A stretch of 63,970 nucleotides of DNA, counting the filler. It is 9 parts of 9 records of this genome, joined end to end, with 100 filler letters (N's around TTAATTAATTAA, not from the genome) between each part and the next. Parts side by side here need not be neighbours in the genome. Positions count along the whole stretch, not along the records: positions 1 to 14,095 come from SRR31147125_56031; 8 more parts are not named here. One strand, written 5' to 3'. Both the position numbers and the translations under genes were made by a program. Of this stretch, positions 1-63,970 are shown piece after piece (within the stretch, counting starts at the first letter, position 1; each line of letters opens with the position of its first letter). Under the pieces are notes generated by a model. It made no database searches. It was not told the DNA's origin and saw nothing but the letters and a program-made list of their open reading frames with translations.

Positions 1-798
1 CAAACTCCACCCGGGCTCCTCCAGTTCGGGGAGCGGGCTGCTGCCGGGAAAGAACTCTCCGTTGTAGACAGGGGTTTTTGCGAATCGGGGTTCGTGGACG
101 ACAATGAGTGAGGTGGACCAGTCCCCGAGGTAGTAGTCCAGTTTCGTCATCGTGGTGGGGAGCCTGAGATAGCGAATGTCAGTCATGCCCGGCCAGCGCA
201 GGTCCAGCGGGTTGAGGATGTCGGTGACGCGCAGGTTGTCTGATTTTCCCCATACGACGATCTGCCTGCCGAATTTGAGGTCCAGGTGCTGTGAGAGGCT
301 TCCCTGCACCCACGTCTCTCCAAGCTCGATCTCCTGCTCGTATTCATCGAGATAGTCGTCGGTGTAGAGATCGCGCTGATCGTTGAGCAGGGGGGCCGCG
401 TCATAAAACGCGGTACCGCTGATGCGGCCGCGCCAGTCTCCGTACGAGATGTCACCGATCAGCTCCCCGAGGCCACGAAACATCGACAGTCCCCGGTAAT
501 TGGGGGTACCGGTCGCGGGGGCGTCGTGGGCGAAATTGATTGCGCTGAGCAGACTGAGGCTGCCGGAGAGATCGAGCCAGCGTGGCAGGGTAGCACTGTC
601 GGCCTCCTCCTCGGGTGGTGTCACGGCAGGCTGCTCGTCAAAGCCGCCCAGCAGCTCATCCAGTTCCGTCTCGCCTGCGCTCTCATCCTCACCGAACCCG
701 GAGAGCAGGTCGTCCAGCTCATCAGTTGCTGCCGGCGGCACGCTGCAGAGCAGACATGCCGTCAGAACTGCACCAATGGTTCCGCGCATCGTGCACAT
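1..798 (-). CDS. DUF1302-like outer-membrane beta-barrel protein, 3'-partial (runs off window start)
   Basis: Not in the ORF track (no stop in window). Manual translation: signal peptide (MCTMRGTIGAVLTACLLCSVPPAA), acidic tail, then ...EIELGETWVQG...DLKFGRQIVVWGKSDNLRVTDILNPLDLR..., typical of this family. Follows the LolA-like gene. Alternative starts at 807 and 789. Confidence 0.75.
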   Translation of the reverse strand, partial: MCTMRGTIGAVLTACLLCSVPPAATDELDDLLSGFGEDESAGETELDELLGGFDEQPAVTPPEEEADSATLPRWLDLSGSLSLLSAINFAHDAPATGTPNYRGLSMFRGLGELIGDISYGDWRGRISGTAFYDAAPLLNDQRDLYTDDYLDEYEQEIELGETWVQGSLSQHLDLKFGRQIVVWGKSDNLRVTDILNPLDLRWPGMTDIRYLRLPTTMTKLDYYLGDWSTSLIVVHEPRFAKTPVYNGEFFPGSSPLPELEEPGWSL

Positions 799-813
799 CC
801 TTCGCATCCTCCG

Positions 814-1620
814 CTACAGCCCTTTCTCGAGCTGCCTGACGGAAAAATAAGATTCCTGCAGGTCCTGGTTCATCAGCACGTTGTTCCAGATCAGCTTTGT
901 ACTGTGCAGTGTGCGCTTGCTCCGCGTGGTCTTGATCCACCGTTCGGTCGCGACCCAGACGCCGTCGAACTGCTCGAGTTTTTTCACTTCCATGTACTTG
1001 ACCTTCTTCGCCTCCTTCAGGACGTGGATGGCGCGTACCTCGAAGAAGATATCCTGCCGGACGAAGATGATCGACTTGGAGTACCCGTAACGATCCTCCA
1101 CCTCCTCGGAGACCGGTACGGCCTCCACCAGCCAGACCTTGTGCCCGTCCACCTCGTCCTCCTTGAGGATCTTGTAGTTCCACTCGTCCACTACGCGCCG
1201 GGTCATGTCGGCATAGGAGAAGTCGGAGCCCATGAATGCGGATGATTTGTCCGACGTGGCGATCCGCTTTGTCTTACGCAGATCGGGGAGGTAGAGCCAC
1301 TGGTCGTCGTCTTTTTCGCCGCTGTAATAGTCATAGGTCAGGAAACCGGTATCCTTTACATCCGCCGGGGAGAGGAAGAACTGCAGCCGCATCGTGTCAT
1401 CACCCTTGTCCTTGCTGAATACCTTCATGTCGCGGCGGCGTTCGCTGCCGTTCTTGTCGATCAGGATCATCACAGAGTCGACGATCATATTGTCGCCGTC
1501 GTCGCGTGCGTCTACCTGCTCCATGACCCAGCGGCCATCAACGTCAGCCGCGTGAACGTGGCCGGCGGCCAGCAGCGCAGCGATAATGACAAGTGCCCAG
1601 GATACTCTTCTGATCTTCAT
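814..1620 (-). CDS. Outer membrane lipoprotein-sorting (LolA-like) periplasmic protein
   Basis: Signal peptide, then FLSPADVKDTGFL, DDQWLYLP, KRIA, FMGSDFSYADM motifs. Start chosen at ATG 1620 with GAGGAG RBS (ORF track 814..1752). Confidence 0.85.
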   Translation of the reverse strand: MKIRRVSWALVIIAALLAAGHVHAADVDGRWVMEQVDARDDGDNMIVDSVMILIDKNGSERRRDMKVFSKDKGDDTMRLQFFLSPADVKDTGFLTYDYYSGEKDDDQWLYLPDLRKTKRIATSDKSSAFMGSDFSYADMTRRVVDEWNYKILKEDEVDGHKVWLVEAVPVSEEVEDRYGYSKSIIFVRQDIFFEVRAIHVLKEAKKVKYMEVKKLEQFDGVWVATERWIKTTRSKRTLHSTKLIWNNVLMNQDLQESYFSVRQLEKGL

Positions 1621-1648
1621 GATGGATCTCCTCGATACGTCGTTCATC

Positions 1649-4117
1649 TCAGTCGCTCCCCTCTTTCCCGACAACCAGCCGCAGCAGGGCAGGGGCCATG
1701 AAGAAGTTGGAGAGCAGGGCCAGGATAATGATGATGCCGGTGTACAGGCCAAACTCGAACAGGTTGTTCATGTGTGAGAACATGAAGATGAAAAAACCGA
1801 TGGACAGCACCACCGATGTGGTCAGCAGCGCCCGGCCCACGGTGGTGAGCGAGGCGTGTACCGCCATGGCGATGTCTCCGCTCTGAGCGTGGTACTTGCG
1901 AAAGTTGGTCATGAAATGAATGGTGTTGTCTACCGACAGACCGATCGCGATTGACCCGACCAGCATCGTGAACATGTTGAGCGGGATGGAGCACCAGCCG
2001 ATGATCCCGAGCACGGTGATGATCGGCGCGAGGTTGGGAAGCATGCTGAGCAGGCCGAGCCGCACCTCGCCGATCAGCAGGACCATCAGCATGGTAACGA
2101 CGACGATCGCGATGCCGTAGCTCTGGGCCGCCGAATAGATCGATGCGTGAATGATTCTGCCGAACAGAGACATGATCCCGGTAACCGTCACGGTGAAGCT
2201 TTCCCTGTCGGAAAATTTTGTATCGCTGAACTCGGAGCGGAACCGCTGCTCCACGTCCTCGATAAAGGAAACATAGCGCAGTGCGTCGAACCACGGCACT
2301 TTGAATGAGATACGCGCCTGCCTGAACTGGGAATCCACCACGTCCTTGAGGTCGTCTGATCCTGAGTTCTCGAACAGCAGCAGTTCCTGGGGGATCAGCC
2401 GGGCGTTTTCGGGGATTTCGTAAAATTCGGGCCGGTTCTCGTGAAGCGCCTGGTGGATCTCCTTGATCATCATCGTGAGTGAGAGGGTCTTGCCGACAAA
2501 CAGATCGTTGTCCCGGTAATCGTCTTCGATGGCGGCGCTCAGCTCTTCCATTGCGAGCAGGACGTCGCGATCGTAGAGTCCGTTTTCCTCTCCGGTGTCG
2601 ACGATCATCTCGAGCGCCACAGTGCCGCGCAGGTTGTGATCGATCACCTCGGTGGCCCGGCGTACGTCCAGGTCTTCCGGAAGCCACGTCAGCACGTTGT
2701 GGGAGAAATGCACCCTCGTCAGACCGACGATGCCGACCCCGACGATTACCAGTGACAGCACGAGGATCGGCCGATACCCGCGCACCGAGAAGTCGGCGAT
2801 CCAGCTCAGCAGGCGATCCATCCTGCTCATCCTGCTCACACTGCCAGAGTCGAGGGGATCGGCCGGTGCAGGTTCGACAGGCCGGATCTTCAGCGGCCAG
2901 AGCGAGAGGGCGGCGGGCAGAAAGAGAAAGGTGTAGATCAGCGCGATGATCACCCCGACGGAGGAGAAGATCCCGAGATCCGCGATCGGGGCGACCTTCG
3001 CCATCGCGAAGGAGGCGAGGCCTGCGGCGGTTGTCAGGGTGGTCATCACCAGCGCGAGGCCGGCATGGGAAAAGGCCTCGACGATCGCGTCGTTTCGGGC
3101 CATGCCGTTGCGCAGGTTCAAAAAGGTCAGCGCGAGGATGTGCACGGAGTCACCGACACCGACCGCGAGCAGGAAGGAGGGGAGGATCGTTGTCGGCAGC
3201 TTGAACATCGTGCCGGTGGCGGACATCATTCCAAGTGTGGCGACAATGGTCAGCCCCACTACCAGTAGAGGGAGGACGACACCGCCGACCCGCCTGAACA
3301 TGACAAACAGGCAGACCGCTATCGTGAGCACCGCAAGCTTCATGAACCGTTTGATATCCTGCATCATGAAGGCCTTGAGCGTTTGGGTAATCACCTGGGT
3401 GCCGGCCACATGGACGCGAAAATTCTCGCTGTCGTAGGAGGACGCGATCTCCTTGATCACCTCCACGGTACGGGTCGACTCGGCATCGCTGAGATATTCG
3501 GGAAGCTCATCTGCACCCGACTGCATGATGTCTTCGTCGAAGCCGGAGAGCAGGTCAGCTTCGTCGCCCGTGTCGGCGTAGACTGCGCTCTCGACGACGA
3601 TGGCGGTCATTGTTCCGTCTTCGGAAATGAGCATGTTGCGGTAGAGCGGGCTGGCCATGACCAGCTCTTTCAGCGCGGCAAGTTCCTCGGGGGTGTCGGG
3701 GAAGTCGGCGAGCAGGTCGTCCACATGGAGGACGTCGCCTTCACCGCGGGTATTTCTGACATTGACCAGCGACGTGATATCCTGGAGGTGGGGTACGTTT
3801 TCTTCGAGATCCTCATGGAGTTTCTGCAGCTTGCGGAGAAACTCGACGCTGAAGACCGCGTCGCTGTGGATCGCGATGGCGGTCATGTCGTCGCGGCCGA
3901 ACTGGTCGCGAAACTCGTTGTAGGTGGTGAGGATCGGATCGTCCTCGTGCAGAAAGCTCTCGTTCGACGTGTCGATCTGAAGGCTCTTGATCTGCGACAC
4001 TGCCAGAACCGTGCACGCGAGGATCGCCAGCAGCACGGGAATACGAAAACGGATAACCTGTCGGGTCATCGAACCGAACAGTTTTTCCAACTTCACCTGA
4101 ATACGCCGTTTATTCAC
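1649..4117 (-). CDS. MMPL/RND-family transporter
   Basis: Two TM bundles with GVGDSVHI and GLSVDNTIHF motifs and two large periplasmic loops. GTG start at 4117 with AAGGAGG RBS, overlapping the tetR 3' end. Confidence 0.9.
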   Translation of the reverse strand: MNKRRIQVKLEKLFGSMTRQVIRFRIPVLLAILACTVLAVSQIKSLQIDTSNESFLHEDDPILTTYNEFRDQFGRDDMTAIAIHSDAVFSVEFLRKLQKLHEDLEENVPHLQDITSLVNVRNTRGEGDVLHVDDLLADFPDTPEELAALKELVMASPLYRNMLISEDGTMTAIVVESAVYADTGDEADLLSGFDEDIMQSGADELPEYLSDAESTRTVEVIKEIASSYDSENFRVHVAGTQVITQTLKAFMMQDIKRFMKLAVLTIAVCLFVMFRRVGGVVLPLLVVGLTIVATLGMMSATGTMFKLPTTILPSFLLAVGVGDSVHILALTFLNLRNGMARNDAIVEAFSHAGLALVMTTLTTAAGLASFAMAKVAPIADLGIFSSVGVIIALIYTFLFLPAALSLWPLKIRPVEPAPADPLDSGSVSRMSRMDRLLSWIADFSVRGYRPILVLSLVIVGVGIVGLTRVHFSHNVLTWLPEDLDVRRATEVIDHNLRGTVALEMIVDTGEENGLYDRDVLLAMEELSAAIEDDYRDNDLFVGKTLSLTMMIKEIHQALHENRPEFYEIPENARLIPQELLLFENSGSDDLKDVVDSQFRQARISFKVPWFDALRYVSFIEDVEQRFRSEFSDTKFSDRESFTVTVTGIMSLFGRIIHASIYSAAQSYGIAIVVVTMLMVLLIGEVRLGLLSMLPNLAPIITVLGIIGWCSIPLNMFTMLVGSIAIGLSVDNTIHFMTNFRKYHAQSGDIAMAVHASLTTVGRALLTTSVVLSIGFFIFMFSHMNNLFEFGLYTGIIIILALLSNFFMAPALLRLVVGKEGSD

Positions 4118-4751
4118 CGTGGCCCTCCTTGTTGTTATTCTCAATCCCGCCCAGCCCGTCGAGAAAGAGCCCGGTGACGAGATCGGCGTACTGGTCGAGG
4201 AATTCTTCCTTGAGCCCCGGCGGGTTGACCGTCTCGATGACCGGTGCGAACAGGAAGCGGGAGCTCATCATGGAGACCAGCATCGGCCCGATTACAACCG
4301 GCGAGACGACGATGGAACGGGTTTCCTTCAGGGGGGTGCAGATCTCGTCCTTGATGACCACCATCATTTTCCGCGCCCACTGGGCTTTGTACTCCGTGAT
4401 TTCCGGGTCTTCGTGCGGCAGTTCGGTGAGGACGATGATCAGGGATTCCCGATTGTCCCCGAAGTACTCGATCGCGTGACGGATGAAGACGCGCAGCTTC
4501 TCCTCGGGCCGCTCCGGTCCGCACAGGTGACGCTGCACGAGGCGTGCATAATCGCTGAAGAACGATTCGAGAATCTCCGTGAGCAGCCCCTTCTTCGACC
4601 CGAAGAAATAGTTGATCATCGCGAGATTTACCCCGGCATCCGCTGCGAGTTCACGCAACCCGGTTGCGGCGAACCCCTTTCTGGCAAACAAGGTCACGGC
4701 TGTTGTGAGGATCCGCTCCCTTGTGTCGCTTCCTTTCCTGGTTTGTTCCAT
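4110..4751 (-). CDS. TetR/AcrR-family transcriptional regulator
   Basis: N-terminal HTH (TRERILTTAVTLFARKGFAATGLRELAADAGVNLAMINYFFGSKKGL). ATG 4751 has a GGAGA RBS and lies downstream of the predicted promoter. Confidence 0.92.
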   Translation of the reverse strand: MEQTRKGSDTRERILTTAVTLFARKGFAATGLRELAADAGVNLAMINYFFGSKKGLLTEILESFFSDYARLVQRHLCGPERPEEKLRVFIRHAIEYFGDNRESLIIVLTELPHEDPEITEYKAQWARKMMVVIKDEICTPLKETRSIVVSPVVIGPMLVSMMSSRFLFAPVIETVNPPGLKEEFLDQYADLVTGLFLDGLGGIENNNKEGHGE

Positions 4752-4767
4752 GAGTCTCCGAGCATAG

Positions 4768-4839
4768 TTAAACGATTGTTTGATTAATGGTATCCCCACA
4801 GCGGACTGGTGTCAAGCAGATAATCAAACGATTGTTTAG
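4768..4839. promoter_or_regulatory. Two putative TetR operators flanking the promoter
   Basis: Imperfect palindromes TTAAACGATTGTTTGA (4768-4783) and TCAAACGATTGTTTAG (4824-4839) share the core AAACGATTGTTT. Confidence 0.65.
4787..4815 (-). promoter_or_regulatory. Sigma70-type promoter for the tetR-MMPL-lolA-DUF1302 operon
   Basis: Minus strand TTGACA (4815-4810), 17-nt spacer, TACCAT (4792-4787). Confidence 0.7.
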
Positions 4840-5042
4840 ATTTTCTTTGGCCATTATGAAAACTCATTTGTCTCCACAAGGCGAGAGAAGAATACCCTAC
4901 GATAAATACATTGTTTTTGGAAATTCTATTAGGTAGTCTCGTTTGCTAGGTATTGCCGTAGGAGCATCCTTGTCGCCGATATACAATATATCCGACTTTG
5001 ATTGCTCTTCTACCTCACCACCCTACTTGATTACTCTATGGA

Positions 5043-8000
5043 GTGAACACATTGAGACAGAAACAGTCCATACTACCGACGAACTGGCGGACCGTTCGAG
5101 TGTTTATCTCGTCGACATTCCAGGATATGCATGACGAGAGAGATCATCTTGTAAAATTTGTTTTTCCGGAATTGAAAAGCAAACTGCGCACGCACCGGAT
5201 ACATCTGATTGATGTAGACCTTCGATGGGGAGTAAGCGAACAGGATGCTGAGAGTGGGCGAGCGCTGGATATCTGTCTGGATGAAATCGATGCGTGCAGA
5301 CCATATTTCGTATGTTTTCTCGGGCATCGATATGGTCATATCCCACGAGGGCACTCCCACTCCATAACAGCTCAGGAAGTCTATCACGGTGTCCTTCACA
5401 AAGGCGTACCCCGTCAGATTGTAGATCTGGACCGAATAATCGATGGTCGTTTCGAGGGGATTGTATTAACTCAACAGCAAATCGATTGCCTGAGGCGGAG
5501 TTATTGTTGGCAGGCAGATAAAGCTAAATATTTGATTCTTGATACCGTCACCGAGAAGGACTATGCAATAATTCGTGAAGTTTTCAAGCGATACTATGCC
5601 TATCAACGTAACCGCAGTCTTTTCTTTTTCCGTTCAAAAAGTCTCTCCACAAAACTTTCAGAAGAAAGGGGCGCTCTGTTCTTTGATTCAGATCCGCTTC
5701 TACAGGAGCGGATGAGAACGCTCAAGCAAACCATCAGGGAACAAAACATTATCTGGTATGAATACGATGATGTGGAAGCAGTTGGTGAAGAAATCAGTGA
5801 ACTTCTCTTCAAAAAAATCATGGAAGAGGATACCCAGTCGATCTCGGAAGAGCACAAAACGTGGGTGGAAAGTGAGAACGAATTACAAGAACTTTTTGTC
5901 ACCAATTGTACGAGGCATTTTGTAGGACGGAAGGATCTGATGGGACAATTGCATTCGTTTGTAACGAGCGAGGATGCGCGTAAAATCATGTTGATTGATG
6001 GAGATCCAGGGATCGGTAAATCCGCCCTGCTGGCGAATTTTGAAAGAAGGATCGCTCACGAATTCCCGGACTGGATAATTCTGTCTCACTTTGTTGGTGC
6101 ATCCCCGGATTCTACCCGCCTGAGAGAAACCTTATACCGGTTATATCTGTCGCTTTCGAAAGAGGAAGAAGGCGAGGTGGAGATTCCGGACACTATCGAA
6201 GAATTGAGTTCTTTGTTTTCCTCAACGGTGACTGAACGTTCCGCCAGTACACAAATTGTACTTATTGTCGACGGATTGAACCAGCTACATTCGCTGGACC
6301 AGAACCATGCGATGAGGTGGATTCCGGAGAGAATCTCTGGTCATGTGAAAATAATCCTCAGCGGGCTTTCGGCGGAGATGCAGACAAAACTCCGGACATA
6401 CAGTCCCTTGCCGGAGAAATTTGAAGTTTGTTCTCTAAAAGACTATGATATCGAAGAGATGGTGTCGTCTTACCTTGGAGAAATCAGACGAGAGTTTCCT
6501 ACCCCTGAGATTGAAGCGGCTTTTTTTGAAAAAATCAGAGCCGGACATCCGCTGTATATAAAAGTTGCGCTGGAAGAATTACGATTGCATGGACACTTCA
6601 AAGAGTTGTCAGAACGTATCGGACAGTTCCCGAACACCCTGGCAGAACTGTTTGACCAGGTGTTGCAGCGGATTGAATCTGATATCGATCCCGCTCTGGT
6701 ACGTGAATCTATGTCGCTTATCGCATGCGGCAGATATGGGATGAGGGCCGAAGAATTACAGTCGTTACTGGCCGATTTCGGCCCTGAAGGATCTTCCTCT
6801 GAGGGGGTGGAAAAATTACCCGATATGATGTGGGCTCGTTTATATCGAGCCTTCGGCTCATATTTGTTCGAACGTTCCGAGGTGATTGATTTTTTTCATG
6901 GCCAGCTCAAGGAGGCCGTCGAAGCGCGCTACTTGTCTGCAGATCCTGATCGTAGAAGGTATCATCTGAAAATCGCAGAGTATTTTGAGCAACGATGGAA
7001 AGAGCCATATCTGAGAGCGTTGGACGAGCTCCCGTATCAGCGTGTTGAAGCCGGAGATATCAATGGATTGTCACGGGTGCTGATGAATCTGGTATTCATA
7101 GAAGAGAAGTGTTCCCACCAGATGGCCTGGTCGCTGATGAATGACTTCCAGCATATCTCTTCTGCACATATTGTGAAACCTCCACTTTGTACCGTTCGGG
7201 TAAAGCCCGGCGAGCCGGTGCAATCTAAATCCTCTGAATCTGTTTCTCCTGGCGATAACAGAGTCTCTGGAGAGTACGGTTTCTTCTGCCCTTTCTGTCT
7301 CGCCTGGAGCTCGGTTGATGCTTCCGAGTTAGGGGCGATTATCACATGCCCCGCGTGCACCGCCCAATTACAATTAAACACGTTCACCATTGAATCTGAC
7401 TGGCAGCCGACAGAACCAGTTCTAGAGGTAAGTAATCTAACGGAAAATACCAAGCTTCACGTTCCTGAGGTTGTCGTCACATTCGCTGATTTTGTCAAAC
7501 GTCACATTGATATCATCGCCGATCATCCCTCTCTCACACTCCAGCAAGCAGCAAATGAACCAGAGGATTCGCCGCTTGCGTTCGCTGCAAGCGAGTCAAT
7601 GAGGGAAAACCCCTCCAATCGCGCCTGGTTCAGATGGCGGAATAAACCAAACAATACAAGTGCCAGTGAGATAACACTGAGAGGGCATACTGACTGGGTG
7701 TATGATTGCGACTACTCCCCGGACGGGTACACCATTGTCTCTGTTTCCGCAGATAAATCGATCAGGCTCTGGGATTCAACTACCGGGGAAACCATCAGCC
7801 TGATTGACAATCAAGAGGATCGCGTGAGGGCGTGCACCTTCTCTCCGGATGGACAACGTATCGCAACACTTCAGAAAAACAGAGTCGAAATGTGGGACAG
7901 GTCTTCCGGCCGGAAGATTAGCTCTTTGGCTGATCATTCTAACAGCCTTTATGCCTGCAGTTTTTCTCCGGATGGGGGGCGGATAGCAGCCGGTGGTGCC

Positions 8001-8474
8001 GATAAAACTGTGAAAATCTGGGACCTCAATACGGGAGAGGTTCTCAATACCATTCACATGTATACCTCAGAGCAGTTAAGCGGAGTTTGGAGCCTGTACA
8101 CTGATGACATAAAAGTTGTCCAGTACTCACCAGACGGTAGCCGGATTCTTGTCAGTTCAGGGTTTGACGAGAATGCCCTGAGAGTTTATGATTCCCATAC
8201 CGGAGAGAAACTGGTTGGTTTTGGGAGCCATGGTTATAATCAGAATTTTCAATGCGCAGCATTTTCACCTGACGGCACGAGGGTCGTTTCTGTGTCGAGT
8301 AAAGGGCCTGCTAAAATATGGGATGCCTGGAGCGGAGAACTGATTTCTGATCTGCCTCACTTTGATGGTAATGCTGAGGCCTGCGCATATTCCCGGATGG
8401 GCGCTATATTCTGGTTGGAAAAAAGTCTCTGTATGTGTGGTCGGCCGACTCACTGCTCTTTCTCGGAACACTGA
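5043..8474 (+). CDS. DUF4062-NACHT/STAND NTPase-WD40 protein (TEP1/NLR-like), N-terminal part; frameshifted near 8392
   Basis: VRVFISSTFQDMHDERD...DLRWGV...CLDEID...FLGHRYG (DUF4062); Walker A GDPGIGKS (6000-6023); Walker B LIVDGLNQL; CPFC..CPAC Zn ribbon; WD40 repeats from ~7670. Adding one C at CCC 8392-8394 restores YSPDGRYILVGKKSLYVW and joins the next ORF. Confidence 0.88.
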   Translation: MNTLRQKQSILPTNWRTVRVFISSTFQDMHDERDHLVKFVFPELKSKLRTHRIHLIDVDLRWGVSEQDAESGRALDICLDEIDACRPYFVCFLGHRYGHIPRGHSHSITAQEVYHGVLHKGVPRQIVDLDRIIDGRFEGIVLTQQQIDCLRRSYCWQADKAKYLILDTVTEKDYAIIREVFKRYYAYQRNRSLFFFRSKSLSTKLSEERGALFFDSDPLLQERMRTLKQTIREQNIIWYEYDDVEAVGEEISELLFKKIMEEDTQSISEEHKTWVESENELQELFVTNCTRHFVGRKDLMGQLHSFVTSEDARKIMLIDGDPGIGKSALLANFERRIAHEFPDWIILSHFVGASPDSTRLRETLYRLYLSLSKEEEGEVEIPDTIEELSSLFSSTVTERSASTQIVLIVDGLNQLHSLDQNHAMRWIPERISGHVKIILSGLSAEMQTKLRTYSPLPEKFEVCSLKDYDIEEMVSSYLGEIRREFPTPEIEAAFFEKIRAGHPLYIKVALEELRLHGHFKELSERIGQFPNTLAELFDQVLQRIESDIDPALVRESMSLIACGRYGMRAEELQSLLADFGPEGSSSEGVEKLPDMMWARLYRAFGSYLFERSEVIDFFHGQLKEAVEARYLSADPDRRRYHLKIAEYFEQRWKEPYLRALDELPYQRVEAGDINGLSRVLMNLVFIEEKCSHQMAWSLMNDFQHISSAHIVKPPLCTVRVKPGEPVQSKSSESVSPGDNRVSGEYGFFCPFCLAWSSVDASELGAIITCPACTAQLQLNTFTIESDWQPTEPVLEVSNLTENTKLHVPEVVVTFADFVKRHIDIIADHPSLTLQQAANEPEDSPLAFAASESMRENPSNRAWFRWRNKPNNTSASEITLRGHTDWVYDCDYSPDGYTIVSVSADKSIRLWDSTTGETISLIDNQEDRVRACTFSPDGQRIATLQKNRVEMWDRSSGRKISSLADHSNSLYACSFSPDGGRIAAGGADKTVKIWDLNTGEVLNTIHMYTSEQLSGVWSLYTDDIKVVQYSPDGSRILVSSGFDENALRVYDSHTGEKLVGFGSHGYNQNFQCAAFSPDGTRVVSVSSKGPAKIWDAWSGELISDLPHFDGNAEACAYSRMGAIFWLEKSLCMCGRPTHCSFSEH

Positions 8475-9856
8475 AAAGTGACTCAGCCAGTATGAATTCC
8501 TTTTGTTTTTCTCCCGATGGTCACCAAATCGCTGCTGCTACGTATAACCACACCCTGCGAGTGATCCCAATGGCAGCCCTTGAATGTGATCGGTCAGAGT
8601 CTGATTCGAATAGCCTGGATAAAATGTACGGCGTCTCACCTGATGGTAAGTACCTGTTATGTGAACAAGAAGGGCGCCTCAATGTCTGTTCTCCGGAAAA
8701 CGGGAGTTTGATTCGTGAGTGGGCTGGAAGGATGAAAGATGTCGCAACATACAATTGGTCTCCTGATGGCAGTCAAGTAATCCTGGGCTCAGGTGAGGGA
8801 GACGAAGGGTTTAAAATTTTTGACAATGGGTCAGGATATGAAGTGAGCCAATTTGCTATCCCTAAATCTGACACAGAGGATGATCCTGACGTAGAGATGT
8901 CCCAGCGAGTCTGGGCAGGTTTGCGCCGAAAAGCACAATTTTGCCACTATTCCCCTGATGGCAGCGATCTGCTTCTTGCATTCTGGGAGCCGTTCCTGCG
9001 GATAGTGGAATGTCGTACCGGAAAACAGCGAATGCTCTTGGAAGGTTTACCGGGAGGCCTCCTGGGAAATAACCGATCATGTTGTTACTCCCCTGATGGC
9101 AGGCGGGTAGTCGCCGGTTGCCAGGCAGACAAACTCTTTGTCTGGGATGCAGATACTGGAACGGTAATAACTGAGCGAGAAACCAGCCAGTCTCAATGCC
9201 GTTATTCACCAGATGGTCGTACGATGGCAACTATCTCCCATGATGGCGGGTCAAAACCCTGGTCCGTCAAGGTTTGGAACATGCGGACATATACAGTGTC
9301 CCACACTCTATATGAATCTTCAGCGAGACTCACGGATTGTATGTTTACCCCGGATGCCCAGTGTATAGTAGCCTATGGAGATGACAATATAGTGAGAATG
9401 TGGGAGGTTGTGACAGGGAAACTGATTGGTCTCTATGTTGCCAGAAACAAATTGAATAATGTGATTGTAATCAAGGGGGGCCTGGAGGTCGTTTTGCATA
9501 GCGATAGAGATGGACTGGTGCTTCTGGATCTATGCAACCTTGAACCTGATGCATTGTTCGTAACTGCAACTCGCCTTTTTTCACCACTACTTGGAACCTG
9601 GGACCTAGAGGTTACTGGCCGCTGTCAGTGGTGTGGAAATTTGTTTCCAGTTCCTGACTATATTCTAGAATGTATCCAATCTCTAACCAACCATCTACAA
9701 GACGGCCAGTCTCCATGCGAAGCTTTACCTGATAGCGCCTGGGAAGATCCTTCCCTCAAGACGAATTGTCCTCATTGCAAACATCCGTTACGCTTTAATC
9801 CTTTTAAGGTCGACAAGGATGACAATATAGTATCAGAGTTTGGAACTCTTCATTGA
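8435..9856 (+). CDS. WD40 repeats plus C-terminal Zn ribbon; C-terminal part of the frameshifted STAND protein
   Basis: Six xSPDG motifs plus FTPDA; CQWC...CPHC. Continuous with the upstream ORF after a +1 C repair (fused ~1604 aa, 5043-9856). Confidence 0.85.
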   Translation: MWSADSLLFLGTLKSDSASMNSFCFSPDGHQIAAATYNHTLRVIPMAALECDRSESDSNSLDKMYGVSPDGKYLLCEQEGRLNVCSPENGSLIREWAGRMKDVATYNWSPDGSQVILGSGEGDEGFKIFDNGSGYEVSQFAIPKSDTEDDPDVEMSQRVWAGLRRKAQFCHYSPDGSDLLLAFWEPFLRIVECRTGKQRMLLEGLPGGLLGNNRSCCYSPDGRRVVAGCQADKLFVWDADTGTVITERETSQSQCRYSPDGRTMATISHDGGSKPWSVKVWNMRTYTVSHTLYESSARLTDCMFTPDAQCIVAYGDDNIVRMWEVVTGKLIGLYVARNKLNNVIVIKGGLEVVLHSDRDGLVLLDLCNLEPDALFVTATRLFSPLLGTWDLEVTGRCQWCGNLFPVPDYILECIQSLTNHLQDGQSPCEALPDSAWEDPSLKTNCPHCKHPLRFNPFKVDKDDNIVSEFGTLH

Positions 9857-10320
9857 TCCTTAACCCCAGAGCTGAAAGAAACTCCCCGACTATGTCGTCA
9901 GCCACTGTACAATTATACCCCACCCCTGCTGTCCGGGCATTAATAGGGAACAAGGCGGGCCAGATACTTCTCTTGAAGCGTGCAAACACTGAATATGGCA
10001 ATAACCTCTGGTGCCTGCCCGGAGGGAAAGTTGATGTTGGGCAGACGGTTGAAGAAGCCCTTGAGAATGAGCTCTCGGAGGAACTGTCAGTCAGGCTTGT
10101 TTCGGCCCGGTTTTTCTTCTACCAGGATAGCCTGCCCATGGAACCGGGTGGGCTTCATTTCATTAATTTCTATTTCCACTGCGAAGTAGAAGGTGAACCG
10201 GTCATTAATGAAGAGTCTTCGGATTTTGCGTGGGTTGGGTCTGAAGAACTGAGTGACTATAAAATTACATTCAGAAACGACGAGGCCATTCACCGTCATT
10301 TTGTCCCAAACCTTACCTGA
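9853..10320 (+). CDS. Nudix hydrolase
   Basis: ILLLKR...WCLPGGKVDVGQTVEEALENELSEELSV (variant Nudix box). TTG start overlaps the upstream stop; ATG 9892 is an alternative start. Confidence 0.88.
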   Translation: MILNPRAERNSPTMSSATVQLYPTPAVRALIGNKAGQILLLKRANTEYGNNLWCLPGGKVDVGQTVEEALENELSEELSVRLVSARFFFYQDSLPMEPGGLHFINFYFHCEVEGEPVINEESSDFAWVGSEELSDYKITFRNDEAIHRHFVPNLT

Positions 10321-10343
10321 ATAGTGTCTTATAAGAGGATACA

Positions 10344-12962
10344 ATGGATAGCAATAATACTGCTTATTTAAAGGATATGGTTACTGAGCAGGTCCGTATA
10401 TTCACTCAGAACCGTGCCGGTTTTAAGGAATTACAAAATGTTATTATCGGCACCCTGCAAAATAAAGCAGGCGGGTTGCCGGGGGCTCCTCTTATCCATG
10501 GCCGGGTAAAGCAGATAGATAGCTTTGCAGAGAAGTGCATTCGCAAATGCGAAAAGTATGCAAAACCCGCCTGGCAGCTGACTGATCTGTGCGGAGTCCG
10601 GGTGGTGGTCAACTCCCTGGACGCCATTCCCGCTGTCCGCAAATGTATCGAAGATACGTTTCTGATTCTTGAAGACGAAGATACTTCCGTGCGGTTGGGA
10701 GATATGGAATTCGGTTATCAGTCCATTCATTATATCGTCGCACTCGATCCCGACAAAAGCAGTCACTACTCAACAACCGGCACACGTATTCCCAAGAAGT
10801 TGTTTGCTGCACGCACCGGCAGTCAGGCCCTGAAGGAATCACTTCCTGCCGGACCCAGGTTCAAGGCGGAAGTCCAGGTGCGGTCACTCCTGCAGCATGC
10901 CTGGTCGGATGCGGTTCACGATAATCTCTATAAAACCGAGATGAAAAACAAGCCACAGCATCTGCTGAGGGAGTCAGCATTGGTGGCAGCTCTCCTCGAG
11001 GAAGCGGACAAATCGATTGTTACCTTGAAGGGAGGGGCGGATCAATACCGGTCATATTACGGCGCGTACATGACTCCCGGGGAAATGGAACAAGAGATAG
11101 CAATACAGAGAATTATTCTGGCACATAACCCCGGAAATAGAAATGCCGCGCTGAAGATCGCTCGGCTGTCTGATTGCCTGGGATCGGAGGCGGATACCAA
11201 GAGCGTGGAAAAAGATCTGGCCCCGTTTGAAAAATCCGGGGATGCAGCAATACTCAGGGAATTGGGGATGGTTCGTCTGAGGAATGGGAAAAAGGTGACG
11301 GGAAGAAAGAATATTGAAAAATCGACAGAGATGCACCCTGAAGACCCGGACACATGGTGCGAGCTCGGCCTGGCCTATTTCCAGGCAAAGGACTACAGCC
11401 GGGCACTTACATACTATCAGAAGGCATTTGAGGTCGATCCTGACTACCCGAGAGCCCTGATGCGTTTTATCGAGTGCAAAATCCTCGACGGCAGTGACGG
11501 GACCCTTGAGTTTCTGCCGCTTATCAAACAAAATCTCGAACGCGCAATGGATATTTCATACCGGAGAATCGCTGCGGGAGTTCATATGCCTCATGCCTGG
11601 TACGATATAGGATTCTTCGCATTGCTCCTCGACAGGGTAGACGAGAGTCTTGAAGCCTACGGCAAGGCAATTTTGAGCACTCTGTCGGGTGCTACGGTTG
11701 AAGGCGTATATAATTCGCTTACCTCTATTCATCGGAAAATTCGCCAGAAGAATATCGCGCTTAACGAGGGCATAAGGCTTGTCAGGTCATATCTGTGCGT
11801 TGTGCTTGTTGGCAGATTCAACAGGAAGCCCCATGCCTATCTGACGAAATGCGATGCCGAGCTCGATGGGTTCAGCACATTGTCACCTTGTACGCGAGAT
11901 AAAAAAAGATCGACCTATAAAAAGGGAAGGCCGATAGTCATTGTCGCCGGCTCATGCTCCCATGCGTCCGAAAATGTCCTGAGCGGATACACTGAGATTC
12001 TCGAAGAGGTCTTTGCCGGGTTTAACGGAATCATCTGCTGTGGTGGGACCGATGCCGGGATATCACGCATCATCGGCAATCTTGGTGGATTGGGTGGTCA
12101 GGCTGTCAGGTTGGGATATTTGCCCCAAAATGAAATCTGTATGGAAGGATATGAGTGTATCCATACCTCATCCGGCTCTTTCAGCGTCTATGAACCGATT
12201 ATGATGTGGAGTGACCTGCTCGTCAGCGGTATTGCCCCCAACTCCATACGGGTTATGGGAATTGGCGGAGGAAGGGTGGCTGCGATGGAATATCAGCTGG
12301 CCCTGTTGCTGGGGGCTCAAGTTGGGATTCTTGCCGACAGCGGACGGGCGAGCAATAAAATACTTGATGATGGCGACTGGATTTCGATATCTGCGGTGCC
12401 GGCTCATTCCGACGTACCACGGAAACAGCTGCTGAGCCTGCCGGCGGATATTGAGACACTTCGTTCATTCATCTACCCGCCGTTTCAGTCAAAACTTATC
12501 GACGAAGCTGATCGGGAAGCGATTGCAGAAGGGATGCACGAGAAATATACCGGCCAGATGAAGAAAGAAGTAGCCGATAAATTGCAAAATCTTGCGCCAT
12601 GGGAGGAGCTCAACAATACGTTCAAATCATCCAATTACGGATTCGTTGATCACGTCGATCAAAAGCTTGCGCGATTAGATCTTACCTTGCAAAAAGTTTC
12701 TGATACGAAGATCAGGCTTTATACATTTTCAGAAACCGAGATAAGAAAACTGGCGGAGATGGAACATGGCCGTTGGGTAAATGAGCGCCTTGAAGATGGC
12801 TGGAGGCTGGGGGAGCGTGACGACCAGAGGCGGACCCGGCCACAACTGATATCCTGGAAAGATCTTGACGACAATGAAAGAAAGAAGGATGTCAGAGCGG
12901 TAAAGGCGCTTCCGGAAATTCTCGCTGCAAAGGGGTATGAAATCGTACCGATAAAAAAGTGA
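10344..12962 (+). CDS. RelA/SpoT-type alarmone synthetase domain fused to TPR, SLOG-like and RyR domains
   Basis: GRVKQIDSFAEK, DLCGVRV, GYQSIHY, EVQVRSLLQHAW...HDNLYK (synthetase); TPR PDTWCELGLAYFQAKDYSRALTYYQKAFEVDP; SLOG-like IVIVAG..CCGGTDAGI..GIGGGRVAAMEY; RyR LAEMEHGRWVNERLEDGWRLG..LISWKDL..ERKKD. AAGAGGA RBS. Confidence 0.85.
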   Translation: MDSNNTAYLKDMVTEQVRIFTQNRAGFKELQNVIIGTLQNKAGGLPGAPLIHGRVKQIDSFAEKCIRKCEKYAKPAWQLTDLCGVRVVVNSLDAIPAVRKCIEDTFLILEDEDTSVRLGDMEFGYQSIHYIVALDPDKSSHYSTTGTRIPKKLFAARTGSQALKESLPAGPRFKAEVQVRSLLQHAWSDAVHDNLYKTEMKNKPQHLLRESALVAALLEEADKSIVTLKGGADQYRSYYGAYMTPGEMEQEIAIQRIILAHNPGNRNAALKIARLSDCLGSEADTKSVEKDLAPFEKSGDAAILRELGMVRLRNGKKVTGRKNIEKSTEMHPEDPDTWCELGLAYFQAKDYSRALTYYQKAFEVDPDYPRALMRFIECKILDGSDGTLEFLPLIKQNLERAMDISYRRIAAGVHMPHAWYDIGFFALLLDRVDESLEAYGKAILSTLSGATVEGVYNSLTSIHRKIRQKNIALNEGIRLVRSYLCVVLVGRFNRKPHAYLTKCDAELDGFSTLSPCTRDKKRSTYKKGRPIVIVAGSCSHASENVLSGYTEILEEVFAGFNGIICCGGTDAGISRIIGNLGGLGGQAVRLGYLPQNEICMEGYECIHTSSGSFSVYEPIMMWSDLLVSGIAPNSIRVMGIGGGRVAAMEYQLALLLGAQVGILADSGRASNKILDDGDWISISAVPAHSDVPRKQLLSLPADIETLRSFIYPPFQSKLIDEADREAIAEGMHEKYTGQMKKEVADKLQNLAPWEELNNTFKSSNYGFVDHVDQKLARLDLTLQKVSDTKIRLYTFSETEIRKLAEMEHGRWVNERLEDGWRLGERDDQRRTRPQLISWKDLDDNERKKDVRAVKALPEILAAKGYEIVPIKK

Positions 12963-12972
12963 TATGAAAGAA

Positions 12973-13018
12973 GGTGATCTGACAAAAAACGCCACCGGCA
13001 GTTGTTTGTCAGATCACC
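12973..13018. terminator. Inverted repeat between convergent genes; probable terminator
   Basis: GGTGATCTGACAAA (12973-12986) pairs perfectly with TTTGTCAGATCACC (13005-13018). Confidence 0.6.
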
Positions 13019-13053
13019 AGTGACCGAATATCGACCCGATCGAGCTGCATCCG

Positions 13054-14085
13054 TCAAACCGCCTCATCTCGCAGCAGCAACTCACTCATTACTGCCTTCC
13101 GCACATCCTCCGCCAGGCGATCCTTGATCACATGGTAGAAGTCGCTGTACGGGACCAGGTGTTTCTGGCACAGCGCCAATTCGTGGGACAGATAGGTTAT
13201 TGCGTAGTATTGTCTGTGGTCATCATCGCAGTGGATCAGATAATCGATGATCTGGTGTCTTCGCAAAATTCCTATATAGAGTGTGTCGAGCTTCTTGAAA
13301 TCTGAGGCATCCTGGTCCTGCCGATTTCGACTCAGGTTGGCGAGCACCATCTTGTTGAGCGCCTCTCCGTTCGGTGAGAAAAGACCGGTGGCGATATAGG
13401 CATCTGTGCCGTCCGAATCGAAATAGACGCATTCGACCTGGTTATAGGAGATATGGATGTTTCTCTTTATCGCCAGTGCCACATCCGGGTGTGTGATTAT
13501 CCTGTTGAGCTTCTCCAGAAACTCCTTTTCAACCGGTGAAATGCTGCGGGTTCCGAGAAGCCTGGTTTGTGGGGTGAGCGATTGTTCGCTGACGATGCGT
13601 CTTTTGACGAGGTCCTTGATTTTTTCCTGATCTCCCTGGATCGTGTCCAGGTTGACGACATCTTCAAAAATGGACAGAAACAGGTCGTCGTAAAATTGCG
13701 GTGCGCCGTTGTTGATGCGGCATTTCTGCGGCAATACAATGAAGTCATGCTTGAACCGGCCCCCTACCCAGCGCAGGTTTTTCCGGTCGGGTGAGAAATA
13801 CAGAGGGAGTCCTTCCGTTAATTCAGTGACAAGATCCCGCAGCGAATAACGCGTGGTCTTACCGTTGAGCCGATATACTTTTGCGTCTGCCAGCTTTTTC
13901 AACACGAAGTCATTTTTTCCGACTGCATGGGACGGTTGTTTCAGGTAGGCTGCGAGTTGTTTGCGGAGGATGTATTGATTGGCGAGGATCTTTTCGTCGT
14001 CATCTTCTTCGTCGAGCTCTTTACTCAGTTCGATCATCAGCACATCCGCCAGTACCCGCACCATTTTGGAGTAGTTGTGGTCCAT
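13054..14085 (-). CDS. Hypothetical protein (343 aa), possibly 5'-truncated by the contig end
   Basis: Long open frame with globular composition and no motif recognised. Frame stays open to the contig end 10 nt upstream. Confidence 0.65.
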   Translation of the reverse strand: MDHNYSKMVRVLADVLMIELSKELDEEDDDEKILANQYILRKQLAAYLKQPSHAVGKNDFVLKKLADAKVYRLNGKTTRYSLRDLVTELTEGLPLYFSPDRKNLRWVGGRFKHDFIVLPQKCRINNGAPQFYDDLFLSIFEDVVNLDTIQGDQEKIKDLVKRRIVSEQSLTPQTRLLGTRSISPVEKEFLEKLNRIITHPDVALAIKRNIHISYNQVECVYFDSDGTDAYIATGLFSPNGEALNKMVLANLSRNRQDQDASDFKKLDTLYIGILRRHQIIDYLIHCDDDHRQYYAITYLSHELALCQKHLVPYSDFYHVIKDRLAEDVRKAVMSELLLRDEAV

Positions 14086-14095
14086 ACGGAAGGAA

Positions 14096-14195
14096 NNNNN
14101 NNNNNNNNNNNNNNNNNNNNNNNNNNNNNNNNNNNNNNNTTAATTAATTAANNNNNNNNNNNNNNNNNNNNNNNNNNNNNNNNNNNNNNNNNNNN
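14096..14195. other. Artificial contig spacer
   Basis: N44-TTAATTAATTAA-N44; stop codons in all six frames. Confidence 0.98.
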
Positions 14196-14837
14196 CGTTT
14201 CGCATCCAGTCCTTTTGCAGCTTGCTGTTGTCCTGCGGATCCTGCATGTCCAAAATCACAAATTTTTCATTATTTAAAAATTCCGGGCTGATTTTACCCA
14301 CATCGGCCAATGGATGGTTTTTATGGACGACGGCACAGGAGGGGCTCGAATCTAAAAGCAGCAGGCTGATATCATCACGATCCTGATACGGATACGGTGA
14401 CGAAAAAACGATATCAATCAGGTCATTGCTGAGTGCTTTGAAAAGCGCCTTGTTACTGTCCTGTCGGATCGACAATTCTATGTTTGGATACGCACGTCGG
14501 AATTTAGACAGAATACGGGGCATTATGATCGGTTCGTAAGGGCCCCAGTATCCGATTCGAAGGACACCGTCCATGCCTGAAGATGTGCGTTGAATTTTTT
14601 GACAGCCTCGTCAAATTTGGCAACAATGATAATTGCCTCATCATAGAATATGCGACCGGCCGGTGTGAGCCTGACGCTGCGGTTATTGCGGTCAAAAAGC
14701 TTCGTGCCCAGCTCTTTTTCCATGGTACCAATAATTTGGCTCATGGATGGCTGGGCGATATGGTGTTCCTGCGCGGCTTTCGTAAAATTTAGGAATTTTG
14801 CAACGCTGAGGAAATATTTCAAATGTTGAATATCCAT
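14196..14837 (-). CDS. LysR-family regulator (frameshifted, 3'-partial)
   Basis: MDIQHLKYFLSVAKFLNFTKAAQEHHIAQPSMSQII HTH. One extra base in the T6 run at 14595-14600 joins it to GVLRIGYWG (substrate-binding domain). Confidence 0.88.
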
Positions 14838-14956
14838 AGCTGTCACCAGTCCAGTTAACTCAATTATTGGATTTACCTATCGGATTTTTCGTTTAAAAAA
14901 GCTGATATTTATAATATTATCTCGAAATTTTATAAATATTATAATATAATATGCGC

Positions 14957-14981
14957 ATATAATAGGTAAAACCTATTATAT
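14957..14981. promoter_or_regulatory. LysR-type binding site (T-N11-A palindrome)
   Basis: ATATAATAGGT-AAA-ACCTATTATAT, perfect 11-bp arms, in the divergent lysR/dehydrogenase intergenic region. Confidence 0.7.
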
Positions 14982-15079
14982 CAAATAAATTTTGTATTTT
15001 ACAGAACTTTTTGATGGGTATAAACTAAAAAAGTTAAGCCACGTATTTATTTTTATAATGAGGAGAAGGAGGGAACATA

Positions 15080-16190
15080 ATGGCTGATATTCCTAAAAAG
15101 TGTAAGGCTGCGGTTTTGTCCGAATATGGGAAACCTCTTGAAATACGCGAGGTTCCAATACCCCCGGTGGAAGATGGAGCGATATTGGTAAAAGTTGAAC
15201 TGGCGGGCATTTGCGGCTCCGACATACATATAGCAAGCGGTAATCTGGGCATCAAAGCACCGATGCCGTTTATCATGGGGCATGAGACAATCGGGCGTAT
15301 CGTCAAGCTGGGTAAAGGACGCGTACACGACGCGGCGGGCGAAGCACTTAGAATCGGTGACCGTATCATGTGGGCGCATGCCGACTGTTATGACTGCTAT
15401 TACTGCAACATCCTGCGCAAGCCGATGCTTTGCGAGCACCGGCGCGGGTATGGCATGTCGCCGCTGAATATGCTGATGGGTGGATTTTCGGAATATGAAT
15501 ATGTTATTCCCGTCACGAAAGTCGTCAAAATCCCCAGTGAGCTGACGGAGGAAGAATCCATCGGTGTGGCCTGCGCATTTCGAAGTGTCGTCGCCGCGTT
15601 TGAAAAGCTGAATGGCATCGGGCTGGCCGATAGTGTCGTCATCCAGGGCGCGGGGCCGATCGGCCTGTACTCGACTGTGCTGGCACGAGAGTCCGGCGCA
15701 GGACAAATCATTGTCGTCGGCGCGCCGTCAGAGCGGCTGGAGCTGGCTAAAAAATGGGGCGCAGACACGGTCATTAATATTGATGAGGTAAAAGATCCGC
15801 TCGAGCGCAAGGCGCAGATACTTCAAATGACGAAGAACAGAGGCCCGGAACTGGTCGTGGAATGTTCCGGCTATCCATGCGGCCTTCAATGAAGGCGTCG
15901 ACATGGTGCAAAAGGGTGGACGGTATCTGATCGTCGGGCAGACATCTCCGTCGCAGATCACGTTCAACCCGTATACGATCCTGCAGAAGAATATGCAGAT
16001 CATCGGCAGCGGCGGCGCGATCATCCACCATTTCTATAAGGCGCTGGAATTCATCAAACACAATAAAAATAAATATCCGTTTGGTGACATCGTCAGCAGG
16101 AAATACCAGCTGGAGGATATCAACGAGGCGCTGAGCAATATGAAGTCCGGCAAAGAGATCAAACCGGCCATCGACAACAGGGGACGGTGA
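15080..16190 (+). CDS. Zn-dependent alcohol dehydrogenase (MDR family), frameshifted near 15875
   Basis: GICGSD, GHE, CYDCYYC..C and GAGPIG motifs. The alternative frame AAFNEGVDMV continues into ORF 15903..16190. Confidence 0.88.
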
Positions 16191-16285
16191 AAGGGCTGAG
16201 AAAAGACAGCCGGGTCACTTAGAGCTGGTAAACAAAACCATCCGAGCTGTAAGAAGAAAAGAAAAAATGGTATGGAGGTTCGCAC

Positions 16286-17140
16286 ATGAAAATTCTGTAT
16301 GTCAACATCCCGACAGGGACGGAGAGCAGCGAATTTGGCGATTTTGCAAAAAAAGCGTATATACCTCTGACGAGAAAGAATATGGAGCTTGTCAAGTCTC
16401 CTGAAACAGAAATCGTTTTCCGTTTCAGCGAGTGGGGCATGGGACCGATCGATATGGCGTTTTACCGTTATATCGACCATCTGGCCTCCCGCATGGTGTA
16501 TTACAGCGCCCGGAACGCCAAAGAGGAAGGGTTTGACGCCGTTGTGGTCAACTGTTTTGGTGACCCGATGCTCTGGGAGCTGCGCCAGGCACTTGATATC
16601 CCGGTCGTCGGGATCGGCGAATCGTCTATGCTCACAGCTACACTGATGGGACATAAATTTGGTATCGTCCATATATCACCGTATAATATACCGGAAACGG
16701 ATGAGCATTTGGCCAAATACGGCCTTAAAGACCGTTGTGTCGGACAGCGGCCGATTGACAGCTGGAATGCCGGACTGGAGGAAGGCTTAACGGATTCAAA
16801 ACAGACGGTGGAAGCCTTCATTTCATCAGCCCGTAAGCTGATCGACGACGGTGCGGAGGTCATCATCCCCGGCTGCTCACTTATGTCGCCGACGATGCGC
16901 TTAACGCCGGGTGCGGAAAACCTGTATCCGAACGGACTGACCGAGGTTGACGGTGTCCCGGTGGTCGACGCAGTGAGCGCTACACTGAAAACGGCGGAAA
17001 CGATGGCGAGCTTATACCGTGCCGGTTCCGGCTGGGTCAGCCGCAAGCTGCTTTTTGCCCAGCCGCCGCAGCACGTGAAGGACGTGGCGATGGCCGTCAC
17101 CGAGAATTTTAATTTCAAATTCTGGGACATAAAATATTGA
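16286..17140 (+). CDS. Asp/Glu/hydantoin racemase family protein
   Basis: Paired catalytic Cys motifs VVVNCFGDP and IIPGCS; DIPVVGIGESS; VPVVD. Confidence 0.85.
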   Translation: MKILYVNIPTGTESSEFGDFAKKAYIPLTRKNMELVKSPETEIVFRFSEWGMGPIDMAFYRYIDHLASRMVYYSARNAKEEGFDAVVVNCFGDPMLWELRQALDIPVVGIGESSMLTATLMGHKFGIVHISPYNIPETDEHLAKYGLKDRCVGQRPIDSWNAGLEEGLTDSKQTVEAFISSARKLIDDGAEVIIPGCSLMSPTMRLTPGAENLYPNGLTEVDGVPVVDAVSATLKTAETMASLYRAGSGWVSRKLLFAQPPQHVKDVAMAVTENFNFKFWDIKY

Positions 17141-17191
17141 GTATTTGCTTCAGCGTATATCAGTTCAAATGCAAAAAAGGGAGTTAGCTGT

Positions 17192-17994
17192 ATGACTTAT
17201 ACCGAGGGTGAGATCACAGGTTTGCGTCCTGCGTCCGGCAGGGTGGCCGGGAAAGTCGCTGTTATAACAGGTTCAACGTCCGGGATTGGACGGGCGGGTG
17301 CCGTTCTGTTCGCGTGGGAAGGGGCTAAAGTCGTCGTCGTCGGACGGCGGACGGAGCGCGGCAATGCCGTCGTCAAGACGATTCGGGATAACGGCGGCGA
17401 AGCGATCTATGTTTGTGCCGATATGACGCAGGAAGTGGATATGCAAAAAGTGGTCAACACCGCGATGGAGATGTACGGAAGAATAGATATTTTATTCAAT
17501 AATGCCGGCCATATGATGAATAAGCCGACGCTGGAGATTACGCGAGCGGATTGGGATCAATACCTTAATCTCGACGCGTACTCCTATCTGCGTATGATGC
17601 AGCTGACGATTCCCGTTATGGAACAGCAGGGCGGCGGCGTGATCTTAAACTGTACGTCTTTAGCCGCCGTTGACATCAACATCCCGGATAATACGCTGTA
17701 CGGATTTGTAAAGGCCGGTGTAAACCATATGTCCCGCGTGATTGCGGAGGAAGTAGCGGACAAGAACATACGTATCAATACACTGCTCCCCGGGCTTATT
17801 GAGACTGAAATGGTGCGCAGCGGCAGCAATGCCGAGGGATTCGATTATATTTCAACGCTCAATCCAATGGGGCGGCCGGGCACCCTGTAGACGCTGCGTA
17901 TTCTGCGCTGTTTTTATGCTCCGACGAATCGGCATACATAACAGCCACGTCCCTCGTGATAGACGGTGGTGTCCGTGGCAGTGCAGGCGTTTAA
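17192..17994 (+). CDS. SDR-family oxidoreductase (frameshifted at 17883-17885)
   Basis: TGSTSGIG, NNAG, YGFVK. Adding one C restores GTPVDAAYSALFLCSDESAYITATSLVIDGG to stop 17994. Confidence 0.88.
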
Positions 17995-18110
17995 CTGTTG
18001 CAGCATGCCAAAAACCCAACAGGTAACGCCTTTTTGCTTGAAAATTTTTCAATACTGATAAACGTTTTTGATGCCGGATAACGAAAAACCGGCGTCTGAA
18101 AAGGAGGAAA

Positions 18111-18962
18111 ATGATGAAAAATATGCTTAAAGATAAAATAGCGCTTGTAACCGGCGGCGCTTCCGGCATGGGCGAGGCGACTGTAGAGCTGTTTGCCAAA
18201 GAGGGCGCAACGGTTGTGATCGGCGATTACAATGCCCCGAAAGGCGAAGCTCTTTGTAAAAAGCTCACCGAAGAGGGCTATAACGTCCGTTTTTACGGCA
18301 GCATGGATATCACCAAACCCGAGCAGGTAGATGCGGGGATTGACGCGATCATCAAGGAGTTCGGGCGCATCGATATATTTACGCAATATGCCGGGGGTGA
18401 GATCGGCAGCGGCTTTACCACCAGCAACGTGCATATGGAAGTGTGGGACGCCTGCATGGAAAGAAACCTGAAAGGCAATTTCTATTGCTATATCAAGGTT
18501 GCCGAGCAAATGAAAAAGAAGCGCTCCGGCAGCATCATTCTCAGTTCCTCCAACGGCGCGTTCAATCCGCCGCTTGTCACCTATGCCTATCACGCAGCCA
18601 AGGCGGGCATGGAATCGGTCGCCGTCAATGCAGCGTTTGAGCTGTGCCGCTGGGGCATACGCGTCAACTGCATTATTCCCGGGGCCGTTGAGTCGCCGTT
18701 TTGGGACGAGGTATTCCCGGAGGATATGCCGCAGTCAGAAAGAGACAAATTCATGCAGGATCTTGCCAATCAGGAGGTGCCGATGGGACGTATCGGCAAG
18801 CCGGACGATATCGCGGGCGTTGCGCTGTTTTTTGCCTCCGATTTGTCCAAATTCGTGACCGGCCTGCGCATGTATGTCGGCGGCGGCGGCGGATATATCA
18901 ACTGCCCCGAGGCCACCTTCGGCAGCAACTCCAAAGCCAATCCGATTCCGCCCATGGAATGA
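18111..18962 (+). CDS. SDR-family oxidoreductase
   Basis: TGGASGMG, YHAAK, RVNCIIPG, PMGRIGKPDDIA. Confidence 0.9.
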   Translation: MMKNMLKDKIALVTGGASGMGEATVELFAKEGATVVIGDYNAPKGEALCKKLTEEGYNVRFYGSMDITKPEQVDAGIDAIIKEFGRIDIFTQYAGGEIGSGFTTSNVHMEVWDACMERNLKGNFYCYIKVAEQMKKKRSGSIILSSSNGAFNPPLVTYAYHAAKAGMESVAVNAAFELCRWGIRVNCIIPGAVESPFWDEVFPEDMPQSERDKFMQDLANQEVPMGRIGKPDDIAGVALFFASDLSKFVTGLRMYVGGGGGYINCPEATFGSNSKANPIPPME

Positions 18963-18996
18963 TAAACTGCATAGCTGACAGTGTAATGTTAAGAAT

Positions 18997-19034
18997 AAAA
19001 GACGGCTGCAGACTAAGGTCATCAGCCGTCTTTT
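18997..19034. terminator. Bidirectional intrinsic terminator
   Basis: AAAAGACGGCTG ... CAGCCGTCTTTT between convergent genes. Confidence 0.75.
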
Positions 19035-19092
19035 GTAACATAATTAATGAATCTTGCTTTATAGTGGGGCGGCGTGTAAAAGGCGTTGTGTA

Positions 19093-19551
19093 TCAATCAG
19101 GATTTACATAATCCTTTTTAAAACTATTTTCGTATATGTCTAAAAATTTGCTTATAAAGTGCGCCTGAGCCTTTTCGTTGGTTGTCCCTGTTGTAACCTG
19201 CAAGCCGTAGATTTTATATGCTGTATAATTACTTGGAGACAACGGTTTTAGATTGAATTCCTCCTGAATTAGTTCTAATCCCGCGCTATAGTCGGTTTTC
19301 AAACTGGTAAATGCCACATCTGGATTTTTAAATACGGCGTATCCATATTGGTTGGCACCAATCTCAAAATCCGGACTAATATCCGAAAAGGTCTTTGTTT
19401 CGATATCTCCCTTGTTATTTCCACTGCCTGCAAAATATTCCTGAGAATACAGCAGGCTCTGATTGCCGTTGCAGGACACCAAGAAAACTATCCCGCCGAA
19501 TACGAATAATATCAAAACAACATATAGTGCAATCTTATGTTTTGGCAACAT
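19093..19551 (-). CDS. Hypothetical membrane-anchored protein or lipoprotein
   Basis: N-terminal hydrophobic helix ending LVSC; GGAGA RBS. Confidence 0.7.
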   Translation of the reverse strand: MLPKHKIALYVVLILFVFGGIVFLVSCNGNQSLLYSQEYFAGSGNNKGDIETKTFSDISPDFEIGANQYGYAVFKNPDVAFTSLKTDYSAGLELIQEEFNLKPLSPSNYTAYKIYGLQVTTGTTNEKAQAHFISKFLDIYENSFKKDYVNPD

Positions 19552-19609
19552 ATTTTTCTCCCAATTATTTGTACGGTATTTTGTGTTAAGCTTTTTAGAA
19601 AGCTGATCG

Positions 19610-19762
19610 CTAGTTTTGCCGATGGAATTTGCGGTATTCGGAGATGGTCATGCCTTCGTATTCTTTAAACAGGCGATAAAGTGTCTGCGGCGCGGAAATG
19701 CCGACGAGCGCGGCGATTTCCTCGACGGTTTTGTCCGTGCAGCAGAGATGGTTTTTGGCGTA
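19610..19762 (-). CDS. AraC-family regulator, C-terminal HTH fragment (5'-partial)
   Basis: Manual translation: YAKNHLCCTDKTVEEIAALVGISAPQTLYRLFKEYEGMTISEYRKFHRQN*. Confidence 0.75.
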   Translation of the reverse strand, partial: YAKNHLCCTDKTVEEIAALVGISAPQTLYRLFKEYEGMTISEYRKFHRQN

Positions 19763-19862
19763 NNNNNNNNNNNNNNNNNNNNNNNNNNNNNNNNNNNNNN
19801 NNNNNNTTAATTAATTAANNNNNNNNNNNNNNNNNNNNNNNNNNNNNNNNNNNNNNNNNNNN
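19763..19862. other. Artificial contig spacer
   Basis: N44-TTAATTAATTAA-N44. Confidence 0.98.
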
Positions 19863-20957
19863 TTTTGTCGCTCAAAAATGTTGTCGGTATCGTAAAAAAT
19901 TTCTCGATGCCGTTCTTGAATGGTGCCTGATTTTCCCGCTTTTTTCTCAACACCTCTCGATTTTTCCAATAGTCATTGATAATATCGGTTGTCCGTTTGA
20001 TATGATCGGTCACGTTGGAGGGCTGTACCAGGTTTTCAGGACGATAGTCCGGCTCTACGACATGGCTGTAATCCATTCCGGCCATGGCCAGAATGATTCC
20101 AAGGTTGACGTAGGGAAGGGCGCCTTCAATGGAATAGCCGCCCTCAAGCACAGCAATGTCCGCTTTCAGCATGCGGGTCAGATCCGCATACCCTTGGGCG
20201 GAGAAATTCATGTTGGTGAGCGGGTCGGTATAATGGTTGTCCTGGCCTGCGGAGTTAACGATAATGTCCGGTTTGAAGTCTTTGATGGCGGGGAGCACGC
20301 AGTTTTCAATGACGTAAAGATACCCTTCGGTTCCCGTTCCCGGTGGCAGGGGAATGTTCAGGTTGGAGCCTTTGGCTGTGGGGCCGCCGAGTTCTCCGGT
20401 GAATCCGGATCCGGGATAAAGCGTTCTGCCGTCCTGATGGATGGAGATGAAAAGCGTATCAGGGTCGTGCCAATAGATATCGTTGGTGCCGTCCCCGTGG
20501 TGGCAATCGGTATCTACGATGGCCACTTTCCCGACACCGAATTTTTGACGAATCATCTCCACCATGATCGCTTCGATGTTGATGTAGCAAAATCCTCTCC
20601 CCCATGAACCACGCGCATGGCATGGTGGCCGGGAGGACGTACCAATGCAAATCCATTGTTGATTTCTCCGGTCATAACAGCCCGTGCAATGGCAGCGGCA
20701 CCTCCCGCACTGATTAAGTGGGATTCGGTGGTGACGGAGGCTTCATCCGGTACACAAAAATGGGTCCGGCGGATGTCATGTTCGGTGATCAGGTCGGGTT
20801 TGTACTCTTCAATTCCTTTGACATCAAAGATTCCCTCCTCCAACACTTGATCCTGGGTATAGAGCAATCTCTCTTCCCGCTCGGGATGGGTGGGATCGAT
20901 GGCCCAATCAAAGGCAGGAAAAAAAACAAGACCGGTTTTATTGGCGGCTTTCAGCAT
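19863..20957 (-). CDS. Histone deacetylase-family amidohydrolase (frameshifted, 3'-partial)
   Basis: HPERE, RPPGHHA, DTDCHHGDGT, SAGQD, LEGGY. One extra base in C5 at 20599-20603 restores HGGRGFCYIN; a second shift is likely near 19931. Confidence 0.88.
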
Positions 20958-20970
20958 CATCACCTCAATG

Positions 20971-22647
20971 TCATGTGGTTAAGTTCATTTGAAACTCTTT
21001 GATAAGACCCGGTTTCACCTGCATTTTGACGCGGTAAATTTTACCTTGAAGCGAAAAGCGTCTCACCACGTTAAATTCGTGAAGTTCGGTGACCTCCGCT
21101 TCAATGTTTTCCTTGCCCGCACCGGAGGTAATCGCTTTTTGTTCCAGCAGGGCTTTGGCAGTCTCCAAGGCATCCTGTTTTTCGTATCGATGGGTAATCT
21201 CTTCCAGGTAGTCCTCTTCCGGAGCGGATACAATTCCCTGTTCGGTATCGGCAAACAGGGAGATTTCACAAGTGGTTCGAGCCAGGGCCGCACCAATGGC
21301 GTTGGCAACGGAACTCATGGGAACCGCTTCTGTCTCAATGCCGGAAATTTCTTGGATTTTATCGGCCATATAGGGTGCCGGACCTCCGAGAAGAAGGATT
21401 TTTTTCGGTTCAATGCGATATCCTTCCAGGAATTCGTGAACCGTGTAGACCGGTTTACTGTTAATCTGATCCACCATGGTTTGGGTCAGCTCAACGATCA
21501 TTGAGCAGACTTGATTGAAGATATTTTCTGCCGCCTCATCGGGAGCACATCCGAGCGCCGATGCAATATCGGTAATGCCTTTTTCAGATAAAGAGCGATC
21601 TCCGTATTTTTTCATAATTCCAAGACAAATCATGGCATCCGTCGGTGTGGGGACCGGGCCGCCAAAGGCCATGGCCGGGCCTTTTCTATTGGGACCGATT
21701 TTTATGGTGCCGTCCTTCACCGTCACTTCACTGTCTCCCCCGATGCCGCGGGAGGTGGTCTGGAGGGCGCGAATAAGACTTCTATAGCTGCCCCTGCCGA
21801 TTCCCACCGGTTCCAGCAGCGGGGCTTTATTGACCAGCACGGCAAGATCCGTGGTGGTTCCCCCGATATCCAGAACCAGCAAGTCTTTGTCCGACGGTGC
21901 GTAGGGAATGGCGCCCATGATACTGGCTGCCGGACCGGAAAGGATGGTCTGACCGGGAAATTCCATGGAGGTGGGAAGGTTCATGGTGCCGCCGTCCGCT
22001 TTTAGAATCTGGATGGGGGCGGTCAATCCTTTTTGCTTTAACGTGTCTGTCACGGCATTGAAAAAGCTTTTGTGCAAGCTGTATACTGCGGTGTTGAGAA
22101 AAACCGTGGCGATTCTTCTAGGAAAGTTCAGATTGCCGGAAACTCTATGCCCTAAAAAGATCGTATCGAATTTATCTTTTAACAGCGTTTCAATGGCGGT
22201 TTCGTGAGTTGGATTTCTGGGGGAAAATTTACCGATAACACCGATGTATCGAATGCCGTCTGCCAGCATAGTCTCGGCAATGGTGTCGATCTCCTCCGGA
22301 ACAATGGGCCGAATCTCTCTTCCCCGATGATCGATGGAGCCGGAGACCGCATAGTAGTGTTGCCCGGTTTTGAAGTGTGCCGGATCGATGCCCGGGCCGG
22401 ATGACACAATCAGTCCCACCGGATCTAAATTTTTTTGCACGACGCTGTTGGTGGTCAAGGTGGTGCTGATAACAATCCGTTTGATCTCTTCAGGATCAAT
22501 ATCGACAAGAAGCTCCGTAAATCCGGTCAATACCGTATTGAAAAGATTGGTTGTGTCTGTGGGGACTTTAACGTTTCTTTCAAGTCCTTTTTCACTTAAC
22601 AGAACTGCATCCGCATGGGTTCCGCCAACATCGAGTCCAATTATCAT
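20971..22647 (-). CDS. Hydantoinase/oxoprolinase (HyuA-like, ASKHA ATPase) family protein
   Basis: IGLDVGGTHADA, ILSGPAAS, DIGGTTTD, GPVPTPTDA, VANAIGAA. Confidence 0.88.
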   Translation of the reverse strand: MIIGLDVGGTHADAVLLSEKGLERNVKVPTDTTNLFNTVLTGFTELLVDIDPEEIKRIVISTTLTTNSVVQKNLDPVGLIVSSGPGIDPAHFKTGQHYYAVSGSIDHRGREIRPIVPEEIDTIAETMLADGIRYIGVIGKFSPRNPTHETAIETLLKDKFDTIFLGHRVSGNLNFPRRIATVFLNTAVYSLHKSFFNAVTDTLKQKGLTAPIQILKADGGTMNLPTSMEFPGQTILSGPAASIMGAIPYAPSDKDLLVLDIGGTTTDLAVLVNKAPLLEPVGIGRGSYRSLIRALQTTSRGIGGDSEVTVKDGTIKIGPNRKGPAMAFGGPVPTPTDAMICLGIMKKYGDRSLSEKGITDIASALGCAPDEAAENIFNQVCSMIVELTQTMVDQINSKPVYTVHEFLEGYRIEPKKILLLGGPAPYMADKIQEISGIETEAVPMSSVANAIGAALARTTCEISLFADTEQGIVSAPEEDYLEEITHRYEKQDALETAKALLEQKAITSGAGKENIEAEVTELHEFNVVRRFSLQGKIYRVKMQVKPGLIKEFQMNLTT

Positions 22648-23029
22648 GGCGTTTTCCTGTAAAGTTCAGTGTTGCTGTTGAAAGAAATAAGATCTCAAAG
22701 GGATTAGGCTCTATCAATCCCCTGAAAGACGGCAGTCAGATCGCCTTGGAATTTGCGAAAAGTCTGTTTGAGATAATCAGAAATTAGATGGGTTGTCAAA
22801 CATAATTTGGAAGGGTTTTGGGCTATTTTTCATTGATATGTAAAGTGAGTCCTTCTTAATTAAAAAATGTATAAATTTAGAGTGAATCATGCTTGATAAA
22901 AATAATTTATTATAGTAATGGTGTTTCCTATATTAGGAACAAATATTTATTTATGGTTTGATATTTTTTTTAAAGAATTGTGTTTATTAAGCAAAACTTA
23001 AAATCGATTATCATAAGAGAGGTCCGGAT

Positions 23030-23748
23030 TTGTCAGTGATAGAATGGGAAAAAAATAAAACAGTCGCAGTGGTGACCATGTGCAATCGAGCCAATCTCCA
23101 GAATTTGGAATTTGCAAATCGGATGAATCAGGTGTTTGATGAAATTGAAGCGGATTCGGATATCCATGCCGCGGTGCTCACGTCATCGGATGAAAAGAAT
23201 TTCTCCCAGGGGGTTGATGTTGAATGGGTCGGGGCGAAGCTTGCAACACAGGAAATCGATGATGTCAAAGCGTTCATGTATGGAATGAACCGGGTGTTCA
23301 AACGGCTGTTATTAATGCCTTTTCCCAGTATTGCCGCCATTAACGGGCATGCATTTGGAAATGGGGCCATGTTGGCCTGTGCATGCGATTTCAGGTTCAT
23401 GAAAAAAGATAGAGGCTTTTTTGTTTTCCGGAAGTGGATATCAGTATTCCATTTTTGCCGGGAATGATTGCCTTTGTTCGAAAAGCCATCCCCGAATATA
23501 AGTTTAATGAGATGAAGTTGACCGGCAAACGAGCCGGGGCGGAAGAGTTGGCCGACCATCATATTATTGAAAAAGCGAGTGATAATGTGGACGCATTGCA
23601 AGCGGATGCCATGGCATTTGCGCGAACTTTCGTGAAAAAAAGGGGCATATTTGGAGAGCATAAGCAAAGAATGTATAAATCCGTAATCAAGGTGATGGAA
23701 GAAGAGGATCCTGAATTTATTGATTCATTGAAACTGTTTGTTGAGTGA
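23030..23748 (+). CDS. Enoyl-CoA hydratase/isomerase family protein (frameshifted at T6 23417-23422)
   Basis: FSQGVD, IAAINGHAFGNGAMLACACDFR. Adding one T restores GFFCFPEVDI. Confidence 0.88.
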
Positions 23749-23807
23749 AAACAATACCGACAATGGCCATGGTCAAATGTCGAGAGGGTGATGTAATTAG
23801 GGGGAAT

Positions 23808-25988
23808 GTGTTGACAAAAAGAGTACCGGATTACTATTCCGATGTTGAATTATGTGTAGATGCACTCATAGATAAGGTGGGAAGAAAAGTTGTATTGGCA
23901 GCGCCGTTGGCATTGGCAAAACCGTCTCATTTGATAAATTCACTTTATCAAAGGGCAAAACAGGATCCAACGTTTCAGTTCACTTTGATTACAGCGGTAT
24001 CTCTTGAAAAGCCCACGTGGTCCAGTGACTTGGAACAGCGATTTCTACAGCCGCTTGTTGACCGGATTTGGGAAGATTTTCCAGATTTTGATTATGCCTT
24101 AGACATGAGAAAGAGGCAAACGCCTCCCAATTTCACATTGATCGAATTTTTCAACAAAGCAGCCGGCTGGATGGGAAACTCCCATGCCGCCCAAAATTAT
24201 TTGGGATCCAATTATACCCATGCCGTCAGAGATGCCTTTATTAACGAGTGTAATGTCGTTGCCCAGTTGGTCGCTTCAAAGGAAATTGACGGCAAGGTGT
24301 TGTTCAGCATGGGGTCCAATCCCGATACTCATTTTGATGGCGGAAATGCCTTTAAAAGGCTGAGAGCTCAAGGACGTGAGGATCTCGCCATTGTGGCTCA
24401 GGTCCATCCGGAGATGCCGTTTATGTACGGCAAAGCCGTGGTCGATCCGGATTTCTATGACATGGTCATCGAAGGACCGGAGTATGATTTCAAACTCTTC
24501 GGTGCCCCCAAAGAGCCGGTAAATACGGTGGATTGGATGATCGGCATGCACGCAAGTACGCTGGTCAGAGACGGGGGAACCATCCAGGTGGGCATCGGCT
24601 CCCTTGGCGATGCCGTGGTCGCCGGTATCGAGATGCGCCATAAATATAATGATACCTATCGTCGTTTCATGGAGGATTCAGGAATTTATGCCAAATTCAA
24701 ATCCCCCATTGAATCGGAAGGGGGGCTTGGTCCCTTTGATGAGGGACTGTTGGGGTCCTCCGAAATGCTGGTGGACGGTCTCATTGAGCTGTTCAAAGGG
24801 CATATCCTCAAACGGAAAGTGTATGAAGATATCCGACTTCAAAAGGTGATCAACGAAAACGGATTTACTGAAGTTCAGACCGGTGAGATCTTCAAGGCCC
24901 TGGTTAAGGGCCGGTTTGTCCATACCCGAATCAAGAAAAGTGAATTCGACTTTTTCAGAAAGTTTGGAATATTCAAAGAATCCCTGCGGTATGAGAACGG
25001 GGCTGCGATGGCGGGCGATACTCCCTATCCCCTTGATATGTCTTTTGACGAAAATCTCGAAGCCGTCCTTTCCAACTGTATTGGAGACGCGCTTAAGAAC
25101 GGGGTAGTGCTTTATGCCAGCTTCTTTATCGGCCCTCAGTCATTTTATAAGGATCTTAGGGAGATGGATGAAGAACGACTGAAGTTGATCGACATGCGAG
25201 GGGTGGATTATGTCAATCATCTATATGGGGATGAAACGTTGAAACGCCTCCAAAGAAAGAGCGGGCGTTTTATCAATGCCGGATTGATGGTTACCCTCTC
25301 CGGCGCCGTGGTGGCCGATGGACTGGAGGACAACCGGATCATCAGCGGTCCCGGGGGACAATATAACTTTGTCTCCATGGCCCATGAGCTGGAAGACGGT
25401 CGGGCCGTGACAATGGTTCGGAGCACCAGGGGCGAAGGAGAAAAGGCGGTATCCAACATTGTCTGGCAATACGGTCATACAACGATTCCAAGACACTTGA
25501 GAGATATCATCGTGACGGAATACGGTATTGCCGATTTGAGGGGACAGCCGGATAGAGAGGTGATGAAGCGACTGATCTGCATTGCCGATTCCAGATTTCA
25601 GAACGATCTTCTTACCAAGGCCAAGGAGAACGGTAAAATACCTTCGGATTGGCAGATTCCCGAGTATTTCAAACACAACTATCCGGAAAATCTGGATCAA
25701 AAACTTGATGCGTACCGGATGCAGGGCTTTTTTCAGCCGTTCCCCTTTGGCACGGATCTCACCGATGAGGAGATCGTGCTTGGAAAAGCACTCAAACAGT
25801 TGAAATCAATCGTATCGGAAAGCAAATTTGCCATTATGCCGGGATTGATTGGAAAATCATTTTCTTCCGTTCCTGAATCGGCAATGCCATATCTTGAACG
25901 AATGGATCTTGCGAAGCCGGCAACGGTTCAGGAACGACTGATGCAGAAAATGGTTATTTTTGCTTTGAGTAAGTCGGGGCAGATATAA
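23808..25988 (+). CDS. Acetyl-CoA hydrolase/transferase family protein (long form)
   Basis: DGGTIQVGIGSLGDA, SGPGGQYNFV, HTTIPRHLRDIIVTEYGIADLRG. Start uncertain (ORF track 23745). Confidence 0.85.
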   Translation: MLTKRVPDYYSDVELCVDALIDKVGRKVVLAAPLALAKPSHLINSLYQRAKQDPTFQFTLITAVSLEKPTWSSDLEQRFLQPLVDRIWEDFPDFDYALDMRKRQTPPNFTLIEFFNKAAGWMGNSHAAQNYLGSNYTHAVRDAFINECNVVAQLVASKEIDGKVLFSMGSNPDTHFDGGNAFKRLRAQGREDLAIVAQVHPEMPFMYGKAVVDPDFYDMVIEGPEYDFKLFGAPKEPVNTVDWMIGMHASTLVRDGGTIQVGIGSLGDAVVAGIEMRHKYNDTYRRFMEDSGIYAKFKSPIESEGGLGPFDEGLLGSSEMLVDGLIELFKGHILKRKVYEDIRLQKVINENGFTEVQTGEIFKALVKGRFVHTRIKKSEFDFFRKFGIFKESLRYENGAAMAGDTPYPLDMSFDENLEAVLSNCIGDALKNGVVLYASFFIGPQSFYKDLREMDEERLKLIDMRGVDYVNHLYGDETLKRLQRKSGRFINAGLMVTLSGAVVADGLEDNRIISGPGGQYNFVSMAHELEDGRAVTMVRSTRGEGEKAVSNIVWQYGHTTIPRHLRDIIVTEYGIADLRGQPDREVMKRLICIADSRFQNDLLTKAKENGKIPSDWQIPEYFKHNYPENLDQKLDAYRMQGFFQPFPFGTDLTDEEIVLGKALKQLKSIVSESKFAIMPGLIGKSFSSVPESAMPYLERMDLAKPATVQERLMQKMVIFALSKSGQI

Positions 25989-26150
25989 TAAAAATATGAG
26001 CCCCCTTCTTTGATGAGCCGAGGGCAATTGTTGGGCCAAACCTCACCCCGCCCCTCTCCATGAATGGAAGAGGGGGGATACTGCAAAAGGACACACTCAA
26101 AAAAAACAAAACGCCCCGTTTTCAATCCGGAATGAATGATAACACTCTCG

Positions 26151-26250
26151 NNNNNNNNNNNNNNNNNNNNNNNNNNNNNNNNNNNNNNNNNNNNTTAATT
26201 AATTAANNNNNNNNNNNNNNNNNNNNNNNNNNNNNNNNNNNNNNNNNNNN
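26151..26250. other. Artificial contig spacer
   Basis: N44-TTAATTAATTAA-N44. Confidence 0.98.
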
Positions 26251-26973
26251 CCAGTATTTTTTTGCAGAGTTAGCATCACGTTGAATGTTACCAATCAACT
26301 CGGCATAAACTTTTACTGCTGTATCAAAACCAAAAGAAGCTTCAATCATTTCATTCTTAAGGTCACCATCAATTGTCTTAGGACAACCAACTACCTGAAC
26401 ACCTGCTTTTTTTGCTGCATAATATTCAGCTAAAACACATGCATTGGTATTGCTATCATCACCACCAATAATTACCAATGCTTTAATATTTAATTCTTTT
26501 AATATCTCTAAGCCTTTATCATACTGAGCTTCTTCTTCTAGCTTTGTTCGACCTGAACCAATAATATCGAATCCTCCAGTATTACGAAATCCATCTAAAT
26601 ACTCAGCAGTTATTTCACGATAATCATGATCAACCAATCCTCCAGGACCTCCTAAGAAACCATAAAGTTTGCTATCAGCATTAATCTTCTTTATACCATC
26701 AAAAATTCCTGAAATTACATTGTGACCTCCTGGAGCTTGTCCGCCGGAAAGAATTACACCAACATTTACTGCCGGATAACTAACTGCTTCATCAGTTTCT
26801 TCAAAAGTAAGAATTGGCATCCCGTACGTATTTGGGAATAACTCTTTAATATCAGCTTGATCTGCAACTGATTCTGTTGCATTTCCATCAACCAGTTTTA
26901 CTGAACCTTTTAAAGATTTAGGTAGTTTAGGCTGATATTCCGCCCTTGCCTTTTGTAACGCACTAATAATCAT
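26251..26973 (-). CDS. pfp: Pyrophosphate-dependent phosphofructokinase (3'-partial)
   Basis: [30 protein letters not shown]. Bacteroidota-like N-terminus [15 protein letters not shown]. Confidence 0.92.
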
Positions 26974-27138
26974 GTTTCTATTATTTTAGGAAAGTTTGAT
27001 TTATAAAAAAATTCTGCTGCAAAAATAAGCGAAAATGCTTGCATTAGATATGTTGCTAATACAAGTAGCAATGATTTAAAGTTAATTTAAGAAGACCTCT
27101 TTTACACTGGCTACTTATTCATATTCTTGATAAGTCTA

Positions 27139-27615
27139 TTAATCAATCATCTCTTCAATTTCATTCATATGCAATTCAAAATGCAGGAGGTAGTCCAGAA
27201 TCATCTCCTTTAATGAAACAAACTCATCTTCAGAAGTATCCCACAAATTATCTAACTTAGATGAATCAACATTTTTGATGACATGTAGAATATGTAGGTT
27301 GGTGTATTTCCATAAACTGATTAATTCTCCCCAATTTTCATCCTGATAATTCTGAATAGCAATCCAGCGATCATTATTCCCTTGAATGGCATAATTAGGA
27401 AACTGCAATGGACTTCCCAAATTTTGTAAATGTACTATACGATGAATATTATTTGAAGCTGAATCTACCATGTGCCCCAGAACTTGCTTAATAGTACGTT
27501 CTTGTTCATTTTTTCTTTCAGAAATCGTTTTTGCAGACAGGCTCAATAAAATAGGCTCCCATTTACAAATCAGTTCAGCAACTCCATTAACTACAGGAAT
27601 AAATTCTTTGATCAT
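27139..27615 (-). CDS. DinB-family protein
   Basis: TIKQVLGHMVDSASNN and DYLLHFELH His motifs. Confidence 0.8.
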   Translation of the reverse strand: MIKEFIPVVNGVAELICKWEPILLSLSAKTISERKNEQERTIKQVLGHMVDSASNNIHRIVHLQNLGSPLQFPNYAIQGNNDRWIAIQNYQDENWGELISLWKYTNLHILHVIKNVDSSKLDNLWDTSEDEFVSLKEMILDYLLHFELHMNEIEEMID

Positions 27616-27626
27616 TTTAAGTTTGT

Positions 27627-28830
27627 TTATTCTTTTTGAAAAAGCTGCACACTAACTCGTCGAGCTAGTTGCATCGCAATTTTAGATTTTTGGTTTGAGT
27701 TGGTAACTTCCCCCTGCCTTCCGATGTAATTTTATCTTCATTAATCCCAAGTATTGTCAAGTTCCTTTTCAACTCATCTGCCCTTTGCTGGGAAAGCATC
27801 AGGTTATATTTCTTTTCCCCACTATCATCAGCATATCCTACCAGTTCAATAGTCAACTCAGGATGATTCTCTAAATAGTTTACCAAAAAATGGATTGCTC
27901 CCAATGATGATTTATTGATTTGAGTACTATTAAAATCAAAATAAATATTTAAATACCCGCCATTAACAAGTTCTTTTAAAAATTGATCATCACTCTCTTT
28001 TGCTTCTTCAGTATTTATTGTTTTTGTTAATTCCTGAATTTGTTGTTCAAGTAAATTAACTGTTTGTTTAAGCTCTTTTAATTCTGAATTGTTTGATTCA
28101 ATATCTTCCCCCGAATTTTTAATCTCATTTTTAAGTTCATCAACATTAGAATTAATGGTTTTATAAACGACATCTTCTCTTAAATACCAATCTGCATGTT
28201 TATCTTTTTGTCCAAGGTAAACCGAAACACCAACTGAACCATTAAACACAGCACCAAAATTCAATTTATTAGGTTCGCCTCCAGCAAATGAATGATTTTG
28301 AAAAAGTTACCTATTCCTGTTAAATCAAGATTTAAAGCAACACGCGACGATAACTTCACCTGAGTTGTTACGCCTCCGATCACATTCATAACATCATCTA
28401 TATTTTTTCCAAGACCAGGTACATGATTTCTTATACTTCCTACCCCGAGACCACCGTGCACAAGTAAATTTAAAGATTTTGACCAAGTTTGGAATTTCAA
28501 AATCCTTCCTGCATTTACAACCCCTTGAAAACTTACTCTTTGATAATCTGACTTAAAATCCAAACTTTCATAAGCATTAATCAGTTTATAATTCCCAACA
28601 TCCAGTTTTAGCCCAAAATATTCGTTAAACATATACCTAGCACCTATTTCTCCAGTGCCAATTCCAAGTTCAATATCTCTGAATCCAGAAGCAAACCCTC
28701 CGTAGGTTTTTGTAAGTCCGAGCCCCGCATCAACAGACCATTTATTAAAATCACCGGGTAATGTATAAAAGTTTTGAGCAAAACATGGAGTAAGTAAAAA
28801 CACAAATGCAACAAGTAAAATTAATCTCAT
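27627..28830 (-). CDS. OmpA-family outer-membrane protein (two frameshifts)
   Basis: Signal peptide and beta-barrel, then NIYFDFNS..GYAD..YNLMLSQQRA. One extra base in A5 (28301-28305) and in C5 (27710-27714) joins the parts and restores the terminal LARRV motif, with stop at 27627. Confidence 0.8.
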
Positions 28831-28867
28831 TATATATAATTTGGATACGAAGTAGTGGCTAAAATTT

Positions 28868-29287
28868 TTAATTCGCCAATTTTATTTCAATTAACTTTTT
28901 AACATCAGGGAAACTTTCAATTCCTTCAATTATTACATGAATACCTCGTCCTTCAGCATAAACACGAGCAGCAGAAAGATCAGCTTTAATTTTCTCTGAA
29001 ATATCACTTTCCATAATTTTAGTAGTTGCTTTTTGCCTAAAAACGAATGCCACTTTAAAAAACCCATTTCTAGGCAAGAAATAAATAATCGCTCGTTTAT
29101 TATCTTTAATTCGAAAACTCCAACCATATTTCTTACCTGGAAAATTCCATTCTTCAAAAGCTTTAGGGTATTTTTCAAAAACGAAATCCCTTATCTGCAT
29201 CCACAAATCAAACTGATTAGCTAAAACTAAATTCACATCTGAATTTGTAGGAATTACTGACTTATCTGAAAAAACACTAATATCCAT
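28868..29287 (-). CDS. DUF3788-like protein
   Basis: EWNFPGKKYGWSFRIK..KRAIIY and YAEGRG motifs. Confidence 0.7.
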   Translation of the reverse strand: MDISVFSDKSVIPTNSDVNLVLANQFDLWMQIRDFVFEKYPKAFEEWNFPGKKYGWSFRIKDNKRAIIYFLPRNGFFKVAFVFRQKATTKIMESDISEKIKADLSAARVYAEGRGIHVIIEGIESFPDVKKLIEIKLAN

Positions 29288-29508
29288 TTTACGAATTTAA
29301 ATTTACCTTTTTCTAAAAGTAGCTTATTTAAGCTAATCAACGGTAATTATTTTATGAAATAATAAGCGATTAAGATCAAATACAATATTGTGTAAAAGAT
29401 TATTAAAAAACCTACATTTCACGTTTACAGACATAAAGGCTTTTATTTTAAAGAAAACTAATCACTTCCTTTTATAAAATGTTTATCTTTTAATAGAAAA
29501 CATTATTT

Positions 29509-30957
29509 ATGAAAATTCTACTTACAGGAGTAACAGGTTATGTAGGTAAAAGGTTAATTCCAATCCTACTCAGTCAAAATCACGAATTGGTTTGTTGTGT
29601 ACGCAACCTGGATAGAATACCTGAAGAAATAAAGAACAACCCGAGCGTAGATGTTGTGCAAATTGATTTTCTGGAATTTGATGAAACTGCAAAAATTGCA
29701 AAAGATATAGAAGTTGCTTTTTATCTAATTCACTCCATGTCATCACTTTCAGGTGATTTTGAAGATCTTGAATTACAAACAGCAAAGAATTTCAAAAAAC
29801 TAATTTTAAACACATATGTAAAACAAGTGATTTACCTTGGCGGAATCGTTAACGATAAAAATCTTTCAAAACATCTGCGCTCACGTAAAAATGTTGAACT
29901 AGAACTTAAAAAGGGAAATTTTGCATTTACGGCATTACATGCAGGGATTATTATTGGTTCCGGAAGTGCTTCTTTTGAAATTATTCGCGATTTAGTTGAA
30001 AAACTACCGATAATGATTACCCCGAAATGGGTATTAACAAGATCACAGCCCATTGCAATTCGAGATGTATTAACATACCTAACAGGTGTTATGCTTCACC
30101 ATGAATGCATGAACAAAAGTTTCGACATTGCAGGTCCGGATATTCTTTCATACAAAGAAATAATGCTACAACTAGCATCTATCAGGAAGCTTAGGCGATC
30201 ATTCATTGTTATCCCCTTCATGACTCCCAGGCTTTCATCTTATTGGCTCTACTTTATTACTTCAACCTCATATAAATTAGCTATACATTTAGTAGACAGC
30301 CTAAAAATAGAAGTGATTGCCAAAGAGAATAGACTTTCAAGAATACTTAATGTTCAACCATTAACTTTCAAGGAAGCCGTTGAAGCAGCATTTTTAAAAA
30401 TTAAACAAAATCAGGTATTTTCTAGCTGGAAAGATGCTTTGAGCAGTAGTTTATTTACAACTGACTATGCCAACCATATCCAAGTTCCAACATTTGGCTG
30501 TTACAAAGATATTCAGACAGTTGAATTTAGTCATTACTTGCAAAATGTGAGAAATGCAATATGGTCAATTGGCGGGAACAAAGGCTGGTATTACGCAAAC
30601 TCTCTTTGGAAATTGCGAGGCTTCATCGACAAGTTATTTGGAGGTATTGGTTTAAGAAGAGGAAGAACAAATGCAGAAGATCTGCAAAATGGAGATGCAC
30701 TTGATTTCTGGCGGGTTCTACTAGCCGACAAATCAAACAATCGCCTACTTCTTTATGCAGAAATGAAACTACCAGGAGAGGCATGGCTTGAATTTAAAAT
30801 CATTCCTTCCAAAACAAAAAACAGATTAATACAAACAGCAACCTTTCGCCCAAAAGGAATCACAGGAAGATTTTACTGGTATTTATCCCTCCCCTTTCAT
30901 ATTTTTATTTTTAAGGGAATGATTCGGAATATTGTAAAAGAAGCTGAAAAAAAGTGA
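29509..30957 (+). CDS. Atypical SDR (NAD(P)-binding) with C-terminal DUF2867; YbjT-like
   Basis: LLTGVTGYVG, IIGSGSASFE, GDALDFWRV, AEMKLPGEAWLEF. Confidence 0.88.
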   Translation: MKILLTGVTGYVGKRLIPILLSQNHELVCCVRNLDRIPEEIKNNPSVDVVQIDFLEFDETAKIAKDIEVAFYLIHSMSSLSGDFEDLELQTAKNFKKLILNTYVKQVIYLGGIVNDKNLSKHLRSRKNVELELKKGNFAFTALHAGIIIGSGSASFEIIRDLVEKLPIMITPKWVLTRSQPIAIRDVLTYLTGVMLHHECMNKSFDIAGPDILSYKEIMLQLASIRKLRRSFIVIPFMTPRLSSYWLYFITSTSYKLAIHLVDSLKIEVIAKENRLSRILNVQPLTFKEAVEAAFLKIKQNQVFSSWKDALSSSLFTTDYANHIQVPTFGCYKDIQTVEFSHYLQNVRNAIWSIGGNKGWYYANSLWKLRGFIDKLFGGIGLRRGRTNAEDLQNGDALDFWRVLLADKSNNRLLLYAEMKLPGEAWLEFKIIPSKTKNRLIQTATFRPKGITGRFYWYLSLPFHIFIFKGMIRNIVKEAEKK

Positions 30958-31011
30958 CTACTGAAAATAATCACTTCTACAAATATCTTTCGTATATGTT
31001 TTATTTAATTG

Positions 31012-31674
31012 CTACATACGCTCTGGAACATTTATCCCCATCAAACTCATTCCCAACTTAATAATTTTTGCAACAGTTTCAGAAAGCACTAAACGGAAAT
31101 TCCGTATCAATTCATCTTCTTCAGTCAGAATTGAATGATCGTGATAAAACTGATTATACTCTTTCACTAAATCATACACATAATTAGCAATAAGTGCGGG
31201 ACTGTACATTTCACCAGCTTCCACAATAACATTTGGAAAAAGTGAAATACTCTTTATTAATCCTTGTTCTTTCTCTGAAAGACTCAAATTCTTATTAAGG
31301 TTATGATTTACATTAATATTTTGATCTTTAGCTTTTCTCAACACAGAACGTATACGTGCATGTGTATATTGAATAAAAGGTCCGGTATTACCATTAAAAT
31401 CAATTGACTCCTCAGGGTTAAAAAGCATATTCTTTTTTGGATCAACTTTTAAAATGAAATATTTCAATGCACCTAAGGCAATTGTCTTAAAAGTCTCTTT
31501 TGCTTCTTCTTCTGAATAGCCATCAAGCTTTCCGAGTTCTTCTGAAGTATTCCTGGCAACCTCAATCATTCCAGCCATTAAATCATCTGCATCAACAACT
31601 GTTCCTTCACGAGATTTCATTTTCCCTTGGGGTAGTTCAACCATTCCGTATGAGAAATGATGCAAATCTTTCCC
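31012..31674 (-). CDS. argS: Arginyl-tRNA synthetase (5'-partial; anticodon-binding end)
   Basis: GKMKSREG, GNTGPFIQYTHAR, C-terminal PERM. Confidence 0.95.
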   Translation of the reverse strand, partial: GKDLHHFSYGMVELPQGKMKSREGTVVDADDLMAGMIEVARNTSEELGKLDGYSEEEAKETFKTIALGALKYFILKVDPKKNMLFNPEESIDFNGNTGPFIQYTHARIRSVLRKAKDQNINVNHNLNKNLSLSEKEQGLIKSISLFPNVIVEAGEMYSPALIANYVYDLVKEYNQFYHDHSILTEEDELIRNFRLVLSETVAKIIKLGMSLMGINVPERM

Positions 31675-31774
31675 NNNNNNNNNNNNNNNNNNNNNNNNNN
31701 NNNNNNNNNNNNNNNNNNTTAATTAATTAANNNNNNNNNNNNNNNNNNNNNNNNNNNNNNNNNNNNNNNNNNNN
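31675..31774. other. Artificial contig spacer
   Basis: N44-TTAATTAATTAA-N44. Confidence 0.98.
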
Positions 31775-31800
31775 TTTTTGTATGAGAAAGGTAGCGCCCA

Positions 31801-32571
31801 ATGATCGAAAAAGACAAGCTCAGAAAAGCTGATCTATTCTCCGGCACCCTCATTGTCCTGCTGGGACTGGTGATTGTCAGCCAGGGGTTTAAGATGCCCA
31901 TGACCGACTCCTATGCTGGCGTGCAAAATGTCTGGTACGTGTCCCCTGCCCTGTTTCCGATGTTCGTCGGATCGATGATTACCCTGCTCGGTCTGCTGCT
32001 CATCAAAACTGCGCTTTTGGCCGTGGGAAAGGAGGGCCTTTCTGAAGTTTTCACCTATTTCAGAAGCCCGGAATTCATTCTATTCCTGAAGGACTCCGCA
32101 ACGATTCGTTTTTATGGCATCGTTATGACTCTTTTTATCTTCGTGTTCATGCTCGTCCCTAGGATTGATTTCTTTATCGCAACCACTATTTTCCTTCTGA
32201 TATTCTTCTTCATGTTCTATTGCGGCGGGGACGAGGATCTTCCGCGACTCATTTCAATCATACTCGGTGGAAGCATTATCCTCGGCCTCTACCTCTACTC
32301 CGGTCTGGCCGCAATCATAGATGAGAGCATCCTGTTTTCCGCCGATTACCTTGTTCTCTTCTCAATCGCGCTGCTTGTCGCTCACTATTACATGAAGGTG
32401 AAAGACGACCAGCAACGGTTTAAAAAATTCAGGCTCAGCCTCCTGATCGGATTTGCGGCACCCTTCAGTATCGGTATCATCTTTAAATATTTTCTCCTTG
32501 TTCCGATGCCGTTCGAAGGGATCATCGTCACCCTTCTTGACGCCGTCTGGTACGCGGAAATCTGGTCATAG
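31801..32571 (+). CDS. TctB-like small membrane subunit of a tripartite tricarboxylate transporter (long form)
   Basis: Multi-TM; SPALFP and FKYFLLVPMP.G motifs; immediately upstream of tctA. Confidence 0.7.
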   Translation: MIEKDKLRKADLFSGTLIVLLGLVIVSQGFKMPMTDSYAGVQNVWYVSPALFPMFVGSMITLLGLLLIKTALLAVGKEGLSEVFTYFRSPEFILFLKDSATIRFYGIVMTLFIFVFMLVPRIDFFIATTIFLLIFFFMFYCGGDEDLPRLISIILGGSIILGLYLYSGLAAIIDESILFSADYLVLFSIALLVAHYYMKVKDDQQRFKKFRLSLLIGFAAPFSIGIIFKYFLLVPMPFEGIIVTLLDAVWYAEIWS

Positions 32572-32583
32572 GAACGCGCTGAC

Positions 32584-34116
32584 ATGGTCATTCTCGAACG
32601 AATTCAGACATTTTTCGAAATCGCCGGATCGATGGTCACCGACCCGGTATCGCTGGCAATCCTTTTCGGGTCAGTCCTGCTTGGCATCCTCTTCGGAGCA
32701 ATGCCCGGCCTGACCTCGACGCTCGGCGTCGCACTGCTTACCGCGCTGACCTACAGCATGGACACGCCGACCGCGATGATCTGCCTGCTGGCTATTTATG
32801 TCGGCGGCACCTACGGCGGTTCCTATGCATCAATCCTGATAAATATCCCCGGCACCGCTGCGGCTGCGGCCACCGCGATGGACGGCTACCCGCTCGCCCA
32901 GAAAGGCGAAGGCGGCAGAGCCATCGGACTCACGACTACCGCGTCGGCCATCGGCACCATGGTGAGTATGCTGTTCGTCGTCTCAATTTCCCCGCTGATC
33001 TCGAAATTCGCGCTGGAGTTCACCTCTTTCGAATTTTTTCTGCTCGCCTTTTTCGGCATCCTGATCAGCGGCACACTGACGGCCCCAGATCTCGTCATTA
33101 AGGGTTGGATCGCCGGGTTTCTCGGCCTCTTCCTCGCCTGCATCGGCCGTGATCAACTCCAGTTTTTTCCACGCTTCACGTTCGGCTTAACCGAGCTTGA
33201 AAGCGGAATTGAAGTTGTGCCTGTCCTCATCGGAGCCTTCGGAATCCCGCAGATCATCGACGTATTGCGCGCCAGATCCCAGATGCCCAAGGCAGAGAAA
33301 CTTCAGCGCATCATTCCGGAGATCGGCACGGTACTGCGCAACATTCCTGCCATCATCCGCTCTGCTCTGATCGGGGTGGGCATCGGTGCGGTTCCCGGTA
33401 TCGGCGAGGATATCGCCGGCTGGGTATCGTACGGCACCGCAAAAAACACCTCCAAACACCCCGAAACGTTCGGGACCGGCGAGCTCAAAGGGGTTATCGC
33501 CAGTGAGACCGCCAACAACGCGTGCGTCGGGGGCGCGATGATCCCGCTTCTCAATCTCGGCATCCCGGGCAGCCCGCCTGCTGCGATGCTGCTCGGCGCG
33601 CTGATGCTCCACGGTGTCACCCCGGGACCGATGATCACGTTCGAACACCCGACCTTCATCCTCGAGGTGGCGGCGATCCTGCTGCTCGCGTCCATGGCCA
33701 TGTGGGTGACCGGTATGATTCTCGCGAAGCAGGTAGTCAAGGTACTCAATATCCCAACGCCTCTGTTCATGCCGATCATCGGGGTCCTGTGCATCATCGG
33801 CTCCTACTCGCTCGGACTCAATATTTTCAACCTCTACCTGATGCTGCCGGTCGGGATCATCTGTTATTTCCTGACCAACATGGGATATCCGATCGCACCG
33901 CTCGTCATCGGTGTCATTCTCGGCCCGATGGCCGACGAAAATCTGCGCCGCGCCCTGATGGTTTCACAGGGAAGTTTCATGCCTGTTTTCCAGCGGCCGG
34001 TTTCACTTATCCTCTTTTTAATTATTGTTCTGACTGTATTGAGTCAATTTGGCTGGTACAAGCGGACAGTCGAGCGGATTAAAAATATACTATTCAATAA
34101 TGCGAGATCGGTTTAA
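32584..34116 (+). CDS. tctA: Tripartite tricarboxylate transporter permease
   Basis: GAMPGL, YGGSYASILINIPGT, ETANNA, LGIPGS, PLVIGVILGP. Confidence 0.9.
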   Translation: MVILERIQTFFEIAGSMVTDPVSLAILFGSVLLGILFGAMPGLTSTLGVALLTALTYSMDTPTAMICLLAIYVGGTYGGSYASILINIPGTAAAAATAMDGYPLAQKGEGGRAIGLTTTASAIGTMVSMLFVVSISPLISKFALEFTSFEFFLLAFFGILISGTLTAPDLVIKGWIAGFLGLFLACIGRDQLQFFPRFTFGLTELESGIEVVPVLIGAFGIPQIIDVLRARSQMPKAEKLQRIIPEIGTVLRNIPAIIRSALIGVGIGAVPGIGEDIAGWVSYGTAKNTSKHPETFGTGELKGVIASETANNACVGGAMIPLLNLGIPGSPPAAMLLGALMLHGVTPGPMITFEHPTFILEVAAILLLASMAMWVTGMILAKQVVKVLNIPTPLFMPIIGVLCIIGSYSLGLNIFNLYLMLPVGIICYFLTNMGYPIAPLVIGVILGPMADENLRRALMVSQGSFMPVFQRPVSLILFLIIVLTVLSQFGWYKRTVERIKNILFNNARSV

Positions 34117-34158
34117 CCGTCTCTCGAACGTAGAGAACCACCAACCGGAGACCTTACC

Positions 34159-35124
34159 ATGCTCAAACTGGCAATAATCACGAGTTTTCTTTCGCAGACG
34201 AAAGATCGTTTTCACGAATACAACAAGCCGTTGGATCTCGACGGCAAATTTGCTCTGCTCTCGACAATCGAAGGGTATAACGGCGTTGAAATCGTCTACC
34301 CCTATGAGGTCAACGATGTGAAAGATACCTCGGAAGCTCTTGCAAAATACAACCTCAACGTTTCCGCTGTAAACGTGAACGTCAAAGCTGAGCCTGAATT
34401 TCGCAACGGCGGCGTCACGTCACTCGAACAGCAGGTCAGGGAAAAAGCGGTACAGTTCATTAAGGACGCCAAAGATTTCGCATCCGATATCGGCGCAGAC
34501 AAGGTGACCTGCTGTCCGCTCGGAGACGGTTACGAATTCGCTTTCCAAAATGACTATGCGCTTGCCTGGAGACACCTGATCGAAACCTTCTCCGAAGCCG
34601 GTGACTACCGTCGTGAAATCCCCCTCTACGTCGAATACAAGCCCAGTGAAACCAGGGGACGCTGTTTCGTCGACACAGCCGCCAAGGCCCTTTGCCTGCT
34701 CAACGATATAAAAATCAACGAGATGGGGGTCACCCTCGATTTCGGTCACTCGATGTACGGGAATGAAAACCCGGCCGAAGCGGTATCCATGCTCGAAGCC
34801 AGCGCATTCAAATACTACATTCACATCAATGACAACGATGCGAAATGGGACTGGGATTATTTCTGCGGCACCAAACATTTCCTCGACTACGTCGAATTCA
34901 TTTATTATCTGAAGAAATACAACTACGACGATTATTTCACCTCCGACACGTCACCGACGCGATGGGACATCAAGGGCACCTTCGAGGCAAACAGCAGACT
35001 TACGATTAAAATTTGGGAATTGTTCGACCGTGTCGACACCAACCGCCTCGAGCTGCTCATGGCCGCAGGCGACTACATCGAAACATGGAAATTTATCGAA
35101 GAACATATTTTTTCTCTCAAGTAA
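34159..35124 (+). CDS. Xylose isomerase-like TIM-barrel protein (sugar isomerase/epimerase)
   Basis: VEYKPSE, GVTLDFGH, YIHINDND..WDWD metal-binding motifs. Confidence 0.85.
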   Translation: MLKLAIITSFLSQTKDRFHEYNKPLDLDGKFALLSTIEGYNGVEIVYPYEVNDVKDTSEALAKYNLNVSAVNVNVKAEPEFRNGGVTSLEQQVREKAVQFIKDAKDFASDIGADKVTCCPLGDGYEFAFQNDYALAWRHLIETFSEAGDYRREIPLYVEYKPSETRGRCFVDTAAKALCLLNDIKINEMGVTLDFGHSMYGNENPAEAVSMLEASAFKYYIHINDNDAKWDWDYFCGTKHFLDYVEFIYYLKKYNYDDYFTSDTSPTRWDIKGTFEANSRLTIKIWELFDRVDTNRLELLMAAGDYIETWKFIEEHIFSLK

Positions 35125-35137
35125 AAGGACGAACGTG

Positions 35138-36550
35138 ATGACCGAACAAAGTATCGGCCTGGACTATATGGAGACCCTGCCACCCGAGTGGGAGGAAGAC
35201 CTGCGTCCCCACATTCAACAGGAACTGCGCAGCTCATCGTACAAGGTGGTTGTTCTGGACGACGACCCGACAGGCACCCAGACGGTGCGGGACATTCCCG
35301 TTCTCACCAGCTGGGATGTCGCTGAACTCGAGGAAGAGTTGAAGGGAGCATTCCCCGCTTTCTATATCCTCACGAACAGCCGCAGCCTCACCGAACCGCA
35401 GGCATGCGACCTTGCCGTTGAAATCGGCACGAACCTCAAGCAGGCATCCGAAAACACAGCGATCCGCGTCGTCGTCATCAGCCGCAGCGACTCCACCCTC
35501 CGCGGCCATTTTCCTGCCGAGGTTGACGCCGGTGCCCGGGTGCTCGGCAAGGAAGGGTTGCCGTATCTGGTTCTTCCCTTTTTCCTCGAAGGAGGCCGCT
35601 ACACGATAGACGACGTGCATTACGTGAAGGAGGGTGACACGCTTGTACCGGCTGCGCAAACGCCTTTTGCCAACGATGCCGCGTTCGGTTTCAGCCATTC
35701 CAACCTGAAGCACTATATCGAAGAGAAAACCGGGGGGACTATCGCGGCCGAGAGCGTCACCTCCGTTTCTCTCAATGATATCAGACGGGGTGGCCCGGCA
35801 CGGGTCGCTGAGATTTTCAGGGGAGTCGTCGCCGGATCCGCCTGCTTCGTGAATGCGGCCAGCTACCGTGACATGGAGGTAATCGTCGACGCTTTGATCA
35901 CCGTCGAAAAGGAGGGCTGTGAATTTCTCTACCGCTCAGCCGCCTCCTTTGTTCGCACACGCATCGGCATCGACGCGGGCAGCGGTCTTCTGCCTGGAAA
36001 TGAACTGGTCAGCGACAGCGACGCCGGAGGGCTTTTCGTCATCGGCTCCTATGTACCCAAAACCACGGCACAGGTGGCGAGTCTTTTTGCACAAACCGAT
36101 ATCGTGCAGGTGGAAGTCAGGGTATCCGCCCTGCTCGATGAAACTACGAGAAAATCGGAAATCGGTCGAGCCGTCGGCCTTGCAGAAGCAGCAATACGTA
36201 CCGGAAAGGACGCCGCCGTTTTTACGAGCCGTGACCTCATCACCGGTAATGACGCCGCGTCGAGTCTCGAGATTGGACAGACCGTTTCGGACAGTCTCGT
36301 GAAAATCGTATCGGATCTCTCCGTTCAGCCGCGATACCTCGTCGCCAAAGGCGGTATCACCTCCAGCGATGTCGCAACCAAGGCACTCGGCATCAAGAGG
36401 GCGATGGTTATCGGCCAGGCGCTGCCGGGCGTTCCGGCATGGCGCTGCGGCGACGAAACCCGCTATCCGGGTACAACCTACATCGTTTTCCCCGGCAATG
36501 TCGGCGAAGACGATGCCCTGGCACAGATTCAGAAGAAAGTACAACGATGA
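35138..36550 (+). CDS. Four-carbon acid sugar kinase family (DUF1537/YgbK-like)
   Basis: VVLDDDPTGTQT, SRSDSTLRGH, AKGGITSSD, FPGNVG. ATG 35138 follows an AAGGA RBS. Confidence 0.88.
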   Translation: MTEQSIGLDYMETLPPEWEEDLRPHIQQELRSSSYKVVVLDDDPTGTQTVRDIPVLTSWDVAELEEELKGAFPAFYILTNSRSLTEPQACDLAVEIGTNLKQASENTAIRVVVISRSDSTLRGHFPAEVDAGARVLGKEGLPYLVLPFFLEGGRYTIDDVHYVKEGDTLVPAAQTPFANDAAFGFSHSNLKHYIEEKTGGTIAAESVTSVSLNDIRRGGPARVAEIFRGVVAGSACFVNAASYRDMEVIVDALITVEKEGCEFLYRSAASFVRTRIGIDAGSGLLPGNELVSDSDAGGLFVIGSYVPKTTAQVASLFAQTDIVQVEVRVSALLDETTRKSEIGRAVGLAEAAIRTGKDAAVFTSRDLITGNDAASSLEIGQTVSDSLVKIVSDLSVQPRYLVAKGGITSSDVATKALGIKRAMVIGQALPGVPAWRCGDETRYPGTTYIVFPGNVGEDDALAQIQKKVQR

Positions 36551-36593
36551 ATAACAGATCAAGCTTCTTACCATAAACCAAGGAGATGACACC

Positions 36594-37439
36594 ATGAAGC
36601 ACACCGTAAAAACCATCCAGGCGATGCGTGACAACAACGAGACCATCACTATGCTCACCGCCTACGACTATCCGACCGCCCAAAAGGTCAACGATGCGGG
36701 AATCGACATGATTCTCGTGGGAGACTCCTGCGCGATGGTCGTCCACGGACACCCCAACACTCTCACGGCCACCATGGACATGATGGTTCTTCATTGCGCC
36801 GCCGTAGCCAGAGCCTGTGACCGGACCATGGTAATCGCGGACATGCCGTTCGGGTCGTTTCAGTACAGTATCGAGGATACCATGAAGAACGCCGCACGCT
36901 TCGTGACCGAGGCGAAGGTCAACGGTGTAAAATTTGAGGCCACTCCGCACCATATCGAGAAAACGAAGGCGATCGTGCAGATGGGAATCCCCGTTGTCGG
37001 TCATGTCGGGCTGCATCCTCAAGCGGTCGGGGCGCTTGGGGGCCTCAGCGCCCAGGGCAGGGATATCGAATCTGCCCGCAAGGTTGTATCCGAGGCTCTC
37101 GCCCTTCAAGAGGCTGGTGCCTTCGCTATCATCTTCGAGGCCGTCCCGGCGAAGCTTTCCGACTACGTGACCAGAAAGCTCGACGTCCCGTCGATCTCAA
37201 TCGGCGGTGGTCCAGACTGTTCCGGCCAGCTGCTGGTCACCCCGGACGTACTCGGTATGTACGACCATTTCACCCCATCTTTCGCAAAACAGTACCAGCA
37301 GTTCGGACAGGTGATGATCGATACGTTCAAGCAGTACAAGGAAGAGGTCCTCACCGGTAAATTTCCCGGTGAGGAACACAGCTACAAAATGTCGGACGAT
37401 GTACTCGAGTCCATCATGAAGGAGTTCGGGGACGCCTGA
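36594..37439 (+). CDS. panB: Ketopantoate hydroxymethyltransferase (PanB) or paralogue
   Basis: ITMLTAYDY, ILVGDS, ADMPFGS, GHVGLHPQ; KFEAT in place of the usual KLEGG. Confidence 0.85.
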   Translation: MKHTVKTIQAMRDNNETITMLTAYDYPTAQKVNDAGIDMILVGDSCAMVVHGHPNTLTATMDMMVLHCAAVARACDRTMVIADMPFGSFQYSIEDTMKNAARFVTEAKVNGVKFEATPHHIEKTKAIVQMGIPVVGHVGLHPQAVGALGGLSAQGRDIESARKVVSEALALQEAGAFAIIFEAVPAKLSDYVTRKLDVPSISIGGGPDCSGQLLVTPDVLGMYDHFTPSFAKQYQQFGQVMIDTFKQYKEEVLTGKFPGEEHSYKMSDDVLESIMKEFGDA

Positions 37440-37505
37440 TACAGGAATTCTCCTCCGCTATCCGTCATTTTCTTCAACAGGTTGATATGGCAGACGGATA
37501 GACCC

Positions 37506-37567
37506 GCGCCTGCATCTCCGTACGACGGTGTCGTTGAAACCACCGGGAGTTGCAGGCGCTTTTTTTA
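37506..37567 (+). terminator. Intrinsic terminator after panB
   Basis: GCGCCTGCA...TGCAGGCGC long stem followed by a T8 run. Confidence 0.7.
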
Positions 37568-37820
37568 CCACAGCAGCCGCACGAAGAACCCGCACCTGCC
37601 TGACTTCCGGTTTATCCATTACATGAGTGTCGCCCTAATCGGTTAAACGAATCAGGATTTTTACGTTTCGGGTCACTTGATTGCCGTCCCTTCGCATCGA
37701 TTATATTTACCGATCAATGAGGAATTCGCTTGCAATGCGGGTTCAGTGAAATAAAATCCACGCAAATCCATAGTCTGATCGTCTGGAACCAGCACCCTCT
37801 TCCATTGTGACTCCGCTATT

Positions 37821-39674
37821 ATGATACGCACGTTCCTTTTCAGTTTTCTGCTTCTTGTTATCTTTCTTCCCGTATCCTCCTTCTCCAGGGAAGTCTCCAT
37901 CCCGATACAACTCGATTACCGCTTCCTACAGGCGCTGATCAGCGAGGCTTCTTTCACTGGTCCGGACAATACGGCCGAGGTCCTCAACAAGGCAGACGGA
38001 TGCATTGCGCTGAGCCTTTCCAGCCCGACCGTTTTTAAAGAGCGGGATTCCGTCGCATTTCAATCCGATATTTTCGTTCATGTCGGAACACCGATCGGAT
38101 CGACCTGCCTGATGCCCTACCAGTGGAATGGTTCGATGATCGTCACGCAGGTCCCCCGTCTCGATCCGCAGAGCTGGGAATTGTCGTTCGAACCGGTTTC
38201 CACCAGGCTCTATACGGCCGATGGCAGTCCTGTCGACAGCTTCAACCTGGTAATGGAGCGAATGCTGCCTATCGTCAGTGATTATTTCAGCAGTTTCTCC
38301 GTCAAACTCGATCCGCCCGTCAACGACCTCAAATCATTCATTCTCCCGATGTTTACAGCCGAAGCACAGGAACAGGCCACCCGTCTTCTGGACAGTTTCA
38401 GGCCGGGTTCGATCGCAGTGGAGGAGAGTGGTGTACGGGTTGTTCTGCGTGCCGACGCAATCGAAATTGACGAGGTCGAAGAAGAACCCATTCAGGAAAC
38501 AATCAGTCAGGAAGAAATTGACACGTTTTTCGAACTCTGGGAAACCTGGGACTCACTGCTCGTGTACCTGATATCCGTCCTTGCCGAAAACCCCTTGAGC
38601 GAAGAGGAAAAACTGGAACTGGTCGATCTGCTGCTCGATACACGTTATGAATTCGTCAGCAAAATCAACGAGGAGTCTGCGGACAGCGATTTTGTGCGAG
38701 ATCAGTTCATTGAAGGCTGGCAACAGCTCTCCACGATTTTCCAGAACCACCTGCTGGACAATCCATCAGGCAGCAGGCTGGGGTATCTGTCGTTTTTCAC
38801 GGCCGTCGATGCACTGATGATTCTTGATGAACTCGGCCCGGCATTCGGTGTCGAAATCAGCCGCAACGGACTGATCCGCCTTGCCAAAATTCTCGGTGGT
38901 GATTCGGTAACACTTGAATACGCACCCGAAGTCGATGAAACGCTGCAGCAGCTGTTCGACTCGCACCCGGAGGAGGACGTTCCGGCTCCTGCCCCTGCGA
39001 CAGAAGAAACAGGCATCGGGCCGACCACCCTGCTTGATCATCTGTTGAGGATCACTCCCTTCCTGCCCGGGGAAGTCCACGCGGCAGCCCTCCCGACATT
39101 CAAAGAGATCAAGCGGTGGCAGCCCCCGCGGGGTAACGATTCCGAATACCTGGCACGGGTTGCAAAGGTTCTCGATTTCTCGACAACCTCACTGATAATC
39201 AGGAGGGAGCTGTCGGACACCGTTGCCCTACTCTACAAAACGCTGATTCCCGCCATCGCATGGCAGGAGAGTTGTTTCAGACAATTCGTGGTCAAACAGA
39301 ACAAGCTCACGTATCTCCTCTCCTACAATCAAAGCTCCGTAGGGCTCATGCAGGTAAACGAGCGGGTATGGCGCGGCATCTACAACACCCAGCGTTTGCG
39401 CTGGGATATCAAGTATAATGCCAGCGCCGGCTGTGAAATCGTCGATATGTACCTGCAGAAATATGCATTGAAAAAATACGGAGACTCGATGTTTGGACAG
39501 TCAGACACACTCGCCCAGATGGTCTATGCGATGTACAACGGTGGTCCGGCCCAGCATGCGAAATTTCTGGAGCGCAAAAAGAAGAATCAACTCTATAAGA
39601 GTGATCTCCTGTTTGCCGAGAAACTGGAAATGGTCAAGGAGCACTCCTGGCAGAGCGGAGTTAAATGCCTCTGA
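37821..39674 (+). CDS. Exported protein with C-terminal lytic transglycosylase (SLT) domain
   Basis: Signal peptide; AIAWQES, GLMQVN and AMYNGGP SLT motifs. Confidence 0.82.
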   Translation: MIRTFLFSFLLLVIFLPVSSFSREVSIPIQLDYRFLQALISEASFTGPDNTAEVLNKADGCIALSLSSPTVFKERDSVAFQSDIFVHVGTPIGSTCLMPYQWNGSMIVTQVPRLDPQSWELSFEPVSTRLYTADGSPVDSFNLVMERMLPIVSDYFSSFSVKLDPPVNDLKSFILPMFTAEAQEQATRLLDSFRPGSIAVEESGVRVVLRADAIEIDEVEEEPIQETISQEEIDTFFELWETWDSLLVYLISVLAENPLSEEEKLELVDLLLDTRYEFVSKINEESADSDFVRDQFIEGWQQLSTIFQNHLLDNPSGSRLGYLSFFTAVDALMILDELGPAFGVEISRNGLIRLAKILGGDSVTLEYAPEVDETLQQLFDSHPEEDVPAPAPATEETGIGPTTLLDHLLRITPFLPGEVHAAALPTFKEIKRWQPPRGNDSEYLARVAKVLDFSTTSLIIRRELSDTVALLYKTLIPAIAWQESCFRQFVVKQNKLTYLLSYNQSSVGLMQVNERVWRGIYNTQRLRWDIKYNASAGCEIVDMYLQKYALKKYGDSMFGQSDTLAQMVYAMYNGGPAQHAKFLERKKKNQLYKSDLLFAEKLEMVKEHSWQSGVKCL

Positions 39675-39782
39675 TTTCAGTAATGAATGAAACGATGAAG
39701 CGATCTCTCTCAATTATATGAATCGTGATTTGATCTGACATTCCTTGAGATTATGTGTAGTAGTTCAGATGAGATCTGACAG

Positions 39783-39882
39783 NNNNNNNNNNNNNNNNNN
39801 NNNNNNNNNNNNNNNNNNNNNNNNNNTTAATTAATTAANNNNNNNNNNNNNNNNNNNNNNNNNNNNNNNNNNNNNNNNNNNN
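39783..39882. other. Artificial contig spacer
   Basis: N44-TTAATTAATTAA-N44. Confidence 0.98.
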
Positions 39883-41094
39883 GGGAACAGAACTGCGGGC
39901 AAACCATAGCTCGCCGTGAATCTGAATCCGGCCGTTGGGGCTCAGCGAACGCTTGACGACCCCGACCTCACCGATCAAGCCCAAGCCACCGGTCATGGGC
40001 CGCCGGAATTGGGTGCGGAAAACCAGCCAGGCGACCCCCACGAAAAAACCGCCCACCACGGTCAGAGTCGGCATGATCACGCTCCAGGAAATCCCCGGCA
40101 GCCCGCTGCCGCGATCGACCAGCATCACCGATCCGAGCAACAGACAGATAACACCGGCCACACTGAGCAGGCCATAACTGGTGACTTTCATTTCCAGGAT
40201 AAAAAAGATCAGCGCCAGGACGATCAACAGCACACCGGCGATGTTTACCGGCAGGGTCTGGAATGAATAGAATGCCAGGATGAGGGCGATGCTGCCGATG
40301 ACCCCCGGCAGGATCACGCCGGGATGGGCAAGCTCGAAATAGAGACCGGCCAGGCCGATCATCATCAATATGTATGCGATGTTGGGATCACTCAGGATTT
40401 TGAGCACCCGGGTGCGCACGGATGCCGCCACCCACACGCGGTTGGTCGGATCGATTTCAATGGCAGCCTTGCCCTCCACCTGCCTGCCATCGATGCTCTC
40501 GATCAGTTGATCCAGATCCCGTGCCACGACATCGATGATCTTCTGATCAAGCGCCTCGATTTCAGTGACCGACACGCTCTCGCGAACCGCCTTCTCGGCC
40601 CACTCGACATTCCGCCCCCTTTTGGTGGCGATACTTTTTACAAAGGCCACCATATCGTTGGTCACCTTCTCGGCCATGGTTCCCCCGATATCCTTACCGC
40701 CGGCTTGCACCGGGTGGGCAGCTCCGATATGGGTGCCGGTCGCCATAGCGGCCACGTCGGCGGCCATGGTAATCATCACGCCGGCCGATGCGGCCCGGGC
40801 ACCGGATGGCGAGACATATACCACCACTGGGATACGGCAGGCATAAATCGCCATGACCATCTTGCGCATGGATTCGGCCAGCCCACCCGGTGTATCCAGG
40901 ACAACAATCAGACAGCCTGCGCCTTCCGTAGTGGCACGCTCGATGGCAGCATATAGAAAATCGGCATTGCCAGGGGAAATGGCGCCGGTGATCTCGACCA
41001 GGTAAACCGGCGCGCCATCGGCGGCAACCGGGCCGGCCGTGAACAGACCGGCGATAAAGGCCAGTATTAAAAGGGCGATGGGTCGGATTGGCAT
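39883..41094 (-). CDS. nfeD: NfeD-family membrane-bound serine protease (3'-partial)
   Basis: LDTPGGL, RAASAG, IGAAHPV, TM segments, GRIQIHGELW. ATG start at 41094. Confidence 0.88.
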
Positions 41095-41186
41095 GAATAC
41101 CCCCTTTAATAAGGTGGCAAGCAGCGGTAGGTACGGCGCGGGATGCGGGCACGGATAAGTCCGTGGAGCTATCTTTACCCGCGCCC

Positions 41187-41888
41187 CTATTCCAATCGCG
41201 TCATAATCTGCTGGACATCGTTCCATACCTCCCGTTTACGCTGCGCGTTGCGCAATAGAAACGCCGGATGAAAAGTCGGCATCACCGGTATTTCCATGAA
41301 CTCGTGGAACCGTCCCCTGAGGCGGGAGATGGGCGTTTCGGTCTCCAGCAAGGTACGGGCGGCCACGCTGCCCAAGGCGCAAATCACCTTCGGTTGGATC
41401 GCCCTCACTTGTCGTTTCAGAAACGGCAGACATTGACGGATCTCGCCGGATTCGGGATTACGATTGTCAGGCGGACGGCATTTGACAACATTGGCGATGT
41501 AAACCGCCTCCCGGGACAATTTCATGGCCGCGATGATTTTGGTCAGGAGCTGCCCGGCGGCGCCGACAAAGGGACGGCCGCACTGGTCCTCATCAAATCC
41601 TGGACCTTCGCCAACAAACATCAGTCGGGCATCGGCGGCACCTTCACCAAAAACGATATGGGTCCTGGCCTTGCACAGCGGGCAACGGGTACAAGTGCCC
41701 AGATCGGCACGGATATCGTCCAGGGTTTCCGGCGCTGCGCCAACCGGCGTCGCGGGACGTCCCACCTGGGCCAGGGTCTTCAGTCCGACCTCGCCGCAAT
41801 CAAAGCCGGTACAGCCATTTTCCCTAAGATAATGCAGGGTGTTGCGGATGTCGCCAAAAAGTTGCCCCAGGGGGGTGTCGGTGGTCAT
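41187..41888 (-). CDS. Uracil-DNA glycosylase, family 4
   Basis: CTRCPLC, GEGPG..ED..GRPFVG, KCRPP.NR, TFHPAFLLR. Confidence 0.92.
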   Translation of the reverse strand: MTTDTPLGQLFGDIRNTLHYLRENGCTGFDCGEVGLKTLAQVGRPATPVGAAPETLDDIRADLGTCTRCPLCKARTHIVFGEGAADARLMFVGEGPGFDEDQCGRPFVGAAGQLLTKIIAAMKLSREAVYIANVVKCRPPDNRNPESGEIRQCLPFLKRQVRAIQPKVICALGSVAARTLLETETPISRLRGRFHEFMEIPVMPTFHPAFLLRNAQRKREVWNDVQQIMTRLE

Positions 41889-41902
41889 GACAAGGCTCCG
41901 GT

Positions 41903-43129
41903 TCAAAATGATGTTGACGCCGGCATGGCGGCCACCTGATCGAGAATCAGGTGAGCGACCGCGCGCTTTTCCATAACATCCAGCACCACCTTACGGCCAT
42001 CGGCAAAAAACAGGGTCATGCGGTTGGTGTCGGCGGCAAACCCGGAGTCAGGCGGGCCGATAAGGTTGGCGGCAATCATGTCCAGATTCTTTTCGGAAAC
42101 CTTCTTACGGGCATGGGTTTCCATGTCCTGGGTCTCGGCGGCAAACCCCACCAAGATCTGTCCGGGGCGTTTGCGCTGCCCAACCGTTTTAAGTATATCC
42201 GTGGTGCGTTCCAGCGCCAGCGAAATCCCTGCGTCGCCCTTTTTCATCTTTTGAGACGCGGCAGAGACCGGACGATAGTCGGAGACCGCCGCCACCTTGA
42301 TGATCACATGGGCCTGATCCAGCCGCTCGAACACCGCCCGGGCCATTTCATCCACGCTAACCACCGGGACCATATCAACATTAAGCGGCGGCGCCAGGGC
42401 CACCGGCCCGCTGATCAGGGTCACCCGTGCGCCGCGGTTTTCGGCTGCCCGGGCAAGGGCGTATCCCATCTTTCCCGATGACGGGTTACTGATGAAACGC
42501 ACAGGATCGATGGCTTCACGGGTGGGACCGGCGGTAATCAGAATATTTTTGCCGGTCAGATCATCGGGGGTAAGATACCCCACCAGCCGGTCGACGATCT
42601 CCTCAGGTTCGGGAAGACGCCCGGTTCCAATGGTCTTGCAGGCCAGCTCCCCGGCGCCGGGGGCCAGGATGCGGTACCCGTCCGCCGATAGACAATCAAG
42701 GTTCCGCTGGGTGGCGGGGTGCTCGAACATGTTGGAATTCATCGACGGACAGATCATCACCGGGCAGGTAACGGCCAGCATGAAGGTGCTCAAGGCATCG
42801 TCGGCGATGCCATGGGCCAGCTTGGCCACCATATTGGCCGTGGCCGGAGCGACGACCACCCCGTGGGCCTCCTCGGCCCAGGCGATATGCCGGATGGCGG
42901 CATCATCCTTTTCTCCAAAAAGATCAACGCACACCGGATTTTCCGACAGCACTTGGAAAGTCATGGGAGCTACGAAACGGGTCGCGCTACGGGTCATGAT
43001 CACGCGCACCCGAGCACCCATTTTCACCAGTCGCCTAAGCAGTTCCACACTTTTATAAGCGGCAATCCCGCCGCAAACGCCCAGGACGATTTGTTTGTTT
43101 TTCAACACAGTGTTTTGCATGCCAATCAT
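41903..43129 (-). CDS. coaBC: Phosphopantothenoylcysteine decarboxylase / phosphopantothenate-cysteine ligase
   Basis: GGIAAYKS, APATAN, TAGPTREAIDPVRFISNPSSGKMG, VGFAAET. Confidence 0.95.
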   Translation of the reverse strand: MIGMQNTVLKNKQIVLGVCGGIAAYKSVELLRRLVKMGARVRVIMTRSATRFVAPMTFQVLSENPVCVDLFGEKDDAAIRHIAWAEEAHGVVVAPATANMVAKLAHGIADDALSTFMLAVTCPVMICPSMNSNMFEHPATQRNLDCLSADGYRILAPGAGELACKTIGTGRLPEPEEIVDRLVGYLTPDDLTGKNILITAGPTREAIDPVRFISNPSSGKMGYALARAAENRGARVTLISGPVALAPPLNVDMVPVVSVDEMARAVFERLDQAHVIIKVAAVSDYRPVSAASQKMKKGDAGISLALERTTDILKTVGQRKRPGQILVGFAAETQDMETHARKKVSEKNLDMIAANLIGPPDSGFAADTNRMTLFFADGRKVVLDVMEKRAVAHLILDQVAAMPASTSF

Positions 43130-43136
43130 ATTACGT

Positions 43137-43439
43137 CTACTCGCTTAGCCGCTTGTTCCCGGCTTGCCGAATTGAAAGTTGTTGCAGCTGGCGTAGCTCC
43201 TTGTATCGCAGCATCAGGGTGACCCATCGGTCGACCAGCTCGGAAGCTGCTCCCCAATTTTGGGCCCCTTGGGGAATGCGCGCGTCAACATCTTCCAAGG
43301 CCTGTTTCAAATCCGTACGATGCGGTTGTTGCGCCAGCAGGTAACGGTAGACCTCGGCGGCACGCTCGAACCGTCCCTGCCGCGTCAGTAGGCGGGCCAT
43401 GGTTTCCGTATAAAACGTCTTGTCGTCGTCAAATTTCAC
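43137..43439 (-). CDS. Small TPR-like hypothetical protein
   Basis: FYTETMARLLTRQGRFERAAEVYRYLL; GTG start with GAGG RBS. Confidence 0.65.
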   Translation of the reverse strand: MKFDDDKTFYTETMARLLTRQGRFERAAEVYRYLLAQQPHRTDLKQALEDVDARIPQGAQNWGAASELVDRWVTLMLRYKELRQLQQLSIRQAGNKRLSE

Positions 43440-43494
43440 GGTTCGTCCTCGACAGCGTCGGCATGCTTCCGATAACCGCATCGGCGGGTATCCG

Positions 43495-43794
43495 TCAGTT
43501 TCTTTTGCGAACGCCTTTGGGAAAAAGAAGGATCAGGTCGTTTTTACCGATCATCCCCAGTTCGTTCCTCGCCACGGTTTCAATGTAGACCAGATCATGC
43601 TTCAGACGGTCGATGGTGCGGTACAGGTGCACATTTTCCCGCGCCAGGGTTTCGTTTTGTCCGACAAGCGCCTGCTGCTGGGCCCGCAGCCGTGATAGTT
43701 CCACCAATCCGTTGTCGCCAATAATGATAAATAGCAACAGGTTGATCAGCAAGACGGCCGTGCCGCCGATGATCCATTTGAGTCCGCGACTCAT
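43495..43794 (-). CDS. ftsB: Septum formation initiator (FtsB/DivIC family)
   Basis: TM helix, GDNGL, coiled coil, YIETVARNELGM. ATGA overlap with the murJ stop. Confidence 0.8.
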   Translation of the reverse strand: MSRGLKWIIGGTAVLLINLLLFIIIGDNGLVELSRLRAQQQALVGQNETLARENVHLYRTIDRLKHDLVYIETVARNELGMIGKNDLILLFPKGVRKRN

Positions 43795-45410
43795 GCTCGC
43801 CCCAGGCTCCTTTTTATCAACCCCATCACCTGATGCCACTGTGGGATGTCAAGCCACCATGCGGCGGCCGAGAAAACCGCCACGCCGCCACCAATGGCGA
43901 TGCCGGTCATAGTCAACAGCCACCATCCACCCGGAGATGATTGCCCCCCGAGTGACAATTGACGGATCAGCAAAACGGCCAGGGCCATGATTGCCGACGC
44001 GGCCATTGTCTTCATGCAACTGCCAAGGATCAGCCGCCATCGGATCAATCCCAGTTTTTTCCTCAACACATGCACCATCAGCGACAAATTCACCATTGAG
44101 GCCAGTGATGTGGCCAGCGCCAGCCCACCGTGTTTCATCGGGCCCATCAGGGCCAGGCCGAAAAAAAGGTTGGCGGCAATGGATACCGTGGCCGTAATAA
44201 CCGGTGTTCGGGTATCCTGCAGGGCATAAAATGTTGCTACTACAATCCGCACGGCGGCAAAGGCCCATAATCCAAAAGCATAGTACAAAAGCGCCGCCGA
44301 GGTCAATCGCGTGGTCTGCGCGTCAAAGGCGCCATGCTGGAACAAAAGGGCAACGATGGGGTCTCGCAGCACGATGAGCCCGACCATGGCCGGAATGGTG
44401 AGGAACAGCACCAGGCTCATGGCATGGCCGAAGGTTTGGCCCATTGCGGCGCGATCTTCACATGCCGCCTGTCGTGACAAGCTGGGCAGCACCGCCGTGG
44501 CAGCGGCCTGACCGAAAATTCCCAGCGGGAATTGAACCAATCGGTCGGCATAATAGAGGTAGGAAACGCTACCCTCGGCAAGCAGCGACGCAAGCAGGGT
44601 GCCCACCAGAATGTTGATCTGATAGACCGCCGCACCGAAAATGGTCGGCAGCATTAGCACACCGATTTTTTTCATCGCCGGATGCCACAGCCCCGAACGC
44701 GTCCAGAACCGAATGCCATGCTTGACCAGAAAGGGCAGTTGCAGCGCCAACTGGAGCCCCCCTCCGATGAGGACACCACCGGCCAGCCCCAAGACACGAA
44801 GCGTATCCGAATCGGAAAATTGGGAGATGCCGAAAACGGCACCGATCATGGATAGGTTCAGCAGGACCGGCGCGATCGCCGGTGCGGCAAAATGACCGAG
44901 GACGTTGAGAATCCCCATACACAGGGCCACGGTCCCGATCATGATCAAATAGGGAAACATAAGCCGTGTCAGGACAATCGTCAGGGCCATCTTTTCCGGT
45001 TGCTCGGCAAACCCCGGAGCAAGGCTGTGAACGATCAGCGGCGAGGCGACTACACCGATTACCGTGACCAGGGATAAAACGACCAGGAGCAATTTCAAGG
45101 CACTCACGGCCAACCGATGGCCGTCTTCACGATCACCGTTGACCATTATCCCCGTAAACACCGGAACGAATGCGATGCCTAGCGATCCCTCGCCGAACAA
45201 TCGGCGCAGCAAATTAGGTATCCGAAAAGCGGCGATAAAGGCATCGGCCGCCATTCCCGCACCGAAAAAGGATGCCAGGACCATGTCACGGACATAACCG
45301 AAGACCCGGCTGAGCAGGGTAGCGGCCCCGACGATGCCCGCAGCCCAGGTCACCCGGTGGTTTTCATTGATTGTCGGACAATCATTCAATCGACAGTCGG
45401 CTTTTGGCAT
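43791..45410 (-). CDS. murJ: Lipid II flippase MurJ (MviN)
   Basis: LSRVFGYVRD, AFRIPNLLRRLFGEG, YADRLVQFPLG. Confidence 0.95.
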   Translation of the reverse strand: MPKADCRLNDCPTINENHRVTWAAGIVGAATLLSRVFGYVRDMVLASFFGAGMAADAFIAAFRIPNLLRRLFGEGSLGIAFVPVFTGIMVNGDREDGHRLAVSALKLLLVVLSLVTVIGVVASPLIVHSLAPGFAEQPEKMALTIVLTRLMFPYLIMIGTVALCMGILNVLGHFAAPAIAPVLLNLSMIGAVFGISQFSDSDTLRVLGLAGGVLIGGGLQLALQLPFLVKHGIRFWTRSGLWHPAMKKIGVLMLPTIFGAAVYQINILVGTLLASLLAEGSVSYLYYADRLVQFPLGIFGQAAATAVLPSLSRQAACEDRAAMGQTFGHAMSLVLFLTIPAMVGLIVLRDPIVALLFQHGAFDAQTTRLTSAALLYYAFGLWAFAAVRIVVATFYALQDTRTPVITATVSIAANLFFGLALMGPMKHGGLALATSLASMVNLSLMVHVLRKKLGLIRWRLILGSCMKTMAASAIMALAVLLIRQLSLGGQSSPGGWWLLTMTGIAIGGGVAVFSAAAWWLDIPQWHQVMGLIKRSLGRA

Positions 45411-45580
45411 TTGGCATTATTCGATCCGCAAGCGATGCTCGCCGGCAGGCTAACCGACCGGATTTCAATTCCGATGCGGATGCCCGCCATCAAAAACAAG
45501 CCCCTTGACTTTTCCACACAATTTGTCTATTTGGAAGTTTTGTGTTTTTCCAATTCATTTCCGAAAGGAGTAACAGCAAG

Positions 45581-45838
45581 GTGGCTAATCATAAGTCAGC
45601 ATTAAAACGCGCCATTCAAAGTGAGCAACGGCGCCAACGCAACAAGGCCGTTCAGACTCGTGTAAAAAATGTCGTCAAGGATGTGAATCTCGCCATGGCC
45701 GAGAATACGGAAGATGCCGGTCGACAGCTCGACATCGCCAAGTCCGTGATCGATAAAGCGGCGAAACAAGGTGTCTTGCACAAACGCACGGCCGCCAGAA
45801 AGATTTCCCGCTTGGCCAAGAAGGTCAATGCCCAATAG
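45581..45838 (+). CDS. rpsT: 30S ribosomal protein S20
   Basis: GTG-ANHKSALKRAIQSE..., HKRTAARKISRL; AAAGGAG RBS. Confidence 0.95.
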   Translation: MANHKSALKRAIQSEQRRQRNKAVQTRVKNVVKDVNLAMAENTEDAGRQLDIAKSVIDKAAKQGVLHKRTAARKISRLAKKVNAQ

Positions 45839-45934
45839 GCCTGATCGTCCCTGACGGGCGTTACTATGGATAATCGGCAGCGGCGCGCCACTGCCGATTG
45901 TTTCGACACGATTGCGCCGCAGATGCGTAAAGCA

Positions 45935-46020
45935 TCAAAAATCATCCGTCATTCGCATGAAGGCCTGTTCAGCCATTTTCTTGGAAAGTTCGGCAATGGC
46001 ATCAGACTTGTTCTGATCCG
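45935..46020 (-). CDS. C-terminal fragment, possibly LPS-assembly lipoprotein LptE (5'-partial)
   Basis: Manual translation DQNKSDAIAELSKKMAEQAFMRMTDDF*; convergent with rpsT. Fragment is short. Confidence 0.4.
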
Positions 46021-46120
46021 NNNNNNNNNNNNNNNNNNNNNNNNNNNNNNNNNNNNNNNNNNNNTTAATTAATTAANNNNNNNNNNNNNNNNNNNNNNNN
46101 NNNNNNNNNNNNNNNNNNNN
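46021..46120. other. Artificial contig spacer
   Basis: N44-TTAATTAATTAA-N44. Confidence 0.98.
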
Positions 46121-46536
46121 AATGGAACGGCCCGCATAGCGGCTCCGTCATCATTATTCATAACATTATCGATTCCCGATAGCGGCGGATCTATACCTTG
46201 GGAGAGATTCCAGAGGGCACCATATAATGGTGTTCCGCCTCTCTCTTTTGCTCCGCCGTCACTCAGGACTAATCTTCTCCAGGTTTCAGCTACACTTTTA
46301 CTGGTAAATTCACCTTCACAGTCAAGTAATGCCCGCGCTGAAAGTACCGTAAACTCGGTATCATCGGTACTTTTTCCTTCCGGAGGTAATTTCGTCAATA
46401 TACCGAGACGCTGACGTACCGTATCATCTCTGCCAAGGTCTCCGGCAGCATCTCCAACTCCCAATGCGATCATTGCCGCTATGGATCTATCGGTATACTG
46501 CGCATCGGTTATCGTTTTGTTCTCATTTCTTCCCAT
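46121..46536 (-). CDS. ADP-ribosylglycohydrolase family protein (3'-partial)
   Basis: LGVGDAAG, STDDTE, DGAAMR. ATG start at 46536. Confidence 0.85.
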
Positions 46537-46551
46537 TATGATCATCCTTTT

Positions 46552-46577
46552 TGAAAACGTTACCGGTAACGTTTTCA
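46552..46577. promoter_or_regulatory. LacI-type operator (perfect 26-bp palindrome)
   Basis: TGAAAACGTTACCGGTAACGTTTTCA just upstream of the ADP-ribosylglycohydrolase gene. Confidence 0.8.
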
Positions 46578-46631
46578 TTTCATGCTAAATATATAGTGCG
46601 TTCTGAGTATTCTGTACTCTTAGCACCTTTT

Positions 46632-47651
46632 CTATAAATCCTGCTGCATCAACCGTTTGACAGAATCTCTTTCCACAATTTCGGTCGAACAGACTACTTC
46701 CCTGTTCATGGGCTTTTCTGCTGCAATCTCTTCCACCAGCAGGTCGACTCCCGTCTGACCCAGGTGAAACTTAAATGTATCTATGGTGGTAAGTTTCGGC
46801 TGCAGCATTTTGGAAATATCGATATTATCATGCCCCACTACCGATATATCATCCGGTATCTGTAAACCTGCTGCATGGATTGCTTCATATGCCCCGGCAG
46901 CCATTAAATCGTGCGATACAAATACCGCTGTCAGACGGTTTTTCAATGCAAGCAAAGCCTGCATACACTTGAAACCGCTTTCCGCATTATTTGGTCCGGC
47001 ATGTACCAGCTCTTCATCGTATTTGATACCAGCTTCCTGCAGTGCTTTCTTATAGCCTTCCAGACGTTCCTTCCCGGATTGGGTTCCCTCGCCGGTTGTA
47101 ATATGGGCAATTTGCTTATGGTTCATGTCCAGCAGATAGCGTGTCCCCATGTAACCGGACTTCACATTATCGAGCGCTACCGTGGTTACCAGGGATGTAG
47201 AGCTTTTTCGGTAAATCTGGACTACCGGAAAATGTTCCTGACGCAGTTTTTCCAGTTCTTCCTTATTGGCTTCATTAAAGGACAGAATAATACCATCAAC
47301 CTGTTTGCTTCGCAGCAGTCGGACGGCTTCCTTTTCAACTATACTGTCATGGTTTGTATCAAAAAACATGACATTCAACTCGTGGTGTTTTGCCCTGGCA
47401 ACAATACCGCGTGCCAATTCCGGAAAACTGGGGTTGGTGATATCCGGTACGATAAAACCGATTACATTGGAGCGTTTCAGCACCAGTCCGCGTGCTACGA
47501 TATTGGGACTGTATCCGAGATCGGCTATGGCTTTGAGTACTTTTTCCTGTGTCTCCTGCTTAACATCGGGTTTATTGTTCAACACACGTGATACGGTGGT
47601 AACCGATACTTTTGCGTGATTTGCTATGTCCCGAATTGTTACTGCCGCCAT
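46632..47651 (-). CDS. LacI-family transcriptional regulator
   Basis: VTIRDIANHAKVSVTTVSRVLN, YSPN..ARGL, DISVVGHDN..PKLTT. Confidence 0.95.
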   Translation of the reverse strand: MAAVTIRDIANHAKVSVTTVSRVLNNKPDVKQETQEKVLKAIADLGYSPNIVARGLVLKRSNVIGFIVPDITNPSFPELARGIVARAKHHELNVMFFDTNHDSIVEKEAVRLLRSKQVDGIILSFNEANKEELEKLRQEHFPVVQIYRKSSTSLVTTVALDNVKSGYMGTRYLLDMNHKQIAHITTGEGTQSGKERLEGYKKALQEAGIKYDEELVHAGPNNAESGFKCMQALLALKNRLTAVFVSHDLMAAGAYEAIHAAGLQIPDDISVVGHDNIDISKMLQPKLTTIDTFKFHLGQTGVDLLVEEIAAEKPMNREVVCSTEIVERDSVKRLMQQDL

Positions 47652-47677
47652 ATTGTCCCTGTTTGGTTGTTTGAAAC

Positions 47678-47703
47678 TGAAAACGTTACCGGTAACGTTT
47701 TCA
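47678..47703. promoter_or_regulatory. LacI-type operator (identical perfect 26-bp palindrome)
   Basis: TGAAAACGTTACCGGTAACGTTTTCA upstream of the lacI-type gene (autoregulation). Confidence 0.8.
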
Positions 47704-47764
47704 TAAGACTAAATCGAGTATAATACGGTTTTTTCCAGAACGCAAGGGGAAAATAACAAAATAA

Positions 47765-48333
47765 TTACGGACTTACATATCCCCAGACAACAACCGCATT
47801 ACAGCCGCTGCTCCAATTCTGGTTCCAGTCGGGAGGTTGTGAAGCTGCTTTACAATAGATATATTCAAGATTCTCACATTCGGAAAAAATTCCTGAACCT
47901 ATCGTAGTGACTGAATCTGGAATAATGACAGAATCAGACCGGGACATGCCACAAATGCTGATTCTTTTATCTCTTGTACACTTCCCGGAATGGTAACTGA
48001 TGTCAGTGCGGCATTATAGGCACACATCTGCCAGCTGATTTCCTCTGAATACTGTGAAAGGGTTAATGACTGTACATTACTACTGCTGCCGAAAATCATT
48101 GGATAATAGTGCGTAACCTTACGCCCTTCAATAATATCGGGCACAACAACTTCTGTTTCAGTACCTTCATAACTCATAATATAGACTTTGCGTCCTAAAA
48201 TTTTATAGGTGAAATCCCCATACTGCCCCAGCGGTATAACTTCAAGGAACAGCAGATCACATGAGCTGAAACTGATAACAAGGATGAGAATTACCAGTAT
48301 ACATCCGATTTTCATCAAGCTTCTTCTTTTCAT
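47765..48333 (-). CDS. BspA-type leucine-rich-repeat lipoprotein (frameshifted near 47935)
   Basis: Lipobox-like SFSSC; LTSVTIPGSVQEIKESAF and SVIIPDSVTTIGSGIFSEC repeats split across two frames. Confidence 0.75.
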
Positions 48334-48562
48334 ACCTTCCTCCGTGTTGACACCTGCTGAATTTCATATGCAAGGTGAATCTTCAGCAGTATCATCAACT
48401 GGAATAATTACTTGATTTAATCTGAGAAACAGCAAAAGGAGGTAAATCGATAAAGTAATGTTAGCACGAATACTGTCAATTAGAAAGAATTGGGGGTAAA
48501 GATTGTGTTTCTTGCGCTAAGGTCAAACACAGTAACAGTAAAAAACACAGTCTTAATATGTG

Positions 48563-48608
48563 AAAAAAAGGGGATTGTGATGCTTAGCTGCATAGCATGC
48601 ACAATCCC
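48563..48608 (-). terminator. Intrinsic terminator of the ABC operon
   Basis: GGGATTGTG...CACAATCCC stem followed by a T7 run on the minus strand. Confidence 0.7.
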
Positions 48609-48625
48609 GAAAATCGGAGGGTATA

Positions 48626-49378
48626 TCACCACCATTTAATCTGGTCTGTAATATATTGTCTTATGCGAACAAATTCAGGGTCTGTAAAATCGCGAGGATG
48701 AGGAAGATCAATCTTAACTTCTTCTTTTATTGTTGTCGGTTTATTCGACATTATAAGTACTCTTTCTGCCAGATAAACAGCTTCCTCTATATTATGAGTG
48801 ATAAATACAATCGTGCTTTTCAACTCTTCCCAAATACGAAGCACTTCATCTTCTAAGTAGTAACGCATTTTGATGTCCATCTGGCCATATGGTTCATCCA
48901 TTAAAAGAAGATCAGGAAAAGTGATAAAAGCTCTGCCAATGATCACACGCTGTTCACTACTGACAGATAACTGATGTGGATACAGTTTCCTGAATTTCTG
49001 TAATCCAAGCATCTCTATCATATGTTCTACACGTTCATTCATTACATTTTTTGGCAGTCGTTTTATTTTCATTCCGAATTTCAAATTTTCTTCCACATTC
49101 AGCCATGGAATGGACGAAGGTTCCTGAAATGCAAATGATAAGCTGTGTTTTTTAGGATCCGCTGGCTCTCCATCTATATATAAATCCCCGGAGGTAGGCT
49201 GTATTATTCTGGTTAGCAGATTCAGAAATGTGGTTTTCCCGCATCCCGTAGGACCTACTACAACAACAAATTCACCTTTGTTTACAGAAAAATTCAGATC
49301 CTTGAGTACATGAAGCGACCCGAATTTCTTATTTAGTCCACGAACTTCAATTTTGGCTTTAGATGATACATTACTCAT
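48626..49378 (-). CDS. ABC transporter ATP-binding protein (nitrate/sulfonate/taurine type)
   Basis: GPTGCGKTT, MDEPYGQMD, ITHN; degenerate signature LSVSS. Confidence 0.9.
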   Translation of the reverse strand: MSNVSSKAKIEVRGLNKKFGSLHVLKDLNFSVNKGEFVVVVGPTGCGKTTFLNLLTRIIQPTSGDLYIDGEPADPKKHSLSFAFQEPSSIPWLNVEENLKFGMKIKRLPKNVMNERVEHMIEMLGLQKFRKLYPHQLSVSSEQRVIIGRAFITFPDLLLMDEPYGQMDIKMRYYLEDEVLRIWEELKSTIVFITHNIEEAVYLAERVLIMSNKPTTIKEEVKIDLPHPRDFTDPEFVRIRQYITDQIKWW

Positions 49379-49387
49379 TGCATACTC

Positions 49388-50158
49388 CTAGAGTGCCAGA
49401 TCCGTATTATCAGATATTTTCTTCCGTAATTTCAGGAATTCAAAACTCGCCATATCACGCGGTCTAGGAATATCCATTTCATATATCTCCTTTACACGTG
49501 CCGGGCATTCGGTTAGAAGGATTATCCTATCACCCAGAAACATTGCTTCTTCGATATTATTTGTGACAAAGACAACTGTCCTTTTGTCTTGTTCCCAAAC
49601 TCTTATTATCTCTTCCTGCATGCTGTATCTGGTCTGGGCATCAAGTTGTCCGAAAGGTTCATCCATAATGAGAATTTCCGGATCATTCGTATATGCACGC
49701 GCTATACCTACACGCTGTTTCATACCACCTGACAACTCATATGGAAGATGATTTTCAAAACCTTTCAATCCAACTAAATCAATATAGTATTTGGCTACAT
49801 CTCGCCGATCTTTTTTACTGACCCCTCGAATTTTAGGACCTACTTCAACATTTTCCAGAACAGATTTCCAGGGCATTAAACCCAATTTCTGAAATACCAT
49901 GCTGCATTTGTTCCCCAGATTCTCTGGAGTAAGTTTTTTTCCATCCAGAAAAATCTCACCTTTATCGGGTTTCATGAGATTCATGAGCATATTGAGCATC
50001 ACTGTCTTTCCACAATATCCTGGACCAAGAATAACCAGAAACTCATTTTCTCTTACAGAGAATGATACTGAATCTACTACTTGCTGAACTTCATTTTTAT
50101 TGCTGAATGACTTAGAAATATTATCTACTTCTAGTCTGATTCGATTCTGTATACCCAT
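49388..50158 (-). CDS. ABC transporter ATP-binding protein (nitrate/sulfonate/taurine type)
   Basis: GPGYCGKTV, LSGGMKQR, MDEPFGQLD; H-loop is VTNN. Confidence 0.9.
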   Translation of the reverse strand: MGIQNRIRLEVDNISKSFSNKNEVQQVVDSVSFSVRENEFLVILGPGYCGKTVMLNMLMNLMKPDKGEIFLDGKKLTPENLGNKCSMVFQKLGLMPWKSVLENVEVGPKIRGVSKKDRRDVAKYYIDLVGLKGFENHLPYELSGGMKQRVGIARAYTNDPEILIMDEPFGQLDAQTRYSMQEEIIRVWEQDKRTVVFVTNNIEEAMFLGDRIILLTECPARVKEIYEMDIPRPRDMASFEFLKLRKKISDNTDLAL

Positions 50159-50928
50159 GGGCATATTCTCCTTTCAAAATACTCAATGATCCCGGAAAGT
50201 AATGCTCCAACGACACCTATAGCAATTATGCCATCAAAAATAAGTGCCGGATCATAAAATTCCATAGCCCGCTGGACCAGAAAACCTACTCCCTGTTTAG
50301 CTCCGATCATCTCAGCTGCAAGCACTACACCCCAACCAGCTCCTACCGCGTTACGCAGACCTGCAAGAATATTGGGCAATGCAGAAGGAATAGCTATCTC
50401 AACAAGTAATTGCCGATTGGTAGCCCGGTAGGATCTTCCAACATCAATAAGATTCTTATCGACCATACGAACACCTGTATATGTGTTAATAACGATCGGC
50501 ATAAGTGTTCCATAAAAAACAATGAGAATTTTGGGAAATTCACCGATCCCAAACCACATTACTACAAGTGGAAGCCAGGCAATGGGAGGAATAGGACGAA
50601 TCAATTCAAATAGTGTTCCGACTGTACTTCTTAGAATTTTACTCCAGCCAATCATAATTCCTAAAGCCAATCCAATAATTGTTGAAAAAAACAAAGCAAT
50701 AATAACTCGTTTCAGACTGACCCAAACATGACCGATAATATTGAGCCCATTAATGGGCTTATGAAATAAAAGAATCATTCTATTCCATACAGAAATTGGA
50801 GAAGGGACTACCTCTTCATTAACAGAAGAGAAAAAGAACCAAATGCCTATAAACGCAATTATGGAAATAAAAGGCAGCATGCCCAGTATGATAGATTTAA
50901 CGGATGTTTTCTGGAGTTCTTTTCCCAT
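50131..50928 (-). CDS. ABC transporter permease (SsuC/TauC type)
   Basis: RPIPPIAWLPL, VLAAEMIGA. TAATG overlap with the upstream permease. Confidence 0.9.
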   Translation of the reverse strand: MGKELQKTSVKSIILGMLPFISIIAFIGIWFFFSSVNEEVVPSPISVWNRMILLFHKPINGLNIIGHVWVSLKRVIIALFFSTIIGLALGIMIGWSKILRSTVGTLFELIRPIPPIAWLPLVVMWFGIGEFPKILIVFYGTLMPIVINTYTGVRMVDKNLIDVGRSYRATNRQLLVEIAIPSALPNILAGLRNAVGAGWGVVLAAEMIGAKQGVGFLVQRAMEFYDPALIFDGIIAIGVVGALLSGIIEYFERRICPWVYRIESD

Positions 50929-51719
50929 TACAGCATCCTCCATTTGATAACCACTTTCTCCAGTTTTGAGAATCCATAGGTAAACAGGAATCCCAATATA
51001 CCTATTGTAACCATACCTAGCAGCATAATATCAGGTCTTTGGAACTGTCTTCCCATGGTAATCATATAGCCTAGTCCCGCATTAGCTGCCAGAAGCTCAG
51101 CGGCTACAAGAGTTGCCCATGCATTACCCAATGCTATTCGCATCCCTGCAAATATCATAGGAGATGAAGAGGGAACCCCTATGCGCAAAAAGGTTTCAAA
51201 ATTACTGGTACCAAATGTTTTTGCCAGATTTATCAAAACCTGGCTTGTCTGTTTAATACCTGTTTGAGAATTAAGTACGCATGGAACAAAAGCTGAAAAG
51301 AAAATTATCATTATTTTGGCTGAATCACCCACTCCAATCCATAATATTGTCAATGGTATCCAGGCAATCGCGGGTATAGGTCTTAACATTTCAAATATGG
51401 GTTTAACAATTCTTTCGACGGGTTTATACCAACCCATAAGCAATCCCAAAGGTGTTCCCAATCCAACACCCAGCAGTAGTCCGGCTACCGAGATTTTCAA
51501 ACTAATCAGTATATTCCATTGAAGGGTTGCTCCATCAGGTCTTGTATTGGTTAGTTTATCAATAAATATATAGAATACAGTACTCGGGGAGGCAAGTTTT
51601 CTTGAAGAAAGCCAACCTAAATCTACAGCCATTTGCCAGACAAACAGAAATAGTAAAACAACAATAAACGGCAGTAAAGTATGAACCAGATTGGCTGTTT
51701 TCACTTTATTGTTCTTCAT
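50928..51719 (-). CDS. ABC transporter permease (SsuC/TauC type)
   Basis: RPIPAIAWIPL, LVAAELL..GLGY; GAGGAG RBS. Confidence 0.9.
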   Translation of the reverse strand: MKNNKVKTANLVHTLLPFIVVLLFLFVWQMAVDLGWLSSRKLASPSTVFYIFIDKLTNTRPDGATLQWNILISLKISVAGLLLGVGLGTPLGLLMGWYKPVERIVKPIFEMLRPIPAIAWIPLTILWIGVGDSAKIMIIFFSAFVPCVLNSQTGIKQTSQVLINLAKTFGTSNFETFLRIGVPSSSPMIFAGMRIALGNAWATLVAAELLAANAGLGYMITMGRQFQRPDIMLLGMVTIGILGFLFTYGFSKLEKVVIKWRML

Positions 51720-51794
51720 ACTCATCTCCTCAAAAAAATAGAGTAGTCGGGCTGAATACAGCCCAACTACCATTATAATAGTAATTAATATTTT

Positions 51795-51894
51795 NNNNNN
51801 NNNNNNNNNNNNNNNNNNNNNNNNNNNNNNNNNNNNNNTTAATTAATTAANNNNNNNNNNNNNNNNNNNNNNNNNNNNNNNNNNNNNNNNNNNN
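51795..51894. other. Artificial contig spacer
   Basis: N44-TTAATTAATTAA-N44. Confidence 0.98.
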
Positions 51895-51895
51895 G

Positions 51896-53692
51896 CTGAA
51901 ACAGATCAATGAGATCACATCAGCACTGACTGACATTCCCACCCTTTTTCCCATTGAATTTACCCGGGATTCATCCGAGTTTAACAAGTTGTGGGACGTT
52001 CGTAAAGGACTTTTTCCTTCTGTGAGTGCTGACAGAGATGCTGGCACAACAGTTCTTATCGAAGATGTTGCATTTCCAGTTTCACAACTTGCCGAAGCAA
52101 CACTTGATTTGCAATCGCTATTTAAGAAACACGGTTACAAAGATGCCATAATCTGGGGGCATGCTCTGGAAGGAAATCTACACTTTGTGCTGAAACAAAA
52201 CTTTAATGTGCCAGATGAAATTACGCGTTATGAGAATTTTATTCAAGATCTCACGCACATGGTCGTGAAAAAATATGATGGTTCTCTCAAGGCAGAACAT
52301 GGCACAGGCCGTAATATGGCCCCGTTTGTCAAGTATGAATGGGGAAAAGAAGCCTATGAAATAATGCAGGACATAAAGGCGATTTTCGATCCGAATTCTC
52401 TTTTAAATCCGGGTGTTATTTTAAACCAGGATAAAAAAATACACCTCAAAAACCTAAAGCCCTTACCAGTAGCTCATGCATTGGTGGACAAGTGTATCGA
52501 GTGCGGCTTTTGTGAGGTTCATTGTGTTTCAAATCATTTGACGTTATCTGCCAGACAGAGAATTGTGGTTTACCGGGAGATTGCATGGCTGAAAGCCACA
52601 GGTACAGAGCCACATCGACTGGCACAACTATTAAATTCCTATGATTATTATGGCAATCAAACCTGCGCAACCGATGGATTGTGCGCGCTCGGATGTCCGG
52701 TCGACATTGATACTGGTCAACTCATCAAAGAGCTGCGTCATGAGACCATTTCACCCGGGGCCAACCGGATAGCAGGCTGGATCGCAAAAAATCTTGATAA
52801 AGTCACCGCAATGGCTCGAGTCGGTTTAAATGTAGTAGATGGTGTCCGTTCTATCCTTGGTTCTTCTTTATTGCTGAAAATTGCAAAGGGAATGCGAAAG
52901 CTGTCAGGCAATAGAATTCCTCTTTACACGCCATTAATGCCCAAAGGCGCAAAACGAATAACGAATGTGGCTGTCAATCATAATCCATCGCCAAAAGTTG
53001 TCTATTTCCCGTCTTGTATCACGCGCTCCATGGGCGTTTCAAAGGATTATTACAAAGAAATGGATCTCACCCGAAAAACAGCAGAACTGTTACATAAAGC
53101 AGGATATGAAATTCTTTACCCGGACAACATGAACAATCTGTGCTGTGGTATGGCTTTTTCCAGTAAGGGCTTTAAAGAAACAGGGGATGAAAAAGCAAAA
53201 GAATTAAATGAGGCATTGTTAAAGATAACGAATCAGGGTGAGATACCCGTGCTATGCGATATGAATCCCTGTTTGTACAGGATGAAAGAGACGCTCGATG
53301 AACGACTTGATCTTTATGAACCGATCGAATTTAGCCTCGAGTTTTTAACGACACGTTTAAAGTTTGAAAAAAAGGCGGAAACCATTGCCATTCATTCTGT
53401 TTGTAGTGCCAAAAAGATGGGCCTGGAGGAAAAGTTTCTGCAACTGGCTAACATGTGCGCGGAGAATGTGGTGGTAACAGAAGCCAATTGCTGTGGATTT
53501 GCCGGTGACAGGGGATTTAGTTTTCCTGAGTTAAATGAACATGGTCTGAGACATCTCAAAGAGCAAATACCAGAAAGTTGTCAACAAGGATATTCAACTA
53601 GTCGAACGTGTGAGATTGGTATTTCTCAATATAGCGGGATCACGTATAAATCGATATTGTATTTGGTGGATGAGTGTACACGACCGCTTTGA
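51896..53692 (+). CDS. FAD-binding Fe-S oxidoreductase (D-lactate dehydrogenase-like), 5'-partial
   Basis: GHALEGNLH, GSLKAEHGTGRNMA, CIECGFC, CATDGLC..CP, CCG domains. Frame is open to the contig start. Confidence 0.88.
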   Translation: MKQINEITSALTDIPTLFPIEFTRDSSEFNKLWDVRKGLFPSVSADRDAGTTVLIEDVAFPVSQLAEATLDLQSLFKKHGYKDAIIWGHALEGNLHFVLKQNFNVPDEITRYENFIQDLTHMVVKKYDGSLKAEHGTGRNMAPFVKYEWGKEAYEIMQDIKAIFDPNSLLNPGVILNQDKKIHLKNLKPLPVAHALVDKCIECGFCEVHCVSNHLTLSARQRIVVYREIAWLKATGTEPHRLAQLLNSYDYYGNQTCATDGLCALGCPVDIDTGQLIKELRHETISPGANRIAGWIAKNLDKVTAMARVGLNVVDGVRSILGSSLLLKIAKGMRKLSGNRIPLYTPLMPKGAKRITNVAVNHNPSPKVVYFPSCITRSMGVSKDYYKEMDLTRKTAELLHKAGYEILYPDNMNNLCCGMAFSSKGFKETGDEKAKELNEALLKITNQGEIPVLCDMNPCLYRMKETLDERLDLYEPIEFSLEFLTTRLKFEKKAETIAIHSVCSAKKMGLEEKFLQLANMCAENVVVTEANCCGFAGDRGFSFPELNEHGLRHLKEQIPESCQQGYSTSRTCEIGISQYSGITYKSILYLVDECTRPL

Positions 53693-53959
53693 ACAGTCTG
53701 GATTTTGTAACCTTTGAGCTGTCCTTCATGCAATAATTAGAGTATAATATTGATGTTTCTATTTTACTTTTAAGATGTCATATCGGATCATTCTTTTTTG
53801 TATGTTTGTATACACTCACCATCAACTTAATCTGCTTTCATCTTTACAAAAAAAATATATTTAAATTTGCAACTTTTGTAAAAACTGGTATATTGAATTT
53901 ATATTCTCTCCCTGACTGATATAACCGTATCATCCAACCTCTATTTCAGGAATAAGCCA

Positions 53960-54733
53960 ATGAAAAGTTTGAAAAATCGTATTTTAAACGGTGAAGCATT
54001 ATTTGGCTGTTGGTTAAACCTGGGATCCTCTATCTCCGCAGAAATGATAGGCCTGGCTGGCTTTGATTGGGTGCTTGTTGATTTTGAACATGGTTCGGGT
54101 ACGGAAAAAGATGTCCTTTTACAATTGCAGGCATTAGAGCATACAAATGCTGTACCGATTGTAAGAGTAGAGTCCTTTGAACGTCAAAGAATTCACCGAA
54201 TGCTGGATTTTGGTGCCAATGGTGTCATGGTTCCCAGAATTGATACACCAGATGAAGCACAATTGGCGGCAAAAGCGCTGCAATACCAACCCGATGGTTT
54301 GCGTGGAGTGGCTAAAATGGTGCGTGCCACCCGGTTTGGTAACAATTTTGATGCCTATTTTGAAAAGAGTAAAACCGATCTTGTTGGGATCATTCAGATT
54401 GAAACAGAATCCTCTCTGAATTATCTTGAAGAGATCGCCAGCGTGGATGGCGTGGATGTTCTTTTTATTGGACCAATGGATTTATCAACAGCGCTGGGAA
54501 TCACAGGTGATTGGGACCATCCTTCATATATTGAGGCCATAACAGCAACAGCAAAAGCGGCAAAAAAAGCGGGTAAATCGGCCGGGATTTTATTACCCAA
54601 TCCAAGCGAGTTTTCGAAATATTATGACCTTGGATATCGGTTTATTGCCGCCGGATCTGATATTGGCTTTATCAGCACTGGAGCCCGAAATATGGTTCAA
54701 ACGTTGACGGATCAAAAGAAGGCCTGCAATTAA
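53960..54733 (+). CDS. HpcH/HpaI (GarL-like) aldolase
   Basis: GFDWVLVDFEH, QIET, LFIGPMDLS. Confidence 0.9.
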   Translation: MKSLKNRILNGEALFGCWLNLGSSISAEMIGLAGFDWVLVDFEHGSGTEKDVLLQLQALEHTNAVPIVRVESFERQRIHRMLDFGANGVMVPRIDTPDEAQLAAKALQYQPDGLRGVAKMVRATRFGNNFDAYFEKSKTDLVGIIQIETESSLNYLEEIASVDGVDVLFIGPMDLSTALGITGDWDHPSYIEAITATAKAAKKAGKSAGILLPNPSEFSKYYDLGYRFIAAGSDIGFISTGARNMVQTLTDQKKACN

Positions 54734-54875
54734 AAAAATAATAATGAATTCATTACCCTCAAAGACAGCTAATGCGCACTGTACTTGAAAACATTATGTT
54801 TTTCGTTCGTATCGTTTGTTTGAGAAATTTTAAACAATTGGCATACGTAATGATAAATAACAAGGGGTAAAACCT

Positions 54876-55754
54876 ATGGAAAAAGTTGGTTTTATTGGCA
54901 TTGGAATTATGGGCAAACCCATGTCTGTAAATCTGATTAAGGCAGGCTATGACCTTGTTGTAACGGACATCAACAAAAAAGCGGTCAATGAGCTTGTTGC
55001 CGAAGATGCTCAAAGTGCGGACACCGCGAGAGAAGTGGCAGAACAATCCGATATTGTTTTCACCATGCTGCCAGACACTCCTGATGTTGAAGATGTCGTA
55101 TTCGGTCCCAATGGAGTGATTGAAGGAATTAGACCGGGCATGTTATTCATCGACATGTCAACCATAGCACCGCTAACGTCAAAAAAGATTCATGAAAAAC
55201 TTGTGCAAAAACAGGTTGATGCACTGGATGCACCGGTCTCTGGTGGTGAGGTTGGCGCAATTAATGGCACACTCTCGATTATGGTGGGTGGTTCCGAATC
55301 TGCATTCCTGAGGGCGATGCCGCTGTTTGAAATTATGGGTAAAAATATCGTCTTGATTGGCGAGGCTGGAGCAGGACAGGTCACCAAGGCAAGTAACCAG
55401 ATCATTGTGGGAATGACGATTCAGGCGGTTGCAGAAGCCATGACTCTGGCGAAAAAGGCCGGTGTCGATATCGTCAAAGTGCGGGAAGCGTTGCTCGGAG
55501 GTTTTGCTCAAAGCCGGATTCTGGATCTGCATGGTCAACGGATTATCGATGAAAACTATCAACCCGGGTTCCGAATCAAATTACATCGAAAAGATATGAA
55601 TATTGCTCTTCAAACAGGTCGGGAACTCTCCGTTCCTCTGCCAGGATCTGCCCTGATCGCATCGCAAATGGACGCTATTCTTGCACGTGGTGATGGCGAG
55701 TTGGATCATTCGGCTCTCGCTCTCTTTCTGGGACAACTTGCTGGTATCGAATAG
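54876..55754 (+). CDS. garR: 2-hydroxy-3-oxopropionate (tartronate semialdehyde) reductase
   Basis: GFIGIGIMGKPM, DAPVSGGEVGA, GQVTKASNQ, PGFRIKLHRKD. Confidence 0.85.
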   Translation: MEKVGFIGIGIMGKPMSVNLIKAGYDLVVTDINKKAVNELVAEDAQSADTAREVAEQSDIVFTMLPDTPDVEDVVFGPNGVIEGIRPGMLFIDMSTIAPLTSKKIHEKLVQKQVDALDAPVSGGEVGAINGTLSIMVGGSESAFLRAMPLFEIMGKNIVLIGEAGAGQVTKASNQIIVGMTIQAVAEAMTLAKKAGVDIVKVREALLGGFAQSRILDLHGQRIIDENYQPGFRIKLHRKDMNIALQTGRELSVPLPGSALIASQMDAILARGDGELDHSALALFLGQLAGIE

Positions 55755-55938
55755 TCCTGGTGAGAGAAAAAATATGACATAATGAATTATTTAACACTGA
55801 CGAAACACATGGATTATTACAAACAAAAAGGTAATGGTCAAGAGAGCATAATTTATTTTATTAATATAAGTTCTATTACATTTCCCCAATAGTTGCTTGA
55901 TTTCACTGATTTCTTTCTAATTCTGAAAGGAGGATTAT

Positions 55939-57168
55939 GTGAAGATAAGTAATGTTGAAGCGTTCCTCATGTCTTATGCCATGCCGGAACCGATAAAGTT
56001 GCCGTTTTATGGTGGTGAAAGAACCATTCTGAAACGGGATGCCATGCTCATCCGAGTCACTTCCGATAATGGCTTGCAAGGCTATGCACCCGGTCCAGCT
56101 CATGTCCCTGCTCAAAACGATATCAATGGAAAAATACGATCACTGATTATAGGCAGAAAACCTGCTGATATTTTTAAAGATCCTCCCGCCTTTGATCCCC
56201 AAACTCGAAAAAATTATGATGCTGTTGAATTTGCACTATTGGATTTAGTCGCCAAGTTTGAAGGAGTTCCTCTTTCCAGATTTTTGGGTGGTCGACAAAG
56301 GGGTCGCATTAAAGTCTATGGTAGTGCAGGTATGTACATGAGTCCGGAAGGGTACGCAGAAGAAGCTGCGGCGATTGCCGATATGGGATTTCCCGCCTAT
56401 AAAATGCGGCCAGCTCTGGGCCCTGATGGCGACCTGAAAACTGTTGAGTTGATGCGGAATGCCGTTGGTCCGAATATAGGCCTCATGATCGATGCCCATG
56501 CCTGGTGGCGTATGGGAGATAATAACTATTCCTACGAAACAGTTCTTCAATTGGCTAAAGAAATGGCCTCATACTCCCCTGATTGGCTGGAAGAACCCCT
56601 GCCTCCGGACGATCATGATGTGTACAGAGCATTGACGAAACAGAACATCATCCCCATCGCTTCCGGTGAACATGAACAAACAGATGCCGGATTTATGGAC
56701 CTGATCGAAACAAAGGCGGTCAATTATGTTCAAATGGATGCTTTTTGCCAGGGAGGTTTAAAATCAGCTAAAAAGATTTTTACAGGTGTTCAGAATCACG
56801 GATTAAAATTCGCCTATCATAGCTGGGGCACTACCCTTGAAGTCCTTGTTGCTGCGCATCTCGGTATCTGCTGGCCAAAAGAAGTGGTCGAGTGGTTGGA
56901 ATATCCATGTTATTCCAATTTTGGCAAGCCTGGTATGTATCCCTTTCCACTTGCTGAAGAGATTCTCAAAGATTCACTCACAATCGAAAATGGTCATATA
57001 ATTGCCCCTGATTTACCGGGTATCGGTATCGACGTGGATGAAACCGTTATTGAAAAGTATCCGTTTTTACCTGGCCCCTGGTCCATCTTTAAAATTGATT
57101 CGCCTCCGGAAACGATTGCGGTAACCGGAGATCACAGTATCAAATGGATTGACGGAAAGGAATCGTAA
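55939..57168 (+). CDS. Mandelate racemase/muconate lactonizing (enolase superfamily) protein; likely acid-sugar dehydratase
   Basis: YKMR, LMIDAH, WLEEP, ASGE motifs. Confidence 0.85.
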   Translation: MKISNVEAFLMSYAMPEPIKLPFYGGERTILKRDAMLIRVTSDNGLQGYAPGPAHVPAQNDINGKIRSLIIGRKPADIFKDPPAFDPQTRKNYDAVEFALLDLVAKFEGVPLSRFLGGRQRGRIKVYGSAGMYMSPEGYAEEAAAIADMGFPAYKMRPALGPDGDLKTVELMRNAVGPNIGLMIDAHAWWRMGDNNYSYETVLQLAKEMASYSPDWLEEPLPPDDHDVYRALTKQNIIPIASGEHEQTDAGFMDLIETKAVNYVQMDAFCQGGLKSAKKIFTGVQNHGLKFAYHSWGTTLEVLVAAHLGICWPKEVVEWLEYPCYSNFGKPGMYPFPLAEEILKDSLTIENGHIIAPDLPGIGIDVDETVIEKYPFLPGPWSIFKIDSPPETIAVTGDHSIKWIDGKES

Positions 57169-58610
57169 TGGATCCTTTAATACTCCTGCTTGTTGGAATG
57201 CTGATTGTTTTAGGGGGCATTTTATTACTGAAATTGCATCCTTTTCTGGCTTTGCTGCTGGGTGCGCTTATTGTTGGCGGAATGACGCCGCAAGCCAATC
57301 TGGAAAAGTATGCTCAATCCAAGAACTTTTCGCCAACTGAAACTCAAACTCTTGTACAACAATCTCTGGGCCGAAAAGTGGCTGGTGAATTTGGACGAAC
57401 CTGTGGCAAGATCGGAATTTTGATTGCGCTGGCTGCACTTATCGGAAAATGTTTGCTGGATAGTGGCGCTGCTGAACGAATTGTTCGTTCAGCATTAAAA
57501 TTATTTGGGGAAAAGCACTCTCCTCTCTCATTCTTATCAAGTGGATTTCTATTGGCCACACCTGTTTATTTCGATACCGTTTTCTATTTAATGATTCCAC
57601 TGGCAAAAGCCATGGGCATGAGAACGAAAAAAAATTATGCTCTTTATGTTATGGCGATTATTGCCGGTGGCACAATGGCCCACTCTCTGGTACCACCAAC
57701 ACCCGGACCCTTGTTTGTTGCCGGTGAATTGGGAGTGAGCATCGGTCTCATGATGTTGGGTGGTCTGATCGTAGGCATTTTCACATCAGGAGCCGGCTAT
57801 TTATATGGATTATGGGCAAACCGAAAATGGCCTGTTGCTGTACGGGAAACAGCCGACGTCTCGCTGGATGAATTGCAGCAGCTATCGGAAAAAGAGTCGA
57901 CAGATCTGCCACCATTGTGGTTGTCATTGCTGCCAATCGTTCTGCCCGTCTTTCTGATTGCCGGGGATACCATTTTTTCCACTGCCTGGCAAAATCTGTC
58001 CCCGGATGCTCTTTTGTTTTATCAAAAAGGTATTATTATTATCTTCAATAAAGCGGGTGATCCAAATATCGCTTTGGCGATCTCTGCGGCTATTGGATTA
58101 ATGCTGCTTCTGCGAGTGAACAGGGGAGATAAACAAAAAATGGTTCAGGCTGTTCAGAGTGCACTTTCAAGTGGAGGGATCATTATCCTGATTACGGCCG
58201 CTGGAGGCGCCTTTGGAGCCATTTTGCAACAAACAGGAATTGGTCCGAGGATTCAGGATCTTTCTTCCACTTATCACATTTTTACCTTGCCTCTCGCATT
58301 TGTTGTCACAGCACTGGTACGAACAGCGCAGGGATCAGCAACGGTTGCCATGATTACGGCTGTCGGCATTTTGGGCGGACTCGCTTCTACCGGTTCGCTT
58401 GGTTTTCATCCACTTTACCTTGCCCTGGTCATCGGTTGCGGATCAAAACCGTTTCCATGGATGAATGATAGTGGATTTTGGATCATCTGTAAAATGAGCG
58501 GATTTACAGAAGCTGAAAACATAAAATATTTTTCAATTACCTTGACCATAATGGGAATCGTTGGATTAATTGTCGTTTCAATTTTAGCCAAACTATTTCC
58601 ATTGGTATAA
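57168..58610 (+). CDS. GntP-family permease
   Basis: HSLVPPTPGP, RTAQGSATVA, WMNDSGFW. Confidence 0.9.
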   Translation: MDPLILLLVGMLIVLGGILLLKLHPFLALLLGALIVGGMTPQANLEKYAQSKNFSPTETQTLVQQSLGRKVAGEFGRTCGKIGILIALAALIGKCLLDSGAAERIVRSALKLFGEKHSPLSFLSSGFLLATPVYFDTVFYLMIPLAKAMGMRTKKNYALYVMAIIAGGTMAHSLVPPTPGPLFVAGELGVSIGLMMLGGLIVGIFTSGAGYLYGLWANRKWPVAVRETADVSLDELQQLSEKESTDLPPLWLSLLPIVLPVFLIAGDTIFSTAWQNLSPDALLFYQKGIIIIFNKAGDPNIALAISAAIGLMLLLRVNRGDKQKMVQAVQSALSSGGIIILITAAGGAFGAILQQTGIGPRIQDLSSTYHIFTLPLAFVVTALVRTAQGSATVAMITAVGILGGLASTGSLGFHPLYLALVIGCGSKPFPWMNDSGFWIICKMSGFTEAENIKYFSITLTIMGIVGLIVVSILAKLFPLV

Positions 58611-58816
58611 GGAAAAAAGCGGATATAATTCTCAGGTCAAACTTGTTATAATAAATTGGATTCATGCATGTATGAACGCAACAGTGATAGATATATGAAT
58701 GAAGGATATTTGTTTGCTTTGGTTGTCAGGGCCGGATTTTGGATTGTTTATTTTTTCAGAATGACAAATGGCCCTTTAAGGAAAAGGGGTGTCATTCCCG
58801 AGTGTTCGTATCGGGA

Positions 58817-58916
58817 NNNNNNNNNNNNNNNNNNNNNNNNNNNNNNNNNNNNNNNNNNNNTTAATTAATTAANNNNNNNNNNNNNNNNNNNNNNNNNNNN
58901 NNNNNNNNNNNNNNNN
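58817..58916. other. Artificial contig spacer
   Basis: N44-TTAATTAATTAA-N44. Confidence 0.98.
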
Positions 58917-59531
58917 AAAAAAATTAACCGCTTTCCGTTTTGAAATGCCGTGCGCGCAGGTGGCTTTGCCGCTGAGCGTTGGAGGCTTCTGAGCCCTGTA
59001 TGCGGCATTGTATCGATGGATTTGCACCCCGGTTACTTAGGCAGGCAAGGAACGACACTGAACGCTCCCTGAATGAATGCACAGTAATCGGCTACATGAC
59101 AGGATCCACCACCGGGATGCAGAACAGAGCTATTGAGACCCGCCTTATTTCGACCTGTAACGGGGGCGAACACCGCCTCTGGGCAGGCATTCACAAACAG
59201 CTGTTCCACTGCAGGATAGGGGAAAAGGCCCGAATATCACCCCGATTAAGAATAGACAAAACAAACCCATTCATGGAACGTCTTTATGAATTTAGCGACC
59301 ATTCATACCGGATAGCCACGCCTTATGCTCCAATGATTCATGCAATTACCAACCTACCTGGAAAGAGATTAAAATCATGGCACCGTAAACATTTACAGTT
59401 CCGAATGCGTCTCTATTAGAGAGCTGCCTGGAAAGAATAAGGGCACCAATGTGAGGGACCGCTGCCTGCGGCCGAAGCAGGATACCGTATGGTCGACTCA
59501 CTCTTCTCACAACCAATAGGAGGACAAGGTT

Positions 59532-60800
59532 ATGAAGCGAATGAAGCATTTTCCATTGAGTCTGGTTCTGTGTCTGTTGGCTTTGGCGCTCTTTTGCTCA
59601 GGAGCATACGCCAAAGATGTGGTGATCGGGTTTACCGGTCCCTTGAGCGGTCCCGGTGCCGGATATGGACGCGACAATGTCAACGGCCTGCAGATGGCGG
59701 TGGACGACATCAACGAAGCCGGCGGTTTGATGGTGAAGGGGAAGAAATACAACCTCAAGCTGAAAAGCTATGACGACATGATCTCCCCTCCCAACGCCGT
59801 CAACAATGCGCGGCGCCTGGTGGCCAGAGACGGGGCCGTCGTCATCTTCAATCCGGTGTTCAACACCATTGCCCCGCTGATGCAGATCAATGAGCAACCC
59901 GGATCCGAATTCCTGATGATGGCGTACAGCTCAACGCCCAAAATCGAGGAGATCCCCAACAAGCTGACCGCCTCCATCCCCCCGCCGTTCACGGCCTATG
60001 TCCGCTCTTTTTCAGACATCGCCTGGAAAAAGGGCTGGCGCAAAGGCGCCATGGTGGTCACCCTTGGGGCATACGGTGACGAATGGCGCGAAGCCTTCAA
60101 ACATCACTGGACCAGCCTGGGAGGTGAAATCCTGGCCGACAAACCGGCCAACTACTACACCGACACCGACTTTTCAGCCCAGTTGAGCGCCGTACTGGCA
60201 ACCAACCCTGAGTTTATGCTGATCGGCGGACCGTCCGAACCCACCGGTCTCGTTATCGAGCAGGCCAGAAACCTTGGATTCAAGGGCGGCTTCATCCTGG
60301 TGGACCAAGCCAAGATGGATTATATCGCAGATGTCGTTTTCAAAGGTGATCTCTCCAAGATGAACAACGTCATTGGTGTCGCCGCCGTACGGAAGGTGCC
60401 ATCCCCGATCTCCGAAAAGTTCGACAACGCCTACACCGAAAAGTTCAAGGTACATAACACCTTTGAAGCGATACTGAACTACTCGGCCCTGCACATTGTG
60501 GTCGCCGCCATGGAAAAGGCCGGAACGGTCAGTGATCCCAGGGCGATCAAAGCCGCCATAGCCGATGTCCTGCCCCAGGATCAAAATAAGGTACCGGCTG
60601 TATACCTGGGAACCTTGGAAACCAAGCTCCTGGTGGGCGGCACGGTCGGTGTGGTCGAGGACGCCCAGTACAAAAACACCTACCAGTATATCTGGTGGGC
60701 CAAAGACGAAGCGGCCTTCGAGGCGATAAAAAAAGCACTGCCCGATCCAGGGGATGTCGAAGTCCGCTGGATGCCCATCGAGGGGTATCTACAGAAATAG
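59532..60800 (+). CDS. Branched-chain amino acid-type ABC substrate-binding protein (LivJ/K family)
   Basis: Signal peptide, IGFTGPLSGPGA.YG, AVDDINEAGG, TDFSAQL; AGGAGG RBS. Confidence 0.9.
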   Translation: MKRMKHFPLSLVLCLLALALFCSGAYAKDVVIGFTGPLSGPGAGYGRDNVNGLQMAVDDINEAGGLMVKGKKYNLKLKSYDDMISPPNAVNNARRLVARDGAVVIFNPVFNTIAPLMQINEQPGSEFLMMAYSSTPKIEEIPNKLTASIPPPFTAYVRSFSDIAWKKGWRKGAMVVTLGAYGDEWREAFKHHWTSLGGEILADKPANYYTDTDFSAQLSAVLATNPEFMLIGGPSEPTGLVIEQARNLGFKGGFILVDQAKMDYIADVVFKGDLSKMNNVIGVAAVRKVPSPISEKFDNAYTEKFKVHNTFEAILNYSALHIVVAAMEKAGTVSDPRAIKAAIADVLPQDQNKVPAVYLGTLETKLLVGGTVGVVEDAQYKNTYQYIWWAKDEAAFEAIKKALPDPGDVEVRWMPIEGYLQK

Positions 60801-60820
60801 CTACGGCAGTTCGATCCATA

Positions 60821-60858
60821 GGATGCCCGTGGGGCGGCAAGATGGCCCCCGGGCATCC
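60821..60858 (+). other. GC-rich intercistronic hairpin (mRNA stabiliser or attenuator)
   Basis: GGATGCCCG-T-GGGGC ... GCCCC-CGGGCATCC between the binding-protein gene and the permease; no U-tract. Confidence 0.55.
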
Positions 60859-60919
60859 GCTGTATCGCAGACAACACAGGTGACAGCCGGTTTTCAAGGA
60901 GACAAGGGGATAGCGTTCA

Positions 60920-61783
60920 ATGGAACTTTTTTTTCAACAAATATTCAACGGCATCATGTTCGGCAGCACCTACGCCATTGTAGCGCTGGGGCTGACCCTG
61001 GTCATGGGGATCCTGAACATCCCCAACTTCGCCCACGGCCATCTCTATATGCTGGGTGGGTACATTACCTATTTCTTTATGAGCAACATCGGTATCGGCT
61101 ACTGGCCGGCGCTGTTGCTGTCGGTGATCGTTCTGGGGTTGGTCGGTATCGTCATGGAACGCATCGTCTACCGTCCCCTCAACGACGCCCCGCACATCAA
61201 TGCGTTTATCGCAGCCATTGGTGCACTTCTGTTTCTTGAATCGCTGGCACTGGTGGTCTGGGGGCCCCAGGGGCTGCGCATCACCAACCCGCACCCTCAG
61301 ATTTTCAACATCATGGGCATTACCGTGGGGTTGCAGCGCCTGATCGTTATTATCGGCGCCGCTCTCCTGATCGTGCTCTTGCATCTTTTCCTGAAGAAGA
61401 CGCTGGTGGGTACCACCATCGAAGCGGTGGCCCAGAACAGGGAAGGCGCCATGCTCAACGGCATCAATGTCAACCGGGTATCGGCCATTACCTTCTTCAT
61501 CTCCTCGGCAACCGCCGCGGTGGCCGCAAGTTTCCTGTCGCCCATCTTCATGCTGTCGCCGGCCATGGGGGCCATCCTGGGCATGAAAGCCTTCATCATC
61601 GTTATCCTGGGCGGCATGGGAAGTATTCCCGGGGCGATTCTCGGCGGCTATATCCTCGGACTCATCGAGTCGTTGGGCGGCGGTTACATCTCGGCTGAAT
61701 ACAAGGATGTTTTTGCCTTCGGTGCCCTGATCCTGATCCTATCCATCAAGCCGACCGGCATCTTCGGCAAAAAGGAGGTATAG
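60920..61783 (+). CDS. livH: BCAA ABC permease
   Basis: YAIVALGLTLVMG..NFAHG, ILGGMGSIPGA, KPTGIFG. Confidence 0.9.
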   Translation: MELFFQQIFNGIMFGSTYAIVALGLTLVMGILNIPNFAHGHLYMLGGYITYFFMSNIGIGYWPALLLSVIVLGLVGIVMERIVYRPLNDAPHINAFIAAIGALLFLESLALVVWGPQGLRITNPHPQIFNIMGITVGLQRLIVIIGAALLIVLLHLFLKKTLVGTTIEAVAQNREGAMLNGINVNRVSAITFFISSATAAVAASFLSPIFMLSPAMGAILGMKAFIIVILGGMGSIPGAILGGYILGLIESLGGGYISAEYKDVFAFGALILILSIKPTGIFGKKEV

Positions 61784-61786
61784 CAC

Positions 61787-62791
61787 GTGTTCATCAAGCC
61801 GATACACACCAAGATACTCTACCTGGTCCTTTTTGTAGCGGCCCTGCTGCTGCCCTTCTATGTCCCTGATCGCTACCTGTTCCAGATCGTCATCATGAGC
61901 GTTCTCTTCGCCATTGCCACTGCAGCCATGAACCTGATCATCGGCTACACCGGCCAGGCATCGCTGGCCCACGGCGCCTTCTTCGGTATCGGTGCCTATG
62001 GCGTGGCCATCATGACCAAAGCGGGGATCTCGTTCTGGTGGGCCCTGCCCTTGTCGGCGATGATCACGGCAGCGGTGGGTTTGGTGGTGGGGGCGCTTTC
62101 CCTGCGCACCCGCGGCCACTACTTCGCCATCGTCACGCTCTGCTTCGGCGTCATTCTCTGGATCGTGGCAGGCAACTGGATCGAATTGACCGGTGGGCAC
62201 AACGGCATTTTCGGTATTCCCCGCCCCTCGGCCATCACCATTCCGCTGCTGGGCAGTATTACCTTCAACAGCCAGACGGCCCAGTTCTATCTTGCCCTGG
62301 CGTTTTTGCTGATAACGCTATTTGCCTTGCACCGGATCGTCTATTCGATCCTGGGCCTCACGTTCATGGCCGTGCGCAACAATGAACCCCTGGCCGATGC
62401 CGTGGGGATCAACACCTTTGCCACCAAGTTGCTCTCGTTTGTGGTGGCCAACTTCATCGCCGGGTTGGCGGGCGGGATATACGCCAGCATTATCGGTGCG
62501 GTCGGCCCCAGCGATGTGAGCCATATGGTCACCTTCAACTTCCTGATCTACCTGATTCTGGGCGGCATCGCCACACTGCCCGGCGCGGTGATCGGCGCCT
62601 TTGCCATTCCGATTATCATGGAGTTCCTTCAGTTTCTGGGAGACTACCGCATGCTGTTTTTCGGATTTCTGCTGGTCGTGGTGATCATCTACTTCCCCCA
62701 AGGACTCGTGGGCGGTTTGCGCACCCTGAACGAAAAAGTGTCCGCTTGGCGGCAACGCAAATCAACGGAGGCCGGTCATGTTAAAAGTTAA
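61787..62791 (+). CDS. livM: BCAA ABC permease
   Basis: GYTGQASLAHGAFFGIGAY, LRTRGHYFAIVTL, TGGHNG, PQGLVG. Confidence 0.9.
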   Translation: MFIKPIHTKILYLVLFVAALLLPFYVPDRYLFQIVIMSVLFAIATAAMNLIIGYTGQASLAHGAFFGIGAYGVAIMTKAGISFWWALPLSAMITAAVGLVVGALSLRTRGHYFAIVTLCFGVILWIVAGNWIELTGGHNGIFGIPRPSAITIPLLGSITFNSQTAQFYLALAFLLITLFALHRIVYSILGLTFMAVRNNEPLADAVGINTFATKLLSFVVANFIAGLAGGIYASIIGAVGPSDVSHMVTFNFLIYLILGGIATLPGAVIGAFAIPIIMEFLQFLGDYRMLFFGFLLVVVIIYFPQGLVGGLRTLNEKVSAWRQRKSTEAGHVKS

Positions 62792-63542
62792 ATACGTCAC
62801 CAAACGCTTCGCCGGTCTCGTGGCGGTAAAAGATTTGAGTTTCGATGTCCTGGAGGGACAGATTTTGGCCATTATCGGCCCCAACGGCGCCGGCAAATCC
62901 ACAGCCTTCAACCTGATCACCGGTACCTTGCCGCCCAGTGCGGGTAAGGTGTTCATCGACGATCAGGACATTACAGGGATGAAACCCTATCGCATCGTCA
63001 CCAGGGGCGTCGCCAGAACCTTTCAGACGACCAGCCTCTTCGACCAGTTACGGGTGATCGACAACCTGATGATTGCCTATAAATGGCGCACCGGCATCGG
63101 TTTCTGGAACACCCTGCTGCACACCCCCAAGTGGAAGGCATTCCAGACTGAAGCATTTATGCGCGCCATGGAGACGCTTGAATTTCTGGGGTTAGCCGAC
63201 AAAGCCGAGCAGTTCATACCCAGTCTTTCCCAAGAGGAGCAGAAGCGGCTGGCCATCGGAATCGGCATCGTATGCAAACCGCGGCTCCTTCTGCTCGATG
63301 AACCAACCGGCGGCCTCATCCAGGAGGAGACCGATCGCATCACCGAGCTGATTCATCGCATCCGCGACGAACAGGGCATTACCGTCATTATCATCGAACA
63401 CAAAATGCAGATGATCATGGGGATGGCCGACCATATCGTGGTGCTCAATTACGGAGAAAAAATTGCCGAAGGCACGCCGGATGAGATCAAAAACAACCCG
63501 GCGGTCATCGAAGCATACCTGGGAGGTGAAGCGAATGCTTAA
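62778..63542 (+). CDS. livG: BCAA ABC ATP-binding protein
   Basis: GPNGAGKST, ARTFQ, LLLDEPTGG, IEH, VIEAYLG. Confidence 0.9.
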   Translation: MLKVKYVTKRFAGLVAVKDLSFDVLEGQILAIIGPNGAGKSTAFNLITGTLPPSAGKVFIDDQDITGMKPYRIVTRGVARTFQTTSLFDQLRVIDNLMIAYKWRTGIGFWNTLLHTPKWKAFQTEAFMRAMETLEFLGLADKAEQFIPSLSQEEQKRLAIGIGIVCKPRLLLLDEPTGGLIQEETDRITELIHRIRDEQGITVIIIEHKMQMIMGMADHIVVLNYGEKIAEGTPDEIKNNPAVIEAYLGGEANA

Positions 63543-63970
63543 ACTGAAACAGGTGCATACCGCTATCGGAGAGTTGCAGATCATTCACGACGTCACACTG
63601 GAGATCGGAAAGGGTGAATTTGTCTCCCTGCTGGGCAGCAACGGTGCCGGCAAGACCACCCTGTTCAGAACCATTGCCGGCGTGCTCAAACCCAGTAACG
63701 GCACGGTGGAGTTCAAAGGTGCATCGATCAACCGCCTGCCGGTTCACAAGATCGTGGAACTGGGCCTGGTGCTCTGCCCCCAGGGACGCCAGCTCTTCCC
63801 CGAGCTGTCAGTGCGCAAGAACCTGCTGCTCGGTGCATACCCGTTGCGAGGTGATAAAAAGCGGATTCAAAAAAACATGGACCGTGTCTACGACCTCTTT
63901 CCCATACTCAAAGAGCGCAGCAGCCAGGAGGCAGGCACCTTCAGCGGCGGGGAGCAGCAGATGCTGGCCA
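63535..63970 (+). CDS. livF: BCAA ABC ATP-binding protein (3'-partial)
   Basis: Manual translation: MLKLKQVH...LLGSNGAGKTT...PQGRQLFPELSV..NL...AGTFSGGEQQMLA. Confidence 0.9.
   Translation, partial: MLKLKQVHTAIGELQIIHDVTLEIGKGEFVSLLGSNGAGKTTLFRTIAGVLKPSNGTVEFKGASINRLPVHKIVELGLVLCPQGRQLFPELSVRKNLLLGAYPLRGDKKRIQKNMDRVYDLFPILKERSSQEAGTFSGGEQQMLA

What the first reader, a model, noticed from the sequence alone, without database searches (positions are those of the whole stretch)
5043..12962. Candidate new nucleotide-signalling defence system: NLR-like sensor + Nudix + RelA/SpoT-TPR-SLOG-RyR
Seen: three tightly packed co-oriented genes (4-nt overlap if the TTG start is used, then a 23-nt gap with RBS), closed by a 14-bp hairpin. 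They encode DUF4062-NACHT-WD40, Nudix, and alarmone synthetase-TPR-SLOG-RyR. Established: bacterial STAND/NACHT proteins (Avs, bNACHT) sense phage proteins. In Thoeris, the TIR protein ThsB makes an ADPR-derived signal that binds the SLOG domain of ThsA and switches on its effector domain. Hydrolase-less RelA/SpoT synthetases can be toxins or antiphage effectors (toxSAS, CapRel). Some Nudix enzymes cleave ADP-ribose or (p)ppGpp. Inference: WD40 propellers sense a trigger, NACHT oligomerisation activates the TIR-like DUF4062 to make a nucleotide signal, the SLOG domain reads it and releases the synthetase (growth arrest), and the Nudix enzyme erases the signal or alarmone. I do not recognise this combination as a named system.
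Basis: partly seen in the sequence, partly recalled or inferred. Interest (0 to 1): 0.9.

Follow-up and report, generated by a model that had tools for sequence, protein, structure and literature searches.

The report
NADase-sensor, Nudix and gated alarmone-synthetase operon
Three neighbouring bacterial genes look like an immune-type signalling circuit, in which an NAD-cleaving sensor protein would switch on a ppGpp-synthetase-like enzyme through two ADP-ribose-type sensor domains also found in animal calcium channels, with a small Nudix hydrolase as brake; the gene set recurs in many unrelated microbes but has not been tested.

Summary
Three co-oriented genes encode A, DUF4062-NACHT-WD40 (5043-9856); B, Nudix (9853/9892-10320); and C, RelA/SpoT synthetase-TPR-SLOG-RyR (10344-12962). 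An 18-nt-arm hairpin follows.

The frameshift in A is a missing C at 8391. An independently assembled contig of a public run carries that C, so A is probably intact at about 1604 aa.

In 81 related loci the conserved core is B+C. Nudix is present in 60 of 81, within 300 nt on the same strand in 44, and in one open frame with C in 3. A TIR or DUF4062 gene lies within 10 kb in 50 of 81, often abutting, in several gene orders and many phyla. In four genomes the only TIR_2 or DUF4062 match of the whole genome lies beside C. The closest relative (73% identity) lacks A.

The C-terminal half of C folds confidently. Its SLOG domain is TRPM2/ThsA-like, and its two-repeat RyR module keeps the residues that phage RyDEP uses to bind and cleave cADPR.

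Best reading (about 0.5): a Thoeris-like NAD-derived signalling system with an alarmone-synthetase effector. PADLOC's models gave no hit to a named system, and I found no description in searchable print. Everything functional is inferred.

The parts
5043..9856 (+). Gene A: DUF4062 (TIR-like NADase)-NACHT-double WD40 propeller STAND protein. It reads as two ORFs in the record (5043-8474 and 8435-9856) and is about 1604 aa if continuous.
   Evidence: ORFs. Pfam. Colinear tblastn with intact homologues. At least 336 relatives, mostly 1400-1600 aa, some named 'telomerase protein component 1' or 'DUF4062 domain-containing protein' by their sources.
5097..5381 (+). DUF4062 domain (residues 19-113), with candidate catalytic Glu E112.
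   Evidence: Pfam PF13271, E 1.5e-17. E112 aligns with the conserved Glu of the 'SVTELEI' motif in relatives. Catalytic Glu E97 in KpSwz and E1008 in TEP1 come from the preprint passages.
5919..7184 (+). NACHT-type STAND NTPase module with Walker A GDPGIGK326S and Walker B IVLIVDG. Two CxxC pairs follow at residues 749-772.
   Evidence: AAA_16 hit. Weak PADLOC Avs1b hit, 7.8e-9. Relatives carry PF05729 and PF24883. Motif positions. Extent from tblastn.
7644..9520 (+). WD40 repeats (about 12 SPDG-type blades, two propellers), followed by a C-terminal CxxC...CxxC element at about 9623-9778.
   Evidence: Pfam WD40/beta-propeller hits. Motif count.
8389..8392 (+). Frame break: one C is missing from a C-run (tCCCgg).
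   Evidence: Frames. An independent contig of run X1 has a C 'put in behind 8391'.
9853..10320 (+). Gene B: Nudix hydrolase (155 aa from TTG 9853, or 142 aa from ATG 9892). Its Nudix box keeps E73/E76/E77 but has Q64, N72 and S79 in place of the consensus E, R and G.
   Evidence: Pfam. PADLOC PDC-S07, 2.8e-17. Nudix-box alignment of 61 sequences. Best solved relatives are NudI and MutT.
10344..11054 (+). Gene C, residues 1-237: RelA/SpoT-type pyrophosphokinase (synthetase) domain. No HD hydrolase domain is present.
   Evidence: Pfam PF04607. Closest solved structures are RelP/RelQ-type SAS, 2be3 at 1.1e-6. R54, K56, D81, G124, Y125, H129, E176 and Q178 are invariant in 26 sequences. Model.
11076..11903 (+). 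Gene C, residues 245-520: all-helical TPR-like solenoid linker.
   Evidence: TPR_1/TPR_2 hits. Helices 245-518 in the full-length model, pLDDT 88.6.
11934..12473 (+). Gene C, residues 531-710: SLOG domain of the TRPM (LSDAT) type, with invariant GGT (567-569) and GG...E649 motifs.
   Evidence: PF18171 in relatives. Models. Fold matches. Invariant columns.
12504..12950 (+). Gene C, residues 721-869: two-repeat RyR (R12-like) module. H808, W811 and D849 align to RyDEP H75, W78 and D117.
   Evidence: Pfam RyR. Profile against PDB: RyR2 1e-33, B. thetaiotaomicron RyR-like 3nrt 2.9e-15. Foldseek hit to RyR3 Repeat12 with ATP, 6uhh, 3.6e-6. hhalign to DyoEdafos gp78, probability 79.5%, E 1.5e-5.
12973..13018 (.). 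Inverted repeat (18-nt arms, 10-nt loop) between the convergent genes. It may be a terminator, but it has no T-run.
   Evidence: Not picked up by the terminator scan.
13054..14094 (-). 5'-truncated remnant (343-346 aa) of a 744-aa GHKL/HATPase_c_3-type gene. That gene is the convergent neighbour of C in the closest relative L081. Synteny with L081 ends at 14094.
   Evidence: phmmer E 7.8e-191 to residues 402-743 of the L081 protein. tblastn 82% identity. Pfam on the L081 protein. The link to the system is uncertain.

Best explanation
This is a Thoeris-like, NAD-derived nucleotide-signalling conflict (probably antiviral) system with an alarmone-synthetase effector.

Shown:
- The anatomy of the three genes.
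- The recurrent genomic linkage of C-type genes with a Nudix gene and with TIR or DUF4062 genes.

Inferred steps:
1. The two WD40 propellers of A bind a trigger.
2. NACHT-driven oligomerisation brings the N-terminal DUF4062 domains together and switches on their NADase activity. The product would be ADP-ribose, as for characterised DUF4062 enzymes. Where the partner is a canonical TIR, it could be a cyclic ADPR isomer.
3. The nucleotide is read by C, through its TRPM2-type SLOG domain, its RyR R12-like module, or both. The RyR module keeps the His/Asp dyad of the phage cADPR glycosidase RyDEP, so it may bind the signal or linearise it.
4. Ligand binding releases the N-terminal RelA/SpoT pyrophosphokinase. 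That enzyme then makes (p)ppGpp or (p)ppApp, or pyrophosphorylates another acceptor, and stops growth.
5. The Nudix enzyme is the brake. It either destroys the ADPR-type signal, as NUDT9-type domains do in TRPM2 'chanzymes', or destroys the pyrophosphorylated product, standing in for the missing HD hydrolase of long Rel enzymes.

B+C form the portable core. A is one of several interchangeable TIR-like sensor/generator partners.
For: 1. Domain anatomy is confirmed.

2. Nudix-C linkage, in 81 loci:
- Nudix is present in 60, within 300 nt on the same strand in 44 (28 upstream, 16 downstream), and in the same open frame as C in 3.
- Two database relatives, P0038 and P0040, carry a fused Nudix.
- A Nudix-RelA_SpoT fusion sits beside an RyR protein in L116.

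3. TIR-like linkage:
- DUF4062 occurs in 24 of 81 loci, TIR_2 in 37, either in 50. The TIR_2 calls come from a local HMM; 10 of 10 checked hits were confirmed by Pfam.
- A TIR-like domain starts within 300 nt of C in 14 loci.
- DUF4062-STAND genes abut the B/C pair in several orders (A-B-C, B-C-A, C-B-A, A-C-B, and opposite strand). Record titles name Verrucomicrobiota, Planctomycetota, Proteobacteria, KSB1 and others.

4. Whole-genome controls:
- The only TIR_2 match in a 6.3-Mb genome and the only one in a 3.5-Mb genome lie inside the C locus. In two further genomes it is 1 of 6 and 1 of 5.
- The only DUF4062 match of two genomes lies beside C. In the others it is 1 of 2, 5 of 5 on the same contig, and 2 of 8.

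5. Independent sampling of RyR-only proteins in 401 genomes found TIR or DUF4062 beside 7 of 14 loci.

6. Biochemical precedents, read in print:
- DUF4062 is a TIR-like NADase that gives ADPR plus nicotinamide, is activated by assembly, and defends against phage (passages).
- Phage RyR-domain proteins bind 2'/3'cADPR at nanomolar affinity or cleave it to ADPR (sections 4 and 5).

7. Structural matches: RyR3 Repeat12 crystallised with ATP/ADP, and TRPM2 with ADPR-type ligands (titles).

8. The synthetase domain hits PADLOC candidate PDC-S33 and the Nudix hits PDC-S07.
Against: - No experiment bears on any member.
- The closest relative (L081) keeps Nudix, C and the GHKL gene but not A.
- 31 of 81 loci have no TIR-like gene in the flank held. 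Among 32 loci with at least 8 kb on both sides, 12 have none.
- Characterised DUF4062 proteins act as executioners by NAD+ depletion, not as signal makers. Purified full-length NWD1, NWD2 and NPHP3, which share the NACHT context, were inactive.
- The Nudix of this window's subclade departs from the Nudix box at three positions. Its nearest solved relatives are NudI and MutT, not ADPR pyrophosphatases.
- Six of eight RyDEP homologues with conserved residues bind but do not cleave, so the dyad proves nothing about catalysis.
- The window is not an obvious defence island. Its flanks hold TetR, MMPL, LolA-like, dehydrogenase and racemase genes.
- TIR and STAND genes cluster with other conflict genes in any case.
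Confidence: 0.5

Rival explanations
1. Two independent systems lie side by side. A is a self-contained NLR-like executioner: its WD40 senses, NACHT assembles, and DUF4062 depletes NAD+, as in Swarozyc or a TEP1-like protein. B+C is a separate toxin-antidote or stress module, with a toxSAS-like synthetase neutralised by a Nudix hydrolase. Their adjacency reflects the clustering of conflict genes, not signalling between them.
For: - Characterised DUF4062 proteins kill by NAD+ depletion on their own (passages).
- A has hundreds of relatives of the same architecture.
- DUF4062 occurs in 68 of 401 sampled genomes, while full-length C occurs in only 1 of them.
- L081 lacks A.
- Nudix-C pairing holds whether or not a TIR-like gene is seen.
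Against: - In four genomes the only TIR_2 or DUF4062 match of the whole genome sits beside C.
- Recurrent neighbours are specifically TIR-like, Nudix and RyR proteins, not a general mix of defence genes.
- C carries two domains whose relatives bind exactly the products of TIR-type enzymes.
- Overlaps or gaps of 4-36 nt on the same strand look operonic.
Confidence: 0.25
2. A physiological regulator, not an antiviral one. C links the cell's NAD+/ADPR or adenylate state to alarmone synthesis, controlling dormancy, stress response or development. Nudix tunes ligand or product levels. The STAND/TIR proteins are regulators of the kind described in multicellular or socially living prokaryotes.
For: - Hosts are mostly environmental Planctomycetota, Chloroflexota, Desulfobacterota, Verrucomicrobiota and archaea (record titles).
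- Sigma-54 activators of the RtcR/PspF type recur as neighbours: 6 loci (one confirmed by Pfam), L081 and L112.
- TrkA_N-RyR proteins recur: a 22-locus cluster, with 3 members checked by Pfam, all TrkA_N and 2 also RyR.
- The window's flanks hold metabolic genes.
- Kaur et al. 2020 (PMC7159879, passages) describe RelA, TIR, SLOG and Nudix domains as effector or signalling modules of NTPase-based conflict systems in multicellular prokaryotes.
Against: - The distribution is sporadic: 279 hits among 185,579 species genomes.
- Partners and gene order vary.
- PADLOC defence-candidate models are hit.
- All characterised bacterial DUF4062 and TIR-SLOG systems are antiphage.
Confidence: 0.17
3. A decayed or chance arrangement. 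A is a pseudogene, the downstream GHKL gene is truncated, and the three genes no longer work together.
For: - The record has a frame break in A.
- It has a truncated GHKL remnant.
- It has other split genes nearby.
Against: - An independent contig restores A's frame with one C and shows no other difference in 2 kb.
- B and C are intact, with invariant catalytic and ligand residues.
- The linkage recurs widely.
Confidence: 0.05

Closest known systems
Type I Thoeris (ThsB TIR + ThsA SIR2-SLOG)
   Same: The logic is the same: a TIR-superfamily NAD-cleaving enzyme is encoded beside a protein whose SLOG domain would read the product and switch on a fused effector. The SLOG of C superposes on the ThsA SLOG (7uxs Z 11.2, 7uxt Z 10.9).
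   Different: - The generator is DUF4062 fused to a NACHT-WD40 sensor, not a ThsB.
- The effector is a RelA/SpoT synthetase, not SIR2 or a TM/Macro domain.
- The SLOG is of the TRPM/LSDAT type.
- There is an additional RyR module and a Nudix partner.
- PADLOC gave no Thoeris hit.
DUF4062 NADases: Swarozyc (KpSwz), NIR, Evangelion, and TEP1/NWD1-type proteins
   Same: - The DUF4062 domain scores above the Pfam cut-off, with the conserved Glu.
- The DUF4062-NACHT-WD40 order is that of human NWD1/NWD2/TEP1 (passages) and of 'bacterial TEP1-like proteins' (passage).
   Different: - Swarozyc and Evangelion are short proteins with other auxiliary domains. They act by NAD+ depletion after binding a phage portal.
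- None of the three preprints mentions SLOG, Nudix or RyR in the text I searched. Their supplements could not be opened.
Small alarmone synthetases and toxSAS/CapRel-type effectors
   Same: C has a hydrolase-less RelA/SpoT synthetase domain with intact catalytic motifs, closest to RelP/RelQ structures. A neutralising hydrolase next door would parallel the toxSAS-SAH pairs. That parallel is recalled, not checked here.
   Different: C has a roughly 630-aa sensor tail (TPR-SLOG-RyR) and a Nudix partner instead of a SAH or protein antitoxin. Its product, toxicity and trigger are unknown.
TRPM2 channels/chanzymes and ryanodine-receptor Repeat12 domains
   Same: The same three ADPR- or adenine-nucleotide-handling modules occur together:
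- A TRPM-type SLOG (8sr7 Z 14.3, 7aov Z 13.6).
- A Nudix enzyme.
- An R12-type RyR module.
   Different: Here the modules gate an enzyme, not an ion channel. Nudix is usually a separate gene, and its nearest solved relatives are NudI and MutT. Ancestry is an inference.
Phage RyDEP (DyoEdafos gp78)
   Same: Same Pfam family (PF02026). H75, W78 and D117 align with C's H808, W811 and D849.
   Different: RyDEP is a 138-aa viral anti-defence enzyme or sponge. Here the module is host-encoded, internally duplicated and fused to an effector. RyDEP's H100 aligns with Arg in this window and with Ser in the family consensus.

Membership tests
Thoeris | ThsB-type TIR signal generator | tested here: not met
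   A carries DUF4062, not ThsB_TIR or TIR_2. PADLOC gave no Thoeris model hit. Some relatives' neighbours do hit TIR_2 and, weakly, ThsB_TIR.
Thoeris | ThsA effector with a SLOG (or Macro) sensor fused to SIR2 or TM | tested here: not met
   The SLOG fold is present (Z 11.2 to the ThsA SLOG). The fused effector is RelA_SpoT, and no SIR2 is present.
DUF4062 (PF13271) TIR-like NADases | Domain match above Pfam's gathering score | tested here: met
   64 bits against a cut-off of 24.7.
DUF4062 (PF13271) TIR-like NADases | Conserved catalytic Glu (KpSwz E97, TEP1 E1008) | tested here: inconclusive
   E112 aligns with the Glu conserved among the DUF4062 relatives fetched here. I did not align it to KpSwz or TEP1 themselves.
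DUF4062 (PF13271) TIR-like NADases | NADase activity | not testable with these tools
   This needs an enzyme assay.
Bacterial NLR-related STAND proteins (bNACHT/Avs) | NACHT/STAND NTPase with Walker A and B, flanked by an effector and a repeat sensor | tested here: met
   AAA_16 hit, with K326 and the IVLIVDG motif. Relatives carry PF05729 and PF24883. WD40 repeats lie C-terminal.
Bacterial NLR-related STAND proteins (bNACHT/Avs) | Match to a named Avs/bNACHT model | tested here: inconclusive
   Only a weak partial hit to Avs1b: 7.8e-9, 31 bits, over 291 of 1924 profile positions.
RelA/SpoT homologue synthetases (SAS / toxSAS) | PF04607 synthetase domain with catalytic Asp/Glu and ATP-binding Arg/Lys motifs, and no HD hydrolase | tested here: met
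   52.9 bits against a cut-off of 27, with no HD family listed. R54, K56, D81, E176 and Q178 are invariant. Alignment to RelP/RelQ.
RelA/SpoT homologue synthetases (SAS / toxSAS) | Toxicity neutralised by the neighbouring gene | not testable with these tools
   This needs expression tests.
SLOG superfamily, LSDAT_prok (PF18171) | Pfam match | tested here: inconclusive
   No hit on the window protein at E <= 0.01. PF18171 is precomputed on 12 of the 50 listed relatives, all of them 28-34% identical to the query.
SLOG superfamily, LSDAT_prok (PF18171) | SLOG Rossmannoid fold with Gly-rich nucleotide loops | tested here: met
   Model pLDDT 90.4. Fold matches: 1rcu Z 18.3, MCP 2iz5 Z 15.6, TRPM2 Z 13.6-14.3, DprA Z 12.4. 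Invariant GGT and GG..E motifs.
RyR / R12 domain (PF02026) | Pfam match, two-repeat fold, ligand residues | tested here: met
   45.4 bits against a cut-off of 27.4. RyR2 at 1e-33. RyR3 Repeat12 at E 3.6e-6. H808, W811 and D849 align to the RyDEP ligand and catalytic residues.
Nudix hydrolases | Nudix box GX5EX7REUXEEXGU (consensus recalled) | tested here: inconclusive
   The domain scores well above the cut-off. This subclade has Q, N and S at three box positions while keeping the ExxEE glutamates. Most neighbours in other loci are canonical.

The most novel reading that the evidence does not exclude
RyR (R12) domains are the common receiver of a broad, undescribed class of prokaryotic TIR/DUF4062 NADase signalling systems. 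The effectors of that class include RelA/SpoT-SLOG-RyR, AAA-RyR and TrkA_N-RyR proteins.

In C, the RyR module would linearise or capture a cADPR-type signal. The TRPM-type SLOG would read ADPR, and the Nudix enzyme would clear it. That is a bacterial forerunner of the ADPR/cADPR control modules that animals use in TRPM2 and ryanodine-receptor calcium channels. Here it would couple NAD-derived immune signalling to the alarmone (stringent-response) pathway.
Probability: 0.3. Interest if true: 0.9.

Novelty: new variant of a known kind. Interest (0 to 1): 0.78.

Why it matters
If the circuit works as inferred, four things follow:
1. It would join two major bacterial nucleotide-signalling worlds that have so far been studied apart: NAD-derived TIR signals and (p)ppGpp-type alarmones.
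2. It would give host-encoded RyR-domain proteins a function. Only phage versions were characterised, in 2026.
3. It would show DUF4062-NACHT-WD40 proteins, the bacterial look-alikes of human NWD1 and TEP1, acting as signal generators and not only as NAD+ depleters.
4. It would offer a tractable bacterial model for how the SLOG, Nudix and R12 modules of TRPM2 and ryanodine receptors handle ADP-ribose-type ligands.

The linkage evidence is strong enough to justify cloning.

Tried and rejected
- **Complex prediction**, Nudix with C residues 1-260: no verdict (score 0.00, below the mark). It says nothing either way.
- **Whole genome of the window**: not held. No own-genome search was possible.
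- **The look-up of sequencing runs**: no RNA holder was listed, so there is no statement on expression. X2 (share 0.08) and X3 laid nothing.
- **Metagenome-contig scan** with C: only one locus, L081.
- **Pfam SLOG match on the window protein**: none at E <= 0.01. The question was resolved by structure instead.
- **Profile of SLOG-RyR against PDB sequences**: the 60 rows shown are all RyR. Any SLOG relatives fell below the rows shown.
- **tblastn of the RyR part against phage records**: 4 weak hits, and DyoEdafos was not among them. gp78 was fetched by accession and compared by hhalign.
- **Terminator scan**: it does not list the hairpin after C. The 'terminator-like' site inside B (10129-10154) is within coding sequence, and I treat it as chance.
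- **Compositional island**: rejected, since the operon's G+C equals the window mean.
- **tRNA and Rfam scans**: nothing found.
- **Literature**: searches found no paper describing a RelA/SpoT-SLOG-RyR protein or its link to TIR or DUF4062. The pair 'alarmone' + 'RyR domain' gave 0 papers.
- **Burroughs et al. 2015** (NAR 43:10633, PMC4678834) defined SLOG, LSDAT and SLATT and may well depict such neighbourhoods. It is not held, so a prior in-silico description cannot be excluded.
- **Supplements** of the DUF4062 and RyDEP preprints are closed. They may list such neighbourhoods.
- **PDC-S07 and PDC-S33**: only listings in surveys were found. That 'PDC' means phage-defence candidate is recalled.
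- **Proline about 15 residues after the Nudix box**: it is present in 24 of 61 aligned Nudix sequences, the window's included. I recall a similar feature being used as a marker of ADP-ribose pyrophosphatases. This is unverified and is not used as evidence.


Full report
**What is in the window**

Three genes lie on the + strand.

Gene A is listed as two ORFs, 5043-8474 (1143 aa) and 8435-9856 (473 aa).
- Pfam finds DUF4062 at residues 19-113, an AAA_16/NACHT-type NTPase from about residue 293, and WD40 propeller repeats from about residue 868 through the second ORF.
- The Walker A lysine is K326 and the Walker B motif is IVLIVDG.

Gene B is a Nudix protein (9853 TTG or 9892 ATG, to 10320).

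Gene C (10344-12962, 872 aa) has a RelA_SpoT synthetase domain, TPRs and a C-terminal RyR domain.

- A and B overlap by 4 nt if the TTG start is used.
- B and C are separated by 23 nt, with AAGAGGA before the ATG.
- An inverted repeat with 18-nt arms follows C.

**The frameshift**

Intact homologues of 1516-1686 aa align colinearly across the break. They change frame between about 8381 and 8402, where the record reads tCCCgg.

When public runs were laid on 7400-9400, one contig of run X1 covered the whole stretch. Its only difference was an extra C behind 8391. X1 may be the sample the record came from, so it is not independent proof that the DNA exists. It is, however, an independent assembly.

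Nearby genes are also split. LysR has its HTH and substrate domains in different frames, and the ADH is in two frames. I therefore read the break as most likely an error of the record, with A intact at about 1604 aa. That length is typical of its relatives.

**The SLOG and RyR claims**

Pfam did not report SLOG on this protein, but 12 of the 50 listed relatives carry PF18171 (LSDAT_prok).

I aligned residues 500-872 with 37 homologous stretches. The AlphaFold2 model has mean pLDDT 90.4 and pTM 0.90.

Model residues about 29-215 are a SLOG domain:
- TM1055 (1rcu): Z 18.3, rmsd 2.9, 164 residues aligned.
- Moco carrier protein (2iz5): Z 15.6.
- TRPM2 chanzyme (8sr7): Z 14.3.
- A TRPM2 domain (7aov): Z 13.6.
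- DprA (3uqz): Z 12.4.
- BcThsA SLOG with 3'cADPR (7uxs): Z 11.2.

The rest of the model is a two-repeat RyR module:
- Foldseek's best match is human RyR3 Repeat12 in complex with ATP (6uhh, E 3.6e-6).
- The sequence profile matches RyR2 at 1e-33 and the Bacteroides RyR-like protein 3nrt at 2.9e-15.

The full-length model (pLDDT 88.6, pTM 0.77) gives these domain limits: synthetase 1-237, helical solenoid 245-520, SLOG 531-710, RyR 721-869.

The synthetase is nearest to RelP/RelQ-type small alarmone synthetases (2be3, 1.1e-6). Its catalytic and ATP-binding residues are invariant in 26 family members. No HD hydrolase domain is present.

**Is the gene set more than chance?**

C has at least 43 full-length relatives in the protein collection, two of them with a fused Nudix. 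The species-genome collection holds 279 hits, in bacteria and archaea and almost all in MAGs. I analysed the 80 loci kept, plus one metagenome locus, with my own six-frame searches.

Nudix:

| Position relative to C | Loci (of 81) |
|---|---|
| Present anywhere | 60 |
| In one open frame with C | 3 |
| Within 300 nt, same strand | 44 (28 upstream, 16 downstream) |
| Within 300 nt, opposite strand | 3 |
| Farther away | 10 |
| Absent | 21, several with C near a contig end |

TIR-like genes:
- DUF4062 is present in 24 of 81 loci.
- TIR_2 is present in 37 of 81. These calls come from a local HMM; all 10 hits I checked were confirmed by Pfam.
- Either one is present in 50 of 81, and both in 11.
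- A TIR-like domain begins within 300 nt of C in 14 loci, and within 3 kb in 37.
- Among the 32 loci with at least 8 kb on both sides, 20 have a TIR-like gene and 25 have a Nudix.

DUF4062-STAND genes abut the B/C pair in at least five gene orders. Their record titles name Verrucomicrobiota, Planctomycetota, Proteobacteria, KSB1 and others. In other loci the partner is TIR-NACHT, propeller-TIR, TIR-caspase, TIR-PEGA or TIR-FGE-sulfatase.

Whole-genome controls:

| Family | Genome (size where given; locus) | Matches in genome | At or beside the C locus |
|---|---|---|---|
| TIR_2 | 6.3 Mb (L008) | 1 | 1 |
| TIR_2 | 3.5 Mb (L063) | 1 | 1 |
| TIR_2 | L061 | 6 | 1 |
| TIR_2 | L027 | 5 | 1 |
| TIR_2 | L068 (has DUF4062 instead) | 8 | 0 |
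| DUF4062 | L063 | 1 | 1 |
| DUF4062 | L019 | 1 | 1 |
| DUF4062 | L075 | 2 | 1 |
| DUF4062 | L059 | 5 | 5, on the same contig within about 26 kb |
| DUF4062 | L068 | 8 | 2 |

A 22-kb stretch should hold a given single-copy gene of a 3-6 Mb genome well under 1% of the time, so the linkage is real.

**Evidence against the three-gene reading**
- The closest relative (L081: C 73% identical, Nudix 77%) shares only 9892-14094 with the window: Nudix, C and a convergent GHKL ATPase gene. Upstream it has an unrelated ORF.
- 31 of 81 loci show no TIR-like gene in the flank held.
- In 401 genomes of one phylum, DUF4062 occurs in 68 but full-length C in only one. Most DUF4062 proteins evidently work without C.

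The portable core is therefore B+C. A is one of several interchangeable partners.

**A wider pattern**

The same 401-genome search picked up proteins that share only the RyR module. I fetched all 14 such loci.
- 7 have TIR or DUF4062-STAND genes beside the RyR protein: L112, L113, L114, L115, L117 and L119, L125.
- L116 has instead a Nudix-RelA_SpoT fusion next to a double-RyR protein.
- 4 show nothing.
- 2 lie on contigs of 2.8 kb or less.

These RyR proteins carry AAA or TrkA_N domains, and one neighbour is a SLATT_1 protein. TrkA_N-RyR-type proteins also form a 22-locus neighbour cluster among the C loci. Three members were checked by Pfam; all three have TrkA_N and two also have RyR. Sigma-54 activators resembling RtcR/PspF recur too.

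**What print says**

Three 2026 preprints deal with DUF4062.
- The Swarozyc/TEP1 preprint (10.64898/2026.05.01.722283) was seen as passages. It reports a TIR-like NADase that gives ADP-ribose and nicotinamide, with catalytic Glu E97 in KpSwz and E1008 in TEP1. The enzyme is activated by assembly and defends against phage by NAD+ depletion. TEP1 made no other ADPR derivatives. Purified NWD1, NWD2 and NPHP3 were inactive.
- For the NIR preprint (10.64898/2026.09.04.749371) I saw the listing and a term search.
- For the Evangelion preprint (10.64898/2026.06.25.731849) I saw the listing and two passages, which mention bacterial TEP1-like proteins with NACHT and WD40.
- None contains SLOG, Nudix or RyR in its main text.

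The RyDEP preprint (PMC13232231) was read as abstract plus sections 4 and 5 in full.
- Phage PF02026 proteins either cleave 2'/3'cADPR to ADPR, using an H75/D117 dyad, or bind these signals at nanomolar affinity.
- W78 stacks on the adenine and H100 sits on the phosphates.
- The same residues contact adenine ligands in RyR3 R12.

By hhalign, gp78 aligns to C with H75, W78 and D117 opposite H808, W811 and D849 (probability 79.5%, E 1.5e-5). H808 and W811 are invariant in the family and D849 is nearly so. H100 falls opposite Arg in this window.

Passages of Iyer et al. 2022 (PMC9503650) and Kaur et al. 2020 (PMC7159879) treat TIR, SLOG, Nudix and RelA as modules of NAD/ADPR and NTPase conflict systems in general terms.

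I found no description of this architecture. Burroughs et al. 2015, where SLOG and LSDAT were defined, could not be read. Supplements are closed.

Five earlier AI notes of this scan describe the same family in other genomes, with the same reading. They are leads, not independent evidence.

**Mechanism**

The best-supported reading is a Thoeris-like circuit.
1. A senses a trigger through its WD40 propellers.
2. A assembles through NACHT.
3. Its DUF4062 domains cleave NAD+.
4. The ADPR-type product is read by the SLOG and/or RyR modules of C.
5. The RelA/SpoT domain is released and arrests growth.

Only the anatomy and the linkage are shown. Every step is inferred.

The Nudix role is open between two options.
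- Clearing the signal. This would parallel TRPM2 chanzymes.
- Clearing the synthetase product. In fusions the Nudix sits directly N-terminal to the synthetase. That is where I recall the HD hydrolase sitting in long Rel enzymes.

The Nudix box is canonical in most family neighbours. In this window's subclade three positions differ, while the ExxEE glutamates remain.

PADLOC models give only candidate singletons (PDC-S07, PDC-S33) and a weak Avs1b hit, so no named system matches.

**Verdict**

The system is not a member of Thoeris, but it most likely works like it. I rate it a new variant of a known kind, with high interest because it is specific, widespread and directly testable.

Noticed in passing
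window 13054-14094 (-); L081:3901-6132 (-): The ORF downstream of C is the C-terminal 343-346 aa of a 744-aa GHKL/HATPase_c_3-type protein, 82% identical to the L081 copy. That protein is the convergent neighbour of C in the closest relative. Homology stops abruptly at 14094, so the gene is 5'-truncated here. Similar proteins lie within 10 kb of C in L074 and L080.
   Followed up: partly
window 14140-14846 (-), 15080-16190 (+), 31012-31665 (-): Other genes look split or truncated. The LysR HTH_1 and LysR_substrate domains are in different frames. A zinc ADH is in two frames. Only the C-terminal 216 aa of an arginyl-tRNA synthetase is present. Together with the missing C at 8391, this suggests an indel-prone record, or else a decaying genome.
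   Followed up: partly
window 14095-15050: An AT-rich stretch (G+C 0.36, against a window mean of 0.48) lies directly right of the point where synteny with L081 ends.
   Followed up: no
L112-L117, L119, L125 (genomes of one phylum): Proteins with only the RyR module in common (AAA-RyR of about 870-1077 aa, TrkA_N-RyR of about 600 aa) sit beside TIR or DUF4062-NACHT genes in 7 of 14 loci sampled. L117 also has a SLATT_1 protein between a TrkA_N-RyR protein and a TIR-WD40 giant.
   Followed up: partly
L116:9382-10629 (+): A 416-aa Nudix-RelA_SpoT fusion without SLOG or RyR lies directly after a 1067-aa protein ending in two RyR modules. It hits both PADLOC candidates, PDC-S07 and PDC-S33.
   Followed up: partly
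L049:7804-9537, L112:10564-12321, L081:8533-10197 and 5 further loci of cluster 9: Sigma-54 activator AAA+ proteins recur near C or RyR genes. L112's copy matches PADLOC's RtcR_PspF2 CARF_AAA_HTH model at 1.9e-75 over the AAA part. Their N-terminal roughly 200 aa were not examined.
   Followed up: no
L059 (contig C51 of G407); L112: There are arrays of DUF4062-STAND paralogues. Five DUF4062 matches lie within about 26 kb upstream of C in one 2.2-Mb genome. Two DUF4062-NACHT genes flank an AAA-RyR gene in L112.
   Followed up: no
Nudix neighbours of the 81 loci: There are two Nudix subtypes. One has '...QDSLP...H(C/F)I' after the box (24 of 61 aligned sequences, the window's included). The other lacks those three residues. 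The window's small subclade (window, L081, L001, L078) alone has the deviant box GQ...E[NVA]EL.EELSV.
   Followed up: partly
L008:7794-9515 and 4 other loci (cluster 10): A protein of about 540-740 aa, with no Pfam or PADLOC match on the one member tested, recurs just upstream of the Nudix/C pair in 5 loci.
   Followed up: no

What the first reader, a model, noticed from the sequence alone, without database searches (positions are those of the whole stretch)
10344..12962. Unusual four-part fusion: alarmone synthetase, TPR, SLOG, tandem RyR domains
Seen: all four synthetase motifs (~10495-10940) with no HD, TGS or ACT domains, and the usual terminal EH replaced by VH. TPRs follow (~11100-11700). 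A Rossmannoid segment with GGT..GI (12042) and GGG..A..EY (12258-12293) is characteristic of the SMF/DprA-LOG (SLOG) superfamily. The C-terminus has two RyR-like repeats (IAEGMHEKY..LAPWEEL..FKSSN and LAEMEHGRW..LISWKDL..ERKKD). Established: SLOG domains bind or process nucleotides in conflict systems, and the function of bacterial RyR domains is largely unknown. Inference: a ligand-gated (p)ppGpp/(p)ppApp synthetase or tRNA pyrophosphokinase; it could also act alone, with the TPRs as sensor.
Basis: partly seen in the sequence, partly recalled or inferred. Interest (0 to 1): 0.8.

Follow-up and report, generated by a model that had tools for sequence, protein, structure and literature searches.

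The report
Sensor-gated alarmone synthetase in immune operon
This gene encodes a ppGpp-synthetase-type enzyme fused to two nucleotide-sensor modules also found in animal TRPM and ryanodine-receptor calcium channels, and it sits in an operon with a Nudix hydrolase and an NAD-cleaving immune sensor, so it probably links NAD-based antiviral signalling to alarmone-driven growth arrest.

Summary
The ORF at 10344-12962 (+) encodes 872 aa in four parts: a RelP/RelQ-like synthetase with every catalytic motif invariant across the family, TPRs, a TRPM-type (LSDAT) SLOG domain (fold match Z 14-18), and a tandem RyR module equivalent to the RyR Repeat1-2 ADP/ATP sensor.

It is not a one-off. The family has hundreds of 50%-identity clusters, and 442 relatives were found in species genomes of many bacterial phyla and several archaeal lineages.

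Recurrent partners across 81 loci:
- A small NTP-type Nudix hydrolase is adjacent, overlapping or fused in 42 of 81.
- A TIR or DUF4062 NADase gene, often fused to a STAND NTPase, lies within ±10 kb in 50 of 81. Background in five host genomes is about one per Mb.
- Channel-like and AAA proteins sharing only the RyR tail also recur.

In the window the order is DUF4062-STAND-WD40, Nudix, then the target, on one strand in a low-GC island.

Best reading (about 0.45 for the whole chain): a Thoeris/TRPM2-like circuit. An NADase product gates the SLOG/RyR sensors, the synthetase makes (p)ppGpp or (p)ppApp, and Nudix resets the system. No biochemistry is shown. I found no description in the searchable literature, but Burroughs 2015 could not be read.

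The parts
10344..11093 (+). Residues 1-250: RelA/SpoT-type synthetase domain, RelP/RelQ-like small alarmone synthetase fold. It has a 30-40 residue insertion between the GY motif and the EVQVR motif.
   Evidence: Pfam RelA_SpoT 53-199, E 5.4e-14. Profile vs PDB: RelP 3l9d 2.8e-23, RelQ 5ded 1.7e-20. Foldseek RelQ 5dec/5ded TM-score on target 0.73-0.74. Catalytic residues 75 of 75.
11094..11903 (+). Residues 251-520: helical TPR region, with one canonical TPR at 335-368 and divergent repeats around it.
   Evidence: TPR_1 E 4.4e-13; TPR-S PF20308 weak, E 0.0078. All-helical in the full-length model.
11904..12488 (+). Residues 521-715: SLOG domain of the LSDAT (TRPM-type) family. Glycine loops at G567-G568-T569 and G642-G643, and invariant E649.
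   Evidence: VIA-align Z 18.1 to 11.0 against LOG-like, TRPM2/5/7/8, DprA and ThsA SLOG chains over model residues 1-195. Foldseek TRPM2 6d73 E 2.4e-6. LSDAT_prok in 47 of 60 family members.
12489..12962 (+). Residues 716-872 plus the stop codon: tandem RyR repeats, equivalent to the RyR Repeat1-2 / RY12 clamshell. Pocket residues are Y735 in repeat 1, and W811, R815 and W820 in repeat 2.
   Evidence: Profile vs PDB E 1e-34, 2-4 stretches. Foldseek RyR3 Repeat12+ATP 6uhh E 1.6e-6. Residue alignment to RyR2 repeats. Conservation: W811 70 of 75, R815 73 of 75, W820 75 of 75.
9853..10320 (+). Nudix hydrolase, 155 aa. Its start overlaps the stop of the upstream ORF by 4 nt, and it ends 23 nt before the target. 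It is the conserved partner.
   Evidence: Pfam NUDIX E 5.1e-19. PADLOC PDC-S07 E 2.8e-17. Closest solved: NudI 2.5e-11 and MutT 7.6e-9. Adjacent, overlapping or fused in 42 of 81 loci. Nudix-box E73 and E77 are invariant and E76 is nearly invariant, in 29 sequences.
5043..9856 (+). DUF4062 (TIR-like NADase) - STAND NTPase - WD40 sensor gene. In the window it is split into two ORFs (5043-8474 and 8435-9856) by a one-base difference in a C-run near 8391-8395.
   Evidence: Pfam DUF4062 19-113 E 1.5e-17, AAA_16, WD40. Weak Avs1b match. The other reading frame continues as a WD40 blade. An independent contig has one more C behind 8391. DUF4062 neighbours occur in 24 of 81 loci.

Best explanation
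The protein is a sensor-gated small alarmone synthetase. It works as the downstream enzyme of an NAD+-cleavage immune module.

Shown:
- An intact RelP/RelQ-like pyrophosphokinase domain is followed by TPRs, a TRPM-type SLOG domain and a RyR Repeat1-2-type clamshell.
- The gene is the last in a same-strand block: DUF4062-STAND-WD40, Nudix, target.
- The same parts recur around family members in many phyla, in varying order.

Inferred:
1. Infection is sensed by the STAND/WD40 protein.
2. Its DUF4062 domain (or, in other genomes, a TIR domain) cleaves NAD+ to ADP-ribose or a derivative.
3. That nucleotide binds the SLOG domain, as ADP-ribose binds the homologous MHR1/2 domain of TRPM2 and 3'cADPR binds ThsA.
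4. The RyR clamshell binds a further adenine nucleotide: ADP/ATP, the signal, or the product.
5. Binding relieves a TPR brake of the kind measured in the Treponema SAS-TPR enzyme.
6. The synthetase then transfers pyrophosphate from ATP to GDP/GTP (or ADP/ATP), raising (p)ppGpp or (p)ppApp and stopping growth.
7. The NTP-type Nudix enzyme most likely hydrolyses the alarmone, taking the place of the HD hydrolase of long RSHs. It keeps the system off before infection and resets it afterwards.
For: Active enzyme. Synthetase motifs are invariant in 75 sequences. The domain is closest to RelP/RelQ by profile and by fold.

Sensor domains. SLOG fold Z 18.1 to 11.0, including TRPM2 at 14.4 and ThsA at 11.0. 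LSDAT_prok matches 47 of 60 members. RyR W811, R815 and W820 align with the Trp, the +4 basic residue and the G-W Trp of the RyR repeats. These are the residues that stack adenine and bind phosphates in RY12 (passages of PMC12627627 and PMC13642953). They are 70, 73 and 75 of 75 conserved.

Partners.
- Nudix is adjacent (25), overlapping or fused (17), or within 3 kb (3), of 81 loci.
- Nudix is fused in 5 of 96 database hits.
- TIR occurs in 36 loci, DUF4062 in 24, and either in 50 of 81.
- 47 of 49 TIR segments are confirmed by Pfam, 13 of them also as ThsB_TIR.
- Of the 73 loci with an intact target ORF, a NADase gene lies within 3 kb in 37, and on the same strand in 31.
- Background: 24 TIR_2 plus 10 DUF4062 hits in 34.6 Mb of five host genomes. 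In four of the five, one of these lies in or near the target locus.
- A second locus in one genome has Nudix, then target, then DUF4062-STAND, on one strand.

Literature. DUF4062 is an NADase giving ADP-ribose, including as the effector of an Avs2 STAND protein (abstracts and passages of three 2026 preprints). A Nudix enzyme degrades ppGpp in Thermus (cited in PMC3153485). A TPR acts as a brake on a SAS (PMC10434055).

Island. GC is 0.45-0.51 over 5-14 kb against 0.57-0.60 upstream, and the flanks are ordinary genes.
Against: - No ligand, product or phenotype has been measured.
- 24 of the 73 loci with an intact target have no TIR/DUF4062 gene within ±10 kb. 32 of 81 have no Nudix gene, though some of those contigs are short.
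- NADase-STAND proteins are reported as self-sufficient NAD+-depleting defences. Defence genes also cluster in islands, so co-location may not mean coupling.
- The background rate comes from only five genomes.
- ORFs in the loci were called crudely. The DUF4062 set was found by jackhmmer seeded from the window, and was checked with the Pfam model only for the window and for five genomes.
- The Nudix partner resembles NTP-type enzymes, not ADP-ribose pyrophosphatases. It therefore says nothing for an ADP-ribose signal.
- The window's Nudix box lacks its first Glu and its Arg (Q64, N72).
- The window's SLOG is below the Pfam cut-off by sequence.
- I could not compare the SLOG pocket with TRPM2's ADP-ribose site residue by residue.
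- Which Glu of the window's DUF4062 is catalytic is unresolved.
Confidence: 0.45

Rival explanations
1. A self-contained two-gene switch: the synthetase with its Nudix antagonist, a toxin-antitoxin-like or stress-response pair. The TPR, SLOG and RyR domains would sense something other than the neighbours' NADase product, such as a phage protein via the TPRs, or the cell's ADP/ATP ratio via RyR. On this reading the TIR/DUF4062-STAND genes are merely other tenants of the same defence island.
For: Nudix is the most tightly linked partner: adjacent, overlapping or fused in 42 of 81 loci, and fused in 5 of 96 hits. 24 of 73 loci have no NADase gene nearby. Avs2-type DUF4062 proteins defend on their own. 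RY12 is described as an ADP sensor. PADLOC lists single-gene candidates matching each protein separately, PDC-S33 and PDC-S07.
Against: NADase genes are enriched far above the roughly one-per-Mb background. They lie on the same strand within 3 kb in 31 of 73 loci. The trio recurs with a different gene order in a second locus of one genome. A SLOG domain is the known receiver of TIR products in Thoeris (passages).
Confidence: 0.27
2. The synthetase domain makes a dedicated second messenger, or modifies a non-canonical acceptor such as ADP-ribose, ATP or tRNA, rather than making a classical alarmone. The tandem RyR module, shared with neighbouring channel-like and AAA proteins, would be the receptor for that product. 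The target would then be a signal generator upstream of membrane and ATPase effectors.
For: 27 further proteins in the loci share only the tandem RyR module. Of 10 scanned with Pfam, 6 have TrkA_N/RCK and 3 have AAA matches. 9 of 11 TrkA-type proteins have two N-terminal hydrophobic segments around a pore-loop-like stretch. RyR pocket residues are conserved. The family occurs in archaea where it is the only RelA_SpoT hit in the genome searched (G006).
Against: The window has no second RyR gene. Such partners occur in only about a quarter of loci. The catalytic domain keeps the RelP/RelQ signature, including the GY tyrosine in 74 of 75, and it is remote from the tRNA-modifying CapRel and FaRel2.
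Confidence: 0.18
3. A housekeeping accessory alarmone synthetase that tunes the stringent response to metabolic state, with no role in conflict.
For: It is closest to housekeeping RelP/RelQ. Bacterial hosts also have canonical long RSHs. No full-length member was found on viral contigs (0 of 77) or plasmids (0 of 17).
Against: The distribution is patchy across bacteria and archaea. The window's setting is a low-GC island. The neighbourhood is dominated by TIR, DUF4062, STAND and SLATT genes.
Confidence: 0.1

Closest known systems
RelQ (YjbM/SAS1) and RelP (YwaC/SAS2) small alarmone synthetases
   Same: Same catalytic fold and motifs. They are the best sequence and fold matches for residues 1-250.
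   Different: Those are single-domain proteins of about 200-250 aa. This one carries about 620 further residues of TPR, SLOG and RyR. The 'EH' of RelP/RelQ is not kept. It has an insertion between the GY and EVQVR motifs.
DsRel / Treponema denticola Tde-SAS (SAS-TPR)
   Same: A synthetase followed by TPRs. In Tde-SAS the TPR domain lowers catalytic efficiency about 18-fold and the enzyme makes ppGpp > pppGpp and pGpp, plus some ppApp (PMC10434055, abstract and passages).
   Different: Tde-SAS is 410 aa with no SLOG or RyR, and its hydrolase partner is an HD-type SAH. A search for shorter relatives found only fragments of this family and catalytic-domain-only proteins, so membership in DsRel is not shown.
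Type I Thoeris (ThsB TIR + ThsA SIR2-SLOG)
   Same: A TIR-type NADase gene sits next to a protein whose SLOG domain could receive its nucleotide product. The ThsA SLOG matches at Z 11.0, and 13 of 49 neighbour TIRs match ThsB_TIR.
   Different: The output domain is an alarmone synthetase, not SIR2. The SLOG is of the TRPM (LSDAT) family. The NADase is often DUF4062 or TIR fused to a STAND NTPase. A Nudix gene and RyR modules are added.
TRPM2 channel (MHR1/2 SLOG + NUDT9-H Nudix)
   Same: An LSDAT-family SLOG is combined with a Nudix module. TRPM2 MHR1/2 binds ADP-ribose (PMC13143021, passages). TRPM2 chains are among the best fold matches.
   Different: There is no ion channel in this protein. 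The Nudix here is a separate, NTP-type enzyme.
Ryanodine receptor Repeat1-2 (RY12) domain
   Same: A tandem repeat clamshell. The Trp, Arg and Trp that stack adenine and bind phosphates align with W811, R815 and W820.
   Different: The repeat-1 stacking position is Tyr or Phe rather than Trp. The context is bacterial and the ligand is unknown.
toxSAS toxin-antitoxin modules (CapRel, FaRel2, PhRel)
   Same: A RelA/SpoT-type enzyme with an adjacent neutralising gene and a fused sensor region, in an antiphage setting.
   Different: The sequence relation is remote (CapRel 3e-7, FaRel2 3e-3). The partner is a Nudix hydrolase. The protein is much larger.
DUF4062 ('NIR') NADase defences: Avs2-NIR, Swarozyc, Vulcan, Vesta, Evangelion
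   Same: The upstream gene has the DUF4062-STAND-repeat layout of Avs2-NIR.
   Different: None of the three preprints' main texts contains SLOG, NUDIX, RyR or ppGpp. A downstream synthetase partner is not described there.

Membership tests
RelA/SpoT homologue (RSH) superfamily, small alarmone synthetase class | Synthetase domain (PF04607) with the RxKxxxSxxxK, DxxGxR, GYxSxH and ExQxRT motifs | tested here: met
   Pfam E 5.4e-14. R54, K56, K64, D81, E176, Q178 each 75 of 75; S60 72, Y125 74, H129 73 of 75.
RelA/SpoT homologue (RSH) superfamily, small alarmone synthetase class | No HD hydrolase, TGS or ACT domains | tested here: met
   None is listed at E up to 1 in Pfam or NCBIfam.
RelA/SpoT homologue (RSH) superfamily, small alarmone synthetase class | Synthesis of (pp)pGpp or (pp)pApp from ATP and a purine nucleotide | not testable with these tools
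   Needs an enzyme assay.
toxSAS toxin-antitoxin module | Expression is toxic and is neutralised by the adjacent gene's product | not testable with these tools
   Needs co-expression assays. Only the adjacency of the Nudix gene is shown.
toxSAS toxin-antitoxin module | Sequence membership in a described toxSAS subfamily (CapRel, FaRel, FaRel2, PhRel, PhRel2) | tested here: inconclusive
   The solved CapRel and FaRel2 are much weaker matches than RelP/RelQ. The subfamily models themselves were not available.
DsRel (SAS-TPR) | Two-domain protein: N-terminal synthetase plus C-terminal TPR only | tested here: not met
   SLOG and RyR domains follow the TPRs.
SLOG superfamily, LSDAT (TRPM-type) family | Rossmannoid SLOG fold | tested here: met
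   Z 18.1 (1rcu), 15.3 (2iz5), 14.4 (TRPM2 8sr7), 12.4 (DprA), 11.0 (ThsA), over model residues 1-195.
SLOG superfamily, LSDAT (TRPM-type) family | Match to the LSDAT_prok model (PF18171) above its cut-off | tested here: inconclusive
   Window copy: 17.7 bits against a cut-off of 25.4. 47 of 60 family members match at E up to 0.01 (best 1.2e-11), and no other SLOG family matches.
SLOG superfamily, LSDAT (TRPM-type) family | Binds a nucleotide-derived ligand | not testable with these tools
   Needs binding assays.
RyR domain (PF02026), tandem Repeat1-2 type | Two RyR repeats forming a clamshell | tested here: met
   Pfam second repeat E 9.8e-12. Profile gives two stretches on Repeat12 constructs. 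Foldseek TM-score on target 0.56-0.64 over about 203 columns. VIA Z 8.5.
RyR domain (PF02026), tandem Repeat1-2 type | Aromatic and basic pocket residues of the adenine-nucleotide site | tested here: met
   W811, R815 and W820 are aligned and conserved. Repeat 1 has Tyr 57 and Phe 13 of 75.
Thoeris-like NADase signalling system | A TIR-type NADase gene in the same operon as a SLOG-bearing protein | tested here: met
   Window: a DUF4062 gene on the same strand, 2 genes upstream. Family: a NADase gene within 3 kb on the same strand in 31 of 73 loci.
Thoeris-like NADase signalling system | The NADase product activates the SLOG protein, and the system protects against phage | not testable with these tools
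   Needs reconstitution and phage assays.

The most novel reading that the evidence does not exclude
This family is a missing branch of NAD-based immunity. A TIR or DUF4062 NADase signal is read by a TRPM-type SLOG domain and a RyR-type adenine-nucleotide clamshell, and is converted into an alarmone burst. That would tie Thoeris-like signalling to the stringent-response machinery.

The tandem RyR module would be a portable receptor. It is shared by the synthetase, by two-TM RCK channel-like proteins and by AAA ATPases in the same neighbourhoods. If so, the SLOG + Nudix of TRPM2 and the RY12 sensor of ryanodine receptors would descend from one prokaryotic nucleotide-signalling toolkit.
Probability: 0.3. 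Interest if true: 0.85.

Novelty: new variant of a known kind. Interest (0 to 1): 0.72.

Why it matters
If the model holds:
- It adds a new output, alarmone synthesis, to NADase-based bacterial immunity.
- It gives bacterial RyR domains a testable function as adenine-nucleotide sensors.
- It offers a simple soluble system for studying the SLOG and RY12 modules that gate human TRPM2 and ryanodine receptors.
- It would explain why Nudix, SLOG and RyR modules appear together in eukaryotic calcium channels.

The family is large and spans bacteria and archaea, so a result on any one member would annotate thousands of genes now labelled only 'RyR domain-containing protein'.

Tried and rejected
Genome and locus searches
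- No whole genome is held for the window.
- The first genome-contig scan, with the single protein, found no relative. The alignment-based scan worked.

Papers
- Burroughs et al. 2015 (NAR), which defined SLOG/LSDAT, is not held (its PMC id was confirmed). I could not see whether it already describes this architecture. My recollection that it treats prokaryotic LSDAT proteins is unverified.
- Paper supplements were closed. Tables of the TIR survey (10.64898/2025.12.03.692087) and of the RSH classifications may list this family.

Failed or inconclusive computations
- align_proteins on 63 long STAND-type neighbours failed. I used sandbox jackhmmer instead.
- Complex prediction of the synthetase domain with the Nudix protein gave 'no answer' (score 0.00, controls not run, alignments not used). 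This is no evidence either way.
- No RNA run holding the stretch was listed, so nothing can be said about expression.
- I could not obtain model coordinates, so inter-domain contacts and the SLOG pocket were not analysed.
- The catalytic Glu of the window's DUF4062 could not be assigned.

Negative results
- Viral contigs: all 77 hits cover only the catalytic region (query residues within 5-353), none reaching SLOG or RyR.
- Plasmids: 0 of 17 records cover 80% of the query.
- No tRNA gene in the window.
- The search for shorter relatives found no clear SAS-TPR parent family.

Considered and rejected
- The 'VH for EH' substitution as a sign of inactivity: that position is variable across the family.


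Full report
**1. The observation**

One search lists a single ORF at 10344..12962 on the + strand, 872 aa with an ATG start. Pfam finds four things in it:
- RelA_SpoT at residues 53-199 (E 5.4e-14).
- A canonical TPR at 335-368 (E 4.4e-13), plus weaker TPR families around it.
- RyR at 788-867 (E 9.8e-12).
- A marginal match to LSDAT_prok, 'SLOG in TRPM, prokaryote' (E 0.023).

No HD, TGS or ACT domain is listed in Pfam or NCBIfam. An independent contig from a public run matches 8000-12962 with no difference inside the ORF. That run may be the source sample, so it is a check on assembly and not independent biology.

**2. The four domains, tested one by one**

*Synthetase.*
- I aligned 75 sequences: the window plus 74 of the 96 family hits. 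I left out 22 hits that were partial, matched in pieces, or were Nudix-fused.
- R54, K56, K64, D81, E176, Q178, H185 and H192 are invariant. Y125, Y196 and K197 are each 74 of 75.
- A profile of the domain matches the solved small alarmone synthetases RelP and RelQ best (3l9d 2.8e-23, 2be3 3.3e-22, 6fgk 1.5e-20, 5ded 1.7e-20). CapRel follows at 3.1e-7, FaRel2 at about 3e-3, and long Rel/RelA at 3.5e-3 or weaker.
- The full-length model (pLDDT 89.9, pTM 0.83) gives RelQ as the top Foldseek hit, with a TM-score of 0.73-0.74 on the target. CapRel is at rank 42.
But position 191 is variable in this family (G20, V18, A14, S9 and others, of 75) while H192 is invariant. It is not a sign of inactivity.

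*SLOG.*
- I folded residues 521-872 with a 60-sequence alignment built from the window and locus DNA. The model has pLDDT 92.5 and pTM 0.92.
- VIA-align against about 48,000 chains puts model residues 1-195 squarely in the SLOG superfamily: TM1055 Z 18.1 (rmsd 3.0, 165 aligned), molybdenum-cofactor carrier protein 15.3, TRPM2 14.4, TT1887 14.4, TRPM7 13.7, LOG 13.0, DprA 12.4, ThsA SLOG 11.0. Unrelated Rossmann-like folds start at about Z 8.
- Foldseek agrees: TRPM2 6d73 at E 2.4e-6, then TRPM8, TRPM4 and MCP.
- Scanning all 60 segments with Pfam, 47 match LSDAT_prok (best E 1.2e-11) and no other SLOG family appears. The window's own copy scores 17.7 bits, under the 25.4 cut-off.

*RyR.*
- Pfam calls only the second repeat. 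The family profile matches RyR1-3 at E down to 1e-34, with two stretches on isolated Repeat1-2 constructs.
- Foldseek aligns about 203 columns to the 205-residue RyR3 Repeat12 domain, including the entry solved with ATP (6uhh, E 1.6e-6).

**3. What the RyR module probably does**

Two recent papers, of which I saw passages, show that the RyR Repeat1-2 (RY12) domain is a clamshell adenine-nucleotide sensor.
- In RyR3, Trp880 stacks the adenine of AMP-PCP or ADP, Trp994 stacks the second ligand, and Lys884, Arg895 and Arg1018 bind the phosphates (PMC12627627).
- In RyR1, W882, W996, R886, R897, H904, R1000, W1005 and R1020 line the pocket. The domain binds two ADP and is called an ADP sensor (PMC13642953).

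The residue alignment places three query residues on this pocket:
- W811 falls on the Trp of the H-x-x-W motif in both RyR2 repeats. By the coordinates, this is RyR1 W882/W996 and RyR3 W994.
- R815 falls on the +4 basic residue.
- W820 falls on the G-W tryptophan.

In the family these are 70, 73 and 75 of 75 conserved. Positions 825 and 830 are basic in 73 of 75. The repeat-1 stacking position is Tyr (57) or Phe (13). A nucleotide pocket is therefore likely, but its ligand is unknown.

**4. The family**

- The word-indexed search gave 96 proteins of this family, 28-74% identical. Most are annotated only as 'RyR domain-containing protein' or 'ppGpp synthetase/RelA/SpoT-type nucleotidyltransferase'.
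- By my count, 23 of the 96 carry a precomputed LSDAT_prok hit. Five have a fused NUDIX domain: P0076, P0082, P0090, P0091 and P0095.
- The exhaustive profile search of 1.84 billion representatives lists 150 proteins, all with E below 1e-250. 5,696 have E up to 1e-30, a number that also includes partial relatives. About ten of the 150 have a 125-155 residue N-terminal extension.
- The 80 loci span Planctomycetota, Actinomycetota, Bacteroidota, Chloroflexota, Verrucomicrobiota, Acidobacteriota and others. Seven are archaeal records: Thermoplasmata (two), Methanobacterium, Methanomicrobiales, Bathyarchaeia, Promethearchaeota and a Euryarchaeota MAG. One is a cultured isolate, Thiocapsa marina 5811 (L060).
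- No full-length member was found on viral contigs (0 of 77 hits reach beyond the catalytic region) or on plasmids (0 of 17).
- In three bacterial genomes the protein coexists with canonical long RSHs. In a Methanobacterium genome and in a Pirellulales MAG it is the only RelA_SpoT hit. Those assemblies may be incomplete.

**5. Neighbours**

I called ORFs crudely in the 80 loci and in the first 25 kb of the window (81 sources), then clustered them.

*Nudix.* A six-frame search with a Nudix profile seeded from the window's upstream gene gives, of 81 sources:
- Within 300 nt of the target: 25.
- Overlapping the target's open frame or fused to it: 17.
- Within 3 kb: 3.
- Farther away: 4.
- None found: 32, several of them on short contigs.

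The window's Nudix protein (9853-10320) is closest to NTP-type enzymes: NudI 2.5e-11, MutT 7.6e-9, GDP-mannose mannosyl hydrolase, and a CTPase. Only one weak hit is named an ADP-ribose pyrophosphatase (2.3e-4). Nudix-box E73 and E77 are invariant in 29 partners and E76 is nearly so. The window's subtype lacks the first box Glu and the Arg.

*NADases.*
- Profiles seeded from the window's DUF4062 domain and from two TIR neighbours find DUF4062 in 24 loci and TIR in 36, with either one in 50 of 81.
- Pfam confirms 47 of the 49 TIR segments as TIR_2, and 13 also match ThsB_TIR.
- Among the 73 loci with an intact target ORF: 49 have a NADase gene, 37 have one within 3 kb, 31 have one within 3 kb on the same strand, and 28 have a NADase-STAND fusion.
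- As a control, five host genomes (34.6 Mb) hold 24 TIR_2 and 10 DUF4062 hits, about one per Mb. In four of the five, one of those hits lies in or beside the target locus. This includes the only DUF4062 hit of G002, and both the only TIR hit and the only DUF4062 hit of the Thiocapsa genome.
- One genome has a second family member at another place. It is flanked by Nudix upstream and DUF4062-STAND downstream, all on one strand with gaps of 13 and 83 nt. These are the same three parts as in the window, in a different order.

*Other recurrent neighbours.*
- Proteins with SLATT 2TM effector domains occur in 6 loci.
- 27 proteins share only the tandem RyR tail. Of 10 scanned with Pfam, 6 have TrkA_N/RCK, 3 have AAA-type matches, and 1 has RyR alone.
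- 9 of 11 TrkA-type proteins have two N-terminal hydrophobic segments around a pore-loop-like stretch.

**6. The window itself**

The gene order on the + strand is:
- 5043-8474: DUF4062 (E 1.5e-17) - STAND NTPase - WD40.
- 8435-9856: more WD40.
- 9853-10320: Nudix, overlapping the ORF before it by 4 nt.
- 10344-12962: the target, after a 23-nt gap.

The two WD40 ORFs are one gene. At a C-run near 8391-8395 the other reading frame continues as a canonical WD40 blade, and the independent contig has one more C there. The split is therefore probably an assembly error, and the sensor would be about 1,600 aa, like its relatives.

GC is 0.45-0.51 over 5-14 kb, against 0.57-0.60 in the first 4 kb. The flanks are ordinary: an MMPL/RND transporter, a LolA-like protein and a TetR regulator upstream; a LysR regulator, dehydrogenases and a racemase downstream. 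No tRNA gene is present. This looks like an inserted island.

**7. Mechanism**

Three 2026 preprints report that DUF4062 is a TIR-like NADase that turns NAD+ into ADP-ribose and nicotinamide. I saw their abstracts in the search listing and passages. One reports it as the N-terminal effector of an Avs2 STAND protein. TIR products are read by a SLOG domain in type I Thoeris (passages). ADP-ribose is read by the LSDAT-type MHR1/2 domain of TRPM2 (passages).

On this basis I propose the following chain:
1. The STAND/WD40 protein senses infection.
2. Its NADase makes ADP-ribose or a derivative.
3. The SLOG domain binds it, and the RyR clamshell binds a further adenine nucleotide.
4. A TPR brake is released. 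A brake of this kind was measured for the Treponema SAS-TPR enzyme, about 18-fold in catalytic efficiency.
5. The RelP/RelQ-like domain makes (p)ppGpp or (p)ppApp, and growth stops.
6. The Nudix enzyme, being NTP-type, most likely removes the alarmone. A Nudix enzyme does this in Thermus (cited in PMC3153485). It would play the part of the HD hydrolase of long RSHs.

The domain anatomy and the gene linkage are shown. Every biochemical step is inference. I put about 0.45 on the whole chain. My confidence in the separate parts is roughly:
- The domain calls: above 0.95.
- An active synthetase: about 0.8.
- A role in a conflict system: about 0.8.

**8. Rivals**

- (a) A self-contained Nudix + synthetase switch that merely shares an island with NADase-STAND defences (0.27). 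NADase-STAND proteins defend on their own, and a third of the loci lack them.
- (b) The synthetase makes a dedicated messenger, or modifies another acceptor, and the shared RyR modules of the channel-like and AAA neighbours receive it (0.18).
- (c) A housekeeping accessory synthetase (0.10).

**9. Prior knowledge and novelty**

- Searches for SLOG/RyR/NUDIX/LSDAT, RyR domain with ppGpp, SLOG with alarmone and TIR, and toxSAS with domain architecture found no paper describing this architecture or its link to NADases.
- The terms are absent from the main texts of the three DUF4062 preprints (SLOG, NUDIX, RyR and ppGpp: 0 occurrences each).
- In the TIR survey, ppGpp, RyR, NUDIX and alarmone each occur 0 times.
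- In the two RSH classification papers, RyR and TPR each occur 0 times.
- Kaur et al. 2020 mention a RelA nucleotidyltransferase domain only as a rare signal-generating domain in vWA-MoxR systems.
- The paper that defined SLOG/LSDAT (Burroughs et al. 2015) is not held, and supplements were closed. A prior computational mention cannot be excluded.
- PADLOC has unvalidated candidate models that hit the synthetase head (PDC-S33, E 1.8e-12) and the Nudix protein (PDC-S07, E 2.8e-17).
- Earlier notes of this scan on other genomes reached a similar reading. They are not independent evidence.

I rate this a new variant of a known kind: a Thoeris/TRPM2-like logic with an alarmone-synthetase output.

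Noticed in passing
window 8391-8395 (within 5043-9856, + strand): The DUF4062-STAND-WD40 gene is split into two overlapping ORFs by a one-base difference in a C-run. The other frame continues as a WD40 blade. An independent contig from a run holding this DNA has one more C behind 8391, so the split is probably an assembly error and not a pseudogene.
   Followed up: yes
window 13054-14085 (-), cut by an N-run at about 14086-14140: The downstream 343-aa ORF has no Pfam family of its own. It clusters with ~630-640-aa proteins that come in pairs with a second ~630-aa GHKL-type (HATPase_c_3) protein next to family members in L023, L035, L056 and L058. This may be another island tenant, or a fifth recurrent partner. 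The window's copy is truncated by masked sequence.
   Followed up: partly
L003, L007, L024, L029, L036, L045, L047, L061, L067, L068, L075 (e.g. L007:5885-7708 +): Proteins of ~570-640 aa with two N-terminal hydrophobic helices around a pore-loop-like 'YxSxQLF..SGD' stretch, then a TrkA_N/RCK domain and the same tandem RyR tail. They look like nucleotide-gated channel-type proteins and sit beside the synthetase genes.
   Followed up: partly
L007:2458-5016 (-), L023:7832-10435 (+), L050:7823-10462 (+), L064:360-3059 (+): Proteins of ~850-900 aa with a central AAA/MoxR-like ATPase and the tandem RyR tail. In L050 one directly precedes a family member that itself lacks the RyR tail.
   Followed up: partly
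L004, L010, L016, L039, L042, L065 (e.g. L016:8129-9778 +): SLATT_1/DUF4231 two-TM effector proteins beside the synthetase genes. Five of the six also have an N-terminal domain that matches nucleoside 2-deoxyribosyltransferase weakly.
   Followed up: no
L009, L013, L018, L026, L034: A ClpB-like double-AAA protein (~760 aa) paired with a YbjN-family protein (~165-195 aa) recurs near family members in five loci.
   Followed up: no
L158:4528-7590 (+) (second locus of genome G001): This paralogue carries two tandem synthetase-domain matches (residues 7-164 and 167-385) ahead of the TPR, SLOG and RyR parts, so the catalytic head is duplicated.
   Followed up: no
alignment A5 (Nudix partners): The Nudix partners fall into two sequence subtypes: about 40-49% identical to the window's copy, or about 20-29%. 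The window-like subtype often lies downstream of the synthetase and commonly lacks the first Glu of the Nudix box.
   Followed up: no
window 5043-8474 and 8435-9856: Each WD40 half of the STAND protein has a CxxC...CxxC zinc-ribbon-like motif next to it: CPFC..CPAC before the first half's repeats, and CQWC..CPHC after the second half's.
   Followed up: no
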